Shown here in pieces: positions 1-59,463 of a stretch of DNA of 59,463 bases. The stretch covers positions 1 through 59,463 of the forward strand of contig JBBSVO010000011.1 in assembly GCA_038046805.1 (NCBI GenBank), read 5' to 3'. A program made the translations under genes and the position numbers. The notes below the pieces were generated by a model. That model worked only from the letters and a program-made list of their open reading frames with translations. It was not told the DNA's origin and ran no database searches. The DNA comes from Candidatus Micrarchaeota archaeon (lineage in GTDB: Archaea > Micrarchaeota > Micrarchaeia > Anstonellales > Bilamarchaeaceae). The stretch's first letter is position 1. Each line of letters begins with the position of its first letter.

Positions 1-23
1 TATCTGCTTTCTTTTGAGTCGTG

Positions 24-55
24 GAAGCCCACGGCTTCAGCCGTGGGTAGTTCAC
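24..55 (+). mobile_element. IS200/IS605-family right-end-like motif (subterminal hairpin ending TCAC)
   Basis: GAAGCCCACGGCTTCAGCCGTGGGTAGTTCAC: perfect hairpin CCCACGGC/GCCGTGGG followed by TTCAC, the usual form of tnpB-element right ends; element body would lie upstream of the window. Confidence 0.7.
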
Positions 56-144
56 AGGAAGAATTCTGATCCTTAAATTTGCGGATGTTGCACTCATTTA
101 CAAATAATTCGTTTAAATTTGTTCCGCAATGCAATACTTTTAAT

Positions 145-335
145 GCGGTTGTAGTCTAGCAAACCTTTTGGCTGCTGAAACCTTAGGGCAAAAGGTTTTC
201 GAAAACCCTTAAGCATACTAAGTCAAAGTGGTTTGGACAATGGTAGGATCTGAGCTTCCCAAGCTCATGACCCGGGTCCGAATTCCGTTTCGCGTTCAGA
301 GTTCTGCGTTTCGGATGGTTTTCCCGGCGACCGCA
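145..335 (+). tRNA. tRNA-Gly(CCC) with two non-canonical introns (D-loop ~161-238, T-loop ~280-321)
   Basis: Acceptor GCGGTTG/CGACCGC+A; D-stem GTCT/GGAT; anticodon arm TGAGC-TTCCCAA-GCTCA; T-stem CCGGG/CCCGG; exact intron junctions not resolved. Confidence 0.85.
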
Positions 336-459
336 CTCTGATTTTATCTGAGTGTTTACTCTTGCCCATCTTGCTAATCGCAAGAAACCCCTTTCCGTTG
401 AGGGAGGGTCTGAGGTAAGAGCTATTTAAGGCTTGACCTGAGGGGGGTTAGACAATTGT

Positions 460-1538
460 CTAGGTCGTACCAAACAGTTCGTTAAATCTCGCAACAACTC
501 TTTTCCTGAATTTGTAGGTATTTGCAAATTCGGCATATGCAAGCCAACCTTCCAAACTCAGTACGACTTCGGCTCGCGTCATCTCTCCTTTATCGTATTT
601 CTGCTTAAACTTGTTGAGACGTTTCCAGATCCTCCTTGCATTACTTTTCTTCAATAACCGATATTTTGAAAATATCCTGAAACCAAGAAATGTTATGCCT
701 CTTCTCAATGGTACAATCCTTGTTTTTTCAGGATGCAATTCAATCTTCAATTTCTCAATTAAAAATAAGCTTATTTCATGCTCCCATTTTTCTAGCACTC
801 TTTTATCTCTGTGCAGAATAACAAAGTCATCCACATAACGGATGTAATAGCTGGCGTTCAACTGGTGTTTCACAAAATAATCAAGCTCACTGAGATAAAA
901 ATTAGCGAAGAACTGAGAGGTTAAATTACCCAAAGGCATACCCCTACCATTAATTTCAGTCTTATGATTCTTCAAAATAGTTTCAATAAGCCATATTACC
1001 TTCTCGTCTTTGATCTTTCTTCGGATCAATTTCAGTAAAATTTCGTGGTCAACGGTTTCAAAATAATGACGTATATCGGCTTTCAAAACATAACCAAAAA
1101 CCCCCTCCCCCCCCCCCCCCCCCCCCCCGTTTCGACTTTTTGGTGGCTGGAGTAAGCACGTCTCAGAAATTTCTCGAACCTTTTTATTGCAGGGTGGGTT
1201 CCCTTACCTTTTCTGTTTGCAAACGAATCAAAAATGAAGCTACCGCCAAGGATGGGAGAAACAATATTGCACAGGGCATGATGTACAACCCTGTCCCTGA
1301 AATGAGAAGCACCTATTTTTCTTGTTTTGGGGTCTTTTACAATGAAAGTTGTTATCGGCCTTGGACGATAGGTAAATGTTTGAAGCTCGAATTGTAAATC
1401 AAGGAGATTTTGTTTGAGGTCTGCTTCAAATTCAATGACATACTCCTTCAGGGTCTTTCTTTTTCTTGCTTCAATAAAAGCGAGTTCTAGATTTTCGTAA
1501 GATGTGAGCTGTGGGTATAGATTATTGCAGCACTTCAT
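460..1538 (-). CDS. DGR reverse transcriptase, frameshifted at a G22 homopolymer (1107-1128)
   Basis: N-part KDPKTRKI..FRDRVVHHAL; C-part YVLKADIRHYF, GMPLGNLTSQ, YIRYVDDF; one extra G (or two fewer) joins the ORFs into ~359 aa; adjacent TR/VR. Confidence 0.93.
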
Positions 1539-1590
1539 AAAAATCACATAAAAGAAATAGAATAATACTAGAATGCAAGCCAGTAAGGTC

Positions 1591-1680
1591 ATTTCGAAAC
1601 GATTGGACGGCTGATTGTTGAGGTTGACGTTGCGACGGTTGTTGTCGTTGAAGTTGTTGTTGCCGCGCCTGAGAAGGCCG
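1591..1680 (-). repeat. DGR template repeat (TR), 90 bp
   Basis: AAC-rich; aligns to 2025-2108 with substitutions only at TR adenines plus one 6-nt indel. Confidence 0.95.
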
Positions 1681-1873
1681 CCAAAGGTAACCCGTCTACT
1701 AAGATGGTGCTCACGCACCTCACCGCAGTTTCAGGTTTCGCAAAAGAATAAACTACTAGCTGTCACTGCTGAATTTCATGTCTAGCTTGCCAGACGGCTA
1801 CTAGCACTGTAGACGAGTGTGTGGCCTAGGCTTGCACCTAGGAATTCAGAAAGTAAATAAAAGAAGTTAAAAA

Positions 1874-2683
1874 CTAGAGTAAATTCTGCGATCTGAGAAC
1901 TCTCAGGGCAGTTTGAATCTGTTCATCTGATCCGGTAATGACTACTTGCCCAGGTTGTGTGACTGCTACGAGTTTAGCAGCACCTGCCACAAGCGGCGCG
2001 TTGCCTTCGGCAGCTTCTCTTACCACCCCGAAACGACTGGACGGCTGACCGAAGAGGACGACGCCGCGACGGCCGTAGTCGCCGAAGAAGCCGCGCCAGA
2101 GAAGGCCGATTGTAGCAGAATCAGACACCCAGCTTTTGGTAGTTTCATCGCCAACTGCTTCAAACAGACCGCCATCCCTGCTTTTAATCTTGAATCTGCG
2201 TGTCTGACCGTTCAATTGTAAAAGCACTTCGTCAGCTTCGCCCATTTCTTCATCATTGCGTATTGGTTTTCCTGTTTTTGCATTGGATAGCATTAGCAGA
2301 GGTGTTTTACCATCTGAAGCAAATCCGTGATCAGACAATATCATAGTATCGATAAGAGCAGCTTCCTCCTTACCAGGTCTTACAATAACGGTTTTCATAC
2401 TACCTTCAAATTCACATTGAGATTCAACACTGGTTCCAAGTGGTTTGCCTTTGTTTCCGACTACAGCTGCAGTGCCAGTGTACAGAGGCCTGGCGCTTAG
2501 AATCTCGTCTGGAATGGGTTTGAATCTACCTTCCTCATCCTTTCCAAGAAATACTTCATTGTAGAATGGCGAATTTGGCATTATTTTTCTGCCTGCCACG
2601 TTGCCTCCATGAATTGCTTCCAGATAGGTTTGCCTCTTGGAGACTACTTCAACTCTTTGATTAGCGACTGCAACAGCACCCAT
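1874..2683 (-). CDS. DGR target protein (269 aa; VR resembles C-type-lectin-fold variable region)
   Basis: Contains VR GLLWRGFFGDYGRRGVVLFGQPSSRFGV; upstream GAGGTG RBS. Confidence 0.9.
   Translation of the reverse strand: MGAVAVANQRVEVVSKRQTYLEAIHGGNVAGRKIMPNSPFYNEVFLGKDEEGRFKPIPDEILSARPLYTGTAAVVGNKGKPLGTSVESQCEFEGSMKTVIVRPGKEEAALIDTMILSDHGFASDGKTPLLMLSNAKTGKPIRNDEEMGEADEVLLQLNGQTRRFKIKSRDGGLFEAVGDETTKSWVSDSATIGLLWRGFFGDYGRRGVVLFGQPSSRFGVVREAAEGNAPLVAGAAKLVAVTQPGQVVITGSDEQIQTALRVLRSQNLL
2025..2108 (-). repeat. DGR variable repeat (VR), 84 bp
   Basis: 20 of 24 aligned TR adenines substituted; 0 of 60 non-A positions differ. Confidence 0.95.
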
Positions 2684-2924
2684 AGATACACCTCATATTT
2701 TTGATTAATAGTGAGATATATTAGGATACATTAACCTTAAAAACCAATCTGTTACCACAACATTGAAGCTTCGAGGGAAGAATGTTCCAAAGGTCGTAAT
2801 TTAGGTCGTAAATTCTTTGAGAATAAACGTTCTGAGGCTTATATCTAACGAATTTGCATTATTAGCAAATTTATAATTATGGCTGGCACGGGACAATAGA
2901 GTTTGAGCTAGGCCGTTCTCAAAT

Positions 2925-4488
2925 CTATTCTACAACTTCAACAATAGCTTTTTGCTGTTTTTCGCTAGCTAGAACACGCACTTTCTTGTGATAAACAAAA
3001 ATAGCTCCGCCACGATCATCTTTGACGATATCAGGTTCGCCCAATTTTGTCCAGTCGATTTCACTCCCAATCATGTATATTTTTTTGGTGGTGTCCAACA
3101 ATCCCTTGAAATGGCCTTCCGGGGCATCGCGGTGATCGATCTTGCCTGAAATACCTGGAGTTTCGACAAGCACTCTAGCGTTGTTGATATCTGCATACTC
3201 TATCGGCCTTCTTTGGATGGATTTTGTAAGGTCTCCTACGTAAACAACTACATAATCTGTCAATCCTGCATTCAGCTTCCTTAGTAGTGGGATGTCCTTT
3301 TCGCTTCTGGCAAATAGGACGGTGTCGCTCTCCACCTCCCCACTGCCTCTTACATAGCCGCCTATGGTTATCGTCTTTTCGCTTTCGACAACTTCTTTTT
3401 CTTCATGCTGCTTCTTATCAGCATCAGCAATCTGAAGAATTGTAACACATACTTGGCCTTCTTTTTCTGCGATAGCATATTCCACGTACTGGGGCTTACC
3501 AGCTAGCCGTTCTAGTTGCTTCAATTTGGCAAACAACCAGGCGAGATTTTCATGCAACACCGCTTTCGGGACAATCTCGAGATGGTCTGTGTCATTTCTG
3601 GCAACATAAAGAAGGGTTGCATCGCTCGCATAAAATTTCATCTCCCTACCAACAAGGCCCGCACTAAGACGTTCGTATTCATCGTATTGGACAATATCCA
3701 GAGGGCGTTCATCGCTTTCCTTTATCTTAAGTCCCTCCCCTTTCACAGTGCCTGTTGGCAGGCCAGCGGCAATAAGGACATAGCCTTCGCCATCACTGCA
3801 CGACGTATATCCAAAGCCGCCGTATAATGGTCCGAATCTTACAATTCCGCTGTCGTGGTGCTTTTTGAAAGTCTGGCCAAAGACCGGTTCTATCATGACT
3901 GCTATACCACCAGGCAGACCCAGATCTTTCCTGAAAGCGATTGCAGAATCTGAGAACTCGCTTACCATAACCGCTTTTATCGCTTTCACTAAGCCATCTA
4001 GAGTCTTATCTTCGTTATTAATATTAAAGCAGAATTTGCTATCATAAATTCCTGTTCCCCGGCAGTCTCCATGAGCCGAAGACCTTACCGCTAACGGGAT
4101 TCCCTTGAAATTCCTATGAATTTGTTTTACGAGTTTTCGCAGCACTTTCATTTCAGCTTGTGCAAACTCCCCCCTCCCCAATTAACTGTTGTAATTCTTC
4201 CGAAGAAGCGCCCCGTACCAAAGCGGCGTTGATTCCGCATCTTTCCCTAAACGCTTCGAAGAAGCCCATTGCCAAAACTATTCTCGGATTGGCAACAAAA
4301 CCAGCTTGTTCGATGGCCCATGTTTTTTGCATAAGTTCTTCGGCCTTAGCGCCAATAGAACCACAACCTATAATCGTCCAGAATTTTTCATTAAGATTAG
4401 AAATCTGAGTTGTTCTGGCTCGTAATACATTCGCAAGGCTTTGTCTGACATTTGCTAGATTAACCTCTGGAGAATGCAACTGGGTCAT
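2925..4488 (-). pseudogene. PEP/pyruvate-binding (PEP synthase/PPDK N-terminal ATP-grasp-like) protein, frameshifted at G-rich tract ~4169-4179
   Basis: IGAKA in upstream ORF (4153-4488); LAVRSSA..GIYDS and PQYVEYAI..ILQ in downstream ORF (2925-4181); removing one G fuses them. Confidence 0.7.
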
Positions 4489-4631
4489 AGAATAATTAGT
4501 GTAGGGGAGAGTTTATAAAGTTACTTTTCGTGGTTTAGAATGTTCATTACGACGTGGATAACCTTGTTATTGGGCTGAAAAAGTCCGTGTACATGATTTC
4601 GCAATCTCATTCGTGTACATCGATTTTGCAT

Positions 4632-4950
4632 CCTTAAAAGTTGATGTGTTTCGCCTATTTTCGCTTTATAAAGAAGCACATCAAAAACACATTGACAGTG
4701 GCGTTCTGGAAGCCACAACACACAAGAAAAGGCGATTTGCTACACGTATTAGAGGTACAGTGAGAATATGAAGAGCTAAACATTCCTGCACAATGGTCTG
4801 TTTTTACCTTAAAACCATTGTGTTTCGCCTATTTCGAGTTTATAAAGAAACACAATGCTTTCACAATGGTATCGCCTTTCTGGAAGCCAGAACACACTGA
4901 AACAAGCCTTCTGGGCGTATATAGTGGTGTGTGAGCGAGAAAGAAGTAAA
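4632..4950. repeat. Imperfect tandem duplication, ~174 bp period, non-coding
   Basis: Shared blocks CCTTAAAA, TGTGTTTCGCCTATTT (4645, 4819), TTTATAAAGAA.CACA, TTCTGGAAGCCA.AACACAC. Confidence 0.85.
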
Positions 4951-5003
4951 AGAGGTAGGTATATAAATCTATACAATATATAAATGTATATAAGGGTGGT
5001 TAT

Positions 5004-5282
5004 ATGGTTTCAAGAGCTGTTCAAGAAGTGTTGCATTATCCTAGACTAGACACCGTGATAATGGTTGAAGAAGCGATAAAAAAAGCAAAAGAATACCCGA
5101 CAAAGGCAGAACTGCTTAGGCGCCTTCCAAAACAGGTCATGTACCAAACGCTCCTGCTTATCTTAGATTATCTTCAAAAGTCGAACAAGGTCTACGTTGA
5201 TCCAAAAGACGGCAGGGTAGTTTGGATATGGAATCCAAATGGCATCGAAAAGGCATTCAAAAGCAACCTGGTGATCAGATGA
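5004..5282 (+). CDS. Small winged-helix protein, probable antitoxin
   Basis: 92 aa, YPRLDTVIMVE..LPKQVMYQT; ATGA overlap with downstream RelE-like gene. Confidence 0.6.
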   Translation: MVSRAVQEVLHYPRLDTVIMVEEAIKKAKEYPTKAELLRRLPKQVMYQTLLLILDYLQKSNKVYVDPKDGRVVWIWNPNGIEKAFKSNLVIR

Positions 5283-5614
5283 GCAGGGAGATATTCGTTG
5301 GTTTTGCGGATAACAAAATCAAAGATGCGTATCAAGCCTTAAAAGAAGGTAAAGGCGCAGAACCGCATCTCTACGAGTTCCTCAGCAGGGCATTTGACGA
5401 CTTGAAGAAAGATCCATTTTGCGGCATAAAAATAGAGAAGAAATTGTGGCCCAAAGAATACATTAGAAAATACGAGGTAGATAATCTTTGGAAGTACGAT
5501 CTCCCGGACGGTTGGAGAATGATTTACACCATAAGAGCGAATCAGGTAACTATCCTCACAGTTGTCTTGGAATGGTTTGATCACAAGGAATATGAAAGGA
5601 GATTCGGCTATTAA
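5279..5614 (+). CDS. RelE/ParE-fold toxin-like protein
   Basis: LWKYDLPDGWRMIYTI..LEWFDHKEYERRFGY pattern; size and coupling to upstream gene. Confidence 0.7.
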   Translation: MSREIFVGFADNKIKDAYQALKEGKGAEPHLYEFLSRAFDDLKKDPFCGIKIEKKLWPKEYIRKYEVDNLWKYDLPDGWRMIYTIRANQVTILTVVLEWFDHKEYERRFGY

Positions 5615-5803
5615 TGCCTCATTCGATAAACTTGTTTTCTTTCAAATCTTGTTCGACGATATATAAAGGGATTGCGACTTTAATTGTTCTAAGCCTTAAT
5701 TCGCCTGGATTCAACTGGTAAAGAGGCTGTTTTTCCGTGCTTCTGACAATTGCAATTCCTAATTGTTCGCTAGTTCTGGCTATCCAATTCGCCTGAATCC
5801 GCT

Positions 5804-6571
5804 CTAAAATTCGGGCTGAATTATATATAACCTGCTTATTGTTTTTTTTATCTCATTACGAGTGATAACTTTTCCGTATGGCTTGTATGCTTCTCTAAGT
5901 TCCCTGTTTGTAACGAGGATGTAATAATCTGAATAGCCTTCTTTGGCACGTTTGAATTTATCCCTAAGGTCTTTCTTTCGATAGTGGGAACCTGTTTCAA
6001 CTTCAAAAGCGATATCATTTGCAACAATGTCTGGCCTGACGCTAGCGTACATGAGAGCATCATGACCGTACTTTTCAATCTCTGACTTCAAAATCCTGCA
6101 AAAATAATAATGGATGGAGCTTTGATTATCCGGGGATTTTATCAAAACTCTTGGCCCTTTGCCTGGACCGAAGGGGTTGGTGGTTATCTCAACATATCCA
6201 TTGTTTTTACACATGTTTATCTGGTCTTCGGTCAAATCCTTGGCATAGAAAAACCCATCATGAAGATTGATTTTTGCTGGTTTGGACGGTGGCAAGTCTG
6301 GCTTTTTTACTGGCACAACAGTGTTACCCAGCTTTGGCACTGGTAAATTCATTTCCCAGTCTATTCTCTTCAGGTCGTCTTTACTTAGTCGATAAACTGG
6401 CTGATGTTTTGGTAAATGATCACGAATTGTATCGACAATATTCAAAAATATTATTACAATCCCATATCCAATTACAAACGGTCCAATAATCAAAATTACT
6501 AAAGTTAAATCGATTATTAGCAACGCACCTTTTGCCAGGTACCCAAGCAAATCTTCAATTGCCATGCTCAA
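5804..6571 (-). CDS. Membrane-anchored protein with C-terminal PD-(D/E)XK-like motif
   Basis: N-terminal hydrophobic helices; RPDIV..IAFEVETG; overlaps integrase stop. Confidence 0.55.
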   Translation of the reverse strand: MSMAIEDLLGYLAKGALLIIDLTLVILIIGPFVIGYGIVIIFLNIVDTIRDHLPKHQPVYRLSKDDLKRIDWEMNLPVPKLGNTVVPVKKPDLPPSKPAKINLHDGFFYAKDLTEDQINMCKNNGYVEITTNPFGPGKGPRVLIKSPDNQSSIHYYFCRILKSEIEKYGHDALMYASVRPDIVANDIAFEVETGSHYRKKDLRDKFKRAKEGYSDYYILVTNRELREAYKPYGKVITRNEIKKTISRLYIIQPEF

Positions 6572-7779
6572 TCCGCCAGCAGTGTTTTATCCAATCCCTT
6601 CTCAACAATTTTCTTTAGCAGGAAATTCTTTACCTCATCGTCTTCTATGAGTTTGTTCATGAGATTATCGCTTTTCTGGCGTTCTTTTTCTATTATAGAA
6701 ATGAAAGACTCATCCAATGGCATACCGCACTTTGTGCAAAACTTGGAAATCGGAGAGTTGCTTTCTTTGCATCTTTGGCAGGTTTTGAGCTTCAGTTTTT
6801 CCTCCTGTGTGCTCTCAACCTGAGCCATTCCATGCATTTTCAGGAGCGCATTATCAACATCTCTTCCAGACAGATGGACGTAGGTAGCCGCCATATCCGA
6901 GCCTTGGACCCAGCCGAAATACTCTTTCATTTGGGCCTCTGTCAATTTTCCGGCCATCGCAGTTGCCCTGCTATGCCTGAACAAATGAGGGTATATCTTC
7001 TTCTGGATGCCTGTCCTCTTGGCAATCTTCTTTAGTGTTGCATAGATCGTGCCATGCCTCATGCATTTGTCGGTTTTCTTGTTGTTTTTGTATTGCAGCC
7101 ACAGGCTTGCTTCCGGGTCATTGGCACGGGGATGCGCATTAAGCCAGGAAGCCAGAATAGGAGACGAACTAATCACCCTTACTCTCCTATCGCCTGTTTT
7201 GCCAGTAACGCGCAGAACAGCTCCATATTGGTCAAAACTAACGTTTCTCATTTGCAACGATAGCAACTCGCCTACCCTGCAACCAGTCTCGTACAAAATC
7301 AAAATCAGTGTTTTATCCCTAGGGTTAATCGCAGCTTCAGCCATCCTAAGGACTTCGTCTTCGCTCAATAACTCTTCGGGCAGCTTATGCCTGTGATTTT
7401 TCATGCTCATTTTCATCCAGGTAACTTCAGGAGGGAAAAATTCGTCATTTCCCTTAAGCCATTTGTAGAACATCTTCAAAATGACTTTATAGTCGTATTT
7501 TGTATGTTCTGCGTATTTTTTCGTTTCCAATTCGCCGACCAGGGCGATCAGATCCTCTTTCGTCGCCTCCTTGAACGGCTTTTTGAGCCATTTTGCCAAG
7601 AATCTCAGGCAATAAACAGTTTTGGCAACCCTCCCGTAGGTTACTCCTTTTGCCAATTTTACCTTACAAAAATAGGTTATGGCTTCGACATTCTCCTTGC
7701 AAACCCCATCCTCAACCCTGAGTTTGGCTATTGCCTGCTCCAACCTTCGCGGATAGTCATATATGTCTATTTTACCCAT
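6568..7779 (-). CDS. Tyrosine recombinase/integrase with C-terminal Zn ribbon
   Basis: LYETGCRVGEL, GKTG, HLFRHS, FGW, YVHL; CQRC..CTKC. Confidence 0.95.
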   Translation of the reverse strand: MGKIDIYDYPRRLEQAIAKLRVEDGVCKENVEAITYFCKVKLAKGVTYGRVAKTVYCLRFLAKWLKKPFKEATKEDLIALVGELETKKYAEHTKYDYKVILKMFYKWLKGNDEFFPPEVTWMKMSMKNHRHKLPEELLSEDEVLRMAEAAINPRDKTLILILYETGCRVGELLSLQMRNVSFDQYGAVLRVTGKTGDRRVRVISSSPILASWLNAHPRANDPEASLWLQYKNNKKTDKCMRHGTIYATLKKIAKRTGIQKKIYPHLFRHSRATAMAGKLTEAQMKEYFGWVQGSDMAATYVHLSGRDVDNALLKMHGMAQVESTQEEKLKLKTCQRCKESNSPISKFCTKCGMPLDESFISIIEKERQKSDNLMNKLIEDDEVKNFLLKKIVEKGLDKTLLAD

Positions 7780-7980
7780 GTGCCTTACCTCGGCGGAAGG
7801 GGCATAATAGCCTTTATGCCGATATCAGCATATTTGGACAGGTCCGACTATTTTTTGTTTCCTGCCAATATTGGCACTACCGTATAAACTCAGCCAAATT
7901 AATCGCCCAAAGCGAACGATTAAATTCGCAAGCACTCAGATAACCTCTGAGTATTCGGCGACCGCATAATTTTTTTGTTT

Positions 7981-8436
7981 TCAGATTATCGCACTGTTTT
8001 CATTCACGACATTTTCATATGAAATTGTTGTTCTCGTTTCCGCAACTTCGCCCATCAGGCGGAGATACTTCACTACAAAACCATTGAGCTCTTCCATATC
8101 CTTGACGCATACCTTGAAGATAAGGTCAAACTCACCGGTTATCATCGAACCCTCTTCAACGACGCCGTGTTTCACGATTTTGTGCAGGATGTCTCCTTGG
8201 TTGGCCTTTTGGGCCGTTTTCACAAGAACATATGCAGTCATTTTTCTTCCGACCTTTGTTTTGTCTATTTTTATCGTGTATCCTGCAATTATGCCATTCT
8301 CTTTCATTCTTTTGATCCTATTATGGACTGTCGCAACCGGGATACCCGTATTCTTAGATATCTTCTGGATTGAAAGCTGGGAATTCTCCTTCAGCACGGC
8401 TAATAGCACTGTATCCTTCTCGTCAATTTGATGCAT
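7981..8436 (-). CDS. Lrp/AsnC family transcriptional regulator
   Basis: HTH ..TVHNRIKRM..GII.GY; ITGEFDL RAM domain. Confidence 0.92.
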   Translation of the reverse strand: MHQIDEKDTVLLAVLKENSQLSIQKISKNTGIPVATVHNRIKRMKENGIIAGYTIKIDKTKVGRKMTAYVLVKTAQKANQGDILHKIVKHGVVEEGSMITGEFDLIFKVCVKDMEELNGFVVKYLRLMGEVAETRTTISYENVVNENSAII

Positions 8437-8688
8437 GTTGAATACTTATTCCAAAAAACTATTTAAAGCTATCTATTTTTGCATGTTTATTCGCTAATTT
8501 TGGAATAACATTTATAAACAAGCTTTGTAGAGTTATTCTTTAAAAATAAACCTAGGAGGTGGTAAAAATGGAAAAAAAAAAGAAGAGAAGAAGTATCGGA
8601 ATTACTTGTTGAGCTGAAGGAGCTTGCGGAATTTGTATTAACTAATCCGGCAAAGCCAGGCACTGGAGGTTAACAATAAATTACTACA

Positions 8689-9807
8689 TTGGAGGTGATG
8701 AAAACGAAATTGAAATTTGAGAAAGCCCGGAAGATCTATCAAAAATTCCGTCACATTCCAGACCCATTACTCTCAAGGCTCGGAGCAGGAGCATTTACCG
8801 TTGCCAGGGTTGCACCACTTAAGGCACTTGCATTTGACGTTCCATGCATAACGGAAACCACGAAAATGTTTGAAAAAAAGCATCCTGCAGTTTCGAAGAT
8901 CGCGGAGCTTGGCACGTACTATACAGTCGGATTTACGTTTGTTGAATATGCCAACGAATTCGCAAGATACTTGGATGCGCAAAAAATCTCTCATCCATAC
9001 GAAAATGCATACACTGCGGTTTTTTCAGTTCCCATCGTGTTTAATGTCGCCCAAGCGATTTCAAAATCATTAAAGGGAACTGCAGGAAAGCTTTCAAAGA
9101 TTCCACGCAGGATTACTACTGCTGCCAGGAAAATATCGGAGAAACGAGGTTTCGTTGCATATTCTCTGATTGATTCTGTGTTTGATATCCCTATTACTTG
9201 GAGTTTCATCTGGTTGATAAACAAGGTAGCTGGAGATTCAGTAGAACAGATCAGTGGATTGCATGCAATGACTGCATTAGGAGTAGCTACAGCCTTTGCT
9301 ATTGTTGTTAGCTACGGGGGTCTTATTCTTGCCCAGACGCCTTTGGCAAGAAAAGATATTCCAAAAGGACATTTCACAGACTTCGTTCAGGGATTCAAAG
9401 AGACATTTTGCTCTTTTCATTTATGGAGAAATGTTAAATCTCTTCTCGCAGACATGGGAATCATTAAAACTGAATACAAAGAAAAACGGTTTGAGGTGCC
9501 TGTACCACTCACTTCAATGCAGCATGCAGGCCAGCTTGTCGCGCTTTTGGAATCTTATTTCATCTATGTTCAGGCAATACGTTTAGTCACTGGTCTTGCA
9601 ATCGGAGAATTTACTAACACACCACAAAAAGATTTTGTTGAAAGATACTACAGCATATACGCAGCCTGCGGTATTTCTACGGCAATGAATATTATAAGTT
9701 CATTTAACTCGGCGCATATTCGCCAGGTTTTAGATGATCGGAGTATTTATGAACAAACTGAGTCAACGTTTGATACTACGCACTCTTCGCCTTCTGGAAC
9801 AGCCTGA
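8689..9807 (+). CDS. Hypothetical multi-pass membrane protein
   Basis: 372 aa ORF, several hydrophobic segments, GGAGGTG RBS. Confidence 0.65.
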   Translation: MEVMKTKLKFEKARKIYQKFRHIPDPLLSRLGAGAFTVARVAPLKALAFDVPCITETTKMFEKKHPAVSKIAELGTYYTVGFTFVEYANEFARYLDAQKISHPYENAYTAVFSVPIVFNVAQAISKSLKGTAGKLSKIPRRITTAARKISEKRGFVAYSLIDSVFDIPITWSFIWLINKVAGDSVEQISGLHAMTALGVATAFAIVVSYGGLILAQTPLARKDIPKGHFTDFVQGFKETFCSFHLWRNVKSLLADMGIIKTEYKEKRFEVPVPLTSMQHAGQLVALLESYFIYVQAIRLVTGLAIGEFTNTPQKDFVERYYSIYAACGISTAMNIISSFNSAHIRQVLDDRSIYEQTESTFDTTHSSPSGTA

Positions 9808-10225
9808 TCATTTTGCTTTTGATTGTTACCGGAATAGGCACCGCAACCTCGACAAGTTCAACTGTCAGCTCGTCCTTGGCCTCATCTATCTTTGTGACCT
9901 TTGCCCTTTCACCTTTGAACGGACCGGACGTCATTTCAACCATGTCGCCAACTTCTACGGTAACCAATGGCTGTTTTGTTGCCTTTATCAGACTGCTTAT
10001 CTCATCAAGCGTTATCGGTCTTTTAAGAATTCCTTTCACATGCTTAACTCTCTGAATCAGTTTTACTGCGACGTTCTCATCCGGTGCCTCAACGAATAGG
10101 TACCCCTTTACAGTTTCTATGTGAACAATTGAATAAATATTCAGCTTTTCTGCCCGTGCCTTTTTCGTAAGCATTTCAGCAATAATTCTTTCCTGTCCGG
10201 TTGTTATTCTGAGCGTGTATATCAT
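9776..10225 (-). CDS. spt5: Transcription elongation factor Spt5
   Basis: TTGQE, KGYLFVE, KOW motif GDMVEMTSGPFKG; ftsZ-secE-spt5 order. Confidence 0.95.
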   Translation of the reverse strand: MIYTLRITTGQERIIAEMLTKKARAEKLNIYSIVHIETVKGYLFVEAPDENVAVKLIQRVKHVKGILKRPITLDEISSLIKATKQPLVTVEVGDMVEMTSGPFKGERAKVTKIDEAKDELTVELVEVAVPIPVTIKSKMIRLFQKAKSA

Positions 10226-10263
10226 TTCAATCACATTTTATATTTTCATTTCTTTTAATTATT

Positions 10264-10431
10264 TTAGCCGCCTATCATGCCAAATAGGAACGAGATAATT
10301 ATCCCAATTAATCCGATGAGCACCATACCAAGTGCAGTAACCTTTGCCACTTTATTGAATTCTTCACCAGTAGGCTTTCTTGAAATATAAAATATCCTTA
10401 TACATCTTCTAAACAAATCTCCAAGATCCAT
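10264..10431 (-). CDS. secE: Protein translocase SecE/Sec61-gamma (55 aa, not in ORF track)
   Basis: MDLGDLFRRCIRIFYISRKPTGEEFNKVAKVTALGMVLIGLIGIII; synteny. Confidence 0.92.
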   Translation of the reverse strand: MDLGDLFRRCIRIFYISRKPTGEEFNKVAKVTALGMVLIGLIGIIISFLFGMIGG

Positions 10432-10449
10432 TTTTTCACCTTGATATTA

Positions 10450-11568
10450 TTACCCAATGAGGTCCAAATCCAGATTCTCAATGGAATCCCCGCTCGGAGT
10501 TCTATATTCGAATTTCGGGAATTTCACTCCCGCAAGCACAATCAACACACGCATAGATGATTTCTTGATGTTTTCCTCAATGCGCGAACCCCAGATGATG
10601 TGTGCCTCGCTGTTTATTCTTTTTGCTGTTTCCGACACCACGAGTTCTGCCTCTTTAAGTGTCATATCATCTCCGCCTATTACATTTATAAGTGCTCTTG
10701 TAGACGTGCTGATATCTGCATCAAGCATCGGTGAATTAAGGGCTGTTTCGACTGCAACGCGGGCACGGTCCTCGTGTTTTGCATCAAGTGATGCCTCACC
10801 AAGTCCGATTACTGCATAGCCTGCATCATTAAGTATAGTTCTCAAATCTGCAAAATCAACGTTTACCAGACCTGCCTTTGTAACTAGTTCTGCAATCCCC
10901 TTTACAGATCCTGCGAGGACCTCATCACACACCTTAAATGCAGTATTGAGTGGAAGATCCGGGGCAAGCGTCATCAACTTGTCATTCTTTATTACTATTA
11001 TAGTGTCTGTGTGTCTTTTCAATTTTTCCAATCCGTGTATTGCGTTTTCCATTCGAATTTTTCCCTCAGATGCAAATGGAAGTGTAACTACTGCTACGGT
11101 TAATGCGCCAGCTTGCCTGGCAGTCTCTGCTATAATCGGTGCACTTCCAGTCCCGGTTCCTCCACCAAGTCCACATGTCACGAAAACCATTGATGCATCT
11201 TTTATGAGTTCCTTTATTTCGTTTAGTGATTCCTTTGCCGCATCTTCTCCGATTTGCGGATTGCTCCCCGCACCGCGTCCCTGTGTAAGTTTTTTTCCGA
11301 TGATAATTTTTTTGTTAGCGCGAATTTTAAGAAGGTGCTTTGCATCAGTATTCAGTGCTATTAATCCGACATTACCAATACTCATTTCAAATAATCTGTC
11401 AAGCGTGTTTGTTCCGCTTCCTCCCGCGCCTATCACCATAATTTTTTGTTTTGATTCTTCGATGAATTTCATTATCTCTTCATCGTCCGCGCTTGCGGGT
11501 GATCTCATTGCAGGCTGCTGTATATTGTACTGCTGCATTGGCGCTGTAAGTTGTTGTCCATTCGTCAT
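10450..11568 (-). CDS. ftsZ: Cell division protein FtsZ
   Basis: GAGGSG, GLGGGTGTG, NVDFAD; start reassigned because the ORF-track extension overlaps a tRNA. Confidence 0.97.
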   Translation of the reverse strand: MTNGQQLTAPMQQYNIQQPAMRSPASADDEEIMKFIEESKQKIMVIGAGGSGTNTLDRLFEMSIGNVGLIALNTDAKHLLKIRANKKIIIGKKLTQGRGAGSNPQIGEDAAKESLNEIKELIKDASMVFVTCGLGGGTGTGSAPIIAETARQAGALTVAVVTLPFASEGKIRMENAIHGLEKLKRHTDTIIVIKNDKLMTLAPDLPLNTAFKVCDEVLAGSVKGIAELVTKAGLVNVDFADLRTILNDAGYAVIGLGEASLDAKHEDRARVAVETALNSPMLDADISTSTRALINVIGGDDMTLKEAELVVSETAKRINSEAHIIWGSRIEENIKKSSMRVLIVLAGVKFPKFEYRTPSGDSIENLDLDLIG

Positions 11569-11624
11569 AATAAACACCATAAAAATAGTTGTTAGCCTAT
11601 TATAACATAATATATAAAAAGCAA

Positions 11625-11854
11625 CGCCCCCATCGCGAATTCCAGTTCCCTGTTTTCCGTTGCGAGGAAACCCGCAAGGTTTTTGGGATGAAACCCTTTT
11701 GCCCTTTTGAAGCACATGCCAAAAGGGTTCTCCTTTGAACGCGAACAGCAAGCTATCCACATAGAAATTAGTTTTTTCCGTGTCGCAGGCTTGCGTCCTT
11801 TCTGTTTTCATCGCCGATATCCGGCTTAGAATATCCAGGTTAGACTATGGGGGC
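11625..11854 (-). tRNA. tRNA-Arg(GCG) with three introns (D-loop, anticodon loop, T-loop)
   Basis: Acceptor GCCCCCA/TGGGGGC+G; D-stem GTCT/GGAC; anticodon stem CAAGC/GCTTG with CT-GCG; T-stem TCGCG-TTCAAA..CGCGA. Confidence 0.85.
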
Positions 11855-11975
11855 AACAACACAATGTTTAAATAGATATGTTATTAAAAACCATCTCATT
11901 CGTTTTATTTAGTTTTGATTACGAATCGCTTTACGGATAGATATCTTAGATATCCTTCTTTCGAGGTGCAACTAT

Positions 11976-12122
11976 ATGAAAAGATGTACGAGCTGCGGCT
12001 CTCAGACAAAAGAATTTGCGGAATTCCCGTGCCCACAATGCAACGAAAAAATTGTGCGATGTTATTCATGCAGGCTTAACAAGAACGAGTTTAAATGTAC
12101 GTGCGGTTTTAACGGTCCTTAA
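11976..12122 (+). CDS. Small Zn-ribbon protein (DUF1610/HVO_2753-like; not in ORF track)
   Basis: MKRCTSCG..FPCPQC..IVRCYSCR..FKCTCGFNGP; conserved position before EF-1beta. Confidence 0.88.
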   Translation: MKRCTSCGSQTKEFAEFPCPQCNEKIVRCYSCRLNKNEFKCTCGFNGP

Positions 12123-12145
12123 ACTTGTATTTATTCAGTGATTTT

Positions 12146-12403
12146 ATGTACGACGTAATGGCAGTATTCAAGATCTTTGCAGAAGACTCAAATAATCTTG
12201 GCGTGATCCGTTCAGCAATAGAGAAACTCGAAATCGGAAAAGTACATAGCTCTTCCGAAGAAGACATTGGATTTGGAATCAAGGTTCTGAAAGTCATCTT
12301 TCTTCTGAATGATGATTCTGGAGGGATGGATGCGCTTGAAGAGAAGATTCGCGGCATATCTGGTGTAAGCCAGGTTGAAGTGGAGGATGTGAGCAGGGTT
12401 TAG
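12146..12403 (+). CDS. ef1b: Translation elongation factor EF-1beta
   Basis: EEDIGFGIKVL, VSQVEVEDVSRV. Confidence 0.9.
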   Translation: MYDVMAVFKIFAEDSNNLGVIRSAIEKLEIGKVHSSSEEDIGFGIKVLKVIFLLNDDSGGMDALEEKIRGISGVSQVEVEDVSRV

Positions 12404-12491
12404 GTAAGTTTTTAAACTGAAGTCCATACCTATAAAGGACCACAACCGCTAGTTTAGTTACCGTATAAATCTATAATATTCTGGTGAATTC

Positions 12492-13220
12492 ATGAGTACA
12501 AAAGAAAAAGACGATAAAGAAACCAAGGAAAAGAAGCCGGAAGTAAAGCAGGCTCCAAAAAAGCCAGAGCATAAGCCGGTAAAGAAGGATGTTCTTCCAC
12601 AAAATGAAAATTTCAAAGGAATTGTTCGTTTGGCCGGAAAGGATGTTCCCGGGCAAGTTCTGCTTAAACATGCCCTTTCAAGAGTCCGAGGTATAGGTCA
12701 AAATCTAGCAGTTTCCGTTGCTTCTGTAATCCACAGCAAGCTTGGGATTGATCCATCCTCACAGATTGGAGATTTTAGTGATGAACAAATTGAACAAATA
12801 GATAAAATTTTATTTAATCTCCACGAAACGAATATTCCAAAGTTTATGTTCAACAGGCAGAACGATCCTATGGACGGGACTGTTCGCCACACAATTATGA
12901 ATGATCTTCTTTTCTATGTGAAACAGGATATTGAAAACGAGAAAAAATCCTACACATGGAAAGGATACAGGCATGCTTATGGCCAGAAGGTTCGAGGTCA
13001 GAGAACAAGAAATACTGGCAGAACCGGAATGGCAGTTGGTGTTCTTAGAAAATCTATAATCGCTGCGCAGCAGCCACAAGGAGCGGCCGCAGCAACGGCT
13101 GCACCAGCAGGAGCACCTGCAAAGGCAGCAGGGGGAGCACCTGTAGCAAAGGCAGTATCTGCAGCAAAGGCAGCAACCGCAGCTACAAAAACAGTAGCAA
13201 AGCCTGCAGAGAAAAAATAA
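12492..13220 (+). CDS. rps13: 30S ribosomal protein S13
   Basis: GYRHAYGQKVRGQRTRNTGR. Confidence 0.96.
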   Translation: MSTKEKDDKETKEKKPEVKQAPKKPEHKPVKKDVLPQNENFKGIVRLAGKDVPGQVLLKHALSRVRGIGQNLAVSVASVIHSKLGIDPSSQIGDFSDEQIEQIDKILFNLHETNIPKFMFNRQNDPMDGTVRHTIMNDLLFYVKQDIENEKKSYTWKGYRHAYGQKVRGQRTRNTGRTGMAVGVLRKSIIAAQQPQGAAAATAAPAGAPAKAAGGAPVAKAVSAAKAATAATKTVAKPAEKK

Positions 13221-13265
13221 TAACTAACTTAATGGTGGAAAATACACATTTAAGGTGAAATTTTT

Positions 13266-13859
13266 ATGGGAGACCCGAGACGATTCAGAAACAAGTATGA
13301 AAGGCCAAAGAAACTTTGGGATGCACAGAGAATCGAAGAGGATGGGACGCTAAAGTCCGAATATGCCTTAAAGAACATGCGCGAGCTTTTTGTGATGAAT
13401 CAGGAATTAAAGAAATATAGGCGTGAAGCAAGACGCATGATGTCTCTAAGTGATGATGAGCGAAAGAAATGTGAAGCCAAGGTACTTGCAAAGCTCAATA
13501 AATTCGGAATTCTTGATAAGACTGCGACGCTTGATGATGTTCTTTCGCTTTCAGTTCGTGATATTCTTGAAAGACGATTGCAGACACGCGTTTATAAAAA
13601 AGGGCTTGCAAAAACCATGAAACAAAGCAGGCAGTTCATAACGCATGGAATGATAACGGTTTCCGGAAGAAAGGTATCTTCCCCAAGCTATCTTGTCGAT
13701 GCCGAAGATGATGCAACTATTGCGTATTCACGCAGTTTCAATCCCGCAGTACTTCAGACACCAGCAGCAGGAAAGCCGGAAAAAGTCGAGAAGAAAGAAC
13801 CTGTAGCTCAGGAAGCTCCTGCAAAAAATGAGGAAACAAAAACAGCGGCAAACAACTAA
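13266..13859 (+). CDS. rps4: 30S ribosomal protein S4
   Basis: MGDPRR.., LERRLQT, RQFITHG. Confidence 0.96.
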   Translation: MGDPRRFRNKYERPKKLWDAQRIEEDGTLKSEYALKNMRELFVMNQELKKYRREARRMMSLSDDERKKCEAKVLAKLNKFGILDKTATLDDVLSLSVRDILERRLQTRVYKKGLAKTMKQSRQFITHGMITVSGRKVSSPSYLVDAEDDATIAYSRSFNPAVLQTPAAGKPEKVEKKEPVAQEAPAKNEETKTAANN

Positions 13860-13872
13860 ATGGTGAATAATT

Positions 13873-14472
13873 ATGACTTCAGAAGCAAAAGAAACAAAGG
13901 AAAAGAAACCGGAAAAGGAAAAGTCTGCAAAGCATCCGGAAAAATCCGAAAAGCCAAAGGAAGAACCAGTAGTGGCTCATAAGGAAGTGCCAAAGGAAAG
14001 TGCACCGGCAGCTCCGACTGCATCTGCGCAATCCACTGCCCACGTTCCTCCGGTTCAAACTGCTCCAGTAGAGCCACCGAGAAGGGCAAAGCCAAGAATA
14101 GCAATTGTTCATGTTTATTCTTCAAAAAACGACACAATAATTACAGCGACTGATCAAAGCGGTGCGGAAACGCTTGCATGGGCAAGCGGTGGAATGATGG
14201 TAAAATCCGACCGGGAAGAAGGAAAACCCTATGCTGCGATGCAGGCCGCAATAAAGGTTGTCGGAACTCTTAAAAACAAAGGAATCAATACACTTCACAT
14301 AAGAATAAGGGCTCCGGGCGGAAGTGGCTCAAAAAGTCCTGGTGCCGGTGCCCAGGCAGTCGTAAGAACAATGGCGAGAAGCGGCGTTCGCATAGGTAGA
14401 ATTGATGATGTTACTCCTGTTCCAACTGATTCCATGAAACGAAAAGGCGGAAGAAGGGGAAGAAGGGTCTGA
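13873..14472 (+). CDS. rps11: 30S ribosomal protein S11
   Basis: [21 protein letters not shown]. Confidence 0.96.
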
Positions 14473-14476
14473 TACG

Positions 14477-15052
14477 ATGGCAGTAAAAGTTTCATCCGCA
14501 AAGGAAAACGAAAATCGGGTTTCATTCAAGCTTGATGGAATGTCCATCGAGTTTGCGAACATGCTGCGAAGATATTGTATATCTTCTGTTCCTGTTTTTG
14601 CTATTACAGCAGTTACTTTTTACGACAATACTTCATCGCTATTTGATGAGTATCTTGCGCACAGACTTGCATTGCTTCCTGTTTTAACCCCGTCCAAAGT
14701 TCCAAAAGAGTCCGAGGTAGTATTCACGCTTGATGAACATGGGCCGAAAGTTGTTTGTTCTGGGGATTTGAAAAGTTCTGACAAAGAGATCTCCATGGCA
14801 AAGGACAGAATTCCGGTTATAACCCTTACTGAAAAGCAGTCTTTGAGGTTTGAGGGTAAGGCGGTTCTCGGAACGGCCAAAACCCATGCGAAATTCCAAT
14901 CCGGAATTGCAAGCTACGAGGAGAAAGACGAAAAATTCGATTTCTATGTAGAGAGCTGTTTTCAAATGAGTGGAAAGGAATTGGTTCTTCGTGCATGCGA
15001 TTCAATCGAAGACGATTTGAAGGAATTGCAAAAGGCGATTAAAAAGGCGTAA
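14477..15052 (+). CDS. rpoD: RNA polymerase subunit D (Rpo3)
   Basis: FANMLRR, LFDEYLAHRLALLP, HAKF. Confidence 0.94.
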   Translation: MAVKVSSAKENENRVSFKLDGMSIEFANMLRRYCISSVPVFAITAVTFYDNTSSLFDEYLAHRLALLPVLTPSKVPKESEVVFTLDEHGPKVVCSGDLKSSDKEISMAKDRIPVITLTEKQSLRFEGKAVLGTAKTHAKFQSGIASYEEKDEKFDFYVESCFQMSGKELVLRACDSIEDDLKELQKAIKKA

Positions 15053-15219
15053 ATCCGTTTGTTTGCGAAAAACGGCTCAAATTTGTTTCATTTATTTTTT
15101 GTTCCTCACGCGTTTCCGGTCTATTTATATATCCAATTCAGAAATAATTATTCTCACGCAAGGGTTGAATTGAAACAGTTGTTTCAATGCCCCTCGCGTT
15201 CGTTCATGTTGATATTTAC

Positions 15220-15487
15220 GCAAGGGTGGCGGAGCGGCCAAACGCGCCAGCTTGAGGGAACCTTTTTGGCTTGAGAATCCTTATGGCAACGCAATTGAAC
15301 GTCGCAACGTTCAATGCGCCCATTGAAACCCTTCGGTTTCAATCGGGAAGCGTTTCATCGAAAAACCATGAGGTCCAATAAGCCACTCTGGTTGCAATAG
15401 GCTGGTGGCTTAACGCATGACATCGCCGATATATGGCGATGGAAGGCGGGCGATGTGCCTTCGAGGGTTCGAATCCCTTCCCTTGCA
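15220..15487 (+). tRNA. tRNA-Leu(GAG) with ~142-nt anticodon-loop intron and a second insertion in the variable arm
   Basis: Acceptor GCAAGGG/CCCTTGC+A; CCAGC-TTGAGG..G-GCTGG; GAGGG-TTCGAAT-CCCTT. Confidence 0.9.
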
Positions 15488-15524
15488 TTCCTGCTCAGCC
15501 TCAGTTCCTTAACTGCTTAATTTA

Positions 15525-16757
15525 TCATTTCACAAAAAAGTTGTAGTAAATAATTCCGAGTAGTACCACTGCAAAACCAACAACCCAGGAAAGTATCGGA
15601 AGGCTGAACATCAACACCAGACAAGAAACAAGCCCAAGGATGGCAACATGTTTTATACTATTTTTAAAGATTTTAATGCCGCTAAGGTTCAAGGCGGCAT
15701 AATAAAGAAGCAATGAAAAACTGCTGATATATGCAATATGTGGAAGATCTGCAAACAATGCCAGCAAAAGCATTCCGATTCCACTTAAAATAATCGAATT
15801 TTTCGGAACACCAGTTTTTTTATCTATCAAAGAAACTGGTTTTGGAAGTTCCTTGTTACTGGCCATAGTCTGTGCAAGTCTTGAAACTCCTAGAATAGAC
15901 GCAAGAATAACTGTTCCTGTGGCAATAAGTGCTCCAAAACCAACCAAACTAGCCCCAAAACTAATCCCCTCCAAATTTATGGCATCTGCAAGGGGAGAAC
16001 CTGACTCAGAAAGTAGCTGATATCCTGCTATCCCTACTGCTGCAGCTGCTACTAGCACATAAATTATTGTGGAAATTAAAATTGACAGAGTAGTTGCTTT
16101 TGGAACATTTTTGGCCGGATCCTTTATCTCATCCGCGATTACTGCAACCCTTGCGAAACCAGAATATGCAAAAAATATCGTAGCTGCGCCAGCAAGAATG
16201 CCCGTAAATCCAAACGGCAAAAATGGGTCAAAATTAGATGGTTTGAAAAAGAAGACTGCACTACCTACAAAAAATAAGAGAATGAGTATCTTAATTATTA
16301 CCAGCAGGTTGTTTATTTTACTTGTTTCTTTCATCCCTGCAAGGTGGATAAAAGTTGCAAGAATAACTGCGATTGCAGCGCCAATGTTAGTTGGCATCGA
16401 AGGTACGAAAAACTTCAGATAGTACGCAAACCCTACAGCGACCGTGGCACCAACCGTAATGTTTGAAAAAAGCCATACCCACCCAACTATGAAGCCTGCT
16501 GAATCAGACAATGTCTTTTTAGCGAATAAATAAGCACCACCGCTTGTTGGAAACCGCCTACTTAGTTCAGCACTTGTAAGCCCAGTTAATATCGCAACTA
16601 TGGCTGCAACTATTACTGAAAGAAAAACAGCCGGACCAGCTACTCCGGCTGCAGCACCAATAATAACAAAAATGCCAGCTCCAATAATTGAACCCAATGC
16701 TATATTTACGGCATCAAAGAGAGATAGTACTGGTTTAAGTTTATTTTTTGAATACAT
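15525..16757 (-). CDS. APC-family amino acid permease
   Basis: GSIIGAGIF, AELS..FPTSGGAY, FFAYSGF. Confidence 0.92.
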   Translation of the reverse strand: MYSKNKLKPVLSLFDAVNIALGSIIGAGIFVIIGAAAGVAGPAVFLSVIVAAIVAILTGLTSAELSRRFPTSGGAYLFAKKTLSDSAGFIVGWVWLFSNITVGATVAVGFAYYLKFFVPSMPTNIGAAIAVILATFIHLAGMKETSKINNLLVIIKILILLFFVGSAVFFFKPSNFDPFLPFGFTGILAGAATIFFAYSGFARVAVIADEIKDPAKNVPKATTLSILISTIIYVLVAAAAVGIAGYQLLSESGSPLADAINLEGISFGASLVGFGALIATGTVILASILGVSRLAQTMASNKELPKPVSLIDKKTGVPKNSIILSGIGMLLLALFADLPHIAYISSFSLLLYYAALNLSGIKIFKNSIKHVAILGLVSCLVLMFSLPILSWVVGFAVVLLGIIYYNFFVK

Positions 16758-16761
16758 ACAT

Positions 16762-17562
16762 TCACTTTGGTAATATATTACATATTCCTAATAATTTTTT
16801 ATGCAACTTCTTTTCTCTGGCTGCGATTATTGTGAATACTGTATTTTGGTGCAATGTTTGAGTTATTTCATTACCGTGTTTATCTGAAATCATAAGTCCT
16901 GTTTCTTTCATAAGCATAATTCCTGCCGTGTGTGTAACAAGCAGTTTTCCTCTCACATCTAAATACGCATCCACTGTTCCGCTTGCAGCCGCAGCCATTT
17001 CAAGTGTGGCAGCCCCTAACATGCGCATGTAAGCAAACTCACTTATCGCAGGGAAAACCTTGGATGACGAACTCTTGTCACGGCCAAAATCCGCTGCTAC
17101 TAACGGAGGGGTTACGATTTTTCTATCCAGTCTTATCTTTTCATTATTTTTGTACGTGCCTTTACCTTTCATAGCAAAATATTCATCACCGCTAAAAAGA
17201 TCAACAACAACTGCTGCATCTATATCTTTAATAGAAGGATTATTCTTGGCAGAACCAGCAATCGCAAATGCATAAGCTGGAAAGCCACGTTCATAGTTCT
17301 TTGAACCGTCAAGAGGATCAAGTATGATAGTGCCAAAACATTCCCCGTTCGTTTTTTCTGGTTTTTCCTCAGTAAGAAGTTGAAAATTTAGGTCTTTTAT
17401 CTCTTCTTTCACCATTTCCTCCAAAACGATGTCCATCTTGATGCTCATATCCCCAAAATAATTCCTTTCTAGTTTCTCCTTGCCATTATCAACTTCTTTG
17501 ATAAGTTTTTTGGCCCTCCTCCCGAGTTTTATGAAAAGTGCCAGTAGCTCTTTCTTGTTCAT
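16762..17562 (-). CDS. Inositol monophosphatase/FBPase family protein
   Basis: TEE, ILDPLDGS, RMLGAA. Confidence 0.9.
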   Translation of the reverse strand: MNKKELLALFIKLGRRAKKLIKEVDNGKEKLERNYFGDMSIKMDIVLEEMVKEEIKDLNFQLLTEEKPEKTNGECFGTIILDPLDGSKNYERGFPAYAFAIAGSAKNNPSIKDIDAAVVVDLFSGDEYFAMKGKGTYKNNEKIRLDRKIVTPPLVAADFGRDKSSSSKVFPAISEFAYMRMLGAATLEMAAAASGTVDAYLDVRGKLLVTHTAGIMLMKETGLMISDKHGNEITQTLHQNTVFTIIAAREKKLHKKLLGICNILPK

Positions 17563-17612
17563 TAGAATAAGACACTGGATACGAATATAAACTTAAAGGT
17601 CAAAATTCAATT

Positions 17613-18440
17613 ATGGGTTTTTTAGATTCTGTCATCCAGTCAGATGCATCCGTTCCTATCTTAATCGCAGCAGTAATAATTTTGATTATTGGTTTTGTTG
17701 TAGGAAAACTAGTTAAACAATTTGTACTCCAATTTGCAGAAGCAACAGGAGTCAGGCAAAAGGTGCGGTTCGGGATAGATAAGGAAGCCAAAAAATTCGG
17801 GTTTAATATAGATTTCGTCTACCTAGCTGCGCTTGTTTTGAAGTATGTGGTTTTTATAATTGCAGTATTTCTCGCATTGAGGGTATTAGGTGTCGAGGTT
17901 GGTATGAGTACCATCTTGATACCTCTTATATCCTATCTTCCGAATATCGTTAGTGCAATTATCATTCTTATAATCGGAAGTGCAATGATTGAGATAATTG
18001 CAGATGTACTAAAGTACAACCTTCGGGACAGGTTGGATGAAAAAGCTAAAACTGCAGGCATGGCCAATGTTTCAACTAATGTTGCAGCGTATGTAAGATA
18101 TTTTCTTTACCTTGTTGTTTTTATAACTGCATTCTTACAGTTGGGCATTAAAGTAGAAAGCCTGATGTTTCTTGTCTTGTCAATTGGAATTATCGCCCTG
18201 GGAACATTAGCTATTTTATTCATATTTTCTTTGAAGGATCACGTTCCAAGCGTTTCATACGGGATTCATCTGGCGAATAATAAGGTCATTGTAAGAGGGG
18301 ACGTATTGCAAATAGATGATCTACGCGGAGAAGTGGTAGAAATAACACTACTTGCAACTGTAATAAAAAACAAGGACGGAATCCATCATATCCCTAATTC
18401 CAAGCTCGCGCACAATATATTTTCGATAAGTAAAAGGTAA
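17613..18440 (+). CDS. Mechanosensitive channel (MscS/CmpX-like) membrane protein
   Basis: YLPNIVSAIIIL TM repeat; GEVVEITLLATVI..IPNS. Confidence 0.75.
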   Translation: MGFLDSVIQSDASVPILIAAVIILIIGFVVGKLVKQFVLQFAEATGVRQKVRFGIDKEAKKFGFNIDFVYLAALVLKYVVFIIAVFLALRVLGVEVGMSTILIPLISYLPNIVSAIIILIIGSAMIEIIADVLKYNLRDRLDEKAKTAGMANVSTNVAAYVRYFLYLVVFITAFLQLGIKVESLMFLVLSIGIIALGTLAILFIFSLKDHVPSVSYGIHLANNKVIVRGDVLQIDDLRGEVVEITLLATVIKNKDGIHHIPNSKLAHNIFSISKR

Positions 18441-19709
18441 TCATCTCATTATTTCCTTGTAAATGCGCAGGTATTCCCTATATCCTATGCCAGAATTGAA
18501 TTTTTCTCTTACTATGTCCGCGCCTTTCTTTCCCATTCTTTTTCTTAATTCCGAATTTTGAGCAAGCAATAAGATTTTTTCCGCTAGTTGGTTGTAGTCG
18601 GCTTTTTCGAAAAGGTAACCATTCACCCCATCTTTTAGTTGCAATGGAATGCCACCAACATTAGAACCGATAATTGGTTTACCAAATACCATGGCCTCAC
18701 AGACAGTCAATCCGAATCCCTCGTGAAGAGAAGGCTGTACTACAACATCTGAAGCGCCATATATATGATAAAGCAACTCGTCATCTACCTTCCCAGTAAA
18801 GAATACATTATTTTGTAGTTTCTTTTCTTCGACCAGATTAAGGAGTTTTTGCGTCCTTCCAGATCTTTCTTTCCCTAACAATTCTCTAGAAAATGAGCCA
18901 TTCCCAACAAAAATACATTTAATATTTTTTCGTTTATGTGAATTCACTATCTTATCCATCGCAGCTATAAGAATCTCCTGGCCTTTCCTAGGGTCAATTC
19001 TGCTCACACATGCGACCAAAAAATCGTCTTTTGAAATATTATATTTTTCTCTTGCATCATATGTTTCTTTTGGGGTATATTTTGCCAAATCTATAGTTGG
19101 ATGTACTGTCTCCACTAGCCCCGGGGTCAGGCCACAGGATATTGCAGCATTAGTATATTCTTCTATTGAAAATATTACTTTGTCGTAATTCCCCATATTT
19201 TCGATAAAAAAATGTCTCCAAAATTCTGGTAGCTGGTTCACAAATGGAATGTGCCAGGTAAAAATCATCGGAATTTTTAACCCGAATTTGTTCTTTAGTA
19301 TCTCTGCAAGTGGCAGTGTTTGGAAGTCGTGAACATGGAGGATGTCGAATGGTTTGTAGTTGTACGAGTCCATTATATCCTCGGCTAGTTTTTCGTTTAC
19401 TTCTAAATATTCATTATAACCTTGAATTTCGCCAACTGCTTCGTTATGAGTTATATTCAGTATTGCCTCTTTAAATTGCATGTACTTTAGTATTGTTTCT
19501 TCTCCTAAATTTGTTACATTAATCCTGATAATCTCTATTCCATCAGAAAATTCGATCGGATCTACATTCACTGTTTTGAAATGCATTACTTTGAATTCGT
19601 GACCATGTTTAAGGAATTGTTTTCCCAAGGATTCAACGTATCTTGCCAAGCCACCTATATACGGAAGAAAAGACTGGCTCACGCAACAAATGCTGTAATG
19701 ATCCTTCAT
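18441..19709 (-). CDS. GT4 family glycosyltransferase
   Basis: VSRIDPRKG, EGFGLTVCEAM..GKPIIGSNVGGIP. Confidence 0.92.
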   Translation of the reverse strand: MKDHYSICCVSQSFLPYIGGLARYVESLGKQFLKHGHEFKVMHFKTVNVDPIEFSDGIEIIRINVTNLGEETILKYMQFKEAILNITHNEAVGEIQGYNEYLEVNEKLAEDIMDSYNYKPFDILHVHDFQTLPLAEILKNKFGLKIPMIFTWHIPFVNQLPEFWRHFFIENMGNYDKVIFSIEEYTNAAISCGLTPGLVETVHPTIDLAKYTPKETYDAREKYNISKDDFLVACVSRIDPRKGQEILIAAMDKIVNSHKRKNIKCIFVGNGSFSRELLGKERSGRTQKLLNLVEEKKLQNNVFFTGKVDDELLYHIYGASDVVVQPSLHEGFGLTVCEAMVFGKPIIGSNVGGIPLQLKDGVNGYLFEKADYNQLAEKILLLAQNSELRKRMGKKGADIVREKFNSGIGYREYLRIYKEIMR

Positions 19710-19750
19710 AATCATTATCCTCACGGAGACCTTTTTAAACTTCTCCTCTC

Positions 19751-19975
19751 AGAACACCACTCACGCTTACGACCGATAAATCGCCAATGCGATTTATGGT
19801 CCATTGTTCGATGCGTCGAACAATCGGAGCCAGAACTTGGCGTTTGTAGATATCCTGAAACCGATGCTTCGGTTTCAATCTATCAGCAACCTGTTGGTTG
19901 CCGATACCGACAAAATCGTGCTGTTATCAACGTTTTTACGTCGGTGGAGAACTGAGTCCAGGCAGGTGGTTTCTT
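19751..19975. other. Unidentified multi-hairpin non-coding element
   Basis: At least five local hairpins and a closing helix AGAA-ACCAC/GTGGT-TTCT. Confidence 0.5.
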
Positions 19976-20042
19976 CCCCCTGCATTTCACTTTTTGTTAT
20001 AGTCTTAAGGCTTATATCGTGGTTGTCGTAGGTTGGACAATT

Positions 20043-20144
20043 AGTCTGGAAGGTTGGCTCGCTTACGCCGAATTTGCCAACACCTGTAAATTCAGGAAAA
20101 GGATTGTTGCACTGTTTAACGAGTTGTTCGGAATAGAATCCTAG
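20043..20144 (+). pseudogene. Relic 3' end of a second DGR reverse transcriptase
   Basis: Translates SLEGWLAYAEFANTCKFRKRIVALFNELFGIES*, 27/30 aa identical to the C-terminus of the RT at 460-1538. Confidence 0.9.
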
Positions 20145-20196
20145 CTGTCGAAAGCCTTAAATACTTTGTGTAACACAACTTACTTTAAGGGTAATT

Positions 20197-20997
20197 ATGG
20201 TTACAAAGAATTTCAGATTCGGAGAATTGGAAACCAGGGCACTTTTCGCGCTTGAGGAAGCCGAAACTAGCCTGATCACTTCTTCAGAATTGGCAAAGAT
20301 ATTAAAAATATCAAAAAATCGCGCCAACAAGCTGGCATGGCAATTCGTGAAGAAAAAACGCCTCTTACGCATAAGAAGGGGCACCTACTTATTTGCACCA
20401 TTAAAGGCTGGACCAAAAGGCCAGTGGGGTGAAGAAGCATTTGCGTTGATATCCCAAGTTCTGAAAGATAAGCCCTACTACATAAGCTTTCGTACTGCCA
20501 TGAACTACTATGGGCTTACAGAACAAATTCCCTGGATTACCCAGGTTGTCGTTACACAAAGACGACGCTCATTTGAAGCTGTTGGAACCAAATATGAGTT
20601 CATCAAGGTAGATAAAATCGGGGAATGGCAACAAGAGAATATGACTGGAAGACAGGTAAAAATAGCTACAAAGGAGCAATTGATTATCGACTGTCTGGCA
20701 CATCCCGAATATTGCGGTGGTATGGGGGAAATTTCAAAGGCGTTGTGGAATGCAAGAGATGAACTGGACCGGAAAAAGCTGCGTGGACTTGCTTTGAACT
20801 CCAAGGACGTGGTAAGACGACGATTAGGATACCTGTTTGAACTGTTAAAATTACCTTCGTTAATTAAAGAAGAATTCGCAGGGTGGCGTTGGCTAGATCC
20901 CTCACACATTAAAGACTTAAAGGGAAGGTTAGTCAAATGGGGGCTGCTCATCAATTTGACTAAAAAGGAATTGACTGGATGGAAGGACATACGGTGA
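20197..20997 (+). CDS. Type IV TA antitoxin, AbiEi family
   Basis: HTH, RIRRGTY, YYISFRTAMNYYGLTEQ, RRLGYL. Confidence 0.88.
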   Translation: MVTKNFRFGELETRALFALEEAETSLITSSELAKILKISKNRANKLAWQFVKKKRLLRIRRGTYLFAPLKAGPKGQWGEEAFALISQVLKDKPYYISFRTAMNYYGLTEQIPWITQVVVTQRRRSFEAVGTKYEFIKVDKIGEWQQENMTGRQVKIATKEQLIIDCLAHPEYCGGMGEISKALWNARDELDRKKLRGLALNSKDVVRRRLGYLFELLKLPSLIKEEFAGWRWLDPSHIKDLKGRLVKWGLLINLTKKELTGWKDIR

Positions 20998-21001
20998 GTT
21001 T

Positions 21002-21817
21002 ATGCTGAATCTGTCAGAATTGAAAAGAAGAGTCCATAAAGAAGGTGCACCGGCAGCCATAATCGAAAAGGATTATGCTCTGTCAGTGGCCTTGGATGCA
21101 ATTGCCAATTCCGAGCTATTTGAACACTCGGTTTTCAAAGGCGGGACCGCGATAAAAAAGGTTTACTTCAAAGAAGCAAGATTCTCAGAGGATCTGGATT
21201 TTACTGTATTGAAGCTTAGCAAGGATAAAGTATTGGATAGCTTAGGCAAAATCCTATCTGAGAAAACCATTGAAGGCATCAGTTTCCAGAAACCAGTAGA
21301 GGAAAAGACGGCAGCCGGATTAAAAGTATCTGTAAAATATACCGGGCCGTTGTTACACGCCCAGAGGATACTATTCGACTTCAATTTCAGGAATAACATT
21401 GTGGGTTCCCCAGTTAGAAAGCAATTGATTGATTCTTACAATTCTGGTGTGCATAATATACTCGCTCTCAGTATAGAAGAACTATTTGCTGAAAAGATCA
21501 ATGCACTTGGCAATCGAACTGCCCCGCGCGATCTCTATGACGTCTGGTTCCTGTTTGGCAAAGGTATTTCGCCTGATAAAGAGACCGTACGTAAGAAATT
21601 TGCATATTATAACGAAAGACTGGATTTACATAAAGTAGAACTGGCCATATCGAAAATGAGGGCTAATTGGCACAATGACTTAAGGCAACTCATGCCAAAT
21701 GTTCCGTCAATAGATGCGGTTTCGAGAGAAGTTATGGAGAAATTAAGGAAAAACAGGTTGGGAGATGATCCAGTCACTTCCGATATTCCTGGAATGTATA
21801 ATCCGCGTTATTCGTGA
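21002..21817 (+). CDS. Type IV TA toxin, AbiEii nucleotidyltransferase
   Basis: IEKDY, FKGGTAI, RFSEDLDF, EKI..R..PRDLYD. Confidence 0.93.
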   Translation: MLNLSELKRRVHKEGAPAAIIEKDYALSVALDAIANSELFEHSVFKGGTAIKKVYFKEARFSEDLDFTVLKLSKDKVLDSLGKILSEKTIEGISFQKPVEEKTAAGLKVSVKYTGPLLHAQRILFDFNFRNNIVGSPVRKQLIDSYNSGVHNILALSIEELFAEKINALGNRTAPRDLYDVWFLFGKGISPDKETVRKKFAYYNERLDLHKVELAISKMRANWHNDLRQLMPNVPSIDAVSREVMEKLRKNRLGDDPVTSDIPGMYNPRYS

Positions 21818-21869
21818 GTGCTAGCTAGTTCAGACCCTAGTATCATCCTAGCCCTGCTTCCCCTGCATT

Positions 21870-22979
21870 CTATTTTTTATTTATTTGCGGGATTTTTTGA
21901 GTTATCGCGGATAACTGATAAACATTCCTCACCGGATATGAAATTTCTATTTTCTCAGCATCGAATCGTGCCTTTAATGCCTTTATGAATTCATGAACCA
22001 GCTGGGCGCGGAATGTCTGTTCTTCTGCCCGCATCGTTACTGTGAAATTTATGTTTGATTCCCCGAATGTGTGAAATCGAACGATCGGCTTGAAATCTTT
22101 AACTGCGCCCGGGACATTCTGCTGGATTTTTTCCGCGACTTCAACCGTAGTTCTCTCCACTTTTTCAAGATCTGTTGACCCATAGGATACACCACATTCT
22201 AAGTTCACGCCCACTTCCTTGTCTGGCAGGTGCGTGTTTATAACAACTGATTGGGAAATCTTCGAATTCGGAACAATTACTGTGCTATTTTGAGTAGTAC
22301 GTATTCTTGTTGCCCTCCATCCTATATCCTCAATATTCCCGCTTATTTTTTCACTCGGAATCTCTATGAAGTCGCCGATCCTGAGTGAACTTCCCGTTAC
22401 TATATACATGCCTGCAAAGAAATTTGAAAGGCTGTCCTGAAGTGCAAGTCCGACGGCGAGTCCTCCTATGCCCAATGCTGCAATTATCGGGGTTATTTGA
22501 ATCTGGAAATGATCAAGGATTATCAGTGCTGCGATGATATACAAAATAACGTTAATTATGCGTGCGATGAGTTGCGGGGATTTTTCGTGCTTTTTGTTTA
22601 TCACGTGAATCCAGCGTGGAATAAACGCGGAAACCAGTCTTTGCACGACGTTTGTTGCCCACAATACTGCTATAACAAAAAATGCGCTTGTTATTAATGC
22701 TGAATACGCTGAAAGCCCAGCGAGTGAGGAAAGTGCAAGATACGCGGCAACCAGAAGCACGCCGCGTTCCAGCGGCTTTTCCATAACCTCAAATACTACG
22801 TCATCTAGGTCGGTTTCTGTTTTTTCTATGAGTTTTTTGACTTTCTCTTGAAGGATATATCGGACGATTGCGGATGCGATGAATCCCATTACTACTATCG
22901 CCACAGCTAGGATGATGTCCCCACCTATCGTCTTCTGCGCGTATGAAATAAGTTCTTCTATCAATGCCATGATTACCAT
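21870..22979 (-). CDS. mscS: Small-conductance mechanosensitive channel
   Basis: GLALQDSLSNFFAG, IGWRAT, VPNS. Confidence 0.92.
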   Translation of the reverse strand: MVIMALIEELISYAQKTIGGDIILAVAIVVMGFIASAIVRYILQEKVKKLIEKTETDLDDVVFEVMEKPLERGVLLVAAYLALSSLAGLSAYSALITSAFFVIAVLWATNVVQRLVSAFIPRWIHVINKKHEKSPQLIARIINVILYIIAALIILDHFQIQITPIIAALGIGGLAVGLALQDSLSNFFAGMYIVTGSSLRIGDFIEIPSEKISGNIEDIGWRATRIRTTQNSTVIVPNSKISQSVVINTHLPDKEVGVNLECGVSYGSTDLEKVERTTVEVAEKIQQNVPGAVKDFKPIVRFHTFGESNINFTVTMRAEEQTFRAQLVHEFIKALKARFDAEKIEISYPVRNVYQLSAITQKIPQINKK

Positions 22980-23013
22980 TTCCGCGGGAGTAGTTTAAAT
23001 ATTTTTGCAATCT

Positions 23014-24300
23014 CTATGGCTTTTCCTTTTCATCTTTCCTGTTCTTCTCCTCATTATTTTTCGTTTTTGTTTGCCTGTTCCATATAATCGGCACAAGGAT
23101 TGTTGTAGCGATAATGCTGATAACTATAATATCAAATGCGATCTCAGGGAGGTTTCCAAGTGAGGCCAGGAGCTCCTTTGAATTTTCAATCCCGTTTTTC
23201 TGAAGATAATTTTGCATTGCAATTAACGGGTATGTGGCAAGCACCGCGGTAGCAAGTCCACGGGGATTCACTACTGATATAATTTCCTTGAAATACGCAT
23301 ATTCACTTTTTCTTGTGACCAGATACGTGAGCGCGTACCTTGCCACCATGAAAAATGCCATAAGGGATACCGCGACCGTGAAGTTGTTAATGCTAGTGAG
23401 AGTCACGACCATTCCAAGAAATACGAAGAAAAATGTTCTCACTATGAACGATACTTCTGTATGGAATTCCTTTATAGGAACTTTTTCCTCTGTTTCATCC
23501 ATGTGGATGATGGACCTTACGGATTTCTCATTGCCAAGCATTATTCCGAATATCAGGACGCCTATTGCCCCGCTCCCGCCAAGAAATTCCGTGATTGAGT
23601 AAAGGGCAAGAATTACCCCAAGCATTACCATATATCCATATCCCTTATCTATCTTCGGAAAAACAGAAATGAACAGCACTGCACCGGCAATTCCAATTAA
23701 TGCGCCAACCGAGAAAGTGCCAACTATTCCCTGGCCAATCATTTGGATATCCAGGTATCCTGCAAGAAGGCTCTGGGTCAGAACTATTGTAATAACTATT
23801 GAAAAGACATCTGTTATTGACGATTCCAGTGTGAGAAATCTGGAAATTCCCTCTGGCAAATTCAGCCCCTTTATTACTGATATCGTGGTTGTCGAGCCAA
23901 TCCCCCCAGCAATCGCGCCTATTATGGCACCAACGAGAGGGTCAAACCCAAAAAAGCCCATGATTGCTGCCGCTCCAGCTATGCTGACAAGCGTAATAAG
24001 AACGCTCATGACAAATACTCTTCCGCTTTTGAATATTACCTCACGTATTCCAAGCGACAATCCGCCGTCGAATAGAAGAACTATCAGTGCGAGCGTTCCG
24101 AATATTCCCTGAACCCCGCCAAGCCATGTGGTGTCCACATATCCGCTTGCCTTGAGAAGATACCCTATAACCAAAAGAAGAAGGGCGCTAGGAATGCTGA
24201 ACCGTTTTGACAGCAACTCGCCGATGTATCCTATTAGGATTATGCCTCCGAAAATAGCGAATACTACTTCAATGCTTATTCCGTTCATCAGGTATATCAT
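23014..24300 (-). CDS. Cation:proton antiporter (CPA1)
   Basis: LLFDGGL, LESSITD, TFFFVFLG, PRGLATAVLA. Confidence 0.9.
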   Translation of the reverse strand: MIYLMNGISIEVVFAIFGGIILIGYIGELLSKRFSIPSALLLLVIGYLLKASGYVDTTWLGGVQGIFGTLALIVLLFDGGLSLGIREVIFKSGRVFVMSVLITLVSIAGAAAIMGFFGFDPLVGAIIGAIAGGIGSTTTISVIKGLNLPEGISRFLTLESSITDVFSIVITIVLTQSLLAGYLDIQMIGQGIVGTFSVGALIGIAGAVLFISVFPKIDKGYGYMVMLGVILALYSITEFLGGSGAIGVLIFGIMLGNEKSVRSIIHMDETEEKVPIKEFHTEVSFIVRTFFFVFLGMVVTLTSINNFTVAVSLMAFFMVARYALTYLVTRKSEYAYFKEIISVVNPRGLATAVLATYPLIAMQNYLQKNGIENSKELLASLGNLPEIAFDIIVISIIATTILVPIIWNRQTKTKNNEEKNRKDEKEKP

Positions 24301-24432
24301 GCCCCGTATGTTTAAATGGTTTTTGCAGTCTTTCAGGTCTGCATTCCCAGGCATGCGATATGTTTAAATTCTTATCTATCTAAATCGGTATATATCCAAA
24401 TTCGTATATATGTCTTCGTCTGTGGTGGTAGA

Positions 24433-24786
24433 ATGAATATCATAAAAGGATACTTGTTTGATGCAGTTTGCTACTGCCATCCGCGCATGCTCCAGAAGAT
24501 GCATCTTTTCATGCTGTGGCTGATTAACAAAAAAGAAATACACGGTTACGAGCTAATCACCATGCTGAGAAAAAGCGGGCTGGATTTTTTCGGGCCCAGC
24601 CGTATTTACCCGCTTCTAGGGGATATGCGTAAGGCCAGTTTGATTTCCCAAAAGGAGAAAAAGCAGGGAAACCGGGTTAGAAAAATTTACGTATTGACAA
24701 AAAAAGGAAGGGATGCCCTGAGCCAGGGAAAGAAGCTTTTCAAGGTAAAGGGCCTTATCCATGAATTTTTAAGAGAAATGATTTGA
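24433..24786 (+). CDS. PadR family regulator
   Basis: HGYEL, IYPLL, RKIYVLTKKG. Confidence 0.88.
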   Translation: MNIIKGYLFDAVCYCHPRMLQKMHLFMLWLINKKEIHGYELITMLRKSGLDFFGPSRIYPLLGDMRKASLISQKEKKQGNRVRKIYVLTKKGRDALSQGKKLFKVKGLIHEFLREMI

Positions 24787-24869
24787 AAAATAGAAAGCAT
24801 TTTTCAAAACTTTTGCTCTTCGGTCGTGGTGACCGAATGAGCAAATGATTTCATGAGGGGGATGTCAAG

Positions 24870-25559
24870 ATGACTGCAGCCAAAACCAATGATTCGGCAA
24901 TATTGCTTGAAAATGTTTCCAAAATATATTGCACCGGCACAGAGGACCTTTACGCACTTCGCGAAGTAAATCTAAAAGTGCAGAAAGGGGAATCCATCAG
25001 CATCCTTGGCCCAAGTGGAAGCGGGAAAAGCACGCTTCTTCATATTCTCGGGCTTCTTGATGAGCCATCGCGCGGAAGAGTTTTTCTGGATGGAACCGAA
25101 ACCAATCACATGAACGAAGCCGCACGTGCAAGCTTGCGTGGAAGAAAAATCGGTTTTGTATTCCAGACGTTCAATCTGATTCCAACAATGAATGTCCTTG
25201 AAAATGTCGCCATTCCATCACTCATTCGCGGAGTTCCAGAGGACGAGGCGCATGTCCGTGCTAAGGAAATATTAAGGCGCATCGGGATGTCTGACAGGCT
25301 TTTGCATCTTCCAAGCCAGCTTAGTGGAGGGCAAAGACAGCGTGCCGCAATCGCCCGCGCGCTTGTGAATGACCCGGAAGTAATCCTTGCGGATGAACCA
25401 ACCGGGAATCTTGATTCAAAAACCGGGCAGGAAGTTCTTGGAATGTTCCGCGAGCTTCACGATTCCGGCCGAACGATAATTATTATTACTCACGATCAGA
25501 GTATAACAAAAATGACTGAAAGAACACTGAGGATAAAAGACGGAATGTTAATGGGGTGA
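24870..25559 (+). CDS. ABC transporter ATPase (LolD/MacB type)
   Basis: [25 protein letters not shown]. Confidence 0.95.
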
Positions 25560-25563
25560 AAAT

Positions 25564-27096
25564 ATGACACGAAAGGTTGATATATTTGGAACGGAATCAA
25601 TTGGAAGAACATTGTTTGTACTATTATTGTCGTTATTTATTTTTAGCGGATTTGTTTTTGCACCGCTTTCGGTGGAATCATATAAGGTAACTCCATCAAC
25701 TCTCAAGCCAGGAGAGGACGGCGTAATCCAGATAACTCTTAAGAATGCCCTCCCATCCAGTGCGACAACAACCGGAGAATCCGTGAAGGATATTGTCATT
25801 TACTATTATTCGGTTCCTGGAATGGAATTCAAACTAACAGATGCCATACGTGTCGGCACTCTTGAAGGAGGTTCGAGTGCGATTGCTTCGTTTCCAATCC
25901 GGATTCTTCCAAATGCAAATGGCGGAATTCTTTCCCCATCATTTCAGATAAATCAGCAGGACGTTAATTCAAAACAGAAGCTTATTGTTCCAGTGCCGGT
26001 TGTGAACCCGCCGATATTGACAATATCTGTTGACAAGCAGGCGCTTAGCGGCACAGATGCTGTCAGCATAACTATCTCAAACAATGGCGGTACAGCGGAT
26101 AAGGTAATTCTGCAGATAAACAGCACGAAGTTCGCGTTTTCAGGTTCAGATCAGGTTTATGTTGGAGAAGTTACTTCATCAAATTCAAAAACCATTTCAG
26201 TTTCTTTAGATTCTCGGAATGCGGCAGATGGTATAAACTCCGTCCCATTCGTTATAATTTATCAACAGGAGGGCGGGGAAACGAAAACTGAAACAAAATA
26301 TCTTTCGCTTACTGTGAAAAAGGAAAAAGCAGATGTAGCGTTCACCCAGACTGCCACGATTATGACATCTAAGGACAATCTCCTGAAACTGAAAGTGAAA
26401 AACACCGGGAGAACGCTTGAAGATTTTCGAGTTGTGCTGGATGATGAGTCTATAAAATCAAAGGAGGCAAACGAGATAAAGCTCGGAACTTTTACTGGCG
26501 GAGATGAAAAAGATATTTCGTTCAATGTTTTTGCAGGGGCACAGCCAGGTGTGCAAAGTCTGAAGCTCACGCTCAAGTGGGTTGAGCAGAATGTGGAAAA
26601 GCAGGATACGGTTTTCGTTCCATTGGTGATAAATTCCGATGCAGATGTAGGAATTTTCCTTGATGCAAAACCATCTCCTCTTGCAGTTGGTGGGGAGCAC
26701 ACACTATCAGTTCTTGTATCCAACATCGGTTCTTACAAGATAAATAACGTCGAAGTATCCCTGAATGGTGGTGAAGTGCTTGAAATTCTCAATGCGCAAA
26801 AATCCCAGTACATTGGAGGTTTGGACAATGATGATTTCAGTACAGTGCAGTATAAAACAAAAGTTTTCAGCATCGCACCAGGAACCTACCCGCTGACAGT
26901 TGCAGTGAAATACAAGGACCAGTCAGGGGTTTGGATTGAGAAGAACATTACCCGTGAGGTTACTATTCGTTCTGCCGAGGACGTGGGAAAAGGCGGAGTG
27001 CCTATTTTCATTTACGTGATTGGAATCGCGATAATCGGAGCTGCACTTTATGTCTGGTACAAGGGAAGAAAGCCACCTCAGCAGCATCATGCGTGA
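25564..27096 (+). CDS. COG1361-like S-layer/Ig-domain membrane-anchored protein
   Basis: Signal peptide, repeated N.G beta domains, C-terminal TM; between ABC ATPase and permease. Confidence 0.8.
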   Translation: MTRKVDIFGTESIGRTLFVLLLSLFIFSGFVFAPLSVESYKVTPSTLKPGEDGVIQITLKNALPSSATTTGESVKDIVIYYYSVPGMEFKLTDAIRVGTLEGGSSAIASFPIRILPNANGGILSPSFQINQQDVNSKQKLIVPVPVVNPPILTISVDKQALSGTDAVSITISNNGGTADKVILQINSTKFAFSGSDQVYVGEVTSSNSKTISVSLDSRNAADGINSVPFVIIYQQEGGETKTETKYLSLTVKKEKADVAFTQTATIMTSKDNLLKLKVKNTGRTLEDFRVVLDDESIKSKEANEIKLGTFTGGDEKDISFNVFAGAQPGVQSLKLTLKWVEQNVEKQDTVFVPLVINSDADVGIFLDAKPSPLAVGGEHTLSVLVSNIGSYKINNVEVSLNGGEVLEILNAQKSQYIGGLDNDDFSTVQYKTKVFSIAPGTYPLTVAVKYKDQSGVWIEKNITREVTIRSAEDVGKGGVPIFIYVIGIAIIGAALYVWYKGRKPPQQHHA

Positions 27097-27123
27097 GTTA
27101 TAGTGGTGCAATAACATATAGAG

Positions 27124-28362
27124 TTGACCATTGTGAAACTTCCTGACATAATAAAATACGCGATAAGAAGCGTTCGGCAAAGGCAGGTGCGCTCCTGGCT
27201 TACGATTCTTGGGATAGTTATTGGAATCGCAGCAGTGGTTTCCCTTCTCACAATCGGGCAGGGATTCAATGAGGCCGTGGACAAGCAACTTTCTGCGTTC
27301 GGTTCTGACACAATATTTATTGTTCCGATAAGCGAGACCCAGTCGCAGAGTGCAATGTTTCAGTCGCCTGGTTCCTCGCCTACTTCAGGAAAACTTTTTG
27401 AAAAAGATGCCGATAGGCTTAAGAAGATCTCCGAACTTGAGGAAATAACCAGAATGGTGATGGGCCGGGGAACAATAGAGTTCAAGGATACCGAGATAAC
27501 GTCATCTGTTGTTGGAATCGAGCCAGGAGTTTTTGAGAAAACCACACTAACTGAAATAGAAGAAGGAAGGTTCTTGACCGATAGCGACCAGCGCGTCGCA
27601 GTAATAGGGGCATCTGTATCCGAGACCATGTTCGGAAACAAAAAGGTCGGGGTTAACAGTTTTCTCATAATAAACGGAAAGAAATTTCGGGTTATTGGTT
27701 TATTAAAGAAAACCGGCGGCGGATTTGGCGCAGCATCCCAGCTTGATTCTTATATTATGGTTCCGGTAAAAGAAGCGCAATCTCTTTTCAGGGAATCTCT
27801 TGCAGAGAATGAAATAAGCACGATTGTTGTTAAAGCAAAAGAAGGTTCGGACATCGATGAAGTAACTGATAAAATAATCTCTGAAATGGCGGCTTCCCAT
27901 AAAATGAGGGCCGAAGACAAAGATTTCACGGTTATGAATTCGAAAACCTATCGCGAGCGGATTAATTCAGTTCTTGGGCTTGTTACTGTGTTTCTTGGGG
28001 CAATTGCTTCAATATCACTTATTGTTGGCGGAGTTGGCATTGCGAACAGCATGTTGACAAGTGTGATAGAGCGCACGCGTGAAATCGGAATACTAAAAGC
28101 AGTTGGTGCCAAAAGAGAAGATATTCTGAATCTGTTCATTTTTGAAAGCGGGGCGCTTGGAGGCCTTGGCGGTTCAATCGGAGTGGTAATTGGCACATCT
28201 GTTGCAGTTATCGCAAGTCAATTTGGTGTTCCTGCAGCAATAAAAATTGAAACCTTATTTTTCGCGCTCTTCTTTTCAATTGCAATTGGTTTGTTATCCG
28301 GGTTTATTCCGGCAAGGCGTGCGGCAAATCTTGCTCCGGTTGAGGCGTTGAGGTATGAGTAA
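27124..28362 (+). CDS. ABC transporter permease (MacB/FtsX type)
   Basis: RSWLTILGIVIG, ERTREIGILKAVGA, PVEALRYE. Confidence 0.94.
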   Translation: MTIVKLPDIIKYAIRSVRQRQVRSWLTILGIVIGIAAVVSLLTIGQGFNEAVDKQLSAFGSDTIFIVPISETQSQSAMFQSPGSSPTSGKLFEKDADRLKKISELEEITRMVMGRGTIEFKDTEITSSVVGIEPGVFEKTTLTEIEEGRFLTDSDQRVAVIGASVSETMFGNKKVGVNSFLIINGKKFRVIGLLKKTGGGFGAASQLDSYIMVPVKEAQSLFRESLAENEISTIVVKAKEGSDIDEVTDKIISEMAASHKMRAEDKDFTVMNSKTYRERINSVLGLVTVFLGAIASISLIVGGVGIANSMLTSVIERTREIGILKAVGAKREDILNLFIFESGALGGLGGSIGVVIGTSVAVIASQFGVPAAIKIETLFFALFFSIAIGLLSGFIPARRAANLAPVEALRYE

Positions 28363-28407
28363 ATAAAACGACGCGCCTCAAAATACTGGACCCGAGACAC
28401 GAAACAA

Positions 28408-28953
28408 TCAGTTTGTGCACATCTGTCCGCCGACATCTGCCTTGTGATTAGCTAATCCATCAACCATTGAACCAGGCCTTCTTTGTCCATCAGCTTTCTC
28501 TCCAACTGCGCAGCTGTTCCCAAGTCTTACATTTCCGTTCTGGGTTACTCGCTGGGTCGGCCAGACATAGTCATACGGCACGCCTTCCTTCCAGATAACA
28601 ACAACTCGCACGTCCCCGTCCGGTTCAATAACTTTCGCGTGGTCAGCGGATTTCCAGGTTATCACAAGGTCGGTTTCCCAATCCGCGCACTTTGTTCGAA
28701 TAAGTTCTCCAACATATCCTGCGCGGTCCGGTTTTATTTCAAAAGAAGGTTTTGAAGGTTCTGGTGCTGGTTTCGCGGCATTCGCTTCCCGTTGCATTTT
28801 CGCTCCATCTGCTAATTCGTTCACTCCGCCAACTTTGCGAAATGCGTTTGCCTCTGGACAATCTGCCCGTTGTCCACCGTTTCCGGTGAATGCCCTGACC
28901 ATAATCGTAAGTGCCTGAAGTGGGTCTCTTGGTCCCTTTGTCATCAATACCAT
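28408..28953 (-). CDS. Hypothetical protein
   Basis: 181 aa ORF with GGTGA RBS. Confidence 0.55.
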   Translation of the reverse strand: MVLMTKGPRDPLQALTIMVRAFTGNGGQRADCPEANAFRKVGGVNELADGAKMQREANAAKPAPEPSKPSFEIKPDRAGYVGELIRTKCADWETDLVITWKSADHAKVIEPDGDVRVVVIWKEGVPYDYVWPTQRVTQNGNVRLGNSCAVGEKADGQRRPGSMVDGLANHKADVGGQMCTN

Positions 28954-29187
28954 ATTTTCACCATTTATCTATTAGTTCTTTTCGTTCTTCACCAATAGGA
29001 TTGATCTATGGATAACTGTGGTAGTTTATTAACTTGTGTAAAAGTATTGCTACACTAATATTTATAAACCCGCGTTAGTCTTCATCGTTTCCTGCCGAAA
29101 ATTCGTCGCGAAACGGATTTACGTTGTTATGCGCGATAGGTTTTTATACAGGAAGTTGGATTGAATAAAGGGTTTCTCAGAAACTTT

Positions 29188-29451
29188 CTACTCCTTTACG
29201 CATTCTTCGATTTCAACTCGTTTTGCAAAATTTAGATACCACTGCCTGTCATGCCCAGAGGGTCTCATAACAAGAAACTCTTGCTTTCGTAATTCATAAG
29301 CTACCTCTATAACAAGCCCACGAAGATGTGGTGGAAAGCCTTTTGGCAGATTGCTTTCTGAAACATGGCCCTTTCCCCAACAACCAAGATTATAAAGTTT
29401 TTTGAGGATGACTTTTCTTATTTCAGAGAATGCCTTTTCGCTGAGTTTCAT
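29188..29451 (-). CDS. Small hypothetical protein (possible winged helix)
   Basis: 87 aa ORF divergent from a wHTH gene. Confidence 0.6.
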   Translation of the reverse strand: MKLSEKAFSEIRKVILKKLYNLGCWGKGHVSESNLPKGFPPHLRGLVIEVAYELRKQEFLVMRPSGHDRQWYLNFAKRVEIEECVKE

Positions 29452-29585
29452 GGTTGCCGCCTTTGTTTAATTTTTATACATTGAACGTATAGATATTTAA
29501 ACTTAGTCTTTACCATATTATCTAGTACATATCAGTAGATCATATCAGTAAATGCTGATCCAATATACTATTACAATATACATGT

Positions 29586-29954
29586 ATGTTGATTAACATG
29601 GAAAGAACAAAATCAATCTTTGTAGAAACCTTCGGGGATTCTCCCCACATCCGCACTTTGGATTTCTTCCTTACGTTCAGCGAATTTGATTATTCCAAAT
29701 CCCAGATGGCTTCTGAGCTGGGGATTTCCAGGGTTACAATGGAACCAATATGGAACAGGTTGATTAAGAGCGGATTTCTTAAAAAGATAAGGGTTATCGG
29801 AAGAGCGGAAATGTATTCTTTGAATAAGTCCAATCCGCGGGTGAAAGAGTTACTGGATTTGAATTTTAAGTTTTGCTCCTCGGCAGCAGATGAGGAAATT
29901 GAAGAAGGAAAAATAGTTGCAAGGGCGAACGTTAGAGGAAAAGCGGCGCGTTAG
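29586..29954 (+). CDS. Winged-helix DNA-binding protein
   Basis: DYSKSQMASELGISRVT, GRAEMYSLN. Confidence 0.75.
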   Translation: MLINMERTKSIFVETFGDSPHIRTLDFFLTFSEFDYSKSQMASELGISRVTMEPIWNRLIKSGFLKKIRVIGRAEMYSLNKSNPRVKELLDLNFKFCSSAADEEIEEGKIVARANVRGKAAR

Positions 29955-29967
29955 TGAATATTCGTCA

Positions 29968-30348
29968 TTACAGCATCTTCACAACATCCAGCGGTAGCAG
30001 TGCACATTTCATTCTCGTGGGATTCTTTGAAAGGTCAATCCTCAGGAGTTCAAGTACATCCTCCTTTTTCATCTTCTTTGCCTGTTCAAGGGTTTTTCCT
30101 TTCAATGCTTCAGTAAGCAGGGAAGTGGAAACCTGGCTTATTGCGCAACCCTTTCCATTGAATTTTATTTCGGAAATGCGCCCGCTTTTGTCCAACCGTG
30201 CGGCTATTTCCACATTATCCCCGCAGGATGGATTTCCGCTTGACGCGCTCACGCTTGGCTTTTCAATCTTCCCGAAATTAAGCGGATTTTTGTAAATCTC
30301 CATTATGAATTCCTGGTAAATGTCCGAAGAGGTGCCGGCATTGTTCAT
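29968..30348 (-). CDS. sufU: SufU/IscU-type Fe-S scaffold
   Basis: NPSCGD, GCAISQ, RMKCALL. Confidence 0.92.
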   Translation of the reverse strand: MNNAGTSSDIYQEFIMEIYKNPLNFGKIEKPSVSASSGNPSCGDNVEIAARLDKSGRISEIKFNGKGCAISQVSTSLLTEALKGKTLEQAKKMKKEDVLELLRIDLSKNPTRMKCALLPLDVVKML

Positions 30349-31637
30349 TTCCTTTTCCCCCCAACACCGAATATCTTTTTCGCTTCTTCAATCGCATTAA
30401 TCATTCTGTCTATTTCTTCCTGGGTATTATACAAATAAAAGCTCGCCCTGTTCGTTGAATCAAGCCCAAGCCTTTCGTGTAAAGGCATTGCGCAGTGGTG
30501 TCCGCTTCTTATCGCAACATTATATTCATCAAGAATCGCTGCAACATCGTGCGGATGAACACCATCAATCGTAAATGGGATTATTCCGAGTCGGTTGTTG
30601 GCGTTTGCAGGGCCGTATTGTTTAATGCCTTCGGCCTCGCGGAACCTTTCCATAGCATATTCTGTTAATTTTTTTTCGTGTTCCGCGATTTCTTCCATTC
30701 CAACAGTTCGTAGGTAATCTATTGCCGCATGTAGTCCTATTGCTTCGGCAATTCCGGGTGTTCCGGCCTCGAATTTGTGTGGAAGCTTTGCCCATGTGCT
30801 TTTCTCGCGACGCACTTCGCGTATCATATCCCCGCCATAAAGAAATGGCGGCATTTTTTCAAGGATTTCTGTTTTTCCATATAATGCGCCTATTCCACTC
30901 GGTCCGAGCATCTTATGCCCGGTAATCACAAAAAAGTCGCATCCCATTTTTTCAACATCAACCGGAATATGCGGGGCACTTTGTGCGCCATCGACAAGAA
31001 CAACCGCACCGGCGTCGTGAGCTGCCTTTACAATCCCACGGACATTGTTTATGGTTCCGAGAACGTTTGATGCATGCGTTATCGCAACTAGTTTAGCCCC
31101 GCGTAATTTAACGAATTCGCTTTCCGAAATCCCGTAACCGTGCGGATCAATATCAAGAATCTCCAGTTTCGCCTTTTTCCTTTTCGCAAGCTGCTGCCAT
31201 GGAACAAAGTTGCTGTGGTGCTCCATGATTGAAATTACAATCTTATCACCGCGTTTTATGTTTGCTTCGCCCCAGGAATATGCGACAAGATTTATTGCTT
31301 CGGTCGCGTTTCTAGTGAAGATTATCTGTTCGCTGTTGTTTCCCGCCCCGTCGCTCCCGCCTGTCCTGTCGTTTCCATTTGCCCCAATAAAATCCGCAAC
31401 CGCCTCACGCGCTTTCTCATACCTGTCGGTTGCCTCTTCGCTAAACCTGTAAAGTCCGCGATGGACGTTGGCATAATACTCGTAGTAGCATTGTTGCATC
31501 GCCTCCACAACCTGTCGTGGCTTTTGCGAGCTTGAGGCATTGTCAAGATATGCAACTGGTTTTCCATCTTTTCCAGTTTTTTCACTCGTCTTCCTGAACA
31601 GAATCGGAAAATCCGCGCGTATTTTTTCAACATTCAT
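30345..31637 (-). CDS. sufS: Cysteine desulfurase (group II)
   Basis: YLDNA, GHKM, RSGHHCA. Confidence 0.95.
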   Translation of the reverse strand: MNVEKIRADFPILFRKTSEKTGKDGKPVAYLDNASSSQKPRQVVEAMQQCYYEYYANVHRGLYRFSEEATDRYEKAREAVADFIGANGNDRTGGSDGAGNNSEQIIFTRNATEAINLVAYSWGEANIKRGDKIVISIMEHHSNFVPWQQLAKRKKAKLEILDIDPHGYGISESEFVKLRGAKLVAITHASNVLGTINNVRGIVKAAHDAGAVVLVDGAQSAPHIPVDVEKMGCDFFVITGHKMLGPSGIGALYGKTEILEKMPPFLYGGDMIREVRREKSTWAKLPHKFEAGTPGIAEAIGLHAAIDYLRTVGMEEIAEHEKKLTEYAMERFREAEGIKQYGPANANNRLGIIPFTIDGVHPHDVAAILDEYNVAIRSGHHCAMPLHERLGLDSTNRASFYLYNTQEEIDRMINAIEEAKKIFGVGGKRK

Positions 31638-31643
31638 TTTTAC

Positions 31644-32429
31644 TCACTTCGAGTACTTTTTGTATCCGCTTTTTTCTATTTCCTGTGCAATTTCTGGTCC
31701 TCCACTTTTGATTAGTTTCCCGTCAACCATTATATGGACGTGGTGCGGTTTCACATACTCAAGAATTTTTGCATTGTGCGTTATTATAATGAACGCGCGC
31801 TTTTCGCCAGAGCTTGCGTTCGCCATTTTCTTTATTTCCTCGGCCATCATCCTTAAGCCGTCGGCATCAAGCCCGGAATCCATCTCATCCAGAATAGCGA
31901 GTTTTGGCTCAAGCACTCGCATCTGGAGAAGTTCCGCGCGTTTCTTCTCTCCACCCGAGAATCCCACATTTATCTCGCGTTTTACTGTATCTTCTCCAAG
32001 CCCGACTTCCTTTGCAATCTTTTTAGCGTCTTCCTGTAGTTTCACCATCGCGCCGATATCCATTCCATTATTTGTTCTGGTCTTTCCAGATGCGGTCCCC
32101 GTGTCATTTACCGCTGATTTTGCTGCGCGTATAAAGCTTCCGAAGGTAACTCCCTCTATTTCAGGCGGGTTCTGGAATGCAAGGAAAATCCCAAGCGCGG
32201 CGCGTTCTTCCGGAACAAGTTTTGTTATCTCTTTTCCTTCAAAAAGGATTTTGCCATCAACAGAAAATATCGGGTTTCCCATTATCGCATTGGCAAGCGT
32301 GCTTTTCCCAGAGCCGTTTGGTCCCATTATTACGTGGATTTCACCCTTTTTTATTGAAAGTGAAACGCAGTCTATAATTTTTTCCGCATCGCCTATGTTT
32401 ACGGTTAGATTTTTTATTTCAAGTAGCAT
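31644..32429 (-). CDS. sufC: Fe-S assembly ATPase SufC
   Basis: GPNGSGKS, FSGGEKKR, DSGLD. Confidence 0.95.
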   Translation of the reverse strand: MLLEIKNLTVNIGDAEKIIDCVSLSIKKGEIHVIMGPNGSGKSTLANAIMGNPIFSVDGKILFEGKEITKLVPEERAALGIFLAFQNPPEIEGVTFGSFIRAAKSAVNDTGTASGKTRTNNGMDIGAMVKLQEDAKKIAKEVGLGEDTVKREINVGFSGGEKKRAELLQMRVLEPKLAILDEMDSGLDADGLRMMAEEIKKMANASSGEKRAFIIITHNAKILEYVKPHHVHIMVDGKLIKSGGPEIAQEIEKSGYKKYSK

Positions 32430-32467
32430 GTAATTCACGTTCCACATAGTCTTTCTGCCCTTTCTAT

Positions 32468-32890
32468 TCACTTTACCCTCTCAACCAAAATCGCCGGGCA
32501 GACTTTTGAAACTCCCTTCGTGTTCTCAATTTCCTTTACCACTTCCTCAAATCTTTTTCGTGTGTTCGCCCAGACCTCTGCCATGAGCATATGGTCTCCT
32601 GTGCTTGCGAACAGACTTTTTATTTCATTTACTTTTTTGAGCCGCTCCATTACGTGAAGGTATTCCTCAGGATATGTATCAAGCCCTACAAATGCGTGCA
32701 TGTTAAATCCAATGTTCTTTGGGTTTATCTTTATTGAATACCCTTCTATTACTCCGTAGTCCTTTAGCTGGGTTATCCTTTTTCTAACTGCAGTATCGCT
32801 TATCCCAAGTTCTTTTCCTATGCTGGATAATGGTGTTTGTGAGTTCTCCAACAAGGCTTCAATAATATAGAGGTCTCGTTCATCTATCAT
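32468..32890 (-). CDS. Lrp/AsnC family regulator
   Basis: ISDTAVRKRI, STGDHMLM, VCPAIL. Confidence 0.9.
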   Translation of the reverse strand: MIDERDLYIIEALLENSQTPLSSIGKELGISDTAVRKRITQLKDYGVIEGYSIKINPKNIGFNMHAFVGLDTYPEEYLHVMERLKKVNEIKSLFASTGDHMLMAEVWANTRKRFEEVVKEIENTKGVSKVCPAILVERVK

Positions 32891-32997
32891 GGTATATCAT
32901 CCCAAATCTAGTCAAACCTAGTACTAGTTTGTTATTAGAACTATTAGGTTTAAAAATATAACCTACAAGTATCTATTTGTGCTTTTTTGGTGAAAAA

Positions 32998-34332
32998 ATG
33001 AAAAAAGGACTGACCGAGGAGATAGTGCGTGAGATTTCAAAACTGAAAGACGAGCCGCAGTGGATGACGGATTTTCGCCTTAATGCATATCATCTGTTCC
33101 TTCAAAAGCAACTTCCAGGCTGGGGTCCGGATTTATCCAGGAAGATTGATTTTGATGATTACTATTATTATGTCAGTCCAACCGATTCCAAATCAAAAGA
33201 GGCAGACTGGTCAAAAGTTCCAAAAAATATCCGCGACACTTTTGACAAGCTTGGTATTCCTGAAGCAGAGAGAAAATATCTTGCCGGTTCTGCAGCGCAG
33301 CTTGAAAGCGACGTTGTTTATTGCAATCTGAAAAAAGAATGGGAATCAAAGGGAATAATTTTTTGCGATATGGATACTGCGGTTAAGGAGCACGGGGAAA
33401 TCGTTAAGGAATATATCGGAAAACTTGTCCCTTCTTCGGATAATACATTCGCAGCGCTTAATTCCGCAGTCTGGAGTGGCGGTTCGTTTATCTATATCCC
33501 GCGCGGAGTAAAACTGGACATACCTTTACAGGCATACTTTAGGATTAACACAAAAAATATAGGGCAATTTGAAAGAACGCTTATTATTGCAGATGAGGAA
33601 AGCAGCGTCAGCTACATCGAGGGATGTTCCGCACCAATTTATTCCGAATCCGCGCTTCATGCAGCCGTAGTCGAAGTCTTTGCGAAACGCGGAGCAAAGG
33701 TGCGGTACACAACCATACAAAACTGGTCCAATAATGTTCTAAATCTTGTTACAAAGCGTTCTGTTGCCGAAGAGAATGCAATAATTGAATGGGTTGACGG
33801 AAACATCGGTTCCGCAGTAACTATGAAATATCCGTGTGTGATCCTGCGTGGTAAGGGCGCAAAGACAAATATTTTGAGCGTTGCCTATTCAGGAAAAGGG
33901 CAAATACAAGATGCGGGTGCAAAGGTTTTCCATCTTGCACCGAACACTTCCTCAAAAATCATTTCAAAAAGCCTTAGCAAGGATGGGGGAAGGAGTAGTT
34001 ACCGCGGGCTTGTAAAAATCGCAAAAGGTGCAAAAGGCGCAAAATGCAGCGTGAAATGCGATGCACTTATACTTGACGAAAAATCCCGTTCTGATACTTA
34101 TCCAACAATAGATATTGACGAAAAGAGTGCGAGCGTTTCTCACGAAGCAAGCGTTGGAAAGATAAGTGCAGACAAGCTTTTTTACATCCAAAGCAGGGGG
34201 ATAAAAGCCGATGATGCAATGACTGTGGTTGTTCTTGGTTTTGTTGAGCCGTTTGTCAAGGAGCTTCCTATGGAGTATGCGGTTGAATTGAACAGGCTGA
34301 TAAGAATGAGCATGGAGGGGGCAGTCGGATGA
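32998..34332 (+). CDS. sufB: Fe-S assembly protein SufB
   Basis: [34 protein letters not shown]. Confidence 0.96.
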
Positions 34333-35471
34333 AGCAATACCTTGCGGATGAGGAAACCGTTATGCGCATTTCGCGCGGGCTTAACGAGCCAAAATGGCTG
34401 TTGAATGAGCGTCTGCGGGCATTTCATATTTTTCAGAAGCTGCTTTTGGCAGAAAAAAAACCGCAGGAATTTTCAGCTTTTATCTTTGGTTCAGAAAACC
34501 ACATTGCGAAAAAGCCCGTAGGAAAGTTTGAAGGAGTTCATGTGGATTCCCTCCACGATCTGCTTGAAAGCAAAGACGGCAGGGATGCTATTGCACAAAA
34601 CATGTTCAAAAGCCGCATGGGCAATCCCATTCGCGGAATTGATGAAGCGTTCGTGGGGGCGTTTTTCACAGAATGCAATTTTTTCGGAACCGATTCCTGC
34701 GATGCCGAAAGCGAAAAAGAAAATGGCCCGTTGGGAACAAGAACGAAATTTTCCGCGAATTTTTCATCCTGTGGCGGAGTCTCCCTTAATTTTTTCATTG
34801 TTTCAAGCGGAACTGAGCTTGATTGTTCGATTGAATCTAGTTCTCATACCTGTAATTCTTTCGGAATAAACGAATTCTATGTTTTCGACGAGGCGGATGT
34901 TTTGTTCCGCTCGAAAGTCGATAGTCTAGGTGCTGAAGGAGTTAACACAACAAATCGTATCAATCTAAATCGTATCAATCTTTTTGCAGTGAATAAATCT
35001 GCTTCAGCCACAGTGCGTTCGTTGCATCTGTCGAGCGGAAAATCCAAAACCGAAGTAATGCTTTTTGGCGAAGACTCCGAAGCAAACGTGCGGGAATCAT
35101 TCGCACTCGGAAGCGGAACTGCGCATATTTCGTCTTCCGTAGCTCATTTGGCTTCAAACACCGATTCTTCAGTTACCATGAATGGGGCGTTGGACGGAAA
35201 TGCGCGGGCATCTGTTCGCGGAAAGATTTCAATTCCAAAAAACATCAAATCCGCAACGTCTTTCCTTGAGGAGCGTGTCCTGTTGCTCTCGGAAGAAGCA
35301 AGCGCAGAAGCAATTCCTCTTCTTGAAATAGAATCAAATGATGTCGATGTCGGGCATTCAGCATCTGTTTCCGATATAACAGATGAGCAAAGGTTCTACG
35401 CTCGCTCGCGTGGGCTGAATGAAACGAAAATCAAGAGAATGGTTTTTGAGGGGATTGTAGAAATGGAATAA
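34329..35471 (+). CDS. sufD: SufD-like protein (divergent)
   Basis: [22 protein letters not shown]; follows sufB. Confidence 0.85.
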
Positions 35472-35594
35472 GGCGCAAAACCCAAGACCCAAGACTTTTA
35501 AACCCTCCTCTTCATAAATTTCTTGTAAATCAAACCTAATCTAAGTCCTCTCGCGAGGGCGAGTCGTGATCTTCACGGCGATTTGGTGAGTACT

Positions 35595-35942
35595 ATGAAA
35601 AGCATTAAAGATAATTCTCAGCTAGCTGGTTTAATCTCAGAGCTGAAAAAGGCAAACAAGGGGATATGGAAAAGGGCTGCGCATGAATTGTCCAGGCCAA
35701 GGAAAGAGAGAATAGAAGTAAATCTTAGCAAGCTTTCTCTTTATGCAGGCAATGGAATAACACTGCTTGTTCCAGGCAAGGTGCTTGGCATGGGAACCTC
35801 GGTAAAAAGTCTGTCTGTAGCGGCATTCTCATTCAGTTCGTCCGCAAGGAAGCTCATTGAAGCAAGCGGTGGCAAGGCAATTTCCATAAGCGATTTGCAC
35901 AAATCCAATCCGCAGGGAAAAGATGTAGTAATCATCGTCTAA
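35595..35942 (+). CDS. rpl18e: 50S ribosomal protein L18e
   Basis: EVNLSKL, VPGKVLG, AAFSFS. Confidence 0.95.
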   Translation: MKSIKDNSQLAGLISELKKANKGIWKRAAHELSRPRKERIEVNLSKLSLYAGNGITLLVPGKVLGMGTSVKSLSVAAFSFSSSARKLIEASGGKAISISDLHKSNPQGKDVVIIV

Positions 35943-35957
35943 AATTGAGGTGTTCAC

Positions 35958-36368
35958 ATGCTCGTAATTGATGGAAACAAAAAGGTTTTTGGGCGAATGG
36001 CGACCCATGTTGCCAAAAAGCTCATCTTAGGAGAGGAAGTGCACGTAATTAATGCAGAAAGTATTCTGTTAACTGGTGATCCGGATAATATAACTGATAA
36101 ATATCTCGCAAGAAGATGGCTTCAGCATAAGGGAACACCGGAAAAATCTCCTTCGTGGCCAAGAGTGCCATCAATGCTTATAAGAAGGATGATTCGTGGG
36201 ATGCTCCCAAGAAAAAAAGCAAGCGGGCTTGCGGCATACAAGCGTCTTCGCGTTTATATTGGTAATCCAAAAAATCTATCTTCAAATCTTGAGCTCAAGG
36301 AAGCAGTCTTTAAAGGGAAATGCAGGACTCTTTCTATGAGAGAACTGTGTAGAAGGTTGGGGTATTGA
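35958..36368 (+). CDS. rpl13: 50S ribosomal protein L13
   Basis: GRMATHVAK, RMIRGMLP. Confidence 0.95.
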   Translation: MLVIDGNKKVFGRMATHVAKKLILGEEVHVINAESILLTGDPDNITDKYLARRWLQHKGTPEKSPSWPRVPSMLIRRMIRGMLPRKKASGLAAYKRLRVYIGNPKNLSSNLELKEAVFKGKCRTLSMRELCRRLGY

Positions 36369-36388
36369 TATTTAGATGGTGATATTGC

Positions 36389-37093
36389 ATGACTGAACAC
36401 AAGACAGAAAACCAAGAAGAAAAAAAGGTAGAGCAATCTCATAAAACCGAGGAACACGTTCACGCAGAAAAGCCTGTTCTCAAAGAGGAACCGCCTAAAT
36501 CAGGTGAAACTCCAAAGGAAGGCAAACCAAAAATTGCAAAGCGTTCCGTAGCAAAGAAACCTACAGTGGCAAAGGAAGCCCCTAAAGAAAGTAGTCTACC
36601 TGTCAAGGCACCTGCTTCAGCAGAACCCTCGGCAACAGTTGAAAAGCCTGTTGAAAAAGAAAAGAAAGCCCCTAAGAAAAGGGCAAAAAAAGGCGCAGGG
36701 GCCATTGTAGCAAGGGGTAAAAGAAAAACTTCTATTGCAAGAGCATCTATACGAAAAGGCCGGGGAATAGTCCGTGTAAATGGCCAGAATGTGAGCGCAT
36801 TGAATAATAAATATGTTCGTTCGATTATTCTCGAGCCGCTTAAGTTTGCCGGTGCAGATGCAGCAGCTGTGGATATCAGCGTAAATGTTAATGGCGGAGG
36901 AATGATGGGCCAGGCCCAAGCAGTTAGAACTGCAATCGCACATGCAATCGTTCAATATCTTGATAATAAAGATATCGAGTCGCGCATGGTTGCTTATGAT
37001 AGAACCCTGTTAGTGGAAGATTCAAGAAGAGTAGAATCCAAGAAATACCTTGGAAGAAAGGCAAGAGCAAGGTTCCAGAAATCATACAGATGA
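36389..37093 (+). CDS. rps9: 30S ribosomal protein S9 with long N-terminal extension
   Basis: GKRKTSIAR, GGGMMGQA, ARFQKSYR. Confidence 0.96.
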   Translation: MTEHKTENQEEKKVEQSHKTEEHVHAEKPVLKEEPPKSGETPKEGKPKIAKRSVAKKPTVAKEAPKESSLPVKAPASAEPSATVEKPVEKEKKAPKKRAKKGAGAIVARGKRKTSIARASIRKGRGIVRVNGQNVSALNNKYVRSIILEPLKFAGADAAAVDISVNVNGGGMMGQAQAVRTAIAHAIVQYLDNKDIESRMVAYDRTLLVEDSRRVESKKYLGRKARARFQKSYR

Positions 37094-37109
37094 TTATTGA
37101 GGTGTATAG

Positions 37110-37304
37110 ATGGAATTTTCAATAAGGTGCTTTACATGCGGGTCGGTTATTGGCGATCTGTATGAAAAATATCTAGAAGGTTGTAAGGAAAAGAAACCAG
37201 CAGAGGTTCTTGATGCGCTTCATATTGAGCGCTTTTGCTGCAGAAGGATGTTTATATCGCACGTTGATGCGATAGGAACGATCTCAAAATATTCAAGAAA
37301 ATGA
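37110..37304 (+). CDS. rpoN: RNA polymerase subunit N (Rpo10)
   Basis: IRCFTCG, RFCCRRM. Confidence 0.95.
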   Translation: MEFSIRCFTCGSVIGDLYEKYLEGCKEKKPAEVLDALHIERFCCRRMFISHVDAIGTISKYSRK

Positions 37305-37314
37305 AAATATTAAT

Positions 37315-37491
37315 GGGATCGTGAGGCAACCTGGCAACCTGCAAGCTTGGGGTGCTTGTTATCTGAGTTCAAGAGCCCTTTTGACTCCTGGTTTATAAGG
37401 ACAAAAGTGCTTTACCTCCAAAGTCCTGAGGAAACATGCGTACGAAACGCAAAACTCAAGACAGGGGACAGAACACATCTCGGCGATCCCA
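37315..37491 (+). tRNA. tRNA-Pro(GGG) with ~100-nt T-loop intron
   Basis: Acceptor GGGATCG/CGATCCC+A; CAAGC-TTGGGGT-GCTTG; CTGAG-TTCAA[intron]AT-CTCGG; usual position after rpoN. Confidence 0.9.
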
Positions 37492-37543
37492 ATTCATACT
37501 AAATATAGGGAACATTGGTGTACACACAAAAGAAGTGATTTGC

Positions 37544-38248
37544 ATGACGGATGAAAAAACAAAAGCAAGTTTGCTTGTAAAACAAGAAATGTATCTTGAG
37601 GCAGGTATCCATATCGGAACCAAGATTCGAACGTACGATATGAAGGAGTTTGTTTTCAAGAGAAGGGACGATGGTTTGTATATTCTTGATCTTAGAAAAA
37701 CAGACGAACGTCTTCTTGTGGCAGCGAAAATCCTTTCAAAGGTGACGAAGCCAGAAGACATTCTTGTTGTCGCGTCCAGAACCTATTCAAGTAATGCAGC
37801 ATCCAAGTTCGCGGCATTGACCGGAGTTCAGCTTTTAAAAGGCCGATTTATTCCAGGAACAATGACAAATCTTGCGTACAAAGGATTCAGAGAGCCAAAA
37901 CTTATTCTTGTTTGTGATCCAAAAGGCGAACGCGAGGCAATCGCGGAATCTGCGAAAAACGGAGTTCCGGTCATTGCATTGTGTGATACTGACAACGAGA
38001 CAAAATTCATTGACTGGATTGTTCCACTCAATAACAAGGGAAAGCGTTCACTCGCACTTATATTCTTCATACTCACACGCGAGTTGATGGTTTCTCAGGG
38101 AAAAATCGCTTCATATGATGAATTCAAGTATGATCTTGGATATTTCGAACATATGGAAGATCTTGAGGAGAAAGCAAAACCTGTCCAGGTACCGGCCGAA
38201 CCGGTGCAGCCAGCTGTGCAGGAAGGTCAAAAGGTAGTATCTTCATAA
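37544..38248 (+). CDS. rps2: 30S ribosomal protein S2
   Basis: YLEAGIHIGT, RFIPGT, NNKGKRSLA. Confidence 0.96.
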   Translation: MTDEKTKASLLVKQEMYLEAGIHIGTKIRTYDMKEFVFKRRDDGLYILDLRKTDERLLVAAKILSKVTKPEDILVVASRTYSSNAASKFAALTGVQLLKGRFIPGTMTNLAYKGFREPKLILVCDPKGEREAIAESAKNGVPVIALCDTDNETKFIDWIVPLNNKGKRSLALIFFILTRELMVSQGKIASYDEFKYDLGYFEHMEDLEEKAKPVQVPAEPVQPAVQEGQKVVSS

Positions 38249-38249
38249 T

Positions 38250-38340
38250 TTTGGCGGTTAGCCATTAGTGGTTAGCTAGTAGCTACTACCAAAAGGCTAA
38301 TCGCTACAAACTAATCGCTACAGACCAACAGCTAACTAAA
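38250..38340. repeat. Inverted array of degenerate heptamers (TTAGC../..GCTA)
   Basis: ttggcgg ttagcca ttagtgg ttagcta ... gctaatc gctacaa actaatc gctacag; same family at 56745-56818. Confidence 0.7.
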
Positions 38341-38416
38341 TTACCATTACTTTTTTTGTAATTCAATTCTTATTTTTTGACAAAGGTTTAAATAGTCCAT
38401 TTGTCCCATCTTCGTC

Positions 38417-41400
38417 ATGGCAGGCAGTTCTAATTTGTATGTTGTTTTGATGGTTTTTGTTTTGCTGGCTTCTTCTGCATTTGCAGCAGCAACTCAGGTT
38501 TATTTCTGTAAGGATGCAGACGGAAAGGACTATTACACCTCATCCTCTGTAACTTATGGATATGATGGCCAGACCAGTACCGGCCAACCAGTTCATTATG
38601 AAAAAACCGCGTCGGATATTTGTTCTAGCGGCGTATTAACAGAGTATACCTGCCTTAATGACCAACTTTCAATGTCCACATACAAATGCGAGAATGGCTG
38701 CGTAGTTTCCAAGGTATCTGGTGCATGTGTAAAGGCAGCAGTTGAAGTTCCGAAGCCGGTAGTCGTTACATCCTATTCATGTTCTGATTCAGACGGTGGG
38801 ATGGATTATCTAGAACGGGGCACTGCAACTCAGGCAACCTATGTAGCCGGAACACAAACCGATAAATTTTCAAAAACTGATTTCTGTGGAAGCAAGAGCG
38901 TACTGTCCGAATATTATTGCGATCAGTCAAACAAAATCGTTCTTTATGATTATACCTGCCCGCAAGGATATTATTGTTCTGATGGCGCGTGTGTGAAAAC
39001 CCCTGTAGCTACACCTCAACCAGTCTGTGAGGATTCTGATCCAGGGAATAATGTTTATACTTATGGTTCTGTGAAATATGCAAAAGATTCCTCTTCGCAG
39101 GCAACCGTTCTTTATGATACCTGCTTAAGCGATACAAGTGTAATGGAAATTTATTGTGACCAGAGCAAGCAGACACAGTCTTATACCGCAAATTGTAATG
39201 TCGGTGAAGTCTGTTCCAAAGGCGTTTGCGTAAAGCAATCTCAGAAAAGCTGCACTGATTCAGATGGCAGTGCAAATCAGTTCTCCTACGGCACTGTTAC
39301 TTACGTAAATGAACAGGGCGGAAAAACATATTTCTATGATAGTTGCGTTGATTCTGCTACAGTCAATGAGTTGTATTGTTCAGGCTCAGATGTGAAAACC
39401 GCTGCCCTTGGATGCGGCACGGGCTATGAATGTAGCAAGGGGGCCTGCGTGAAAAAAGTGCAAGATCCGGGTTGTACTGATAGCGACAACGGGAAGAATT
39501 ATTATTCAAAGGGAACCACAACTGTTCCTGGAGTTAGTTCAACGGATTCATGCAACGATGCGGGGTTACTGAATGAATTGTATTGTAATTCAGCCAACAC
39601 TATTTCAGTGGAAAAAGTAAGCTGCCCGTCGGGTTACCAATGTTATGACGGTTCCTGTGTGCAGTCCACTTGTGTTGATACCGACCAGGGCCAGAATTAT
39701 TTCACTGCGGGCAAAACTTATCTTGCAGGCCAGGAAAAATCCGCGCTTGCGGACTACTGCGAGAAAGAGGGCGGCTCAAAAATGATGGAATATTATTGTA
39801 TAAAAGGAGCTGCCGGAGACATAATAGGAAAGGATTACTATGAATGCCAGCAGGGTTATTCCTGTTCCGCGGGTGCGTGCGTGAAGACGGCGAGCGTTGT
39901 AACGTGCAAGGATTCCGACAATGGAAAGAACGAATATCTAAAGGGCACGTCCTCGCTCTATAAAGATGGAAAGCTCGTGACTGAAGCCACGGATTTCTGT
40001 CCCTCAAAGAGCCAGTATGTCGAATACTACTGCGCGTACGATCAGATGGATGGCGAATACGAGATTAAGCAGACACAATACACGGATTGTCCAACAGGCT
40101 ATTATTGCTCAAGCGGTGCGTGCATCAAGACTCCAGTCGTTACTCCAAAAACAACCTGCAGCAATGATGTTGATGGCTATAATATATACAAGAAGGGCTA
40201 TGTGATGATTACCGACTCCTCGCTTCCAAACGAGTCGCCTTATTATTACGATAGCTGTTATGATGAAAACACTGTTACCGAGGCAATTTGCAAGGATGCG
40301 AGTACATATGGTTCAAAGACTGAAAAATGTCCGGAAGGTTATTCATGCAGTGATGGTGCTTGTGTTCAAACCGGGGAAGAACCTCAGCCTGCCGAACAGT
40401 CTGCCTGTATGAAAGATAGTGATGGTGGAAAGAATATTTACGTTGCCGGAACTGTAAGCGGCTATGACAAAGATGGAAATCCAAGAAAGGCAGATGATTA
40501 CTGCAGCTCAAAGACACAGGTAGCTGAGCTTTACTGCTCTGGCGGTGAGGCACAGACGAGCTGGCTTGATTGTCCGGACGGCTACGCGTGCGATGATGGT
40601 GCGTGCAAGAAATCCGAAAAACCACTCTCACCAGCAGTGTGCAAAGATTCTGACAACGGTCAGTCTCCTTATGTCTATGGAAAACTTTATTATCAGCCAA
40701 AGGGCGAGGATACGGGCAAGTCTGTCGCAGACTATTGTGTAGGAAGAACAAAAGTCCAGGAGTTCTATTGCACTGGAACTGATGGAACTGTCCCGCACTA
40801 CTACTGGTTTGACTGCCCGCAGGGCTATACCTGCAATGAGGGTGCATGCCTGAAGCAAAAAGAAGAAACAAAAACCTCGTGCAGCGATGATACTGATGGT
40901 GAAAACGTTTTCCACAAAGGAAGCGTGAAGTATATTAATCCAGACTTACCAACGGCCACCCATTATTATTTGGATGGGTGTGCTGATGAGTACACTGTCT
41001 GGGAAGCATATTGTTCGAACAATGCTTATGCGTTCAAGAAACTTGACTGCCCTGAAGGCTACAGATGCAAGGAAGGGGCATGCCTGCAAACAGGTGCAGT
41101 AGTGCCTGTTCCTGTGGATTCAAAGGCATACTGCAAGGATTCAGACGGCTTTAATCTTAATCAATTCGGAAGGGTAATTCACAAATCCGCGGGAGAGAAG
41201 AAATATCTCGTAGAGCTTGATGAATGTCTTGATTCCAACCGCGTGTTGGAGAATACGTGCGATGGAACCGAGGCAAGAAGGTCAGCATATGCTTGTGATA
41301 ACGGGTATTTCTGTTCTGGTGGCGCGTGCGTAAAAGCGGAAATACAGCCAGCACCAGAGCCGGTTGTTAACGGAACTGCAACTGCGAATGCGAGTGTGAA

Positions 41401-41995
41401 TGAAACCACAACAACACCAGTAGCAAATGAAACAACAGAGCCAAAGCCTGTTGAAAACGTAACTACGGTTCCAGAACCTGAAAAGTTTACTTATAATCTT
41501 GCAATAATCAACAAGTGGGGGCTTTATTCTTCACCCGTATCTGAAGGATGGGGCTTTGCAAAGATTACAGAAACCGATTGCGGAGAAAATGACACGGTTA
41601 TCTATGCATATTATGCACCACTTAAGGCATATCTTAAATATCCTGCCTTGAAAAAAGGAGGGTCGCTTGTTGCAGGCGGACAGGGTCTTTGGATAAAGAA
41701 GAATACCGAAGGCTCGTGCAAGGTTGAATTGAGTGGAACAAAGAAGGTAACCCTTACAGGAGAATACTTATATGACGGATGGAATTTGATGGGCGCTCCA
41801 TACAGCGAAACAGCTTTCGCAGATCTGAAAGGAACCTGTACTGTGGCAAGTGGACCTCATTATTACAATAGCGATAGTAATACGTGGGAAAATCCGTCTT
41901 CGTTGTCTCCGGGCAAGGGTTACTTTATAAAGGTAAATGGCGCATGCCAGTTGGGAAGCAGCGCGGACTTGCCGCCGCCTCCACCATCTGGTTGA
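38417..41995 (+). CDS. Secreted Cys-rich repeat surface protein (~12 CxD(S/T)DxG repeats)
   Basis: Signal peptide; ~75-aa units CxDSDG..D.C....ExYC..C..G..C..GAC; Thr/Pro linker; C-terminal GWNL..PGKGYFIK domain. Confidence 0.88.
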   Translation: MAGSSNLYVVLMVFVLLASSAFAAATQVYFCKDADGKDYYTSSSVTYGYDGQTSTGQPVHYEKTASDICSSGVLTEYTCLNDQLSMSTYKCENGCVVSKVSGACVKAAVEVPKPVVVTSYSCSDSDGGMDYLERGTATQATYVAGTQTDKFSKTDFCGSKSVLSEYYCDQSNKIVLYDYTCPQGYYCSDGACVKTPVATPQPVCEDSDPGNNVYTYGSVKYAKDSSSQATVLYDTCLSDTSVMEIYCDQSKQTQSYTANCNVGEVCSKGVCVKQSQKSCTDSDGSANQFSYGTVTYVNEQGGKTYFYDSCVDSATVNELYCSGSDVKTAALGCGTGYECSKGACVKKVQDPGCTDSDNGKNYYSKGTTTVPGVSSTDSCNDAGLLNELYCNSANTISVEKVSCPSGYQCYDGSCVQSTCVDTDQGQNYFTAGKTYLAGQEKSALADYCEKEGGSKMMEYYCIKGAAGDIIGKDYYECQQGYSCSAGACVKTASVVTCKDSDNGKNEYLKGTSSLYKDGKLVTEATDFCPSKSQYVEYYCAYDQMDGEYEIKQTQYTDCPTGYYCSSGACIKTPVVTPKTTCSNDVDGYNIYKKGYVMITDSSLPNESPYYYDSCYDENTVTEAICKDASTYGSKTEKCPEGYSCSDGACVQTGEEPQPAEQSACMKDSDGGKNIYVAGTVSGYDKDGNPRKADDYCSSKTQVAELYCSGGEAQTSWLDCPDGYACDDGACKKSEKPLSPAVCKDSDNGQSPYVYGKLYYQPKGEDTGKSVADYCVGRTKVQEFYCTGTDGTVPHYYWFDCPQGYTCNEGACLKQKEETKTSCSDDTDGENVFHKGSVKYINPDLPTATHYYLDGCADEYTVWEAYCSNNAYAFKKLDCPEGYRCKEGACLQTGAVVPVPVDSKAYCKDSDGFNLNQFGRVIHKSAGEKKYLVELDECLDSNRVLENTCDGTEARRSAYACDNGYFCSGGACVKAEIQPAPEPVVNGTATANASVNETTTTPVANETTEPKPVENVTTVPEPEKFTYNLAIINKWGLYSSPVSEGWGFAKITETDCGENDTVIYAYYAPLKAYLKYPALKKGGSLVAGGQGLWIKKNTEGSCKVELSGTKKVTLTGEYLYDGWNLMGAPYSETAFADLKGTCTVASGPHYYNSDSNTWENPSSLSPGKGYFIKVNGACQLGSSADLPPPPPSG

Positions 41996-42021
41996 TGGTA
42001 TTAATCAATGGGTGATATAAC

Positions 42022-42261
42022 ATGTTGAACACAAAATTGCTCGTGATATTTGCGTTGGCAGCAACGCTTTTGTTATATGGTTGCATCGGCGGAACTTCTT
42101 CAACGAAGTCAGATGAGGCAAAAGCGCCTGCAGAGGTTAAGGGTCCGAGTGCCGGTGAAAGCGCTCCACCGTTGCCTGTGACTGAAAAGCCGGCTGAAAC
42201 TCCAGCACCTTCAGTGCCTGCAGATTCCGGAGAAGATGTTCCTCCAGCATTGCCGGAGTAA
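42022..42261 (+). CDS. Small Pro-rich lipoprotein
   Basis: Lipobox-like LLYGC. Confidence 0.7.
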   Translation: MLNTKLLVIFALAATLLLYGCIGGTSSTKSDEAKAPAEVKGPSAGESAPPLPVTEKPAETPAPSVPADSGEDVPPALPE

Positions 42262-42375
42262 ATTGCGTCTGGAGTCAAGTGTTTAGCGTTTCGAGTTCTG
42301 GGTTCTTTTTTATTTTTTTCGTTTCTTCTTTTCCATTTTCTCTCAATTTTTCCGCTTTTTTGTTCAAAATTAGTT

Positions 42376-42759
42376 TTACAATGCCCATCCAATCTGAAAT
42401 TCTTTCATTATCTTTTGTGTTACATCTCGCATTTGACTGACTGCCTCGGCATCGCTTTTGGGTGCTTTAAGTTTTCCAAGTTCCGCAATTGCAAAATTAG
42501 CTATTGTACACAGTCTTTCATCAGTAATTACCCTGCTTTCAGAAACAAAATTCAAGCGCAAATCGTCAGTCGTGGCCTTTGTAAACTCTCTTTTTCCTTC
42601 CAATGCTTCGTTAAGCTGTTCTACCCAGCGCCCGAGTTTTTTCATTACCTTTGAGTAATTATGTGTTACCATCACACGTTCAGCAAGTGGAGGTCTTGCC
42701 GCATCTACGGGTACTGCTGCAGGACGCAAATCATCCTTTGCCTGCACAGTCTTTACCAT
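42376..42759 (-). CDS. Hypothetical protein
   Basis: 127 aa ORF downstream of rpl15e. Confidence 0.55.
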   Translation of the reverse strand: MVKTVQAKDDLRPAAVPVDAARPPLAERVMVTHNYSKVMKKLGRWVEQLNEALEGKREFTKATTDDLRLNFVSESRVITDERLCTIANFAIAELGKLKAPKSDAEAVSQMRDVTQKIMKEFQIGWAL

Positions 42760-42776
42760 CTTCCTTCCCCGTTTCC

Positions 42777-43268
42777 TCAGAGTGCTCTTGCCTTCTTTCC
42801 AGCACTTGTAAGTCCGCGGTATGCACGCCTCTTCGAGCGCAGCATTGGGACTTCATCTGCAAGAAGTGCAGGGTCTCCGAGAATTACCTCAAAGAATTTC
42901 AGGGTTCCGTCTTCCCCTACCCAATAAGAATTAATCACTTCCAGGTTTTGGAATTTTCTGTTTGCCCGTTGTTCTGCAATTGCCTGATGGGACAATCCCG
43001 GGGAAGTCAATAAATAGTTGTGCCTTGCCTTTCTTCCACCCATGGGCGTTCTTCGTCTTCTTCGTCCTTTGTCTACCCTGGTACGAACAATAACATATCC
43101 TTTCTTTGCCTTGTAACCAAGAGTTCTTGCCCTTGCAATATTGGTGGGTTTTTCCACGCGTTCAATTGCGGGTCCGTGTCTCCATGCAATAAGCCTTTTC
43201 TTATAACCCTCATTTCTTTCCTTGTATGCCTTTTGCATAGATTCTCTTATGTATTTGTATGCACCCAT
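42777..43268 (-). CDS. rpl15e: 50S ribosomal protein L15e
   Basis: ARARTLGYKAKKG, NSYWVGEDG, RGLTSAGKK. Confidence 0.96.
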   Translation of the reverse strand: MGAYKYIRESMQKAYKERNEGYKKRLIAWRHGPAIERVEKPTNIARARTLGYKAKKGYVIVRTRVDKGRRRRRTPMGGRKARHNYLLTSPGLSHQAIAEQRANRKFQNLEVINSYWVGEDGTLKFFEVILGDPALLADEVPMLRSKRRAYRGLTSAGKKARAL

Positions 43269-43295
43269 ATTCAACTACCTCCGTATAAATATTTT

Positions 43296-43355
43296 ACACC
43301 GTTCAGGCATCGCCGATTTCCAGCTTAGCCCACATCCTCGGAGTCTTTAATTAGA
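43296..43355 (-). promoter_or_regulatory. Putative eL15 leader RNA (k-turn-like)
   Basis: CCG-AGGATGTG...CTGAA-CGG in the 5' UTR of rpl15e. Confidence 0.5.
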
Positions 43356-43441
43356 CTTAATCTACCATTTGATGCGAGCCGTTTAAAAAGGTTTTCTAAT
43401 TATATTTGCAGTGCAAACGAATTCTAATAACGGTGCATTCT

Positions 43442-43780
43442 ATGCATGAGAAACAAAAAGACGATCAGTCAGAATTTATGAAGACTGTGGACGAAATACG
43501 CCATGCCGAAACATCTGCAGAAAAGATTCGCGCAGATGCAAAGGAAAAGGCAGATGATGTCCTGAAGAAAGCAAAGGAAACAGTGATGAAAATAAAACAA
43601 GAAACTTCCGAGAACTGTGTTCAAGAGAAAAACAAACACCTTCAGAAAGGAAAAGAACGAATAGATCAGGAAGTTGAGCTTCTTCTTTCAAAAGCAAAGG
43701 CAGAAGCAGATGCGGTGCGGGAAAAACGCATTAAGCAGGCGCAGGTTTCCGAGCTGTTTGATACGTTCTTGTCTTCTTAA
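43442..43780 (+). CDS. atpH: A/V-type ATPase subunit H (G)
   Basis: Charged coiled coil, first gene of operon. Confidence 0.8.
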   Translation: MHEKQKDDQSEFMKTVDEIRHAETSAEKIRADAKEKADDVLKKAKETVMKIKQETSENCVQEKNKHLQKGKERIDQEVELLLSKAKAEADAVREKRIKQAQVSELFDTFLSS

Positions 43781-43811
43781 GGTATGCAGGCTATGTTTTG
43801 ATGTGATTCTT

Positions 43812-45863
43812 ATGCTTCACCCGGTAAAAATGCAAAAAATTCGATTATTCGCATTAAAGCCGGCAGCCGATAATCTCATTCGCGATCTTCATTCTATGGG
43901 CATAATGGAAATTTCTGTTTCCCAGCGGGCAAGTGGTCTTGAAGAAGGGCGACCTCTGGATTCTTTTGACGAAATTTCAAAACAACATGTGAGAATGCGC
44001 GGAATAAAAAATGCGCTTCTCCAGTTTTTGCCGAAGAATGTCAAAAACCACCGGTCAGAAACCGGTGACTTGTTTTTGACAGATAGAGATTCCACGACTG
44101 GACTGGGTGATACCAATGTGACCACTGGTCGCAGACCAGTGGAATCTCTGGATTATGAAACTGGTACGGAGTTGTCATTGGTTTCGGATCCAGTCTCTTC
44201 CGCTAAGGAGATAACAATTGATTCTCGCTTAAAGGAGCTGCAGGAAGAGCGAGCCAAGGTTGAAAATTCTATTTCTCGTTTGAGGGAAGAGCTTATTCTG
44301 GCAAACCGACTTTCCTATTTTGAAAATATAGATTTTACTGCGCTTGAGACAAAGACAACCGGTTCAGTGCTCGGTACTATTCGAAGAGAAAAGCTTGCTG
44401 ATTTACAAGGGGCGCTTACAAAAGCGCTTGGTTCAGAATCCTCAAAAATGCTTTATTTAATTGAAGGAGATACGGTTTTGGTCCTTATATTATACAAGAA
44501 AGGGTATGATCTCGATCCGATTTTAAACGTCGCGGGGCTTATCCGGATAACTCTTCCTCAAAATCTTGGTTACCCTCAAAAATACGTACTTTGGCTTTTG
44601 CATGAAATAAAATCAAATGAAAAGCGGGAGAATGAAATCCAATCTGAAATCTCATCACTGGCAGCAGAATATTATTCCCGTGTTTCTGCACTCGAATCAC
44701 ATTTATCTATCGAAGCCGATCGCGCGGAAATTGCATCCCATTTCAGTTCAAGTAACCTGGTATTCATTATAGAAGGGTGGCTGAAAAAGGCGGATGTTGC
44801 AGTGCTTGAAAAAAGCCTTGGCAAATATAATGGGAAAGTCCAACTGCAGGAAATTCGTGCATCTCAGGATGAAGTTCCACCCACATTTCTTGAAAATCCA
44901 ACATCTGCGGCGAATTCGGTACAATTCATGACTGAAGACTTTTCTCTGCCGCGTGCAAGCGAAATCGATCCAACATTTATTTTCTTTGTAACTGTTCCGC
45001 TCCTTTACGGTATGATTGTTGGAGACGTAATCTACGGAATCATGTCCATATTCATCGCGCTTTTCTTTATGAAGAAATTTGCAAACAGTCCACTTATGTC
45101 AAGCGTATCCAAGCTTTGGCTGTTTTCTTCAATACCTGCAATTCTTTTTGGTCTTATATTTGATGAGTGGGCGGGAATGTCACATCTTCATATTCTCGAA
45201 ATCCTTGAAAAATGGGGGGTTCTCTCGCTCGAAACTCTTGGAATCCACGAACCGCTTTACCTTGGTTTAAGCAGACTTCACAATGTTGCAACCCTTCTTG
45301 CAATAATGCTTTATGTAGGAATGATTCATCTTGCGTTTGGTTTTATTATCGGAGCGATAAATGAATGGCACCACAACAAAAAACATGCAATTGGAAAACT
45401 TGCATGGATAGGTGTTGAATTAGGCGGTTACATTACAATCGGTGCGTTTGTGCTTAACGCGGTTCCGGTTGATTTAGGGCCGTTTGGCGGTGCTTTGCTT
45501 GGCATTTCCGCAGTTATTATCGCCTGGTCTGAAGGCGCTGCCGGAATTCTTGAGCTTCCTGGAATTGCGGGAAATGTCTTCTCATATCTTCGTATCGCGA
45601 TAGTCGGACTTGTAGGTACAATTCTCGCAGAATTGATAAACTCGCTTTTCATGCCGCTTCCGTCGCAGGGACTAATGGCACTTGTATTTTTTCCACTATT
45701 GTTCGCTCTTCATATGATTAATGCTTTCATAGCAATGTTCGAGGCAATTATTCAAGGCGGCAGGCTTAATGTTATAGAATTCAGATTCAAGTTTACGCAA
45801 GGAGACGGAAGACTATTCGCTCCGTTCTCAGTTGGTCCATCAGAACGAAATGTATCTCGCTAA
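43812..45863 (+). CDS. atpI: A/V-type ATPase subunit I (a)
   Basis: EIDPT, GDVIYG, FSYLRI, RLNVIEF. Confidence 0.95.
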   Translation: MLHPVKMQKIRLFALKPAADNLIRDLHSMGIMEISVSQRASGLEEGRPLDSFDEISKQHVRMRGIKNALLQFLPKNVKNHRSETGDLFLTDRDSTTGLGDTNVTTGRRPVESLDYETGTELSLVSDPVSSAKEITIDSRLKELQEERAKVENSISRLREELILANRLSYFENIDFTALETKTTGSVLGTIRREKLADLQGALTKALGSESSKMLYLIEGDTVLVLILYKKGYDLDPILNVAGLIRITLPQNLGYPQKYVLWLLHEIKSNEKRENEIQSEISSLAAEYYSRVSALESHLSIEADRAEIASHFSSSNLVFIIEGWLKKADVAVLEKSLGKYNGKVQLQEIRASQDEVPPTFLENPTSAANSVQFMTEDFSLPRASEIDPTFIFFVTVPLLYGMIVGDVIYGIMSIFIALFFMKKFANSPLMSSVSKLWLFSSIPAILFGLIFDEWAGMSHLHILEILEKWGVLSLETLGIHEPLYLGLSRLHNVATLLAIMLYVGMIHLAFGFIIGAINEWHHNKKHAIGKLAWIGVELGGYITIGAFVLNAVPVDLGPFGGALLGISAVIIAWSEGAAGILELPGIAGNVFSYLRIAIVGLVGTILAELINSLFMPLPSQGLMALVFFPLLFALHMINAFIAMFEAIIQGGRLNVIEFRFKFTQGDGRLFAPFSVGPSERNVSR

Positions 45864-45901
45864 TAAAATACTAGAAAAATACCAAAAGAGGTGTATGAAG
45901 T

Positions 45902-46153
45902 ATGGCAACAGAAGTTTTAGGTGGTTTGAGTGCAGAGGCAGGTGCTGCATTGGGTGCAGGTATTGCAATGGGTTTGAGTGCGTTGGCAGCAGCCTGGTCC
46001 CAGGGTTCAGTGGGTGCTGCGGCAATGGGTCTTGCAGCAGAAAGGCCTGAGTTTGAAAAGAAGCTCTTGATATACCTTGTGCTTCCGGAAATTCTTGCAC
46101 TGCTTGGTTTCGCAATTGCATTCCTGCTGGTTCAGGTTGTCTCAGCTAAGTAA
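45902..46153 (+). CDS. atpK: A/V-type ATPase proteolipid K (c)
   Basis: Single hairpin, AERPE, LPEILALLGF. Confidence 0.95.
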   Translation: MATEVLGGLSAEAGAALGAGIAMGLSALAAAWSQGSVGAAAMGLAAERPEFEKKLLIYLVLPEILALLGFAIAFLLVQVVSAK

Positions 46154-46198
46154 GCTCGGCATTCTGTTCCGAAGAGCAGATATTTAAGGTGAGCTATT

Positions 46199-46771
46199 AT
46201 GGCTTTGGACAAACTGGTTTCTTCATTAGTCTCTGATGCAAAAAAGGAGGCTGAAGAGGTAGTCAATTCTGCGGAATGGCATGTCGGCAAGATGGTTTCC
46301 GAGGAAAAGGCAAAAAGGGCAATTCTTGTGAAGGCAGCTGCCGAAGAGGCAGAGGTAATGATAGAGGCACAACGCAAGGAAAAGATTGCATGGGCGCGCC
46401 TTGAGGCAAAGAGGCTTATATCTGAGGCCAAGGAAGATGCTATCAAAGGATGCCTGGAATCCTTTTTCGAGGAGATGAAATCTGCACGTGATTCCAAGCA
46501 ATATCAGATGTTTCTCAATAAAGTTGTTTCGTCTGCTCTTAAAGAGCTCGGAGCTTCAAAAGCAACTGTCCATCTTGTAAAAGGAGATAAAAAATATTTC
46601 AAGAATGGCAATGGAAAAGTTACTGTTGTTGAGGATATCAGTACTGCGGGTGGTGCGCTTGTTGAGACTGAGGACGGAAGAATCCGTGTTGATATGACTC
46701 TCGAAAGCCTTTTTGAAAGCAGAAAGGATGACCTGAGAAAGGAGATATACGCAATATTATTTGGAGGATGA
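46199..46771 (+). CDS. atpE: A/V-type ATPase subunit E
   Basis: GGALVETEDGRIRVDMT; operon order. Confidence 0.9.
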   Translation: MALDKLVSSLVSDAKKEAEEVVNSAEWHVGKMVSEEKAKRAILVKAAAEEAEVMIEAQRKEKIAWARLEAKRLISEAKEDAIKGCLESFFEEMKSARDSKQYQMFLNKVVSSALKELGASKATVHLVKGDKKYFKNGNGKVTVVEDISTAGGALVETEDGRIRVDMTLESLFESRKDDLRKEIYAILFGG

Positions 46772-47871
46772 GTTATTTGGCAAATTTTTCCAACATGTTT
46801 GAAATCCCTTCACTCAAATACGGGTATTCCAATGCCCGTGTTAAAGGGATGAAAGGATTGTTGTTCAAGCGGGACTTCCTCGACGAATTGATAAAAGTGG
46901 GAAGCGTGGATTCAATGATAGAGCTTCTTCAGAGAACCCATTATAAGGAAGAGCTTGTCGCGCTTTCCGTGCGTTATAGTGGTTCCGAACTTGTTGAACT
47001 CGCAGTTGGTGCAAATGTCCGAAATGTTGTCCGAAAGATTCGCAAGATAACTCCGAAATCCGATCTTCCAATAATGGACGCGCTTCTCAAAAGATGGGAC
47101 CTGCTCAATCTGAAAATGATTGTAACTGCAAGGCGTGCGGGTTATACTTTTGATGCAGTAAAACCTTATCTTGTTTCCGTTGGTTCTTTGACTGAAGCAG
47201 ATCTGGAACACATCGCATCAGCTGATGAGAAAAATGTGTTCGAAGTAATCAAGAGAACCGAACTTGGAAAAGAGCTTCTTTCCCAGAGTAATGCAATGTT
47301 TAATCGCGAAATGTGGTCTGCGTTCAGGAAGGCGCTTGTTGACATGAACAGCTTTGTCCAGCTTCAGACGATGTTTGATGCGTATATTCACATATTCATA
47401 GACAAAAATCTTTCTTCACCAAAGAAGCCTGTACAGGAAATCCGAAGAATATTCAAGAAAGAAATCGATGTTCGCAATGTTGCAATCCTTTGGAGGCTAA
47501 AGGCAAGAGGGATTGACAAATCAAAAATGAGGGATTACCTGATTCGGGGAGGGTCTTTGCCAGAAACCGCAATTTCTGCCATAATAGATGCAAAGGACAT
47601 CCAGGCTATAGTTCCAATACTTCGTCTGAAACTTCCTGCATTTGAACTTTCTTCCGAAAACCCGACTCTCGTTGAATTGGAAATCGCGCTTGAGAAAGCA
47701 ATCGCAGCAGAAAAAGTCCGCATGTTCCACCGGAGTATTCTTTCGATTGGAACATTGCTCGGTTTTGTTCTGTTAAAGGAAGAAGAGCTGAATAACCTTC
47801 GCAAAATTTCAAAGGGAAAGGAATTCGGGATTCTGGAATCCGAGCTTAAGGAAATGCTGGTGGTCGTATGA
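46768..47871 (+). CDS. atpC: A/V-type ATPase subunit C
   Basis: YGYSNARVKGM, KEEELNNLR. Confidence 0.92.
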   Translation: MSYLANFSNMFEIPSLKYGYSNARVKGMKGLLFKRDFLDELIKVGSVDSMIELLQRTHYKEELVALSVRYSGSELVELAVGANVRNVVRKIRKITPKSDLPIMDALLKRWDLLNLKMIVTARRAGYTFDAVKPYLVSVGSLTEADLEHIASADEKNVFEVIKRTELGKELLSQSNAMFNREMWSAFRKALVDMNSFVQLQTMFDAYIHIFIDKNLSSPKKPVQEIRRIFKKEIDVRNVAILWRLKARGIDKSKMRDYLIRGGSLPETAISAIIDAKDIQAIVPILRLKLPAFELSSENPTLVELEIALEKAIAAEKVRMFHRSILSIGTLLGFVLLKEEELNNLRKISKGKEFGILESELKEMLVVV

Positions 47872-48191
47872 CAAAAGCAAAAATCATGGTTCTTGGCGAT
47901 GCACCCCTTGTAATGGGCTTCCAGCTTGCAGGCCTTGAAAATTGTATTCTTACGGCTTCGGATAAATTCCAACAAAAGCTTGAAGATTATCTGCAGAAAC
48001 CAGAATTCGGAATAATCATTGTTAACGAAACCATGCTTAATATGATTGACTGGAGATTAAAAAAGAAACTGGATTCAATTGCATATCCTGTCATAGTTCC
48101 GATTCCGGACATTTCCGGAAAAAGTACAGAAGGAGATGAAATAAGATTCCTGATAAAAAGGGCATTGGGTTTTGATCTAGGCAAAAAATAA
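47868..48191 (+). CDS. atpF: A/V-type ATPase subunit F
   Basis: [20 protein letters not shown]. Confidence 0.93.
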
Positions 48192-48219
48192 GATAAAAAA
48201 TAATATTCAAGGTGAAAAC

Positions 48220-49998
48220 ATGGCAAATGGAACTGGAAAAACAAATAAGAAAGGAGTTATAAAACGTATTTACGGACCGGTTGTTGAGGGTAAGGATATT
48301 CCAAACGCGAATCTTTACGACGTTGTAAAAGTTGGAAGCCAGGGGCTTATGGGAGAAATAATCAAGATTGTTGGGGATACGAGTGTTATCCAGGTTTATG
48401 AAGACACATCTGGGCTTAAGCCTGGAGAAGCTGTTGAAAATACTGGCGAGCCTATGTCTGTTGAGCTTGGCCCTGGAATTCTCACAAACATTTACGATGG
48501 TATCCAGCGTCCTCTCAGACTGATTGAGGAAAAGGGAAAAAGCGTTTTCATTCAGCGAGGAATTTTTGTTCCTCCTCTTGACAGAAAAAAGAAATGGGAT
48601 TTCAAAGCAACAGCAAAAAAAGGAGGTAAGGTAAAGACAGGGGATGTTCTTGGTACTGTCCATGAAACCGAACTTATTGTTCATAAAATTCTTTCGCCTT
48701 ATGATGGAAAACTAGAGGGAGTAACTTCAGGAAAATTCACGGTTGAAGATGAACTAGGCTATGTTGTTACGTCTGATGGAAAGAAACAACCAATTTTCCT
48801 TGCGCAAAAATGGCCAGTCCGAAAACCAAGGGCATGCATCGAGAAATTTCCGCCGGTTATCCCACTGATTACCGGTCAGCGTGTTATTGATACATTCTTC
48901 CCAATTGCAAAAGGCGGAACTGCATGCATTCCAGGCCCCTTCGGCTCGGGAAAAACCGTCACCCAGCAGAGCCTTGCAAAATATTCTGATACTGAGATCG
49001 TGGTTTACATCGGATGCGGAGAGCGCGGAAACGAGATGACTGAAGTTCTAAAGGAATTCCCGCACCTGATTGATCCCAAGACCGGAAAACCATTGATGGA
49101 ACGAACGGTTTTGATTGCAAACACTTCCAACATGCCGGTTGCTGCGCGTGAGGCAAGCGTTTACACCGGAGTTACTATTGCAGAATATTTCCGTGACATG
49201 GGTTACAACGTTGCATTAATGGCAGATTCCACAAGCAGATGGGCCGAGGCAATGAGAGAAATAGGTGGTAGGCTTGAAGAAATGCCTGGCGAAGAAGGTT
49301 ATCCTGCTTATCTTGCAAGAAGGCTTGCGGAATTTTATGAGCGTGCTGGAAGAGTAAGATGCCTTGGCAGCGATGAGCGATATGGCAGCGTAACAATCAT
49401 CGGTGCAGTATCTCCGCCTGGCGGTGACTTATCCGAGCCTGTTTCACAGAACACCCTGCGTGTTACAAAGGTTTTCCTTGCACTGGATGCGTCGCTGGCA
49501 TACAGAAGGCACTTCCCTGCGATTAACTGGCTTAAGAGTTATTCTCTTTATCAGGATTCTCTTGAGGAATTTTACGCAGAGAACATTTCCTCGGATTTCA
49601 CGAAACTCAGGGCGCAGGCAATGGCGCTTCTGCAAAAAGAGGCAGAGCTTAACGAAATCGTACAATTGGTTGGTCCGGATGCACTTCCAGAAAAAGAACA
49701 GGCAGTGCTTCTTGTTACCAGAATGTTAAGAGAAGATTACCTTCAGCAGAATGCCTACAGCGATATTGATGCGCGATGCAGTCTGCAGAAGCAGTACGCG
49801 ATGCTCAAGACTGTCCTGAGATTTTATGAACGTGCTCTTGGTGCTCTTGATCTTGGTGCACAGCTTAAGAGGATCGTAGATCTTCCGAGCAGGGTGAAGA
49901 TCGGACGAATGAAGGAGATTACCGAGGAAAAGCTGGAGGAGTTTGAAAAGCTTCAGAAGGACGTGGATGAGGACTTTGATTCGGTTTCAAAGAAGTAA
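48220..49998 (+). CDS. atpA: A/V-type ATPase subunit A
   Basis: [17 protein letters not shown]; no intein. Confidence 0.97.
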
Positions 49999-50044
49999 TT
50001 GGGGGGAACGGTCGCATACTAATCTATGTTTGTTGGTGATTTCA

Positions 50045-51418
50045 ATGAAGGAATATAAAACTATTAACCAGATTTCGGGTCCGCTTGTATTTGTTGATGG
50101 CGTCAGCGGCGTTAGCTATGGGGAAATCGTAGAGATTATCCTTTCGAACGGCGAGCGCAGAAAAGGTCAGGTGCTTGATATTGGCGAAAGCATTGCAGTT
50201 GTACAGGTCTTTGGTGCAACATCTGGTATTGGTATAAGCCAGACCTCTGTGCGTTTCCTTGGAGAAACAATGCGAATTGGGCTTACTCCGGACATGCTTG
50301 GAAGAACTTTCAACGGGCTTGGTGAACCACGTGATAAAGGTCCAAAAGTAATTCCAAGGGAAAAGATTGACATCAACGGGCTTCCGATTAATCCGTATTC
50401 ACGTGAAACTCCATCGGATTTTATCCAGACCGGAATTTCAACAATTGATGCAATGAACACGCTGGTCCGTGGGCAGAAGCTTCCTATTTTCTCCGGTGCA
50501 GGTCTTCCGCACAATAATCTTGCAGTGCAAATTGCAAGGCAGGCAAAGGTAGTTGGAAGCGATGAGAAATTTGCAGTAGTCTTTGCCGCGATTGGAATTA
50601 CTCATGAAGAGGCATCATTCTTTATCCGTGATTTCGAGAAAACTGGCGCGCTTGAGAATGCGGTTCTGTTTCTTAATCTGGCAAACGACCCGTCAGTTGA
50701 GAGATTGATTACTCCGAGGCTTGCGCTTACCACTGCGGAATATCTTGCATTTGAGCAGGATATGCACGTGCTTGTGCTGATTACGGACATGACTAACTAT
50801 TGCGAGGCACTGCGTGAAATTTCCTCAGCAAGGCAGGAAGTTCCTGGAAGAAGAGGGTATCCTGGTTACATGTACACCGATCTTTCTACGATATATGAAC
50901 GTGCGGGTACCGTTCGCGGAAGAAAAGGAACGGTCACACAATTTCCGATTCTTACAATGCCTGGAGATGATAAGACTCATCCGATTCCAGACCTTACGGG
51001 TTACATTACCGAAGGGCAGATTATCCTGAGCAGAGACATTCACCGCAAGGGAATCTATCCTCCAGTTGATGTATTGCCTTCACTTTCGCGATTGATGAAC
51101 CTTGGTATCGGCCCGACGAAAACCCGCGAAGATCACAAGGGTGTTTCAGACCAGCTTTATGCTGCGTATGCAAATGGACGTGACCTCAGAAGCCTGAGTG
51201 CAGTTGTTGGAGAGGAGGCGCTTACAGACATTGATCGCAAATACCTGAAATTCGCGGACGTGTTTGAAGACAAATATATCAGGCAGGGTCCATATGAAGA
51301 CAGACCAATTGAGAAAACCCTTGAGCTTGCATGGGATATGTTTTCAATGCTTCCTGAAACCGAATTGAAAAGAGTGAAGAAGGAGCATATTGCGAAGTAT
51401 GCGAAGAAGAGTGGATAA
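50045..51418 (+). CDS. atpB: A/V-type ATPase subunit B
   Basis: [28 protein letters not shown]. Confidence 0.97.
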
Positions 51419-51470
51419 TTCAACTTCCAAAACGCTGAACCTGAAACTCGGAACTCAAGACTGTGATATT

Positions 51471-52115
51471 ATGGCCGACGTAAATCCAACAAGGATGGAA
51501 CTCATAAAAACAAAGGAGCGTATAGCGCTTGCGCGCAATGGCTACAAGCTCCTAAAGCAGAAGAGGGACGTCCTTATAATGGAATTTTTCAAAGTCCTGA
51601 AAAAAGCACAGGACCTGCGCGGACAGCTTGCCCAGATGATGGCTGGAGCTTATCGCTCAGTGGCCATGGCGGAGCTTTACCACAGCGGATTTGAGCTTCA
51701 GAATATTTCGCTTAACATGCACAGGCCTATTGATATCGATATCGAGGTAAAAAACGTGATGGGCATTAAAATTCCTTCAATTACTGCACAGATGGGCACA
51801 ACATCATTTCTCCAGCGGGAAGGATATTACTTTGCAGGCACAAGCGCGAAGATTGATGATGCCGTCGTGAAATTTGAAGAGGTTTTCAGGACAGTGATGC
51901 TTCTCGCCGAGACTGAAACTGCTATAAAAAGGCTGATTCTGGAAATAGAAAAAACCAAGCGCAGGGTAAATGCGTTGGATTACATCCTTGTTCCAAGGCT
52001 TGAAAAGCAGATGAAGGATATTGCCTTCAGGCTGGACGAGATGGAAAGGGATAGTTTTGTGAGTTTGAAATCGATCAAAAGGGCGCTGGAGAAAAAAGGA
52101 AAGGGCGGAAATTAA
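51471..52115 (+). CDS. atpD: A/V-type ATPase subunit D
   Basis: NPTRMEL, KTKRRVNAL. Confidence 0.96.
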   Translation: MADVNPTRMELIKTKERIALARNGYKLLKQKRDVLIMEFFKVLKKAQDLRGQLAQMMAGAYRSVAMAELYHSGFELQNISLNMHRPIDIDIEVKNVMGIKIPSITAQMGTTSFLQREGYYFAGTSAKIDDAVVKFEEVFRTVMLLAETETAIKRLILEIEKTKRRVNALDYILVPRLEKQMKDIAFRLDEMERDSFVSLKSIKRALEKKGKGGN

Positions 52116-52229
52116 ATCAAAAAAAGCGAAAAAATAAATCTGGAAAAAATAAAAAATTCTGAACCCGGAAAAACAAAATAAAAAAGTTGAAATAAAGAAA
52201 ATAAAAACCAAAGAAAGAAAATTCTAGTT

Positions 52230-53108
52230 TTAGCCAGTGTATGCACTTGCAATCCCAGCAAATACACTATAAGGCAGTGCACCAGTCACCATTACAACAT
52301 AGTTTCCTGTGCTGTCCTTTGCAATCTGAACATATTGCGGGTATGCATTCGCCGCACTCTTGAGCTTGTTCAAATCCGTCTTTGCCTTTGGCATGACGAC
52401 GAACGTTGTTGGTGTTCCATCAACTCCTGCTGACTGTCCGTCAAGGAAATCCTTTTGGATGCTTGCGGAATATTTCTTCTTTGCCATACAGTCGCTGAAC
52501 TGGCCTTTATCCGCACCTATGGCAGTAGCATATCCGGTCGTAGTCTCAACCACACTTGCTTCAGGAAGCCCGCTCCATTCACTTTGCTTTCCGAATATCA
52601 GGTCATGCATTTCCCAGAACTTATTTTGCTCTCCTGCGCATCTTGCCGCGAGTGCCATATCATCTGCTTTGTCATGAAATCCAAGCGGATAATCCCGGTA
52701 ATACATTTTTGCTAATCCAGTGTTTATCAGGTTGGTTTTCATCCATGCCTCTGCACCGCTGTAGAATTTTCCGCAGAATGGGCACTGGAAGTCGCTGAAC
52801 TGTATTATGGTAAGTGGGGCATCTTTTTGACCCAGAATAGCATTTTCACCAAGTGAGATTACCCCGACTAAAGGAAGGGTTTCCTCACCGGCAGGTGGCT
52901 GTGTCGTGGTCCCGTTATTTCCGGCAGGTGGCAGATTTCCATTTGGTGGGGTAGTCCCTCCTGGTTTTGCAAACAATCCGAATCCGCCTGTGTAAAGCGA
53001 CAGTGCCAATAAAACAATCAGCACCAATACCGCGGTTCCATAAACCGCATCCTTGCTTATTGTTATCTTATCTCCAGTGTTTCCGCTGGTTGTTTGTCCT
53101 TCGGTCAT
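52230..53108 (-). CDS. Membrane-anchored DsbA-like thioredoxin
   Basis: FSDFQCPFC, GVDGTPT. Confidence 0.9.
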   Translation of the reverse strand: MTEGQTTSGNTGDKITISKDAVYGTAVLVLIVLLALSLYTGGFGLFAKPGGTTPPNGNLPPAGNNGTTTQPPAGEETLPLVGVISLGENAILGQKDAPLTIIQFSDFQCPFCGKFYSGAEAWMKTNLINTGLAKMYYRDYPLGFHDKADDMALAARCAGEQNKFWEMHDLIFGKQSEWSGLPEASVVETTTGYATAIGADKGQFSDCMAKKKYSASIQKDFLDGQSAGVDGTPTTFVVMPKAKTDLNKLKSAANAYPQYVQIAKDSTGNYVVMVTGALPYSVFAGIASAYTG

Positions 53109-53232
53109 AAAAATCACTCAAGGGACTACGGAACTAAATTTTAAAAATGTGCGTGTGATAACATTGTGGGCTGATTCTTATGGCTTCGAGAAAATCAGCG
53201 ATTTTCGAAATAATAAAAATCATGTGATTTTT

Positions 53233-53928
53233 ATGGCATCTTTGGACAAGGCAATATTCGCATCATACGATCGCGACGGAAAGCATTTCGAATTATACGT
53301 TGATCCGGACCTGGCATACATGTACTTAGACGGCTCAAAAAAAGATATAAAAAATATCCTTGTTTCTGAAGAAGTCTATGCAGATGCAAGAAAAGGTGAA
53401 AAAGCCAAAGCAGGAGATGTGGAAAAGGTTTTCGGAACAACTGATGTACTGAAAATCCTTGAATTCATTCTCCACAAAGGAGAAGTCCAGCTAACCACTG
53501 ACCAGAGACGCAAAAAAACAGAAGAAAAGCACAAGCAGATTGTTGCGATTCTCATGCGTGAATCCATTGATCCGAGAACAAATGCTCCGCACACGCAACA
53601 CAGAATAGAAACCGCGCTTGAAGAAGCGAAAATCCATGTTGATCCGTTCAAGGATGCAAGAGAGCAGCTTACTGATATTATAAAGGAGTTGCGACCGATA
53701 ATCCCTCTTAAATTTGAAAAAGTAAAGGTTGCGGTGAAAGTGCCTGCTGCATATGCCCATCGTTGTTACGGCACATTGAAAAGCTATGGAATCGAACGTG
53801 AGGAATGGTCCAAAATGGGCGACCTGATAGTGGTTGTCGAAATCTTCGGGGGAATGCAGGGCGAGTTCTATGATAAATTGAACAAGCTGACTGCAGGACA
53901 GATTGAGACGAAGTTGTTGACGAAGTAA
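53233..53928 (+). CDS. Ribosome maturation factor SBDS/Sdo1
   Basis: HFELYVDP, GEVQLT, DPRTNAPH. Confidence 0.95.
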   Translation: MASLDKAIFASYDRDGKHFELYVDPDLAYMYLDGSKKDIKNILVSEEVYADARKGEKAKAGDVEKVFGTTDVLKILEFILHKGEVQLTTDQRRKKTEEKHKQIVAILMRESIDPRTNAPHTQHRIETALEEAKIHVDPFKDAREQLTDIIKELRPIIPLKFEKVKVAVKVPAAYAHRCYGTLKSYGIEREEWSKMGDLIVVVEIFGGMQGEFYDKLNKLTAGQIETKLLTK

Positions 53929-54113
53929 TCTACTTTAAAAACATTTCCCCACCCAATAATAGCGTTGAAGACAAACAGAAACGCATGAATTGGCGGATTA
54001 CATATTAAGGTTCGCTGGAATCAAATCAACATTCGCTCTGATTTTATGCGTGTTTTAAATCTGGAGTCTGACCGAGGTGTCTGGCCAGATAAAATCTCAA
54101 CGAAGGTGAATCA

Positions 54114-54722
54114 ATGCGAAAAATAATTCTCCCAGGAGAGAAAATATCAGATGAAAAAAGATTTATCCCATATACGTTTTTAGAAGGGAATTCTGTGTAT
54201 GCCGCAGTACTTGGCATGATGGACGACGAGGGACGATATGTTCCGCTCGAATCTGTTTTCAGGCCCGCTCCAGAAGATGTTGTCGTGGGTGTAATAACTG
54301 CTTCAAGACATTCTGGTTATGATATAGACCTGAATCTTCCATACCCTGGCTTTTTATCATCAAGAGAAACAAGGGCGGACTTCAATGTAGGCGATTTTGT
54401 CATGGGCGTTGTAAAATGCGTGGACGAGGTCGGAAGCGTAGATTTGGCTGATGTCCGCAGGCTTCCGAAAGGAAAAATTGTTTCATTTCCTTCCGCGAAA
54501 ATCCCAAGGCTTATCGGAAAGAAAAGCAGCATGATAAATATGATAAAGGAAAAGACACAAAGCGATGTTGTCGTTGGCAAGAACGGCTACGTCTGGATAA
54601 GCGAGAATGATATTCCGCTTGTTCTGAGAGTTATACATATAATAATGCAAAAAGCGCACATGTCCGGTCTTACGGATGAAATATCCAGATTTTTGGACGA
54701 GAATAAGGGAACAAATGCTTGA
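54114..54722 (+). CDS. rrp4: Exosome RNA-binding subunit Rrp4
   Basis: S1+KH; PRLIGKKSSM, GKNGYVWI. Confidence 0.92.
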   Translation: MRKIILPGEKISDEKRFIPYTFLEGNSVYAAVLGMMDDEGRYVPLESVFRPAPEDVVVGVITASRHSGYDIDLNLPYPGFLSSRETRADFNVGDFVMGVVKCVDEVGSVDLADVRRLPKGKIVSFPSAKIPRLIGKKSSMINMIKEKTQSDVVVGKNGYVWISENDIPLVLRVIHIIMQKAHMSGLTDEISRFLDENKGTNA

Positions 54723-54752
54723 TAGAAACAAATATGATACAAGGTGAATCTT

Positions 54753-55502
54753 ATGTCAGGAAATACAGATAAACAGCTTATAATCGATGGAAAACGTACT
54801 GATGGCAGGACTGTTGATGAAATCCGACCATTGCGAATAGAAGTAGGTGTAATCAGCTCTGCTGATGGTTCTGCTTTGGTTGAATGGGGTGGAAACAAGG
54901 TTCTCTGCGGGGTTTATGGCCCAAGGGAATGCATCCCAAAACATGAAGCAAGTCCATATGGGGCCTTGATAAAATGCAGGTATTCAATGAGTCCGTTTGC
55001 CTCGCTTAGCGAGCACGGCCGAAGCGGTCCGAACCGGAGAAGTTTGGAAATCTCAAAGGTAATTCGCGAGGTTTTCGAAAACCTGATCATTGCTGAAAAT
55101 TTTCCAAAGACCCAGATAAACATTTTCATTGATGTCCTTCAGGCAGATGGGGGAACAAGGGTTGCCTCCATTACTGCAGCATCTGCTGCATTGGCAAGCG
55201 CAGGCATTCCAATGCGTGATGTGGTTTCGGCAATAGCTACCGGGAAAGTTGATGGCCAGATGGTTGTTGACCTGGGGAAGGATGAAGACAATTTCGGTCA
55301 ATCTGATATGCCGATTGCACTTTCTCACAGGAAAAAAGATATTCTCTTGCTTCAAATGGATGGTCTTTTGACAAAAGAGGAAATTTCAAATGCTCTTGAC
55401 ATGGCTGAGAAAAGTTGCGAAAAGGTCCATGAAGTTCAGGCAGCGGCGATTCGTAAGATCTATGAAAATGCAGCACTGTCCGAGCAAAAAATCAGTTTGT
55501 AA
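54753..55502 (+). CDS. rrp41: Exosome subunit Rrp41
   Basis: RTDGR, VYGPRE, QADGGTR. Confidence 0.95.
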   Translation: MSGNTDKQLIIDGKRTDGRTVDEIRPLRIEVGVISSADGSALVEWGGNKVLCGVYGPRECIPKHEASPYGALIKCRYSMSPFASLSEHGRSGPNRRSLEISKVIREVFENLIIAENFPKTQINIFIDVLQADGGTRVASITAASAALASAGIPMRDVVSAIATGKVDGQMVVDLGKDEDNFGQSDMPIALSHRKKDILLLQMDGLLTKEEISNALDMAEKSCEKVHEVQAAAIRKIYENAALSEQKISL

Positions 55503-55516
55503 TTGAGGTGATACTG

Positions 55517-56302
55517 ATGGCAGACACATTTAAAGATATGATTATGCGCGGAATAAGAAGAGATGTTCTTCTCAATCTTCTTAAGAAAGGATTGAGATTT
55601 GATAACCGGAAATTCGATGAACTAAGGCCAGCCGAATTGAAAAAAGGCGTGCTTGACACTGCGGAAGGTTCGGCTCTTGCAAGATTGGGTAGATCACAAG
55701 TACTTGCGGCAGTAAAATTTGATATTTCGGTTCCTTACCCAGACAAACCAAACGAAGGTACGATCGTAACTGGTGCCGAATTTTTGCCAACTGCGTCTCC
55801 AACATTTGAACCTGGTCCTCCAGATGAAAATGCAATTGAGCTCGCGCGTGTTGTTGACAGGGGAATCCGCAGCGCGGAGATTGTCGATACAAAATCCCTG
55901 TTTATCGAAGAGGGAAAAGCACTTTCATGTTATATTGACCTGTATATCCTTGATCACGGAGGAAACCTTATTGATACTGCCGGACTTGCGGCAATGGGCG
56001 CACTTATGGATACAAAAGTGCCAAAGGTTGAGAATGGAAAGATCGTGCGCAATGATTATGTTCGTTCTCTTGATCCAAAATCAAAGGTAATTGCATCGAG
56101 TTTTGCAAAGACTGGTGATTACTGGCTGGTTGATCCGAGCCTTGAAGAAGAAGTGGCTGCAGATACTTCGATAACTATTACTACAACAGAAACTCATGTT
56201 TGTTCAATGCAGAAAAGGCATGGTTCTCTGAGTAAGGGTGACCTTATGAGCTGCATAGACATTGCATTTAAAAAAGGAGATGAACTAAGAAGATTATTGT
56301 AA
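55517..56302 (+). CDS. rrp42: Exosome subunit Rrp42
   Basis: FEPGPPDENAIELARVVDRGIR. Confidence 0.95.
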   Translation: MADTFKDMIMRGIRRDVLLNLLKKGLRFDNRKFDELRPAELKKGVLDTAEGSALARLGRSQVLAAVKFDISVPYPDKPNEGTIVTGAEFLPTASPTFEPGPPDENAIELARVVDRGIRSAEIVDTKSLFIEEGKALSCYIDLYILDHGGNLIDTAGLAAMGALMDTKVPKVENGKIVRNDYVRSLDPKSKVIASSFAKTGDYWLVDPSLEEEVAADTSITITTTETHVCSMQKRHGSLSKGDLMSCIDIAFKKGDELRRLL

Positions 56303-56345
56303 CCATTATTGTAACCATTAATCAGGTTATTGTGAGGGGATTTAT

Positions 56346-56579
56346 ATGCTTAATACTCAAAAATATGGTGCGAAACTACGAAAGCTGGTAAATGCAGCAC
56401 TCAAGTCAAAGTGTACAAGGTATGAGTGTCCGAAATGCGGAAAGCTCAAGGTCGTTCGAAAGGCTTATGCACTGTGGAAATGCAAATCCTGTGAGGCATT
56501 ATTTGCTGGCGGGGCATATTCGTTCGCCACAGATTCGGGTAACGTAGTGCGAAGAACTGTCGCAGAATATGAGTCATAA
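56346..56579 (+). CDS. rpl37ae: 50S ribosomal protein L37Ae
   Basis: YGAKLRK, CPKC, WKCKSC, AGGAY. Confidence 0.93.
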   Translation: MLNTQKYGAKLRKLVNAALKSKCTRYECPKCGKLKVVRKAYALWKCKSCEALFAGGAYSFATDSGNVVRRTVAEYES

Positions 56580-56610
56580 TTTCGCGTTCGACTAGATTAA
56601 AGGTGATAAA

Positions 56611-56748
56611 ATGGGCGAATACATTTCCTGGAAAACCGGGGAGAAAATAGATATAGCTAATATGAAGGATTTTCAGTTTCCTCCGACAGGAGACAAGATG
56701 TTACTTAAGGCAAGGCCTCCAGTTGCACTTGATATGAAGACGGATTAG
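56611..56748 (+). CDS. rpoP: RNA polymerase subunit P (Rpo12)-like, lacking Zn cysteines (not in ORF track)
   Basis: MGEYISWKTG..FQFPPTGDKMLLKARPPVALDMKTD; GGTGA RBS; canonical slot after rpl37ae. Confidence 0.75.
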   Translation: MGEYISWKTGEKIDIANMKDFQFPPTGDKMLLKARPPVALDMKTD

Positions 56749-56817
56749 CTATTGGCAATTGGCAGTTAGCTATTGGCGGTTAGTAACTAAAAGCTAAAGG
56801 CTAGAAGCCAGAAGCTA

Positions 56818-57090
56818 ATGGCAGTAGATGTTATGAAATCAAAATGTAATATTGAGTTTTATTTTTTATCTGCCTCGTCCGCAAAGGCCGCATGTGATGC
56901 GCTTAAGCAAGAAGAGGATTTTAAGAAAAGGGTTGACAGCACAGTGGAAGTAAAGGGAAGCATGCTCTTGCTTTCAGTTGTTGCCGATGATACCACGTCC
57001 ATGCGCGCAACGCTTAACTCATATTTGCGTTCTCTGCAGGTCATTGAAGGCATTAATGCCGGCGTGGTAGTAAAACACAAAATTTCATAA
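56818..57090 (+). CDS. pcc1: KEOPS subunit Pcc1
   Basis: ADD..SMRATLNSYLR; synteny. Confidence 0.88.
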   Translation: MAVDVMKSKCNIEFYFLSASSAKAACDALKQEEDFKKRVDSTVEVKGSMLLLSVVADDTTSMRATLNSYLRSLQVIEGINAGVVVKHKIS

Positions 57091-57216
57091 ATTTTGTGTG
57101 CATTGGAAATCCGATAGGATTTACAATCCAATAAAAACACGAATGATGATGTAAATACTGAGTAATTGGCTATGAGCAGTGGGCGGACCTACAGGGCGCT
57201 TCGCGCGGTTCATCAC

Positions 57217-57298
57217 GGCAGAGCGCTTCGTTCATGCTCGTGCGGATTACTACGAGCTCAAGGCCAAGAGCCCAAAGCTCAAGGCAATAAAAAGGGTG
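57217..57298 (+). repeat. Dispersed ~82-bp intergenic repeat, copy 1
   Basis: GGCAGAGCGCTTCG..ATGCTCG.GCGGA..ACTACG..AGCTCAAGGCC.AGAGCCCAA.GCTCA.GGCAATAA..GGTG, also at 58664-58746. Confidence 0.9.
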
Positions 57299-57304
57299 AT
57301 ATGT

Positions 57305-57676
57305 GTGAAACCAGATCCTGAATTGGAAAGATCGCTTGTGGAATACCAAAATGCTGAAAGACAATTGCAATCAATTGTATTGCAGAAACACCAGCTCCAG
57401 CTGCAGCTCAATGAAATAAGTCTTGCAGAAGAGGAATTAAAGAAATCAAAGGGAGATGTTTTCAAATCAATTGGTTCGGTAATGGTTAAAACAACAAAAG
57501 AAGATGCAGATAAAGACCTGAAGGAAAGACAAGATCTTGCAAAAATACGGTCCTCTACTTTGGAAAAGCAGGAGGAAAAACTTCGTGCGCACCTTTCAGT
57601 ATTACAGAAGAAACTTGAAGATAAAATGAAAGGTTACAAGATGGGTGGAGGCGCAGGAGAAAGTGGCATCCAATAA
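57305..57676 (+). CDS. pfdB: Prefoldin beta subunit
   Basis: VFKSIGSVMVK, coiled coils; GTG start after GGTGA. Confidence 0.92.
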   Translation: MKPDPELERSLVEYQNAERQLQSIVLQKHQLQLQLNEISLAEEELKKSKGDVFKSIGSVMVKTTKEDADKDLKERQDLAKIRSSTLEKQEEKLRAHLSVLQKKLEDKMKGYKMGGGAGESGIQ

Positions 57677-58643
57677 TCAAAAAAATCTTTTTTCTAAATT
57701 TTTGCGTTTTGTCCGCGGAAAGCGGATAGCAATAACCATGCACCGAGAGGCAGACATAGATTCGGTTGCAAGCGCTTATGCGCTTTCCAAGGCTGTTCCA
57801 TCCAGTGAGATACTCTTTTTAGACAAGCCTGATGATCGATCAAAGCCGCTTTCGGAAAAGCTGGGGATAACTACCAGAATGCTTGGCGATGTCACGCCTT
57901 CTGATTATGGTGGCCTTGTTGTTGTGGATTGTTCCACCTATGCGCTTTTGCCAAACGTAAAGGAGCGCGGATGGAAGATTATTGCTGTTTTTGACCACCA
58001 TAGGACAAGTGGCAAAGATGTTTCTGCTGATTTTGAGTTTATTGACGAGGAATCCCCATCCTGTGCAGAGTTGATCGCCATACTGCTTGGTACCAAGGCA
58101 GAAAAAAATAAAGAAAAAGGCGTATCTGCATTGATTCCGTTTGCTCTTGCGGTTGCGTTTATTTCGGACACGGCGCGTTTTAGTTCTGGAAGAAAGGAGA
58201 CATTCGAGCTCTTTCCGCGGCTCATGAAAACGAGCGGTGCGAGTTACACCGACCTTTTATTTTATGCAGACCCACCCAGAAGCGATGATAAAAAGGTCGC
58301 TCTTGTCAAGGCGCTTCAGAATGTTAGATACGCTTATAGCAATGGTATCCTGGTTGCATTTTGCGAGGCAGGCTCTTCGGAATCCGATGTTGCGGAAACC
58401 CTTGTGCAAAGACTGGATGTTGCGTTTGTGGCAAAGGCAGACTCTCAGGATAATTCTATAACCCGAATTTCCGGGCGAGTCAATAAAAATATTCATACGA
58501 TTAAGCTTAACGAGATAATGAAGCAGGTTAGTGCAGAACTTGAAGGTCAAGGTGGCGGGCATTATAAGGCTGCAGGAGCGCGTGTTCGTGCCTCTCCGCA
58601 AGAAGCGTTAAAAAAGTGCGTTGAGATACTATTTCGGCATTGA
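57645..58643 (+). CDS. DHH family phosphoesterase
   Basis: H..ADIDS, VVD, DHH, GGGHYKAAG. Confidence 0.92.
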   Translation: MEAQEKVASNNQKNLFSKFLRFVRGKRIAITMHREADIDSVASAYALSKAVPSSEILFLDKPDDRSKPLSEKLGITTRMLGDVTPSDYGGLVVVDCSTYALLPNVKERGWKIIAVFDHHRTSGKDVSADFEFIDEESPSCAELIAILLGTKAEKNKEKGVSALIPFALAVAFISDTARFSSGRKETFELFPRLMKTSGASYTDLLFYADPPRSDDKKVALVKALQNVRYAYSNGILVAFCEAGSSESDVAETLVQRLDVAFVAKADSQDNSITRISGRVNKNIHTIKLNEIMKQVSAELEGQGGGHYKAAGARVRASPQEALKKCVEILFRH

Positions 58644-58663
58644 GCCATGAGCAATGAGCCGTG

Positions 58664-58746
58664 GGCAGAGCGCTTCGCTTATGCTCGCGCGGAACACTAC
58701 GTAGCTCAAGGCCCAGAGCCCAAGGCTCAGGGCAATAAGAAAGGTG
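58664..58746 (+). repeat. Dispersed intergenic repeat, copy 2
   Basis: Near-identical to 57217-57298. Confidence 0.9.
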
Positions 58747-58807
58747 CTTTTTATGACATGGAGGAAAAACGTTTCCGACATTATAAAAATTTAGAGGTGA
58801 AATTTTT

Positions 58808-59463
58808 ATGACAAACAACATCGTAGTAGGCGGTCAATATGGCGACGAAGGCAAGGGTAAAATCATTTCCTATCTTGCAATCCATGATAAGCCGGAAATC
58901 ATTGCACGTGGCGGTGTTGGGCCGAATGCGGGACATGAAGTCTGGTATAAAGGCCAAAGATTTCCCATGAGAATGCTTTCGTGCGGTTTTGTTTATGAAA
59001 ATGCCCGGATTTTGATTGGTGCAGGTGTTGCAGTTAATCCAGATGTATTCCTTAAAGAAGTCGAAATGACAAAGACGGACGGGCGTGCCGGAGTTGATCC
59101 GCGCGCAACGCTTATTACCCAGGAACACATCGAAGCAGATGCATCAAGCGCGAATTCCGCCAGAATTGGAACCACGAAAACAGGCTGCGGTCCGGCGGTT
59201 TCTGGAAGAGCGGCAAGAACTGCAAAAACAATCGCAGATTATGTTGCTGAACCAGGACATGAAGATTTCAAAAAATATCTTGCTGATGTTCCCAAGGAAG
59301 TGAACTCAGCGAAAAACGTTCTTGTGGAAGGTTCGCAGGGTTTCATGCTTTCTGTTTATTATGGAACTTATCCGTTTTGCACTTCAAAGGATACTTCTGC
59401 TTCATCTATTGCAGCAGATGTTGGTCTTGGTCCAACTAAGATTGACGACGTTACAATGGTGAT
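58808..59463 (+). CDS. purA: Adenylosuccinate synthetase (truncated by window end)
   Basis: GGQYGDEGKGK, GPNAGH, IGTTKTGCGP, EGSQG..GTYPFCTS. Confidence 0.95.
   Translation, partial: MTNNIVVGGQYGDEGKGKIISYLAIHDKPEIIARGGVGPNAGHEVWYKGQRFPMRMLSCGFVYENARILIGAGVAVNPDVFLKEVEMTKTDGRAGVDPRATLITQEHIEADASSANSARIGTTKTGCGPAVSGRAARTAKTIADYVAEPGHEDFKKYLADVPKEVNSAKNVLVEGSQGFMLSVYYGTYPFCTSKDTSASSIAADVGLGPTKIDDVTMV

Follow-up and report, generated by a model that had tools for sequence, protein, structure and literature searches.

A probable small tRNA-targeting integrative element with a DGR among its cargo in Candidatus Micrarchaeota

In a 59,463-nucleotide stretch of DNA from a Candidatus Micrarchaeota archaeon (the window, analysed at its full length), a DGR and a tyrosine integrase lie between two copies of an 11-mer. 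Do they belong to a single mobile element, and could elements of this kind carry DGRs from one archaeon to another? A preliminary description made from the sequence had proposed both. The host is a tiny groundwater archaeon of the Micrarchaeota (DPANN) with a genome of 1,200,822 bases (G000); among its named relatives, Candidatus Micrarchaeota MAGs come closest. We put at roughly 85% the probability that positions 336-7955 represent a small Micrarchaeota integrative element of the "cryptic" kind in its integrated state, with a DGR in its cargo slot.

Target gene, element ends and integrase

The direct repeat CGGCGACCGCA occupies positions 325-335 (attL core) and 7956-7966 (attR core), both on the plus strand, and occurs nowhere else in either the window or the entire genome. 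In the window, the 2 copies compared with 0.03 expected, and none of 100 shuffles reached 2. The left copy forms the 3' end of the integration target, a tRNA-Gly(CCC) gene with two introns (145-335, plus strand). In the raw DNA, ARAGORN called no tRNA gene in the window and Rfam none within 1-9000, because the gene is interrupted by introns in the D-loop (about 160-240) and the T-loop (about 282-320). With two segments removed in silico, ARAGORN called tRNA-Gly in 3,860 of 9,223 candidate splice forms, among them a cloverleaf of 71 nt whose anticodon is CCC and whose discriminator is the A at 335; thus, the 11-mer comprises the last T-stem bases, the 3' strand of the acceptor and the discriminator. 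In a congener (G001), the tRNA-Gly(CCC) exons were conserved and the introns had diverged. A copy of the tRNA 3' end therefore marks both boundaries, as in tRNA-targeting elements, and the 11-bp tRNA-Gly repeat of the preliminary description was confirmed as confined to the two ends.

The left end of the element (336-459, plus strand) consists of an 11-nt spacer, an inverted-repeat arm at 344-359 with a TCTGAGT motif and a conserved block, and the right end (7780-7955, plus strand) contains the opposite arm at 7928-7943 with an ACTCAGA motif. The arms matched at 14 of 16 positions, the top pair of the two 80-nt ends, and 14 matches were reached by none of 500 mononucleotide shuffles; the subterminal inverted repeats described earlier are real.

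The right-end integrase (6568-7779, minus strand), which had been called intact, is a 403-amino-acid tyrosine integrase with a C-terminal Cys4 zinc ribbon (Pfam Phage_integrase, E 2.4e-19). It has the complete R, HxxR and Y catalytic set of tyrosine recombinases, and residues R168, H265, R268, W290 and Y300, together with C334, C337, C348 and C351, were invariant among the eight family members aligned. The ORF was full length in comparison with its relatives and uninterrupted despite integration. An SSV-type (suicidal) integrase was rejected, since the gene is unsplit and the core lies 177 nt beyond it. The pNOB8 type was rejected as well, since box II reads H-L-F-R (H265..R268) against the consensus R...YxxR...Y in the available part of PMC8371274.

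Judging from how such recombinases work, the integrase would act on the core, whose sequence equals the final 11 bases of tRNA-Gly(CCC), and recombine it with the tRNA gene of the chromosome, and integration would keep the tRNA intact while depositing a second core copy at the far end. The conserved subterminal inverted repeats (TCTGAGT ... ACTCAGA), which keep a constant distance to the core, probably serve as binding sites of the integrase. The copy may still be able to excise; neither an excisionase nor a replication gene was recognisable in the element.

Contents of the cargo slot

The cargo slot would extend from the conserved left end to a conserved non-coding module adjoining the integrase. 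Here it holds a complete Avd-less DGR (target with VR, RT-16 RNA, TR and RT), and besides this a PPDK_N-like gene, a ParE-like pair and a membrane protein resembling a nuclease.

All parts of the DGR lie on the minus strand. The target gene (1874-2683) encodes 269 amino acids and contains the VR at 2024-2108 (residues about 192-220), a region homologous to the target genes of eight related DGRs. Its protein had no match in Pfam or PDB, and its fold model (pLDDT 37.5) was too low in confidence to use for a C-type-lectin-like fold. An RT-16 RNA motif (RF03019; 1682-1842; Rfam 80.8 bits, E 7.3e-12, with the gathering score at 50) lies directly 5' of the template repeat (TR; 1590-1680) in the transcript. 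In the alignment of TR and VR, all 20 of the 20 substitutions fell at TR adenines (13 A>G and 7 A>T), with one 6-nt indel. In this copy, the target has at some earlier time been diversified by the DGR. Neither an Avd gene nor any other ORF lies between target and RT, where the RT-16 RNA is located instead; absence of Avd is usual among DPANN DGRs.

The RT is divided between two frames, a C-terminal part of 208 amino acids with RT motifs 2-7 (460-1086; Pfam RVT_1, E 5.7e-14) and an N-terminal part (1083-1538) that matched positions 25-122 of an NCBIfam group II RT model (E 7.5e-12) and, by tblastn, its relatives. The C-terminal part was 83-86% identical to the RTs of three relatives (G005, G001 and G120), and over 1-205 the identity to RTs adjoining TR/VR pairs in DPANN genomes was 45-86%. 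Thus, the target-TR-RT arrangement proposed for the left end was borne out in its adenine-specific TR/VR pair and has to be amended with regard to the RT, which is not a single open frame.

The two RT parts differ in frame (offset 2) at a simple-sequence tract, a C5TC22 run at 1101-1128 (G22AG5 on the sense strand, here the minus strand). Since the RT is out of frame at this poly-G tract, the DGR is now probably off or leaky. A tract was present at the equivalent RT position in 9 of 9 relatives retrieved, and at this position the contigs of sequencing runs broke or measured 6 nt less. In a census of 76 RT loci, 12 contained a tract and 11 of these were out of frame; 63 of the 64 loci without one were in frame. 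Among 17 non-redundant relatives, frame offsets of 0, 1 and 2 occurred 4, 9 and 4 times, leaving 13 of the 17 out of frame. The tract thus has the properties of a contingency locus, being an in-ORF repeat of variable length that places relatives in all frames, and it may act as a switch of the RT.

A PPDK_N-type ATP-grasp gene (2925-4488, minus strand; Pfam PPDK_N, E 8.7e-12) consists of two ORFs (4153-4488 and 2925-4181) with a frameshift at a G4AG6 run; a paralogue on contig C4 of the same genome is a single open frame, and an Atlas structure of the PPDK_N-like protein gave TM values of 0.80-0.82 to PPDK_N clusters. The non-coding module is present in two tandem copies (4636-4960, plus strand), with a palindrome around a TATA-like box and a second palindrome, as shown by alignment and pair counts, and was common to the elements of G005, G128, G015 and contig C6 of G000. 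Two small genes (5004-5614, plus strand) encode a 92-amino-acid protein with no family match and, downstream with a 4-nt overlap, a 111-amino-acid ParE/RelE-like protein. The pair was conserved at C6:233410-234014 and in G120, and the ParE_toxin match was below the cut-off (18.9 versus 23 bits, E 0.0024), so that the TA pair of the preliminary description becomes a candidate toxin-antitoxin pair. The gene at 5804-6571 (minus strand) encodes a protein that is anchored in the membrane, carries a PD-(D/E)xK-like domain at its C-terminus (alignment invariants H154, D181 and E192) and is often found beside this integrase. Its model (pLDDT 81) was best matched in Foldseek by an XPF/Hef nuclease domain (E about 1e-2), and in G102 the PD-(D/E)xK-like domain forms part of a fusion with a VirB4/TraC-like ATPase.

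Pfam, PHROGs, NCBIfam and PADLOC gave no hit to a capsid, replication or conjugation family in the element, in agreement with the preliminary description. The earlier picture of a minimal cassette with hypermutation as its main cargo holds for the size, 7.6 kb, and less well for the contents, as the element carries other cargo besides the DGR.

Related elements, empty sites and linkage to DGRs

Two DGR-less sister elements were present at other tRNAs of G000. On contig C6, where the tRNA ends at 164702, the direct repeat TGCTCCCTGCAT occurs at 164692 and 168588 and the integrase is 63% identical to the one described here; on C4, the direct repeat CGTCGGGGGCTT occurs at 77792 and 84053 and the integrase is 47% identical. 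A 4.3-kb element of G005, with the direct repeat TTCTCCCTGCA at positions 1481 and 5775 of its locus (L027), contains solely RT, TR, VR-target and integrase. G033 carries a 6.6-kb element with its direct repeat at a tRNA-Leu(cag) end, G013 has a 14-nt direct repeat at the end of a minus-strand tRNA, and in G082 a DGR element lies between copies of the core CCCTCCCTGCA. Overall, the direct repeats equalled tRNA ends in at least five elements. Those of G102 (12 nt) and G039 (10 nt) lie away from a recognised tRNA and may be due to chance, with about 0.6 chance 10-mers estimated per comparison. The tRNA is flipped at two of the three occupied sites.

The left and right ends of four elements from three genomes (the present element and those of G000-C6, G005 and G033) could be aligned, with invariant TCTG.GT and C.CAGA motifs. 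In G005 this left end immediately adjoins the RT stop codon, and in the DGR-less C6 element it is followed by different cargo. Homology between the C6 and G005 elements spans the ends and the integrase and excludes the cargo. Their integrases were 94% identical (377/402), compared with 79% for FtsZ and 75% for Spt5 between the same two genomes. The RT of the congener G001 was only 84% identical to that of the present element and has a different genomic context.

The congener G001, with 98% identical FtsZ, had no match to the integrase, and all three G000 elements were absent from it. Its tRNA-Gly(CCC) is directly followed by another gene without an insert, with flanks rearranged relative to G000. 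The site of the C4 sister element was empty and clean, joined through a 24-nt overlap of contig ends, and the flanks of the C6 element were 0.34 kb apart in G001 versus 5.9 kb in G000. Comparison with a relative lacking the insert, as suggested in the preliminary description, gave a clear presence/absence difference for the C4 element and, with the flanks rearranged, a less clear one for the present copy. The flank here is not that of a plain insertion: homology to G001 ends at the Spt5 stop codon, and tRNA and element are found at a distance of 9.4 kb, in an orientation opposite to that of the ancestral Spt5-tRNA synteny. Only 144 nt of the contig precede the tRNA, and they begin in a 55-nt repeat that is present in multiple copies. 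Of the checks proposed in the preliminary description, that for direct evidence of excision was the only one that did not come out in its favour: contigs of four runs, in which rare variants are dropped, contained neither an empty tRNA site nor a circular junction, those covering the ends being all of the integrated form, and none of 77 metagenomic integrase loci was a contig with terminal overlap.

Among 176 genomes of the order, the integrase family was found within 5 kb of 7 of 35 near-full-length RT loci; the remaining 28, some on short contigs, had no integrase nearby. Conversely, 4 of the 77 metagenomic integrase loci carried such an RT within 10 kb. At all 7 integrase-linked loci examined, TR/VR mismatches were restricted to T (sense-strand A). 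The recurrent linkage, together with an integrase identity above that of housekeeping proteins, supports the earlier suggestion of a vehicle for DGR spread. The slots of sister elements, which hold other genes or a DGR alone, and the related elements in other genera indicate that DGR cassettes are carried from host to host by this integrase family, and some route of transfer from cell to cell would have to be presumed.

Alternative explanations and known systems

It is possible, if doubtful, that the element integrated by the same route and is now a fixed and decaying island that no longer excises and whose DGR is dead. The frameshifts in the RT and the PPDK_N-like gene could reflect decay, the flank is rearranged, the four runs contained the integrated form alone, and contigs covering the VR from three runs (X1, X6 and X7) had no alternative letters in it. 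However, rare excision would be invisible to contig data, the integrase is of full length and lacks none of its catalytic or zinc-ribbon residues, and neither the two ends nor the two core copies have any defect. The RT break, moreover, falls at a tract that puts most of the non-redundant relatives out of frame as well, in both non-zero offsets, which fits a reversible state better than decay.

We consider it very unlikely that the element is a provirus or a satellite of a virus, with structural genes that have diverged beyond recognition. Several ORFs had no family match, and small archaeal integrase elements can be viruses according to the available text of PMC6563490, but the integrase was the sole PHROG match, a viral contig collection contained no relative of it, and sizes of 4.3-7.6 kb, with one member reduced to integrase and DGR, leave no space for a virion module. 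A shade less probable still is a resident chromosomal DGR beside which an integrase element landed. The RT loci without such an integrase nearby would suit this explanation, as would the RT of G001, which adjoins an ordinary gene and lacks an element end beside it. Against it, the two core copies enclose the cassette, which has the tRNA core and the left end (336-459) on one side and the integrase on the other, and the left end is shared by G005, where it abuts the RT, and by the C6 element with other cargo. Chance repeats next to a cellular XerA dimer-resolution enzyme are close to negligible as an explanation: archaeal XerA was the best NCBIfam match, but this assignment was rejected at 113 bits versus an equivalog cut-off of 220, and the integrase occurs in three diverged copies in G000, in up to 10 in relatives and in none in the congener, with repeats that match tRNA ends.

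The reading that we prefer, an integrative element with a DGR in its slot, can be extended further, and on this whole extension we are evenly divided. Minimal (4-8 kb) tyrosine-integrase elements of Micrarchaeota with a defined cargo slot would shuttle complete, self-contained DGR cassettes between genera, with a slippery-tract switch built into the RT. The complement of the acceptor stem, at the 5' end of the tRNA, may in addition serve the integrase as an inverted core, which, if so, would account for the flipped tRNAs. The 4.3-kb member with nothing but integrase and DGR would then be the smallest self-integrating hypermutation module known.

Among known systems, the nearest are the cryptic integrated elements and type II (non-suicidal, lambda-like) integrative elements of archaea, as described in the available parts of PMC6563490 and PMC8371274. 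Like these, the element is small, keeps its integrase intact after integration, uses a tRNA 3' end as att core and has no recognisable replication, virion or conjugation genes. It differs in the HxxR box, compared with YxxR in the pNOB8 type, in the C-terminal Cys4 zinc ribbon of the integrase and in the DGR as cargo; the term "reverse transcriptase" is absent from the accessible text of the Thaumarchaeota survey, and neither DPANN nor Micrarchaeota is mentioned in that of the 2021 integrase review. The RT tract resembles simple-sequence contingency loci (slipped-strand phase variation), in which an in-ORF homopolymer or dinucleotide tract differs in length among relatives and sets the frame. 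Here, the gene that would be switched is a DGR reverse transcriptase; our literature search yielded no publication describing a tract of this kind in the RT of a DGR. A DGR is also carried as cargo by an integrase-driven island in the chromosome of Legionella pneumophila, a much larger and conjugation-capable bacterial island, whereas the elements described here are of 4.3-7.6 kb and have no transfer genes. DGRs of DPANN and Nanoarchaeota are reportedly also the subject of Paul et al. in 2017. The DGRs of DPANN and Nanoarchaeota in Paul et al. 2015 (PMC4372165) share the Avd-less target-TR-RT order and adenine-specific mutagenesis, as far as the available text goes, and the C-terminal RT part shared 60% identity with a contig from Nanoarchaeota SCGC AAA011-G17 (L061). 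That text speculates about "mobile RT/TR elements" with integrase and tRNA unmentioned, whereas the cassette described here lies within an integrase element bounded by tRNA-end repeats, and the RT of its sub-clade bears a simple-sequence tract.

Element ends, tRNA target and uninterrupted sites in a congener

The window is the entire 59,463-base contig C11 of the host genome (G000; 1.2 Mb, 16 contigs, estimated 86% complete), and the named relatives closest to it are Candidatus Micrarchaeota MAGs; thus, the host had rightly been called DPANN-like. The 11-bp repeat CGGCGACCGCA lies at 325-335 and 7956-7966 and is absent from the rest of the window (0.03 occurrences expected). Both copies in the genome are those at the element ends, with none elsewhere. 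The inverted repeat just inside the ends (344-359 and 7928-7943) matches at 14 of 16 positions, a level that no shuffle of the two 80-nt ends reached in 500 trials. ARAGORN reported 0 tRNA genes on the window, and Rfam found no tRNA at 1-9000; the tRNA-Gly proposed for the left end is a tRNA-Gly(CCC) gene at 145-335 with two interruptions. After in silico excision of two segments, ARAGORN called tRNA-Gly in 3,860 of 9,223 candidate splice forms, and one spliced form of 145-335 is a 71-nt cloverleaf with base 335 as its discriminator. The 11-mer is therefore the end of the T stem, the acceptor 3' strand and the discriminator of tRNA-Gly(CCC). The exons are identical to those of the same gene in a congeneric genome (G001), with diverged introns, and the D-loop intron also occurs in a tRNA-Gly(TCC) paralogue on contig C3 of the host.

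Overall, the repeat, the inverted repeat, the DGR and the integrase were all confirmed, and the interpretation as an integrative element was supported, with the strongest part of the mobile-element case coming from comparative evidence. The host carries two sister elements that lack a DGR. On contig C6, a tRNA with its end at 164702 precedes the same left end (336-459 in the window), a PPDK_N-like gene and a 63%-identical integrase, with the 12-mer TGCTCCCTGCAT as direct repeat at 164692 and 168588. On contig C4, the tRNA has an intron and ends at 77803; after it come a 47%-identical integrase and relatives of orf255 (a membrane-anchored, nuclease-like protein) and of the PPDK_N gene, and the direct repeat is CGTCGGGGGCTT at 77792 and 84053. 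Both ends could be aligned among the window and C6 elements and those of two other genomes of the order (G005 and G033), reading core, about 11 nt and TCTG.GT on the left and C.CAGA, about 17 nt and core on the right.

The congener, whose FtsZ is 98% identical to that of the host, lacked all three elements, and its assembly (84% complete) contained no match to the window integrase family at E 1e-30. At the C4 site, two of its contigs share a 24-nt terminal overlap and, once joined, give an uninterrupted site that reads tRNA, about 105 nt and the right-flank gene. The C6-site flanks are 0.34 kb apart in the congener versus 5.9 kb in the host, and its tRNA-Gly(CCC) is directly followed, with no insert, by the next gene, which we take from its translation, judged by eye, to be serine hydroxymethyltransferase-like. 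A circular junction or empty site within the population did not emerge: no excision or circle joint is listed in the contigs of the sequencing runs, and every contig covering either end has the integrated form. One low-depth joint in run X6 (1780>2013, 26-nt side) is not interpretable. Exact searches of JGI metagenome contigs with the attR core and flank gave 0 matches, terminal overlap indicating a circular contig was found at 0 of 77 metagenomic integrase loci, and the integrase profile recovered 0 relatives from viral contigs.

The DGR, its interrupted reverse transcriptase and the other cargo

The target-TR-RT arrangement at the left end was as described, and all of it is on the minus strand. 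The target gene (1874-2683, VR at 2024-2108) is followed by an RT-16 RNA motif (1682-1842, 80.8 bits), the TR (1590-1680) and the RT, which is divided into an N-terminal part (1083-1538) and a C-terminal part (460-1086). All 20 of the 20 TR/VR substitutions fall at TR adenines, with one additional 6-nt indel. The VR appears static in the contigs of runs X1, X6 and X7 that cover it, where no alternative letters were seen at the consensus level. Little could be learned about the target itself: a structure from a 9-sequence alignment was unusable (pLDDT 37.5), the Atlas model was also poor (0.39), the nearest clusters were unnamed archaeal proteins, and PDB sequence and profile searches gave nothing significant. 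Targets of the window and its relatives share a conserved tail after the VR (1874-2020 in the window), ...I.G(T/S).EQ(L/I)..A..(L/V)L, which is faintly like a secretin N-domain motif at a nonsignificant E of 0.65.

The window RT is out of frame at a simple-sequence tract (1101-1128) between motifs 1 and 2, and a G, C or GA tract occupies the same spot in 9 of 9 fetched relatives. The tracts are of the types G7-G22, C9-C12 or (GA)8-12, and the loci bearing one at this spot are L027-L035, L047, L048, L053, L057, L060, L086 and L095. Among 76 RT loci in which both parts were found (4 further loci missing one part were left out), 12 carried a tract and 11 of these were out of frame, compared with 1 of the 64 loci without a tract, the other 63 being in frame. 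Among 17 non-redundant tract-bearing genes, offsets 0, 1 and 2 were represented by 4, 9 and 4 genes, so that 13 were out of frame and both non-zero offsets occurred. The occurrence of all three offsets argues against a single fixed programmed frameshift. X1 contigs break at the tract, and X6 contigs cross it at a length 6 nt shorter. The tract in the window is not a lone artefact, and it is a candidate on/off or leaky-expression switch.

The claim of an intact tyrosine integrase at the right end held; the protein has 403 amino acids and a Cys4 zinc ribbon. No element protein matched a capsid, replication or conjugation family, as had been stated, and PHROGs and PADLOC returned no match for any cargo protein. 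The suggested TA pair is a small gene pair between the PPDK_N-type and orf255 genes, with a sub-threshold ParE match. The PPDK_N-type ATP-grasp gene is split by a frameshift at a G4AG6 run (4153-4181); its paralogue on C4 is one open frame, and that on C6 is also split near the same place. PDB sequence searches with the PPDK_N-like, ParE-like and orf255 proteins gave nothing useful. The C-terminal domain of the membrane-anchored orf255 (5804-6571, minus strand) has PD-(D/E)xK-like invariant residues, and its predicted structure (pLDDT 81) weakly matches XPF/Hef-type nuclease domains. Its relatives were taken from the fetched loci, as a word-based homologue search yielded 8 proteins only. In one relative (genome G102, contig C38, locus L029, 3101-6160), a 1019-aa protein fuses the nuclease-like domain to a VirB4/TraC-like ATPase (TraG P-loop, E 2e-27), and its gene directly adjoins the DGR RT. 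Because of this fusion, sequence comparison hints at a DNA-transfer role for orf255-type domains.

A conserved non-coding module is present in two tandem copies at 4636-4960, with further copies in relatives (L027 4040-4392, L040 3270-3435, L037 9965-10115 and L036 12085-12235). Its first palindrome, approximately TGTGTTTCG..CGAAACACA, surrounds a TATA-like box and shows compensatory changes in the outer pairs, and a second palindrome, GTTCTGG..CCAGAAC, follows. The module is a candidate regulated promoter, origin or small RNA.

Linkage of the integrase family to DGRs and probable exchange between backbones

Across 176 genomes of the order, the integrase family was present at E 1e-30 in 66, often in multiple copies, and an RT in 42. 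The expected linkage was found: integrase homologues lay within 5 kb at 7 of the 35 near-full-length RT loci from these genomes, with the host left out (G120, G005, G102, G013, G033, G039 and G082:C31). TR/VR mismatches were strand-consistent and adenine-only at all 7, save one or two other changes. In G005, two copies of TTCTCCCTGCA at a tRNA-Leu enclose an element of 4,283 bp that contains only an RT, a TR, a 194-aa target and the integrase. The G033 element is 6.6 kb long and sits at tRNA-Leu(cag), a 14-nt repeat in G013 abuts a minus-strand tRNA beside the integrase, and the G082 element is flanked by copies of CCCTCCCTGCA. The best repeats in G102 and G039 (12 and 10 nt) were not at a recognised tRNA and were left uncounted. 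Only 3 of the 80 best RT loci (one genome per species) had the integrase, all of them in Micrarchaeota, and the integrase at a fourth was 24% identical; metagenomic integrase loci had an RT in 4 of 77 cases and an orf255 relative in 17 of 77. On these counts, the integrase family carries a DGR only occasionally, and such DGRs occur in several contexts, of which the family is one.

Locus L035 (G006:C3, 5268-7900) holds a DGR of about 2.5 kb (target, TR and RT) with no integrase, beside a minus-strand tRNA end and flanked by a 19-nt direct repeat and tRNA-3'-end-like cores; possibly, this locus derives from the same element family by loss of the integrase. The window itself has a scar of another element at 19950-20135, with a right-end-like motif AGAACTGAGTCC, a core TTCCCCCTGCATTT and 31 residues remaining from an RT C terminus, 84-87% identical to the window RT.

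Between the DGR-less element on C6 and the DGR-only one in G005, integrase identity is 94% (377/402); the two hosts share 79% identity in FtsZ and 75% in Spt5. The DNA of these two elements is 84% alike over the integrase and right end and 76% alike at the left end, and between the ends one has a DGR and the other a PPDK_N-like gene. The RTs of G005 and G120 share 83-86% identity with the window RT, and the integrases there just 54-63% with the window integrase; the nearest integrases (72-80%; G015, G128 and G134) have no RT nearby. In the congener, the RT is just 84% identical and abuts an ordinary gene, with no element end. These identity patterns of integrases, RTs and host proteins fit horizontal movement of the element and cassette exchange between backbones and do not fit vertical descent.

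Inverted tRNAs and relation to known systems

tRNA-Gly comes after Spt5, on the same strand, in the congener and in four further genera. Homology between the window and the congener (contig C32, locus L004) ends at the Spt5 stop codon, and the inverted block (1-9775) comprises the tRNA, the element, an Lrp gene and a gene for a 372-aa membrane protein. The C6-site tRNA also lies on the opposite strand compared with the congener (contig C58, locus L122), and its acceptor stem differs on both strands, with identical D and T arms. Thus, at 2 of the 3 element-bearing sites, the tRNA is inverted compared with the conserved genes that flank it in the sister genome, and both cases belong to the subfamily whose left end adjoins the tRNA. 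We considered that tRNA-Gly(CCC) may have been carried in by the element; the tRNA body matches the sister genome instead of showing the divergence of the element. An IS-mediated inversion behind the broken Spt5-tRNA synteny was unsupported, as no repeat copy was found at the Spt5 side. The complement of the att core forms an inverted copy at the tRNA 5' end, and it is thus conceivable, judging from sequence, that integrase-mediated inversion via the acceptor-stem complement would explain the flipped tRNAs.

A 55-nt hairpin repeat (1-55), identical to an internal site on C3 (134364-134418), marks the end of the contig, 144 nt upstream of the tRNA. This repeat has several other continuations in the sequencing runs and is therefore multi-copy and breaks the assembly. 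Pseudo-tRNA-like remnants of about 50 nt (around 84-135 in the window and 164488-164543 on C6) lie about 10-35 nt upstream of two element-bearing tRNAs, each resembling a 5' acceptor half joined to a T arm and 3' acceptor half.

DGRs abound in DPANN and CPR organisms, and their spread has largely been inferred from RT trees. Here, a physical vehicle can be seen: an integrase element of very small size that has a cargo slot. Members of its family from different genera either carry or lack a DGR, at integrase identities well above those of housekeeping proteins. The value is mainly comparative, lying in the cargo slot, the 4.3-kb integrase-plus-DGR element and the cross-genus transfer. An integrase, two short ends and a tRNA site are the components with which DGR transfer could be tested in uncultured archaea, and the compact element could serve as a natural template for a portable module of targeted mutagenesis.

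Roux et al. (PMC8144416) state the hypothesis that mobile elements initially carried DGRs, and DGRs are known on bacterial islands, plasmids and phages (PMC5758913). The literature passages retrieved by full-text search contained no description of a DGR in an archaeal tyrosine-integrase element or of a repeat tract inside the RT of a DGR; two kinds of source outside that search, Paul et al. 2017 and the supplements of all papers, may bear on both points. The element family, the zinc-ribbon integrase and the conserved non-coding module are absent from the accessible sections of the archaeal integrase review. The window integrase differs from the pNOB8 type by motif (its own being HxxR) and is neither of the SSV type nor XerA. 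By comparison with PMC6563490 and PMC8371274, the element fits among cryptic integrated elements and those with type II archaeal integrases, and its DGR is of the Avd-less kind found in DPANN archaea (PMC4372165).

Follow-up and report, generated by a model that had tools for sequence, protein, structure and literature searches.

The DGR locus

The window, by which we mean the whole 59,463-nt stretch of DNA analysed here, lies on contig C11 of the 1.2 Mb, 86% complete genome (G000) of a groundwater Candidatus Micrarchaeota archaeon and contains a reverse transcriptase (RT) gene split by a G-tract, together with a template repeat (TR), a variable repeat (VR) and a target gene (Table 1). Both RT halves match RT models, an RVT_1 match is present and the catalytic motifs LKADI and YVDD are in place, with 8ub7 the best PDB match of the RT family profile (E 2.5e-63). 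Over positions 2029-2108 every mismatch between TR and VR (17/17) falls at a TR adenine. Judged from its sequence, the element is a member of the diversity-generating retroelement (DGR) family. It resembles the DUSEL4 nanoarchaeal DGRs, as described in the available parts of PMC4372165, in its adenine-only TR/VR pair and possibly also in its putative IMH- and IMH*-like ends and a candidate GRA-loop hairpin in the target gene, the inverted repeat here being weak alone and not above shuffled sequences (z 0.63). It is also like DGR architecture A, which has no accessory gene (PMC5758913, in the sections available); Avd (PF22296), present in 74% of DGRs and not required for membership, was not found in the 86%-complete genome. 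A promoter scan at the locus was negative, and the target protein had no Pfam, NCBIfam or PDB sequence match, its nearest Atlas clusters being archaeal and unnamed.

Table 1. Features of the DGR locus, in window coordinates.
Feature	Position	Strand	Remarks
RT N-terminal half	1129-1538	-	ATG at 1538; DPKTRKI and FRDRVVHHAL motifs
RT C-terminal half	460-1100	-	Intact, other frame; LKADI, GMPLGNLTSQ, YVDD
G-tract junction	1101-1128	-	Assembled as G22-A-G5, in flexible RT loop; out of frame
Template repeat (TR)	1595-1680	-	AAC-rich
IMH*-like CGAAAT	1591-1596	-	TR 3' end; resembles DUSEL4 TGGAAT; putative assignment
Variable repeat (VR)	2029-2108	-	Inside target gene; 6 nt shorter than TR
IMH-like CGGGGT	2025-2030	-	VR 3' end; resembles DUSEL4 TGGGGT; putative assignment
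Short inverted repeat, GAA loop	2000-2014	-	Downstream of VR, within target gene
DGR target gene	1874-2683	-	269 aa

The shortfall of the VR corresponds to an in-frame loss of two codons in an AAC run (1653-1662 vs 2088-2089). The only other RT match in the genome, at 20037-20140 (+), is an orphan fragment comprising the last ~32 codons of a second DGR RT, 84-87% identical, and is probably the remnant of another element. A tyrosine integrase with a zinc ribbon is encoded ~4 kb upstream of the DGR (6568-7779, minus strand), and the DGR may be situated in a mobile island. A 45-nt hairpin-like sequence at window positions 11-60, which we take to resemble an IS200/IS605-type end, recurs at C3:134364-134408.

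The tract and its probable length

On the forward strand the tract reads C5 (1101-1105), T (1106) and C22 (1107-1128), giving G22-A-G5 on the coding strand directly before GYVLKADI; C22 is the longest G/C run of the 1.2 Mb genome, followed by C14, C9 and C8. As assembled, the N-half frame reads through the tract to a stop at 1085-1083, where the original prediction had placed termination with G22. Joining the two halves takes a junction length of 2 mod 3, so that G20 or G23, within the string as written, would indeed restore one frame, and the halves are, as had been claimed, otherwise intact, both remaining open.

The exact string is another matter. While the window has a junction of 28 nt, three further records of this gene (P0125, P0002 and P0124), identical to it over the C-half, have junctions of 15, 18 and 24 nt. 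Among contigs of eight sequencing runs, two bridge the tract, X5 with 18 nt and X6 with 22 nt (10 and 6 letters fewer than the window, the lengths being inferred from net gap counts); those of X1-X4 break within the tract (4/8 runs), and those of X9 and X10 fall outside it. All six versions of this species' junction (28, 24, 22, 18, 18 and 15 nt) are out of frame. Protein records of the gene read R-GG-ERIF, R-WGG-ERIF and R-GGGGGG-RIF, all three continuing ...R-I-F-G-Y-V, which requires an A where the window shows the last G of G5. Close relatives have G(n)-CGAAC-G(G/A)-ATTTTT at the junction, and the remaining 33 G/C runs above threshold at this site (site 1; threshold defined below) are 8-12 nt long. 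From the shorter junctions of the other records, the R-I-F reading and the 8-12 nt runs of relatives, we infer that the true sequence behind G22-A-G5 probably has a shorter run, of about 7-16 G, and then some bases wrongly called as G. Miscalls of this kind after G-runs occur in short-read data. The C-run of another locus, L213, is inflated in a similar way, at a contig end.

We conclude that the repeat and the frameshift are real, whereas neither the length of 22 nor the long poly-Gly loop is likely to be; the spread of lengths among this species' records (15-28 nt) may largely be sequencing or assembly error. The predicted frame break is thus present in the assembly and in 6/6 records, although G22 itself is not what other records hold, and the poly-Gly loop that was foreseen for the full-length RT is probably unreal, as three records show R-I-F. 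The caveat attached to the prediction, that the run length might be a sequencing error, has been borne out by those shorter junctions. None of the six records holds an in-frame allele of this species, and the best 120 homolog matches include no full-length protein with more than 77% identity to its RT.

A repeat kept in the same loop across Micrarchaeota

Searches of 61 and 401 genomes found 75 RT loci, 65 of which were scored with both halves. Loci lacking the N-half or anchor (10/75 genome and 10/80 metagenome loci) were left out, as were a separate RT fragment (L025) and five duplicate loci, and L001 and L003 were excluded from p-values. A repeat was counted where a G/C run of at least 8 nt, or a dinucleotide repeat of at least 10 nt, lay between the RF..F helix and LKADI, a threshold chosen after the first loci had been inspected. 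So defined, repeats are present in the loop of 46/65 loci, as G-runs, C-runs, (AG)n and one (AC)n. The search for repeats at the same position in homologous RTs, which the original prediction had called for, was therefore positive, but its view that the length of the run is itself the oddity fails: what is odd is that 9-12 G or (AG)n are kept at one site across the phylum.

The presence of a repeat goes with a broken frame. Repeat-bearing loci are out of frame in 41/46 cases (25 by +1, 16 by +2), with five in frame, one of them containing a stop, while 18/19 repeat-free loci are in frame, the sole exception having G7. The association of frame with repeat gives a Fisher p of 2e-10 and the out-of-frame count of 39/44 a binomial p of 8e-4 against one third, both values overstating the case since kin are not independent. 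Across the 65 loci, the 5,726 nt of junction contain 47 repeats, whereas the 61,101 nt covering the remainder of the RT and the 185,985 nt of flanking DNA contain none. The same pattern is seen in a metagenome set that overlaps in part and has 70/80 loci scored (repeat-bearing, 17/22 out of frame; repeat-free, 46/48 in frame). Some in-frame loci have interrupted runs, such as L032, whose G5-T-G4 corresponds to G11 in the similar context of L067. In a quick tree of 51 C-halves the repeat types and ON/OFF states are interleaved, the tree being mostly unresolved (7/48 inner branches starred) and too weak to count origins of the repeat types. One genome (G282) contains two related RTs with AG tracts (L055 and L059), one out of frame and one in.

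Strain pairs, selection and activity

In two strain pairs the RT genes are identical apart from one AG unit, within the limits of assemblies, in which consensus errors are possible: L220 has (AG)6 and is in frame whereas L221 has (AG)7 and is out, over an RT of 1,071 nt, and L059 has (AG)10 and is in frame whereas L227 has (AG)9 and is out, over 1,047 nt. Their VRs have diverged, with 12/16 (L220/L221) and 12/15 (L059/L227) of the differences at TR adenines. A third pair, L062 in frame and L237 out, has 3 differing bases in 2,533, including one frame-flipping AG unit. AG repeats are outside the two-colour poly-G error. A genome of the same genus as the window's (G001) contains two copies flanking an NN gap, one with G9 in frame and one with G11 out of frame (L003). 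Locus L208, near-identical to the G001 locus, has G10 and was considered as a further ON example; it was rejected, since it is out of frame and has a further 1-nt deletion upstream.

The broken genes otherwise look well kept. Complete out-of-frame repeat loci lack any further stop in 31/35 cases, compared with 15/17 for in-frame repeat-free loci, and a TR/VR pair is present in the fetched DNA of 27/41 out-of-frame loci vs 11/18 in-frame repeat-free ones. Six pairs in which both members are out of frame give pN of 0.05-0.11 and pS of 0.51-0.79 over both halves; dN/dS values of 0.000 reflect saturation and were not used. By these sequence measures the out-of-frame RT genes are under purifying selection and show no decay. 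In the model of a full-length homolog (P0012), residues 134-147, at pLDDT below 50 against a mean of 87, form the sole disordered internal stretch, and the loop aligns with a 17-residue gap in BPP-1 bRT. Being flexible in the model and absent from BPP-1 bRT, the loop should tolerate changes in length.

Diversification has also occurred in the window's own species. Runs X1 and X5 contain a second VR allele with 13 differences, 13/13 at TR adenines (p about 6e-10, with A at 21/80 TR positions), and since the differences are confined to TR adenines, this RT or a relative has been active in the species. These VR alleles could predate the present state of the tract.

A proposed phase-variation switch

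We propose, at a probability of roughly 0.7, that the tract acts as a heritable phase-variation switch of the slipped-strand type, leaving the mutator silent in the majority of cells and active in a minority. Slippage during replication would shift the run by one unit, and one length in three would yield a full-length RT of about 355 aa. Cells with the full-length enzyme would rewrite the VR, and a slip back to OFF would then fix a good variant and avoid continued loss of adapted alleles. If OFF lineages are favoured after success in this way, the assembled consensus would be expected to be mostly OFF. A tract of this kind would work like an SSR contingency locus, with which it shares an intragenic simple repeat that determines the frame by its length and is kept at its site in relatives and rare elsewhere; in relatives, ON and OFF alleles are found among otherwise identical sequences. 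The phase-variable switch of the original prediction has therefore gained comparative support from a conserved site, several repeat chemistries and one-unit strain pairs, although the species for which it was made is in frame in 0/6 records.

Alternative explanations

The absence of an in-frame allele, both from the six records and from the best 120 matches, could instead point to leaky expression, in which RNA polymerase slips on out-of-frame DNA to make a little full-length RT in every cell, so that the tract is a dimmer and no switch. Such slippage could rescue the +1 and +2 states alike, and the out-of-frame share of 39/44 is far above the two thirds expected, yet the RTs are under selection. 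Slippage or frameshifting in mobile-element genes offers a parallel, in the available text of PMC5574713 and PMC5009743, where a gene out of frame, broken at a repeat, is nonetheless maintained by purifying selection. Unlike those genes, the loci here have G/C or dinucleotide tracts rather than A/T, both offsets, and DNA lengths that vary by strain. Transcription insertions in homopolymers of E. coli and Buchnera, according to the same part of PMC5574713, were all at A or T runs, the archaeal polymerase not being covered; the tracts here are G/C or AG/AC, with none of A/T, and the differences in DNA length between otherwise identical RT genes speak against a purely transcriptional device. We consider leaky expression the strongest of the alternatives but unlikely as the explanation, though leak and DNA switching can coexist.

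Could the repeats be no more than a hot spot for loss, arising in a tolerant loop and inactivating RTs that are no longer useful, without regular reversion? A tolerant loop would permit repeats, about half of candidate DGRs were discarded as broken in surveys (PMC5758913, in the text available), and further stops are present in 4/35 out-of-frame loci. Extra damage of this kind is no less frequent in in-frame loci (2/17), and out/out pairs at saturated synonymous distance retain low pN. Drift does not explain repeats in 46/65 loci when 247 kb of control DNA contain none, and we regard loss as improbable.

Programmed ribosomal frameshifting, or a split RT whose separately translated halves assemble, seems somewhat less probable again. 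The break lies in a surface loop, and in the window a TTG start shares bases with the N-half stop (TTGA, 1086-1083). That overlap hangs on a length that is probably miscalled, and a split there would cut the strand with the first catalytic Asp. A frameshift signal is hard to reconcile with both +1 (25) and +2 (16) offsets, repeats of four unrelated kinds and the lack of a shared slippery codon pattern, and no stable structure was found past the tract (z 0.27). A pure artefact, in which the organism's own gene is in frame and the frameshift here and in relatives comes from poly-G miscalls, is very improbable: the window string is probably inflated and G-miscalled, as in L213, and contigs break inside the tract in 4/8 runs, but (AG)n and (AC)n, which are free of two-colour poly-G error, have the same out-of-frame bias, 6/6 records of the gene are out of frame, and such errors need a repeat at the site, where positional enrichment is extreme.

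Relation to known systems

Poly-G/C phase variation at contingency loci is known from Campylobacter and Neisseria. The phase-variation switch proposed here is like SSR contingency loci in that an intragenic G/C run of ~9-12 nt, or a dinucleotide repeat, flips the frame by single units and is genomically rare. It is unlike them in that the gated gene is a mutator enzyme, so that one mutation mechanism controls another, and it differs from the Campylobacter and Neisseria loci in its host, an uncultured DPANN archaeon. Compared with BPP-1 bRT, the Micrarchaeota RT has an extra loop with a length-variable and usually frame-breaking repeat.

DGR regulation in print, in the part of 10.1101/2024.11.15.621889 available, is transcriptional or stated as unknown. 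No description of a repeat-gated DGR RT was found in the literature searched, a scope outside which the CPR/DPANN survey of Paul et al. 2017 (Nat Microbiol) and its supplements fell; nor does one appear in the available portions of PMC5758913, PMC8144416, PMC4372165, PMC10053308, PMC8632793, PMC8867640, PMC6851277, 10.1101/2024.11.15.621889 and 10.64898/2026.02.18.706561. The novelty is one of known parts combined anew, with what would be phase variation placed on a hypermutator enzyme.

Repeats in other DPANN and at further sites

Among 80 mostly non-Micrarchaeota DPANN loci, a set ranked by full-length match and so biased to in-frame genes, the site-1 repeat is present in 3 and absent in 77, indicating that the repeat at this site does not extend to DPANN in general. 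For a class holding a Woesearchaeota genome, sampled through 201 genomes, a repeat lies at the break in 14/16 fetched split or partial RTs (three of the 16 from genome G414), with two breaks at site 1 and 12 at a second site near residues 176-201; intact RTs of the class have a second-site repeat in 5/30 cases. The second-site repeats (L194-L202, L205-L207) are G9-12, AG and CT.

It seems to us an even bet that DPANN have repeatedly put contingency repeats of varied chemistry into different tolerant RT loops, making a two-tier mutator in which slippage would license bursts of hypermutation in a minority and selection would keep successful lineages OFF. If true, this would amount to a general genetic control on DGR activity, overlooked since frameshifted RTs are dropped from surveys. 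A repeat switch would imply that many of the 'broken' DGRs so dropped (PMC5758913, as far as the available text goes) are live. It would also be a concrete mechanism legible from sequence, with a phase that could be read on each molecule and related to VR diversity in metagenomes, and would represent a candidate phase-variation system in uncultured archaea.

Runs of G9-G11 also stand 3-5 codons before the RT start in L102, L111, L114, L228, L229, L249, L259 and L262, and a G9 lies near RT residues 240-249 in L099 and L131; both positions are possible further switch sites. Upstream of the DGR target in the window, a gene with a PPDK_N domain has a +1 frameshift at GGGGAGGGGGG (4160-4185, minus strand; ORFs 4153-4488 and 2925-4181), and this break may be either a miscall or a second contingency site. 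At the corresponding position the gene's paralog on contig C4 has G9 and is in frame.
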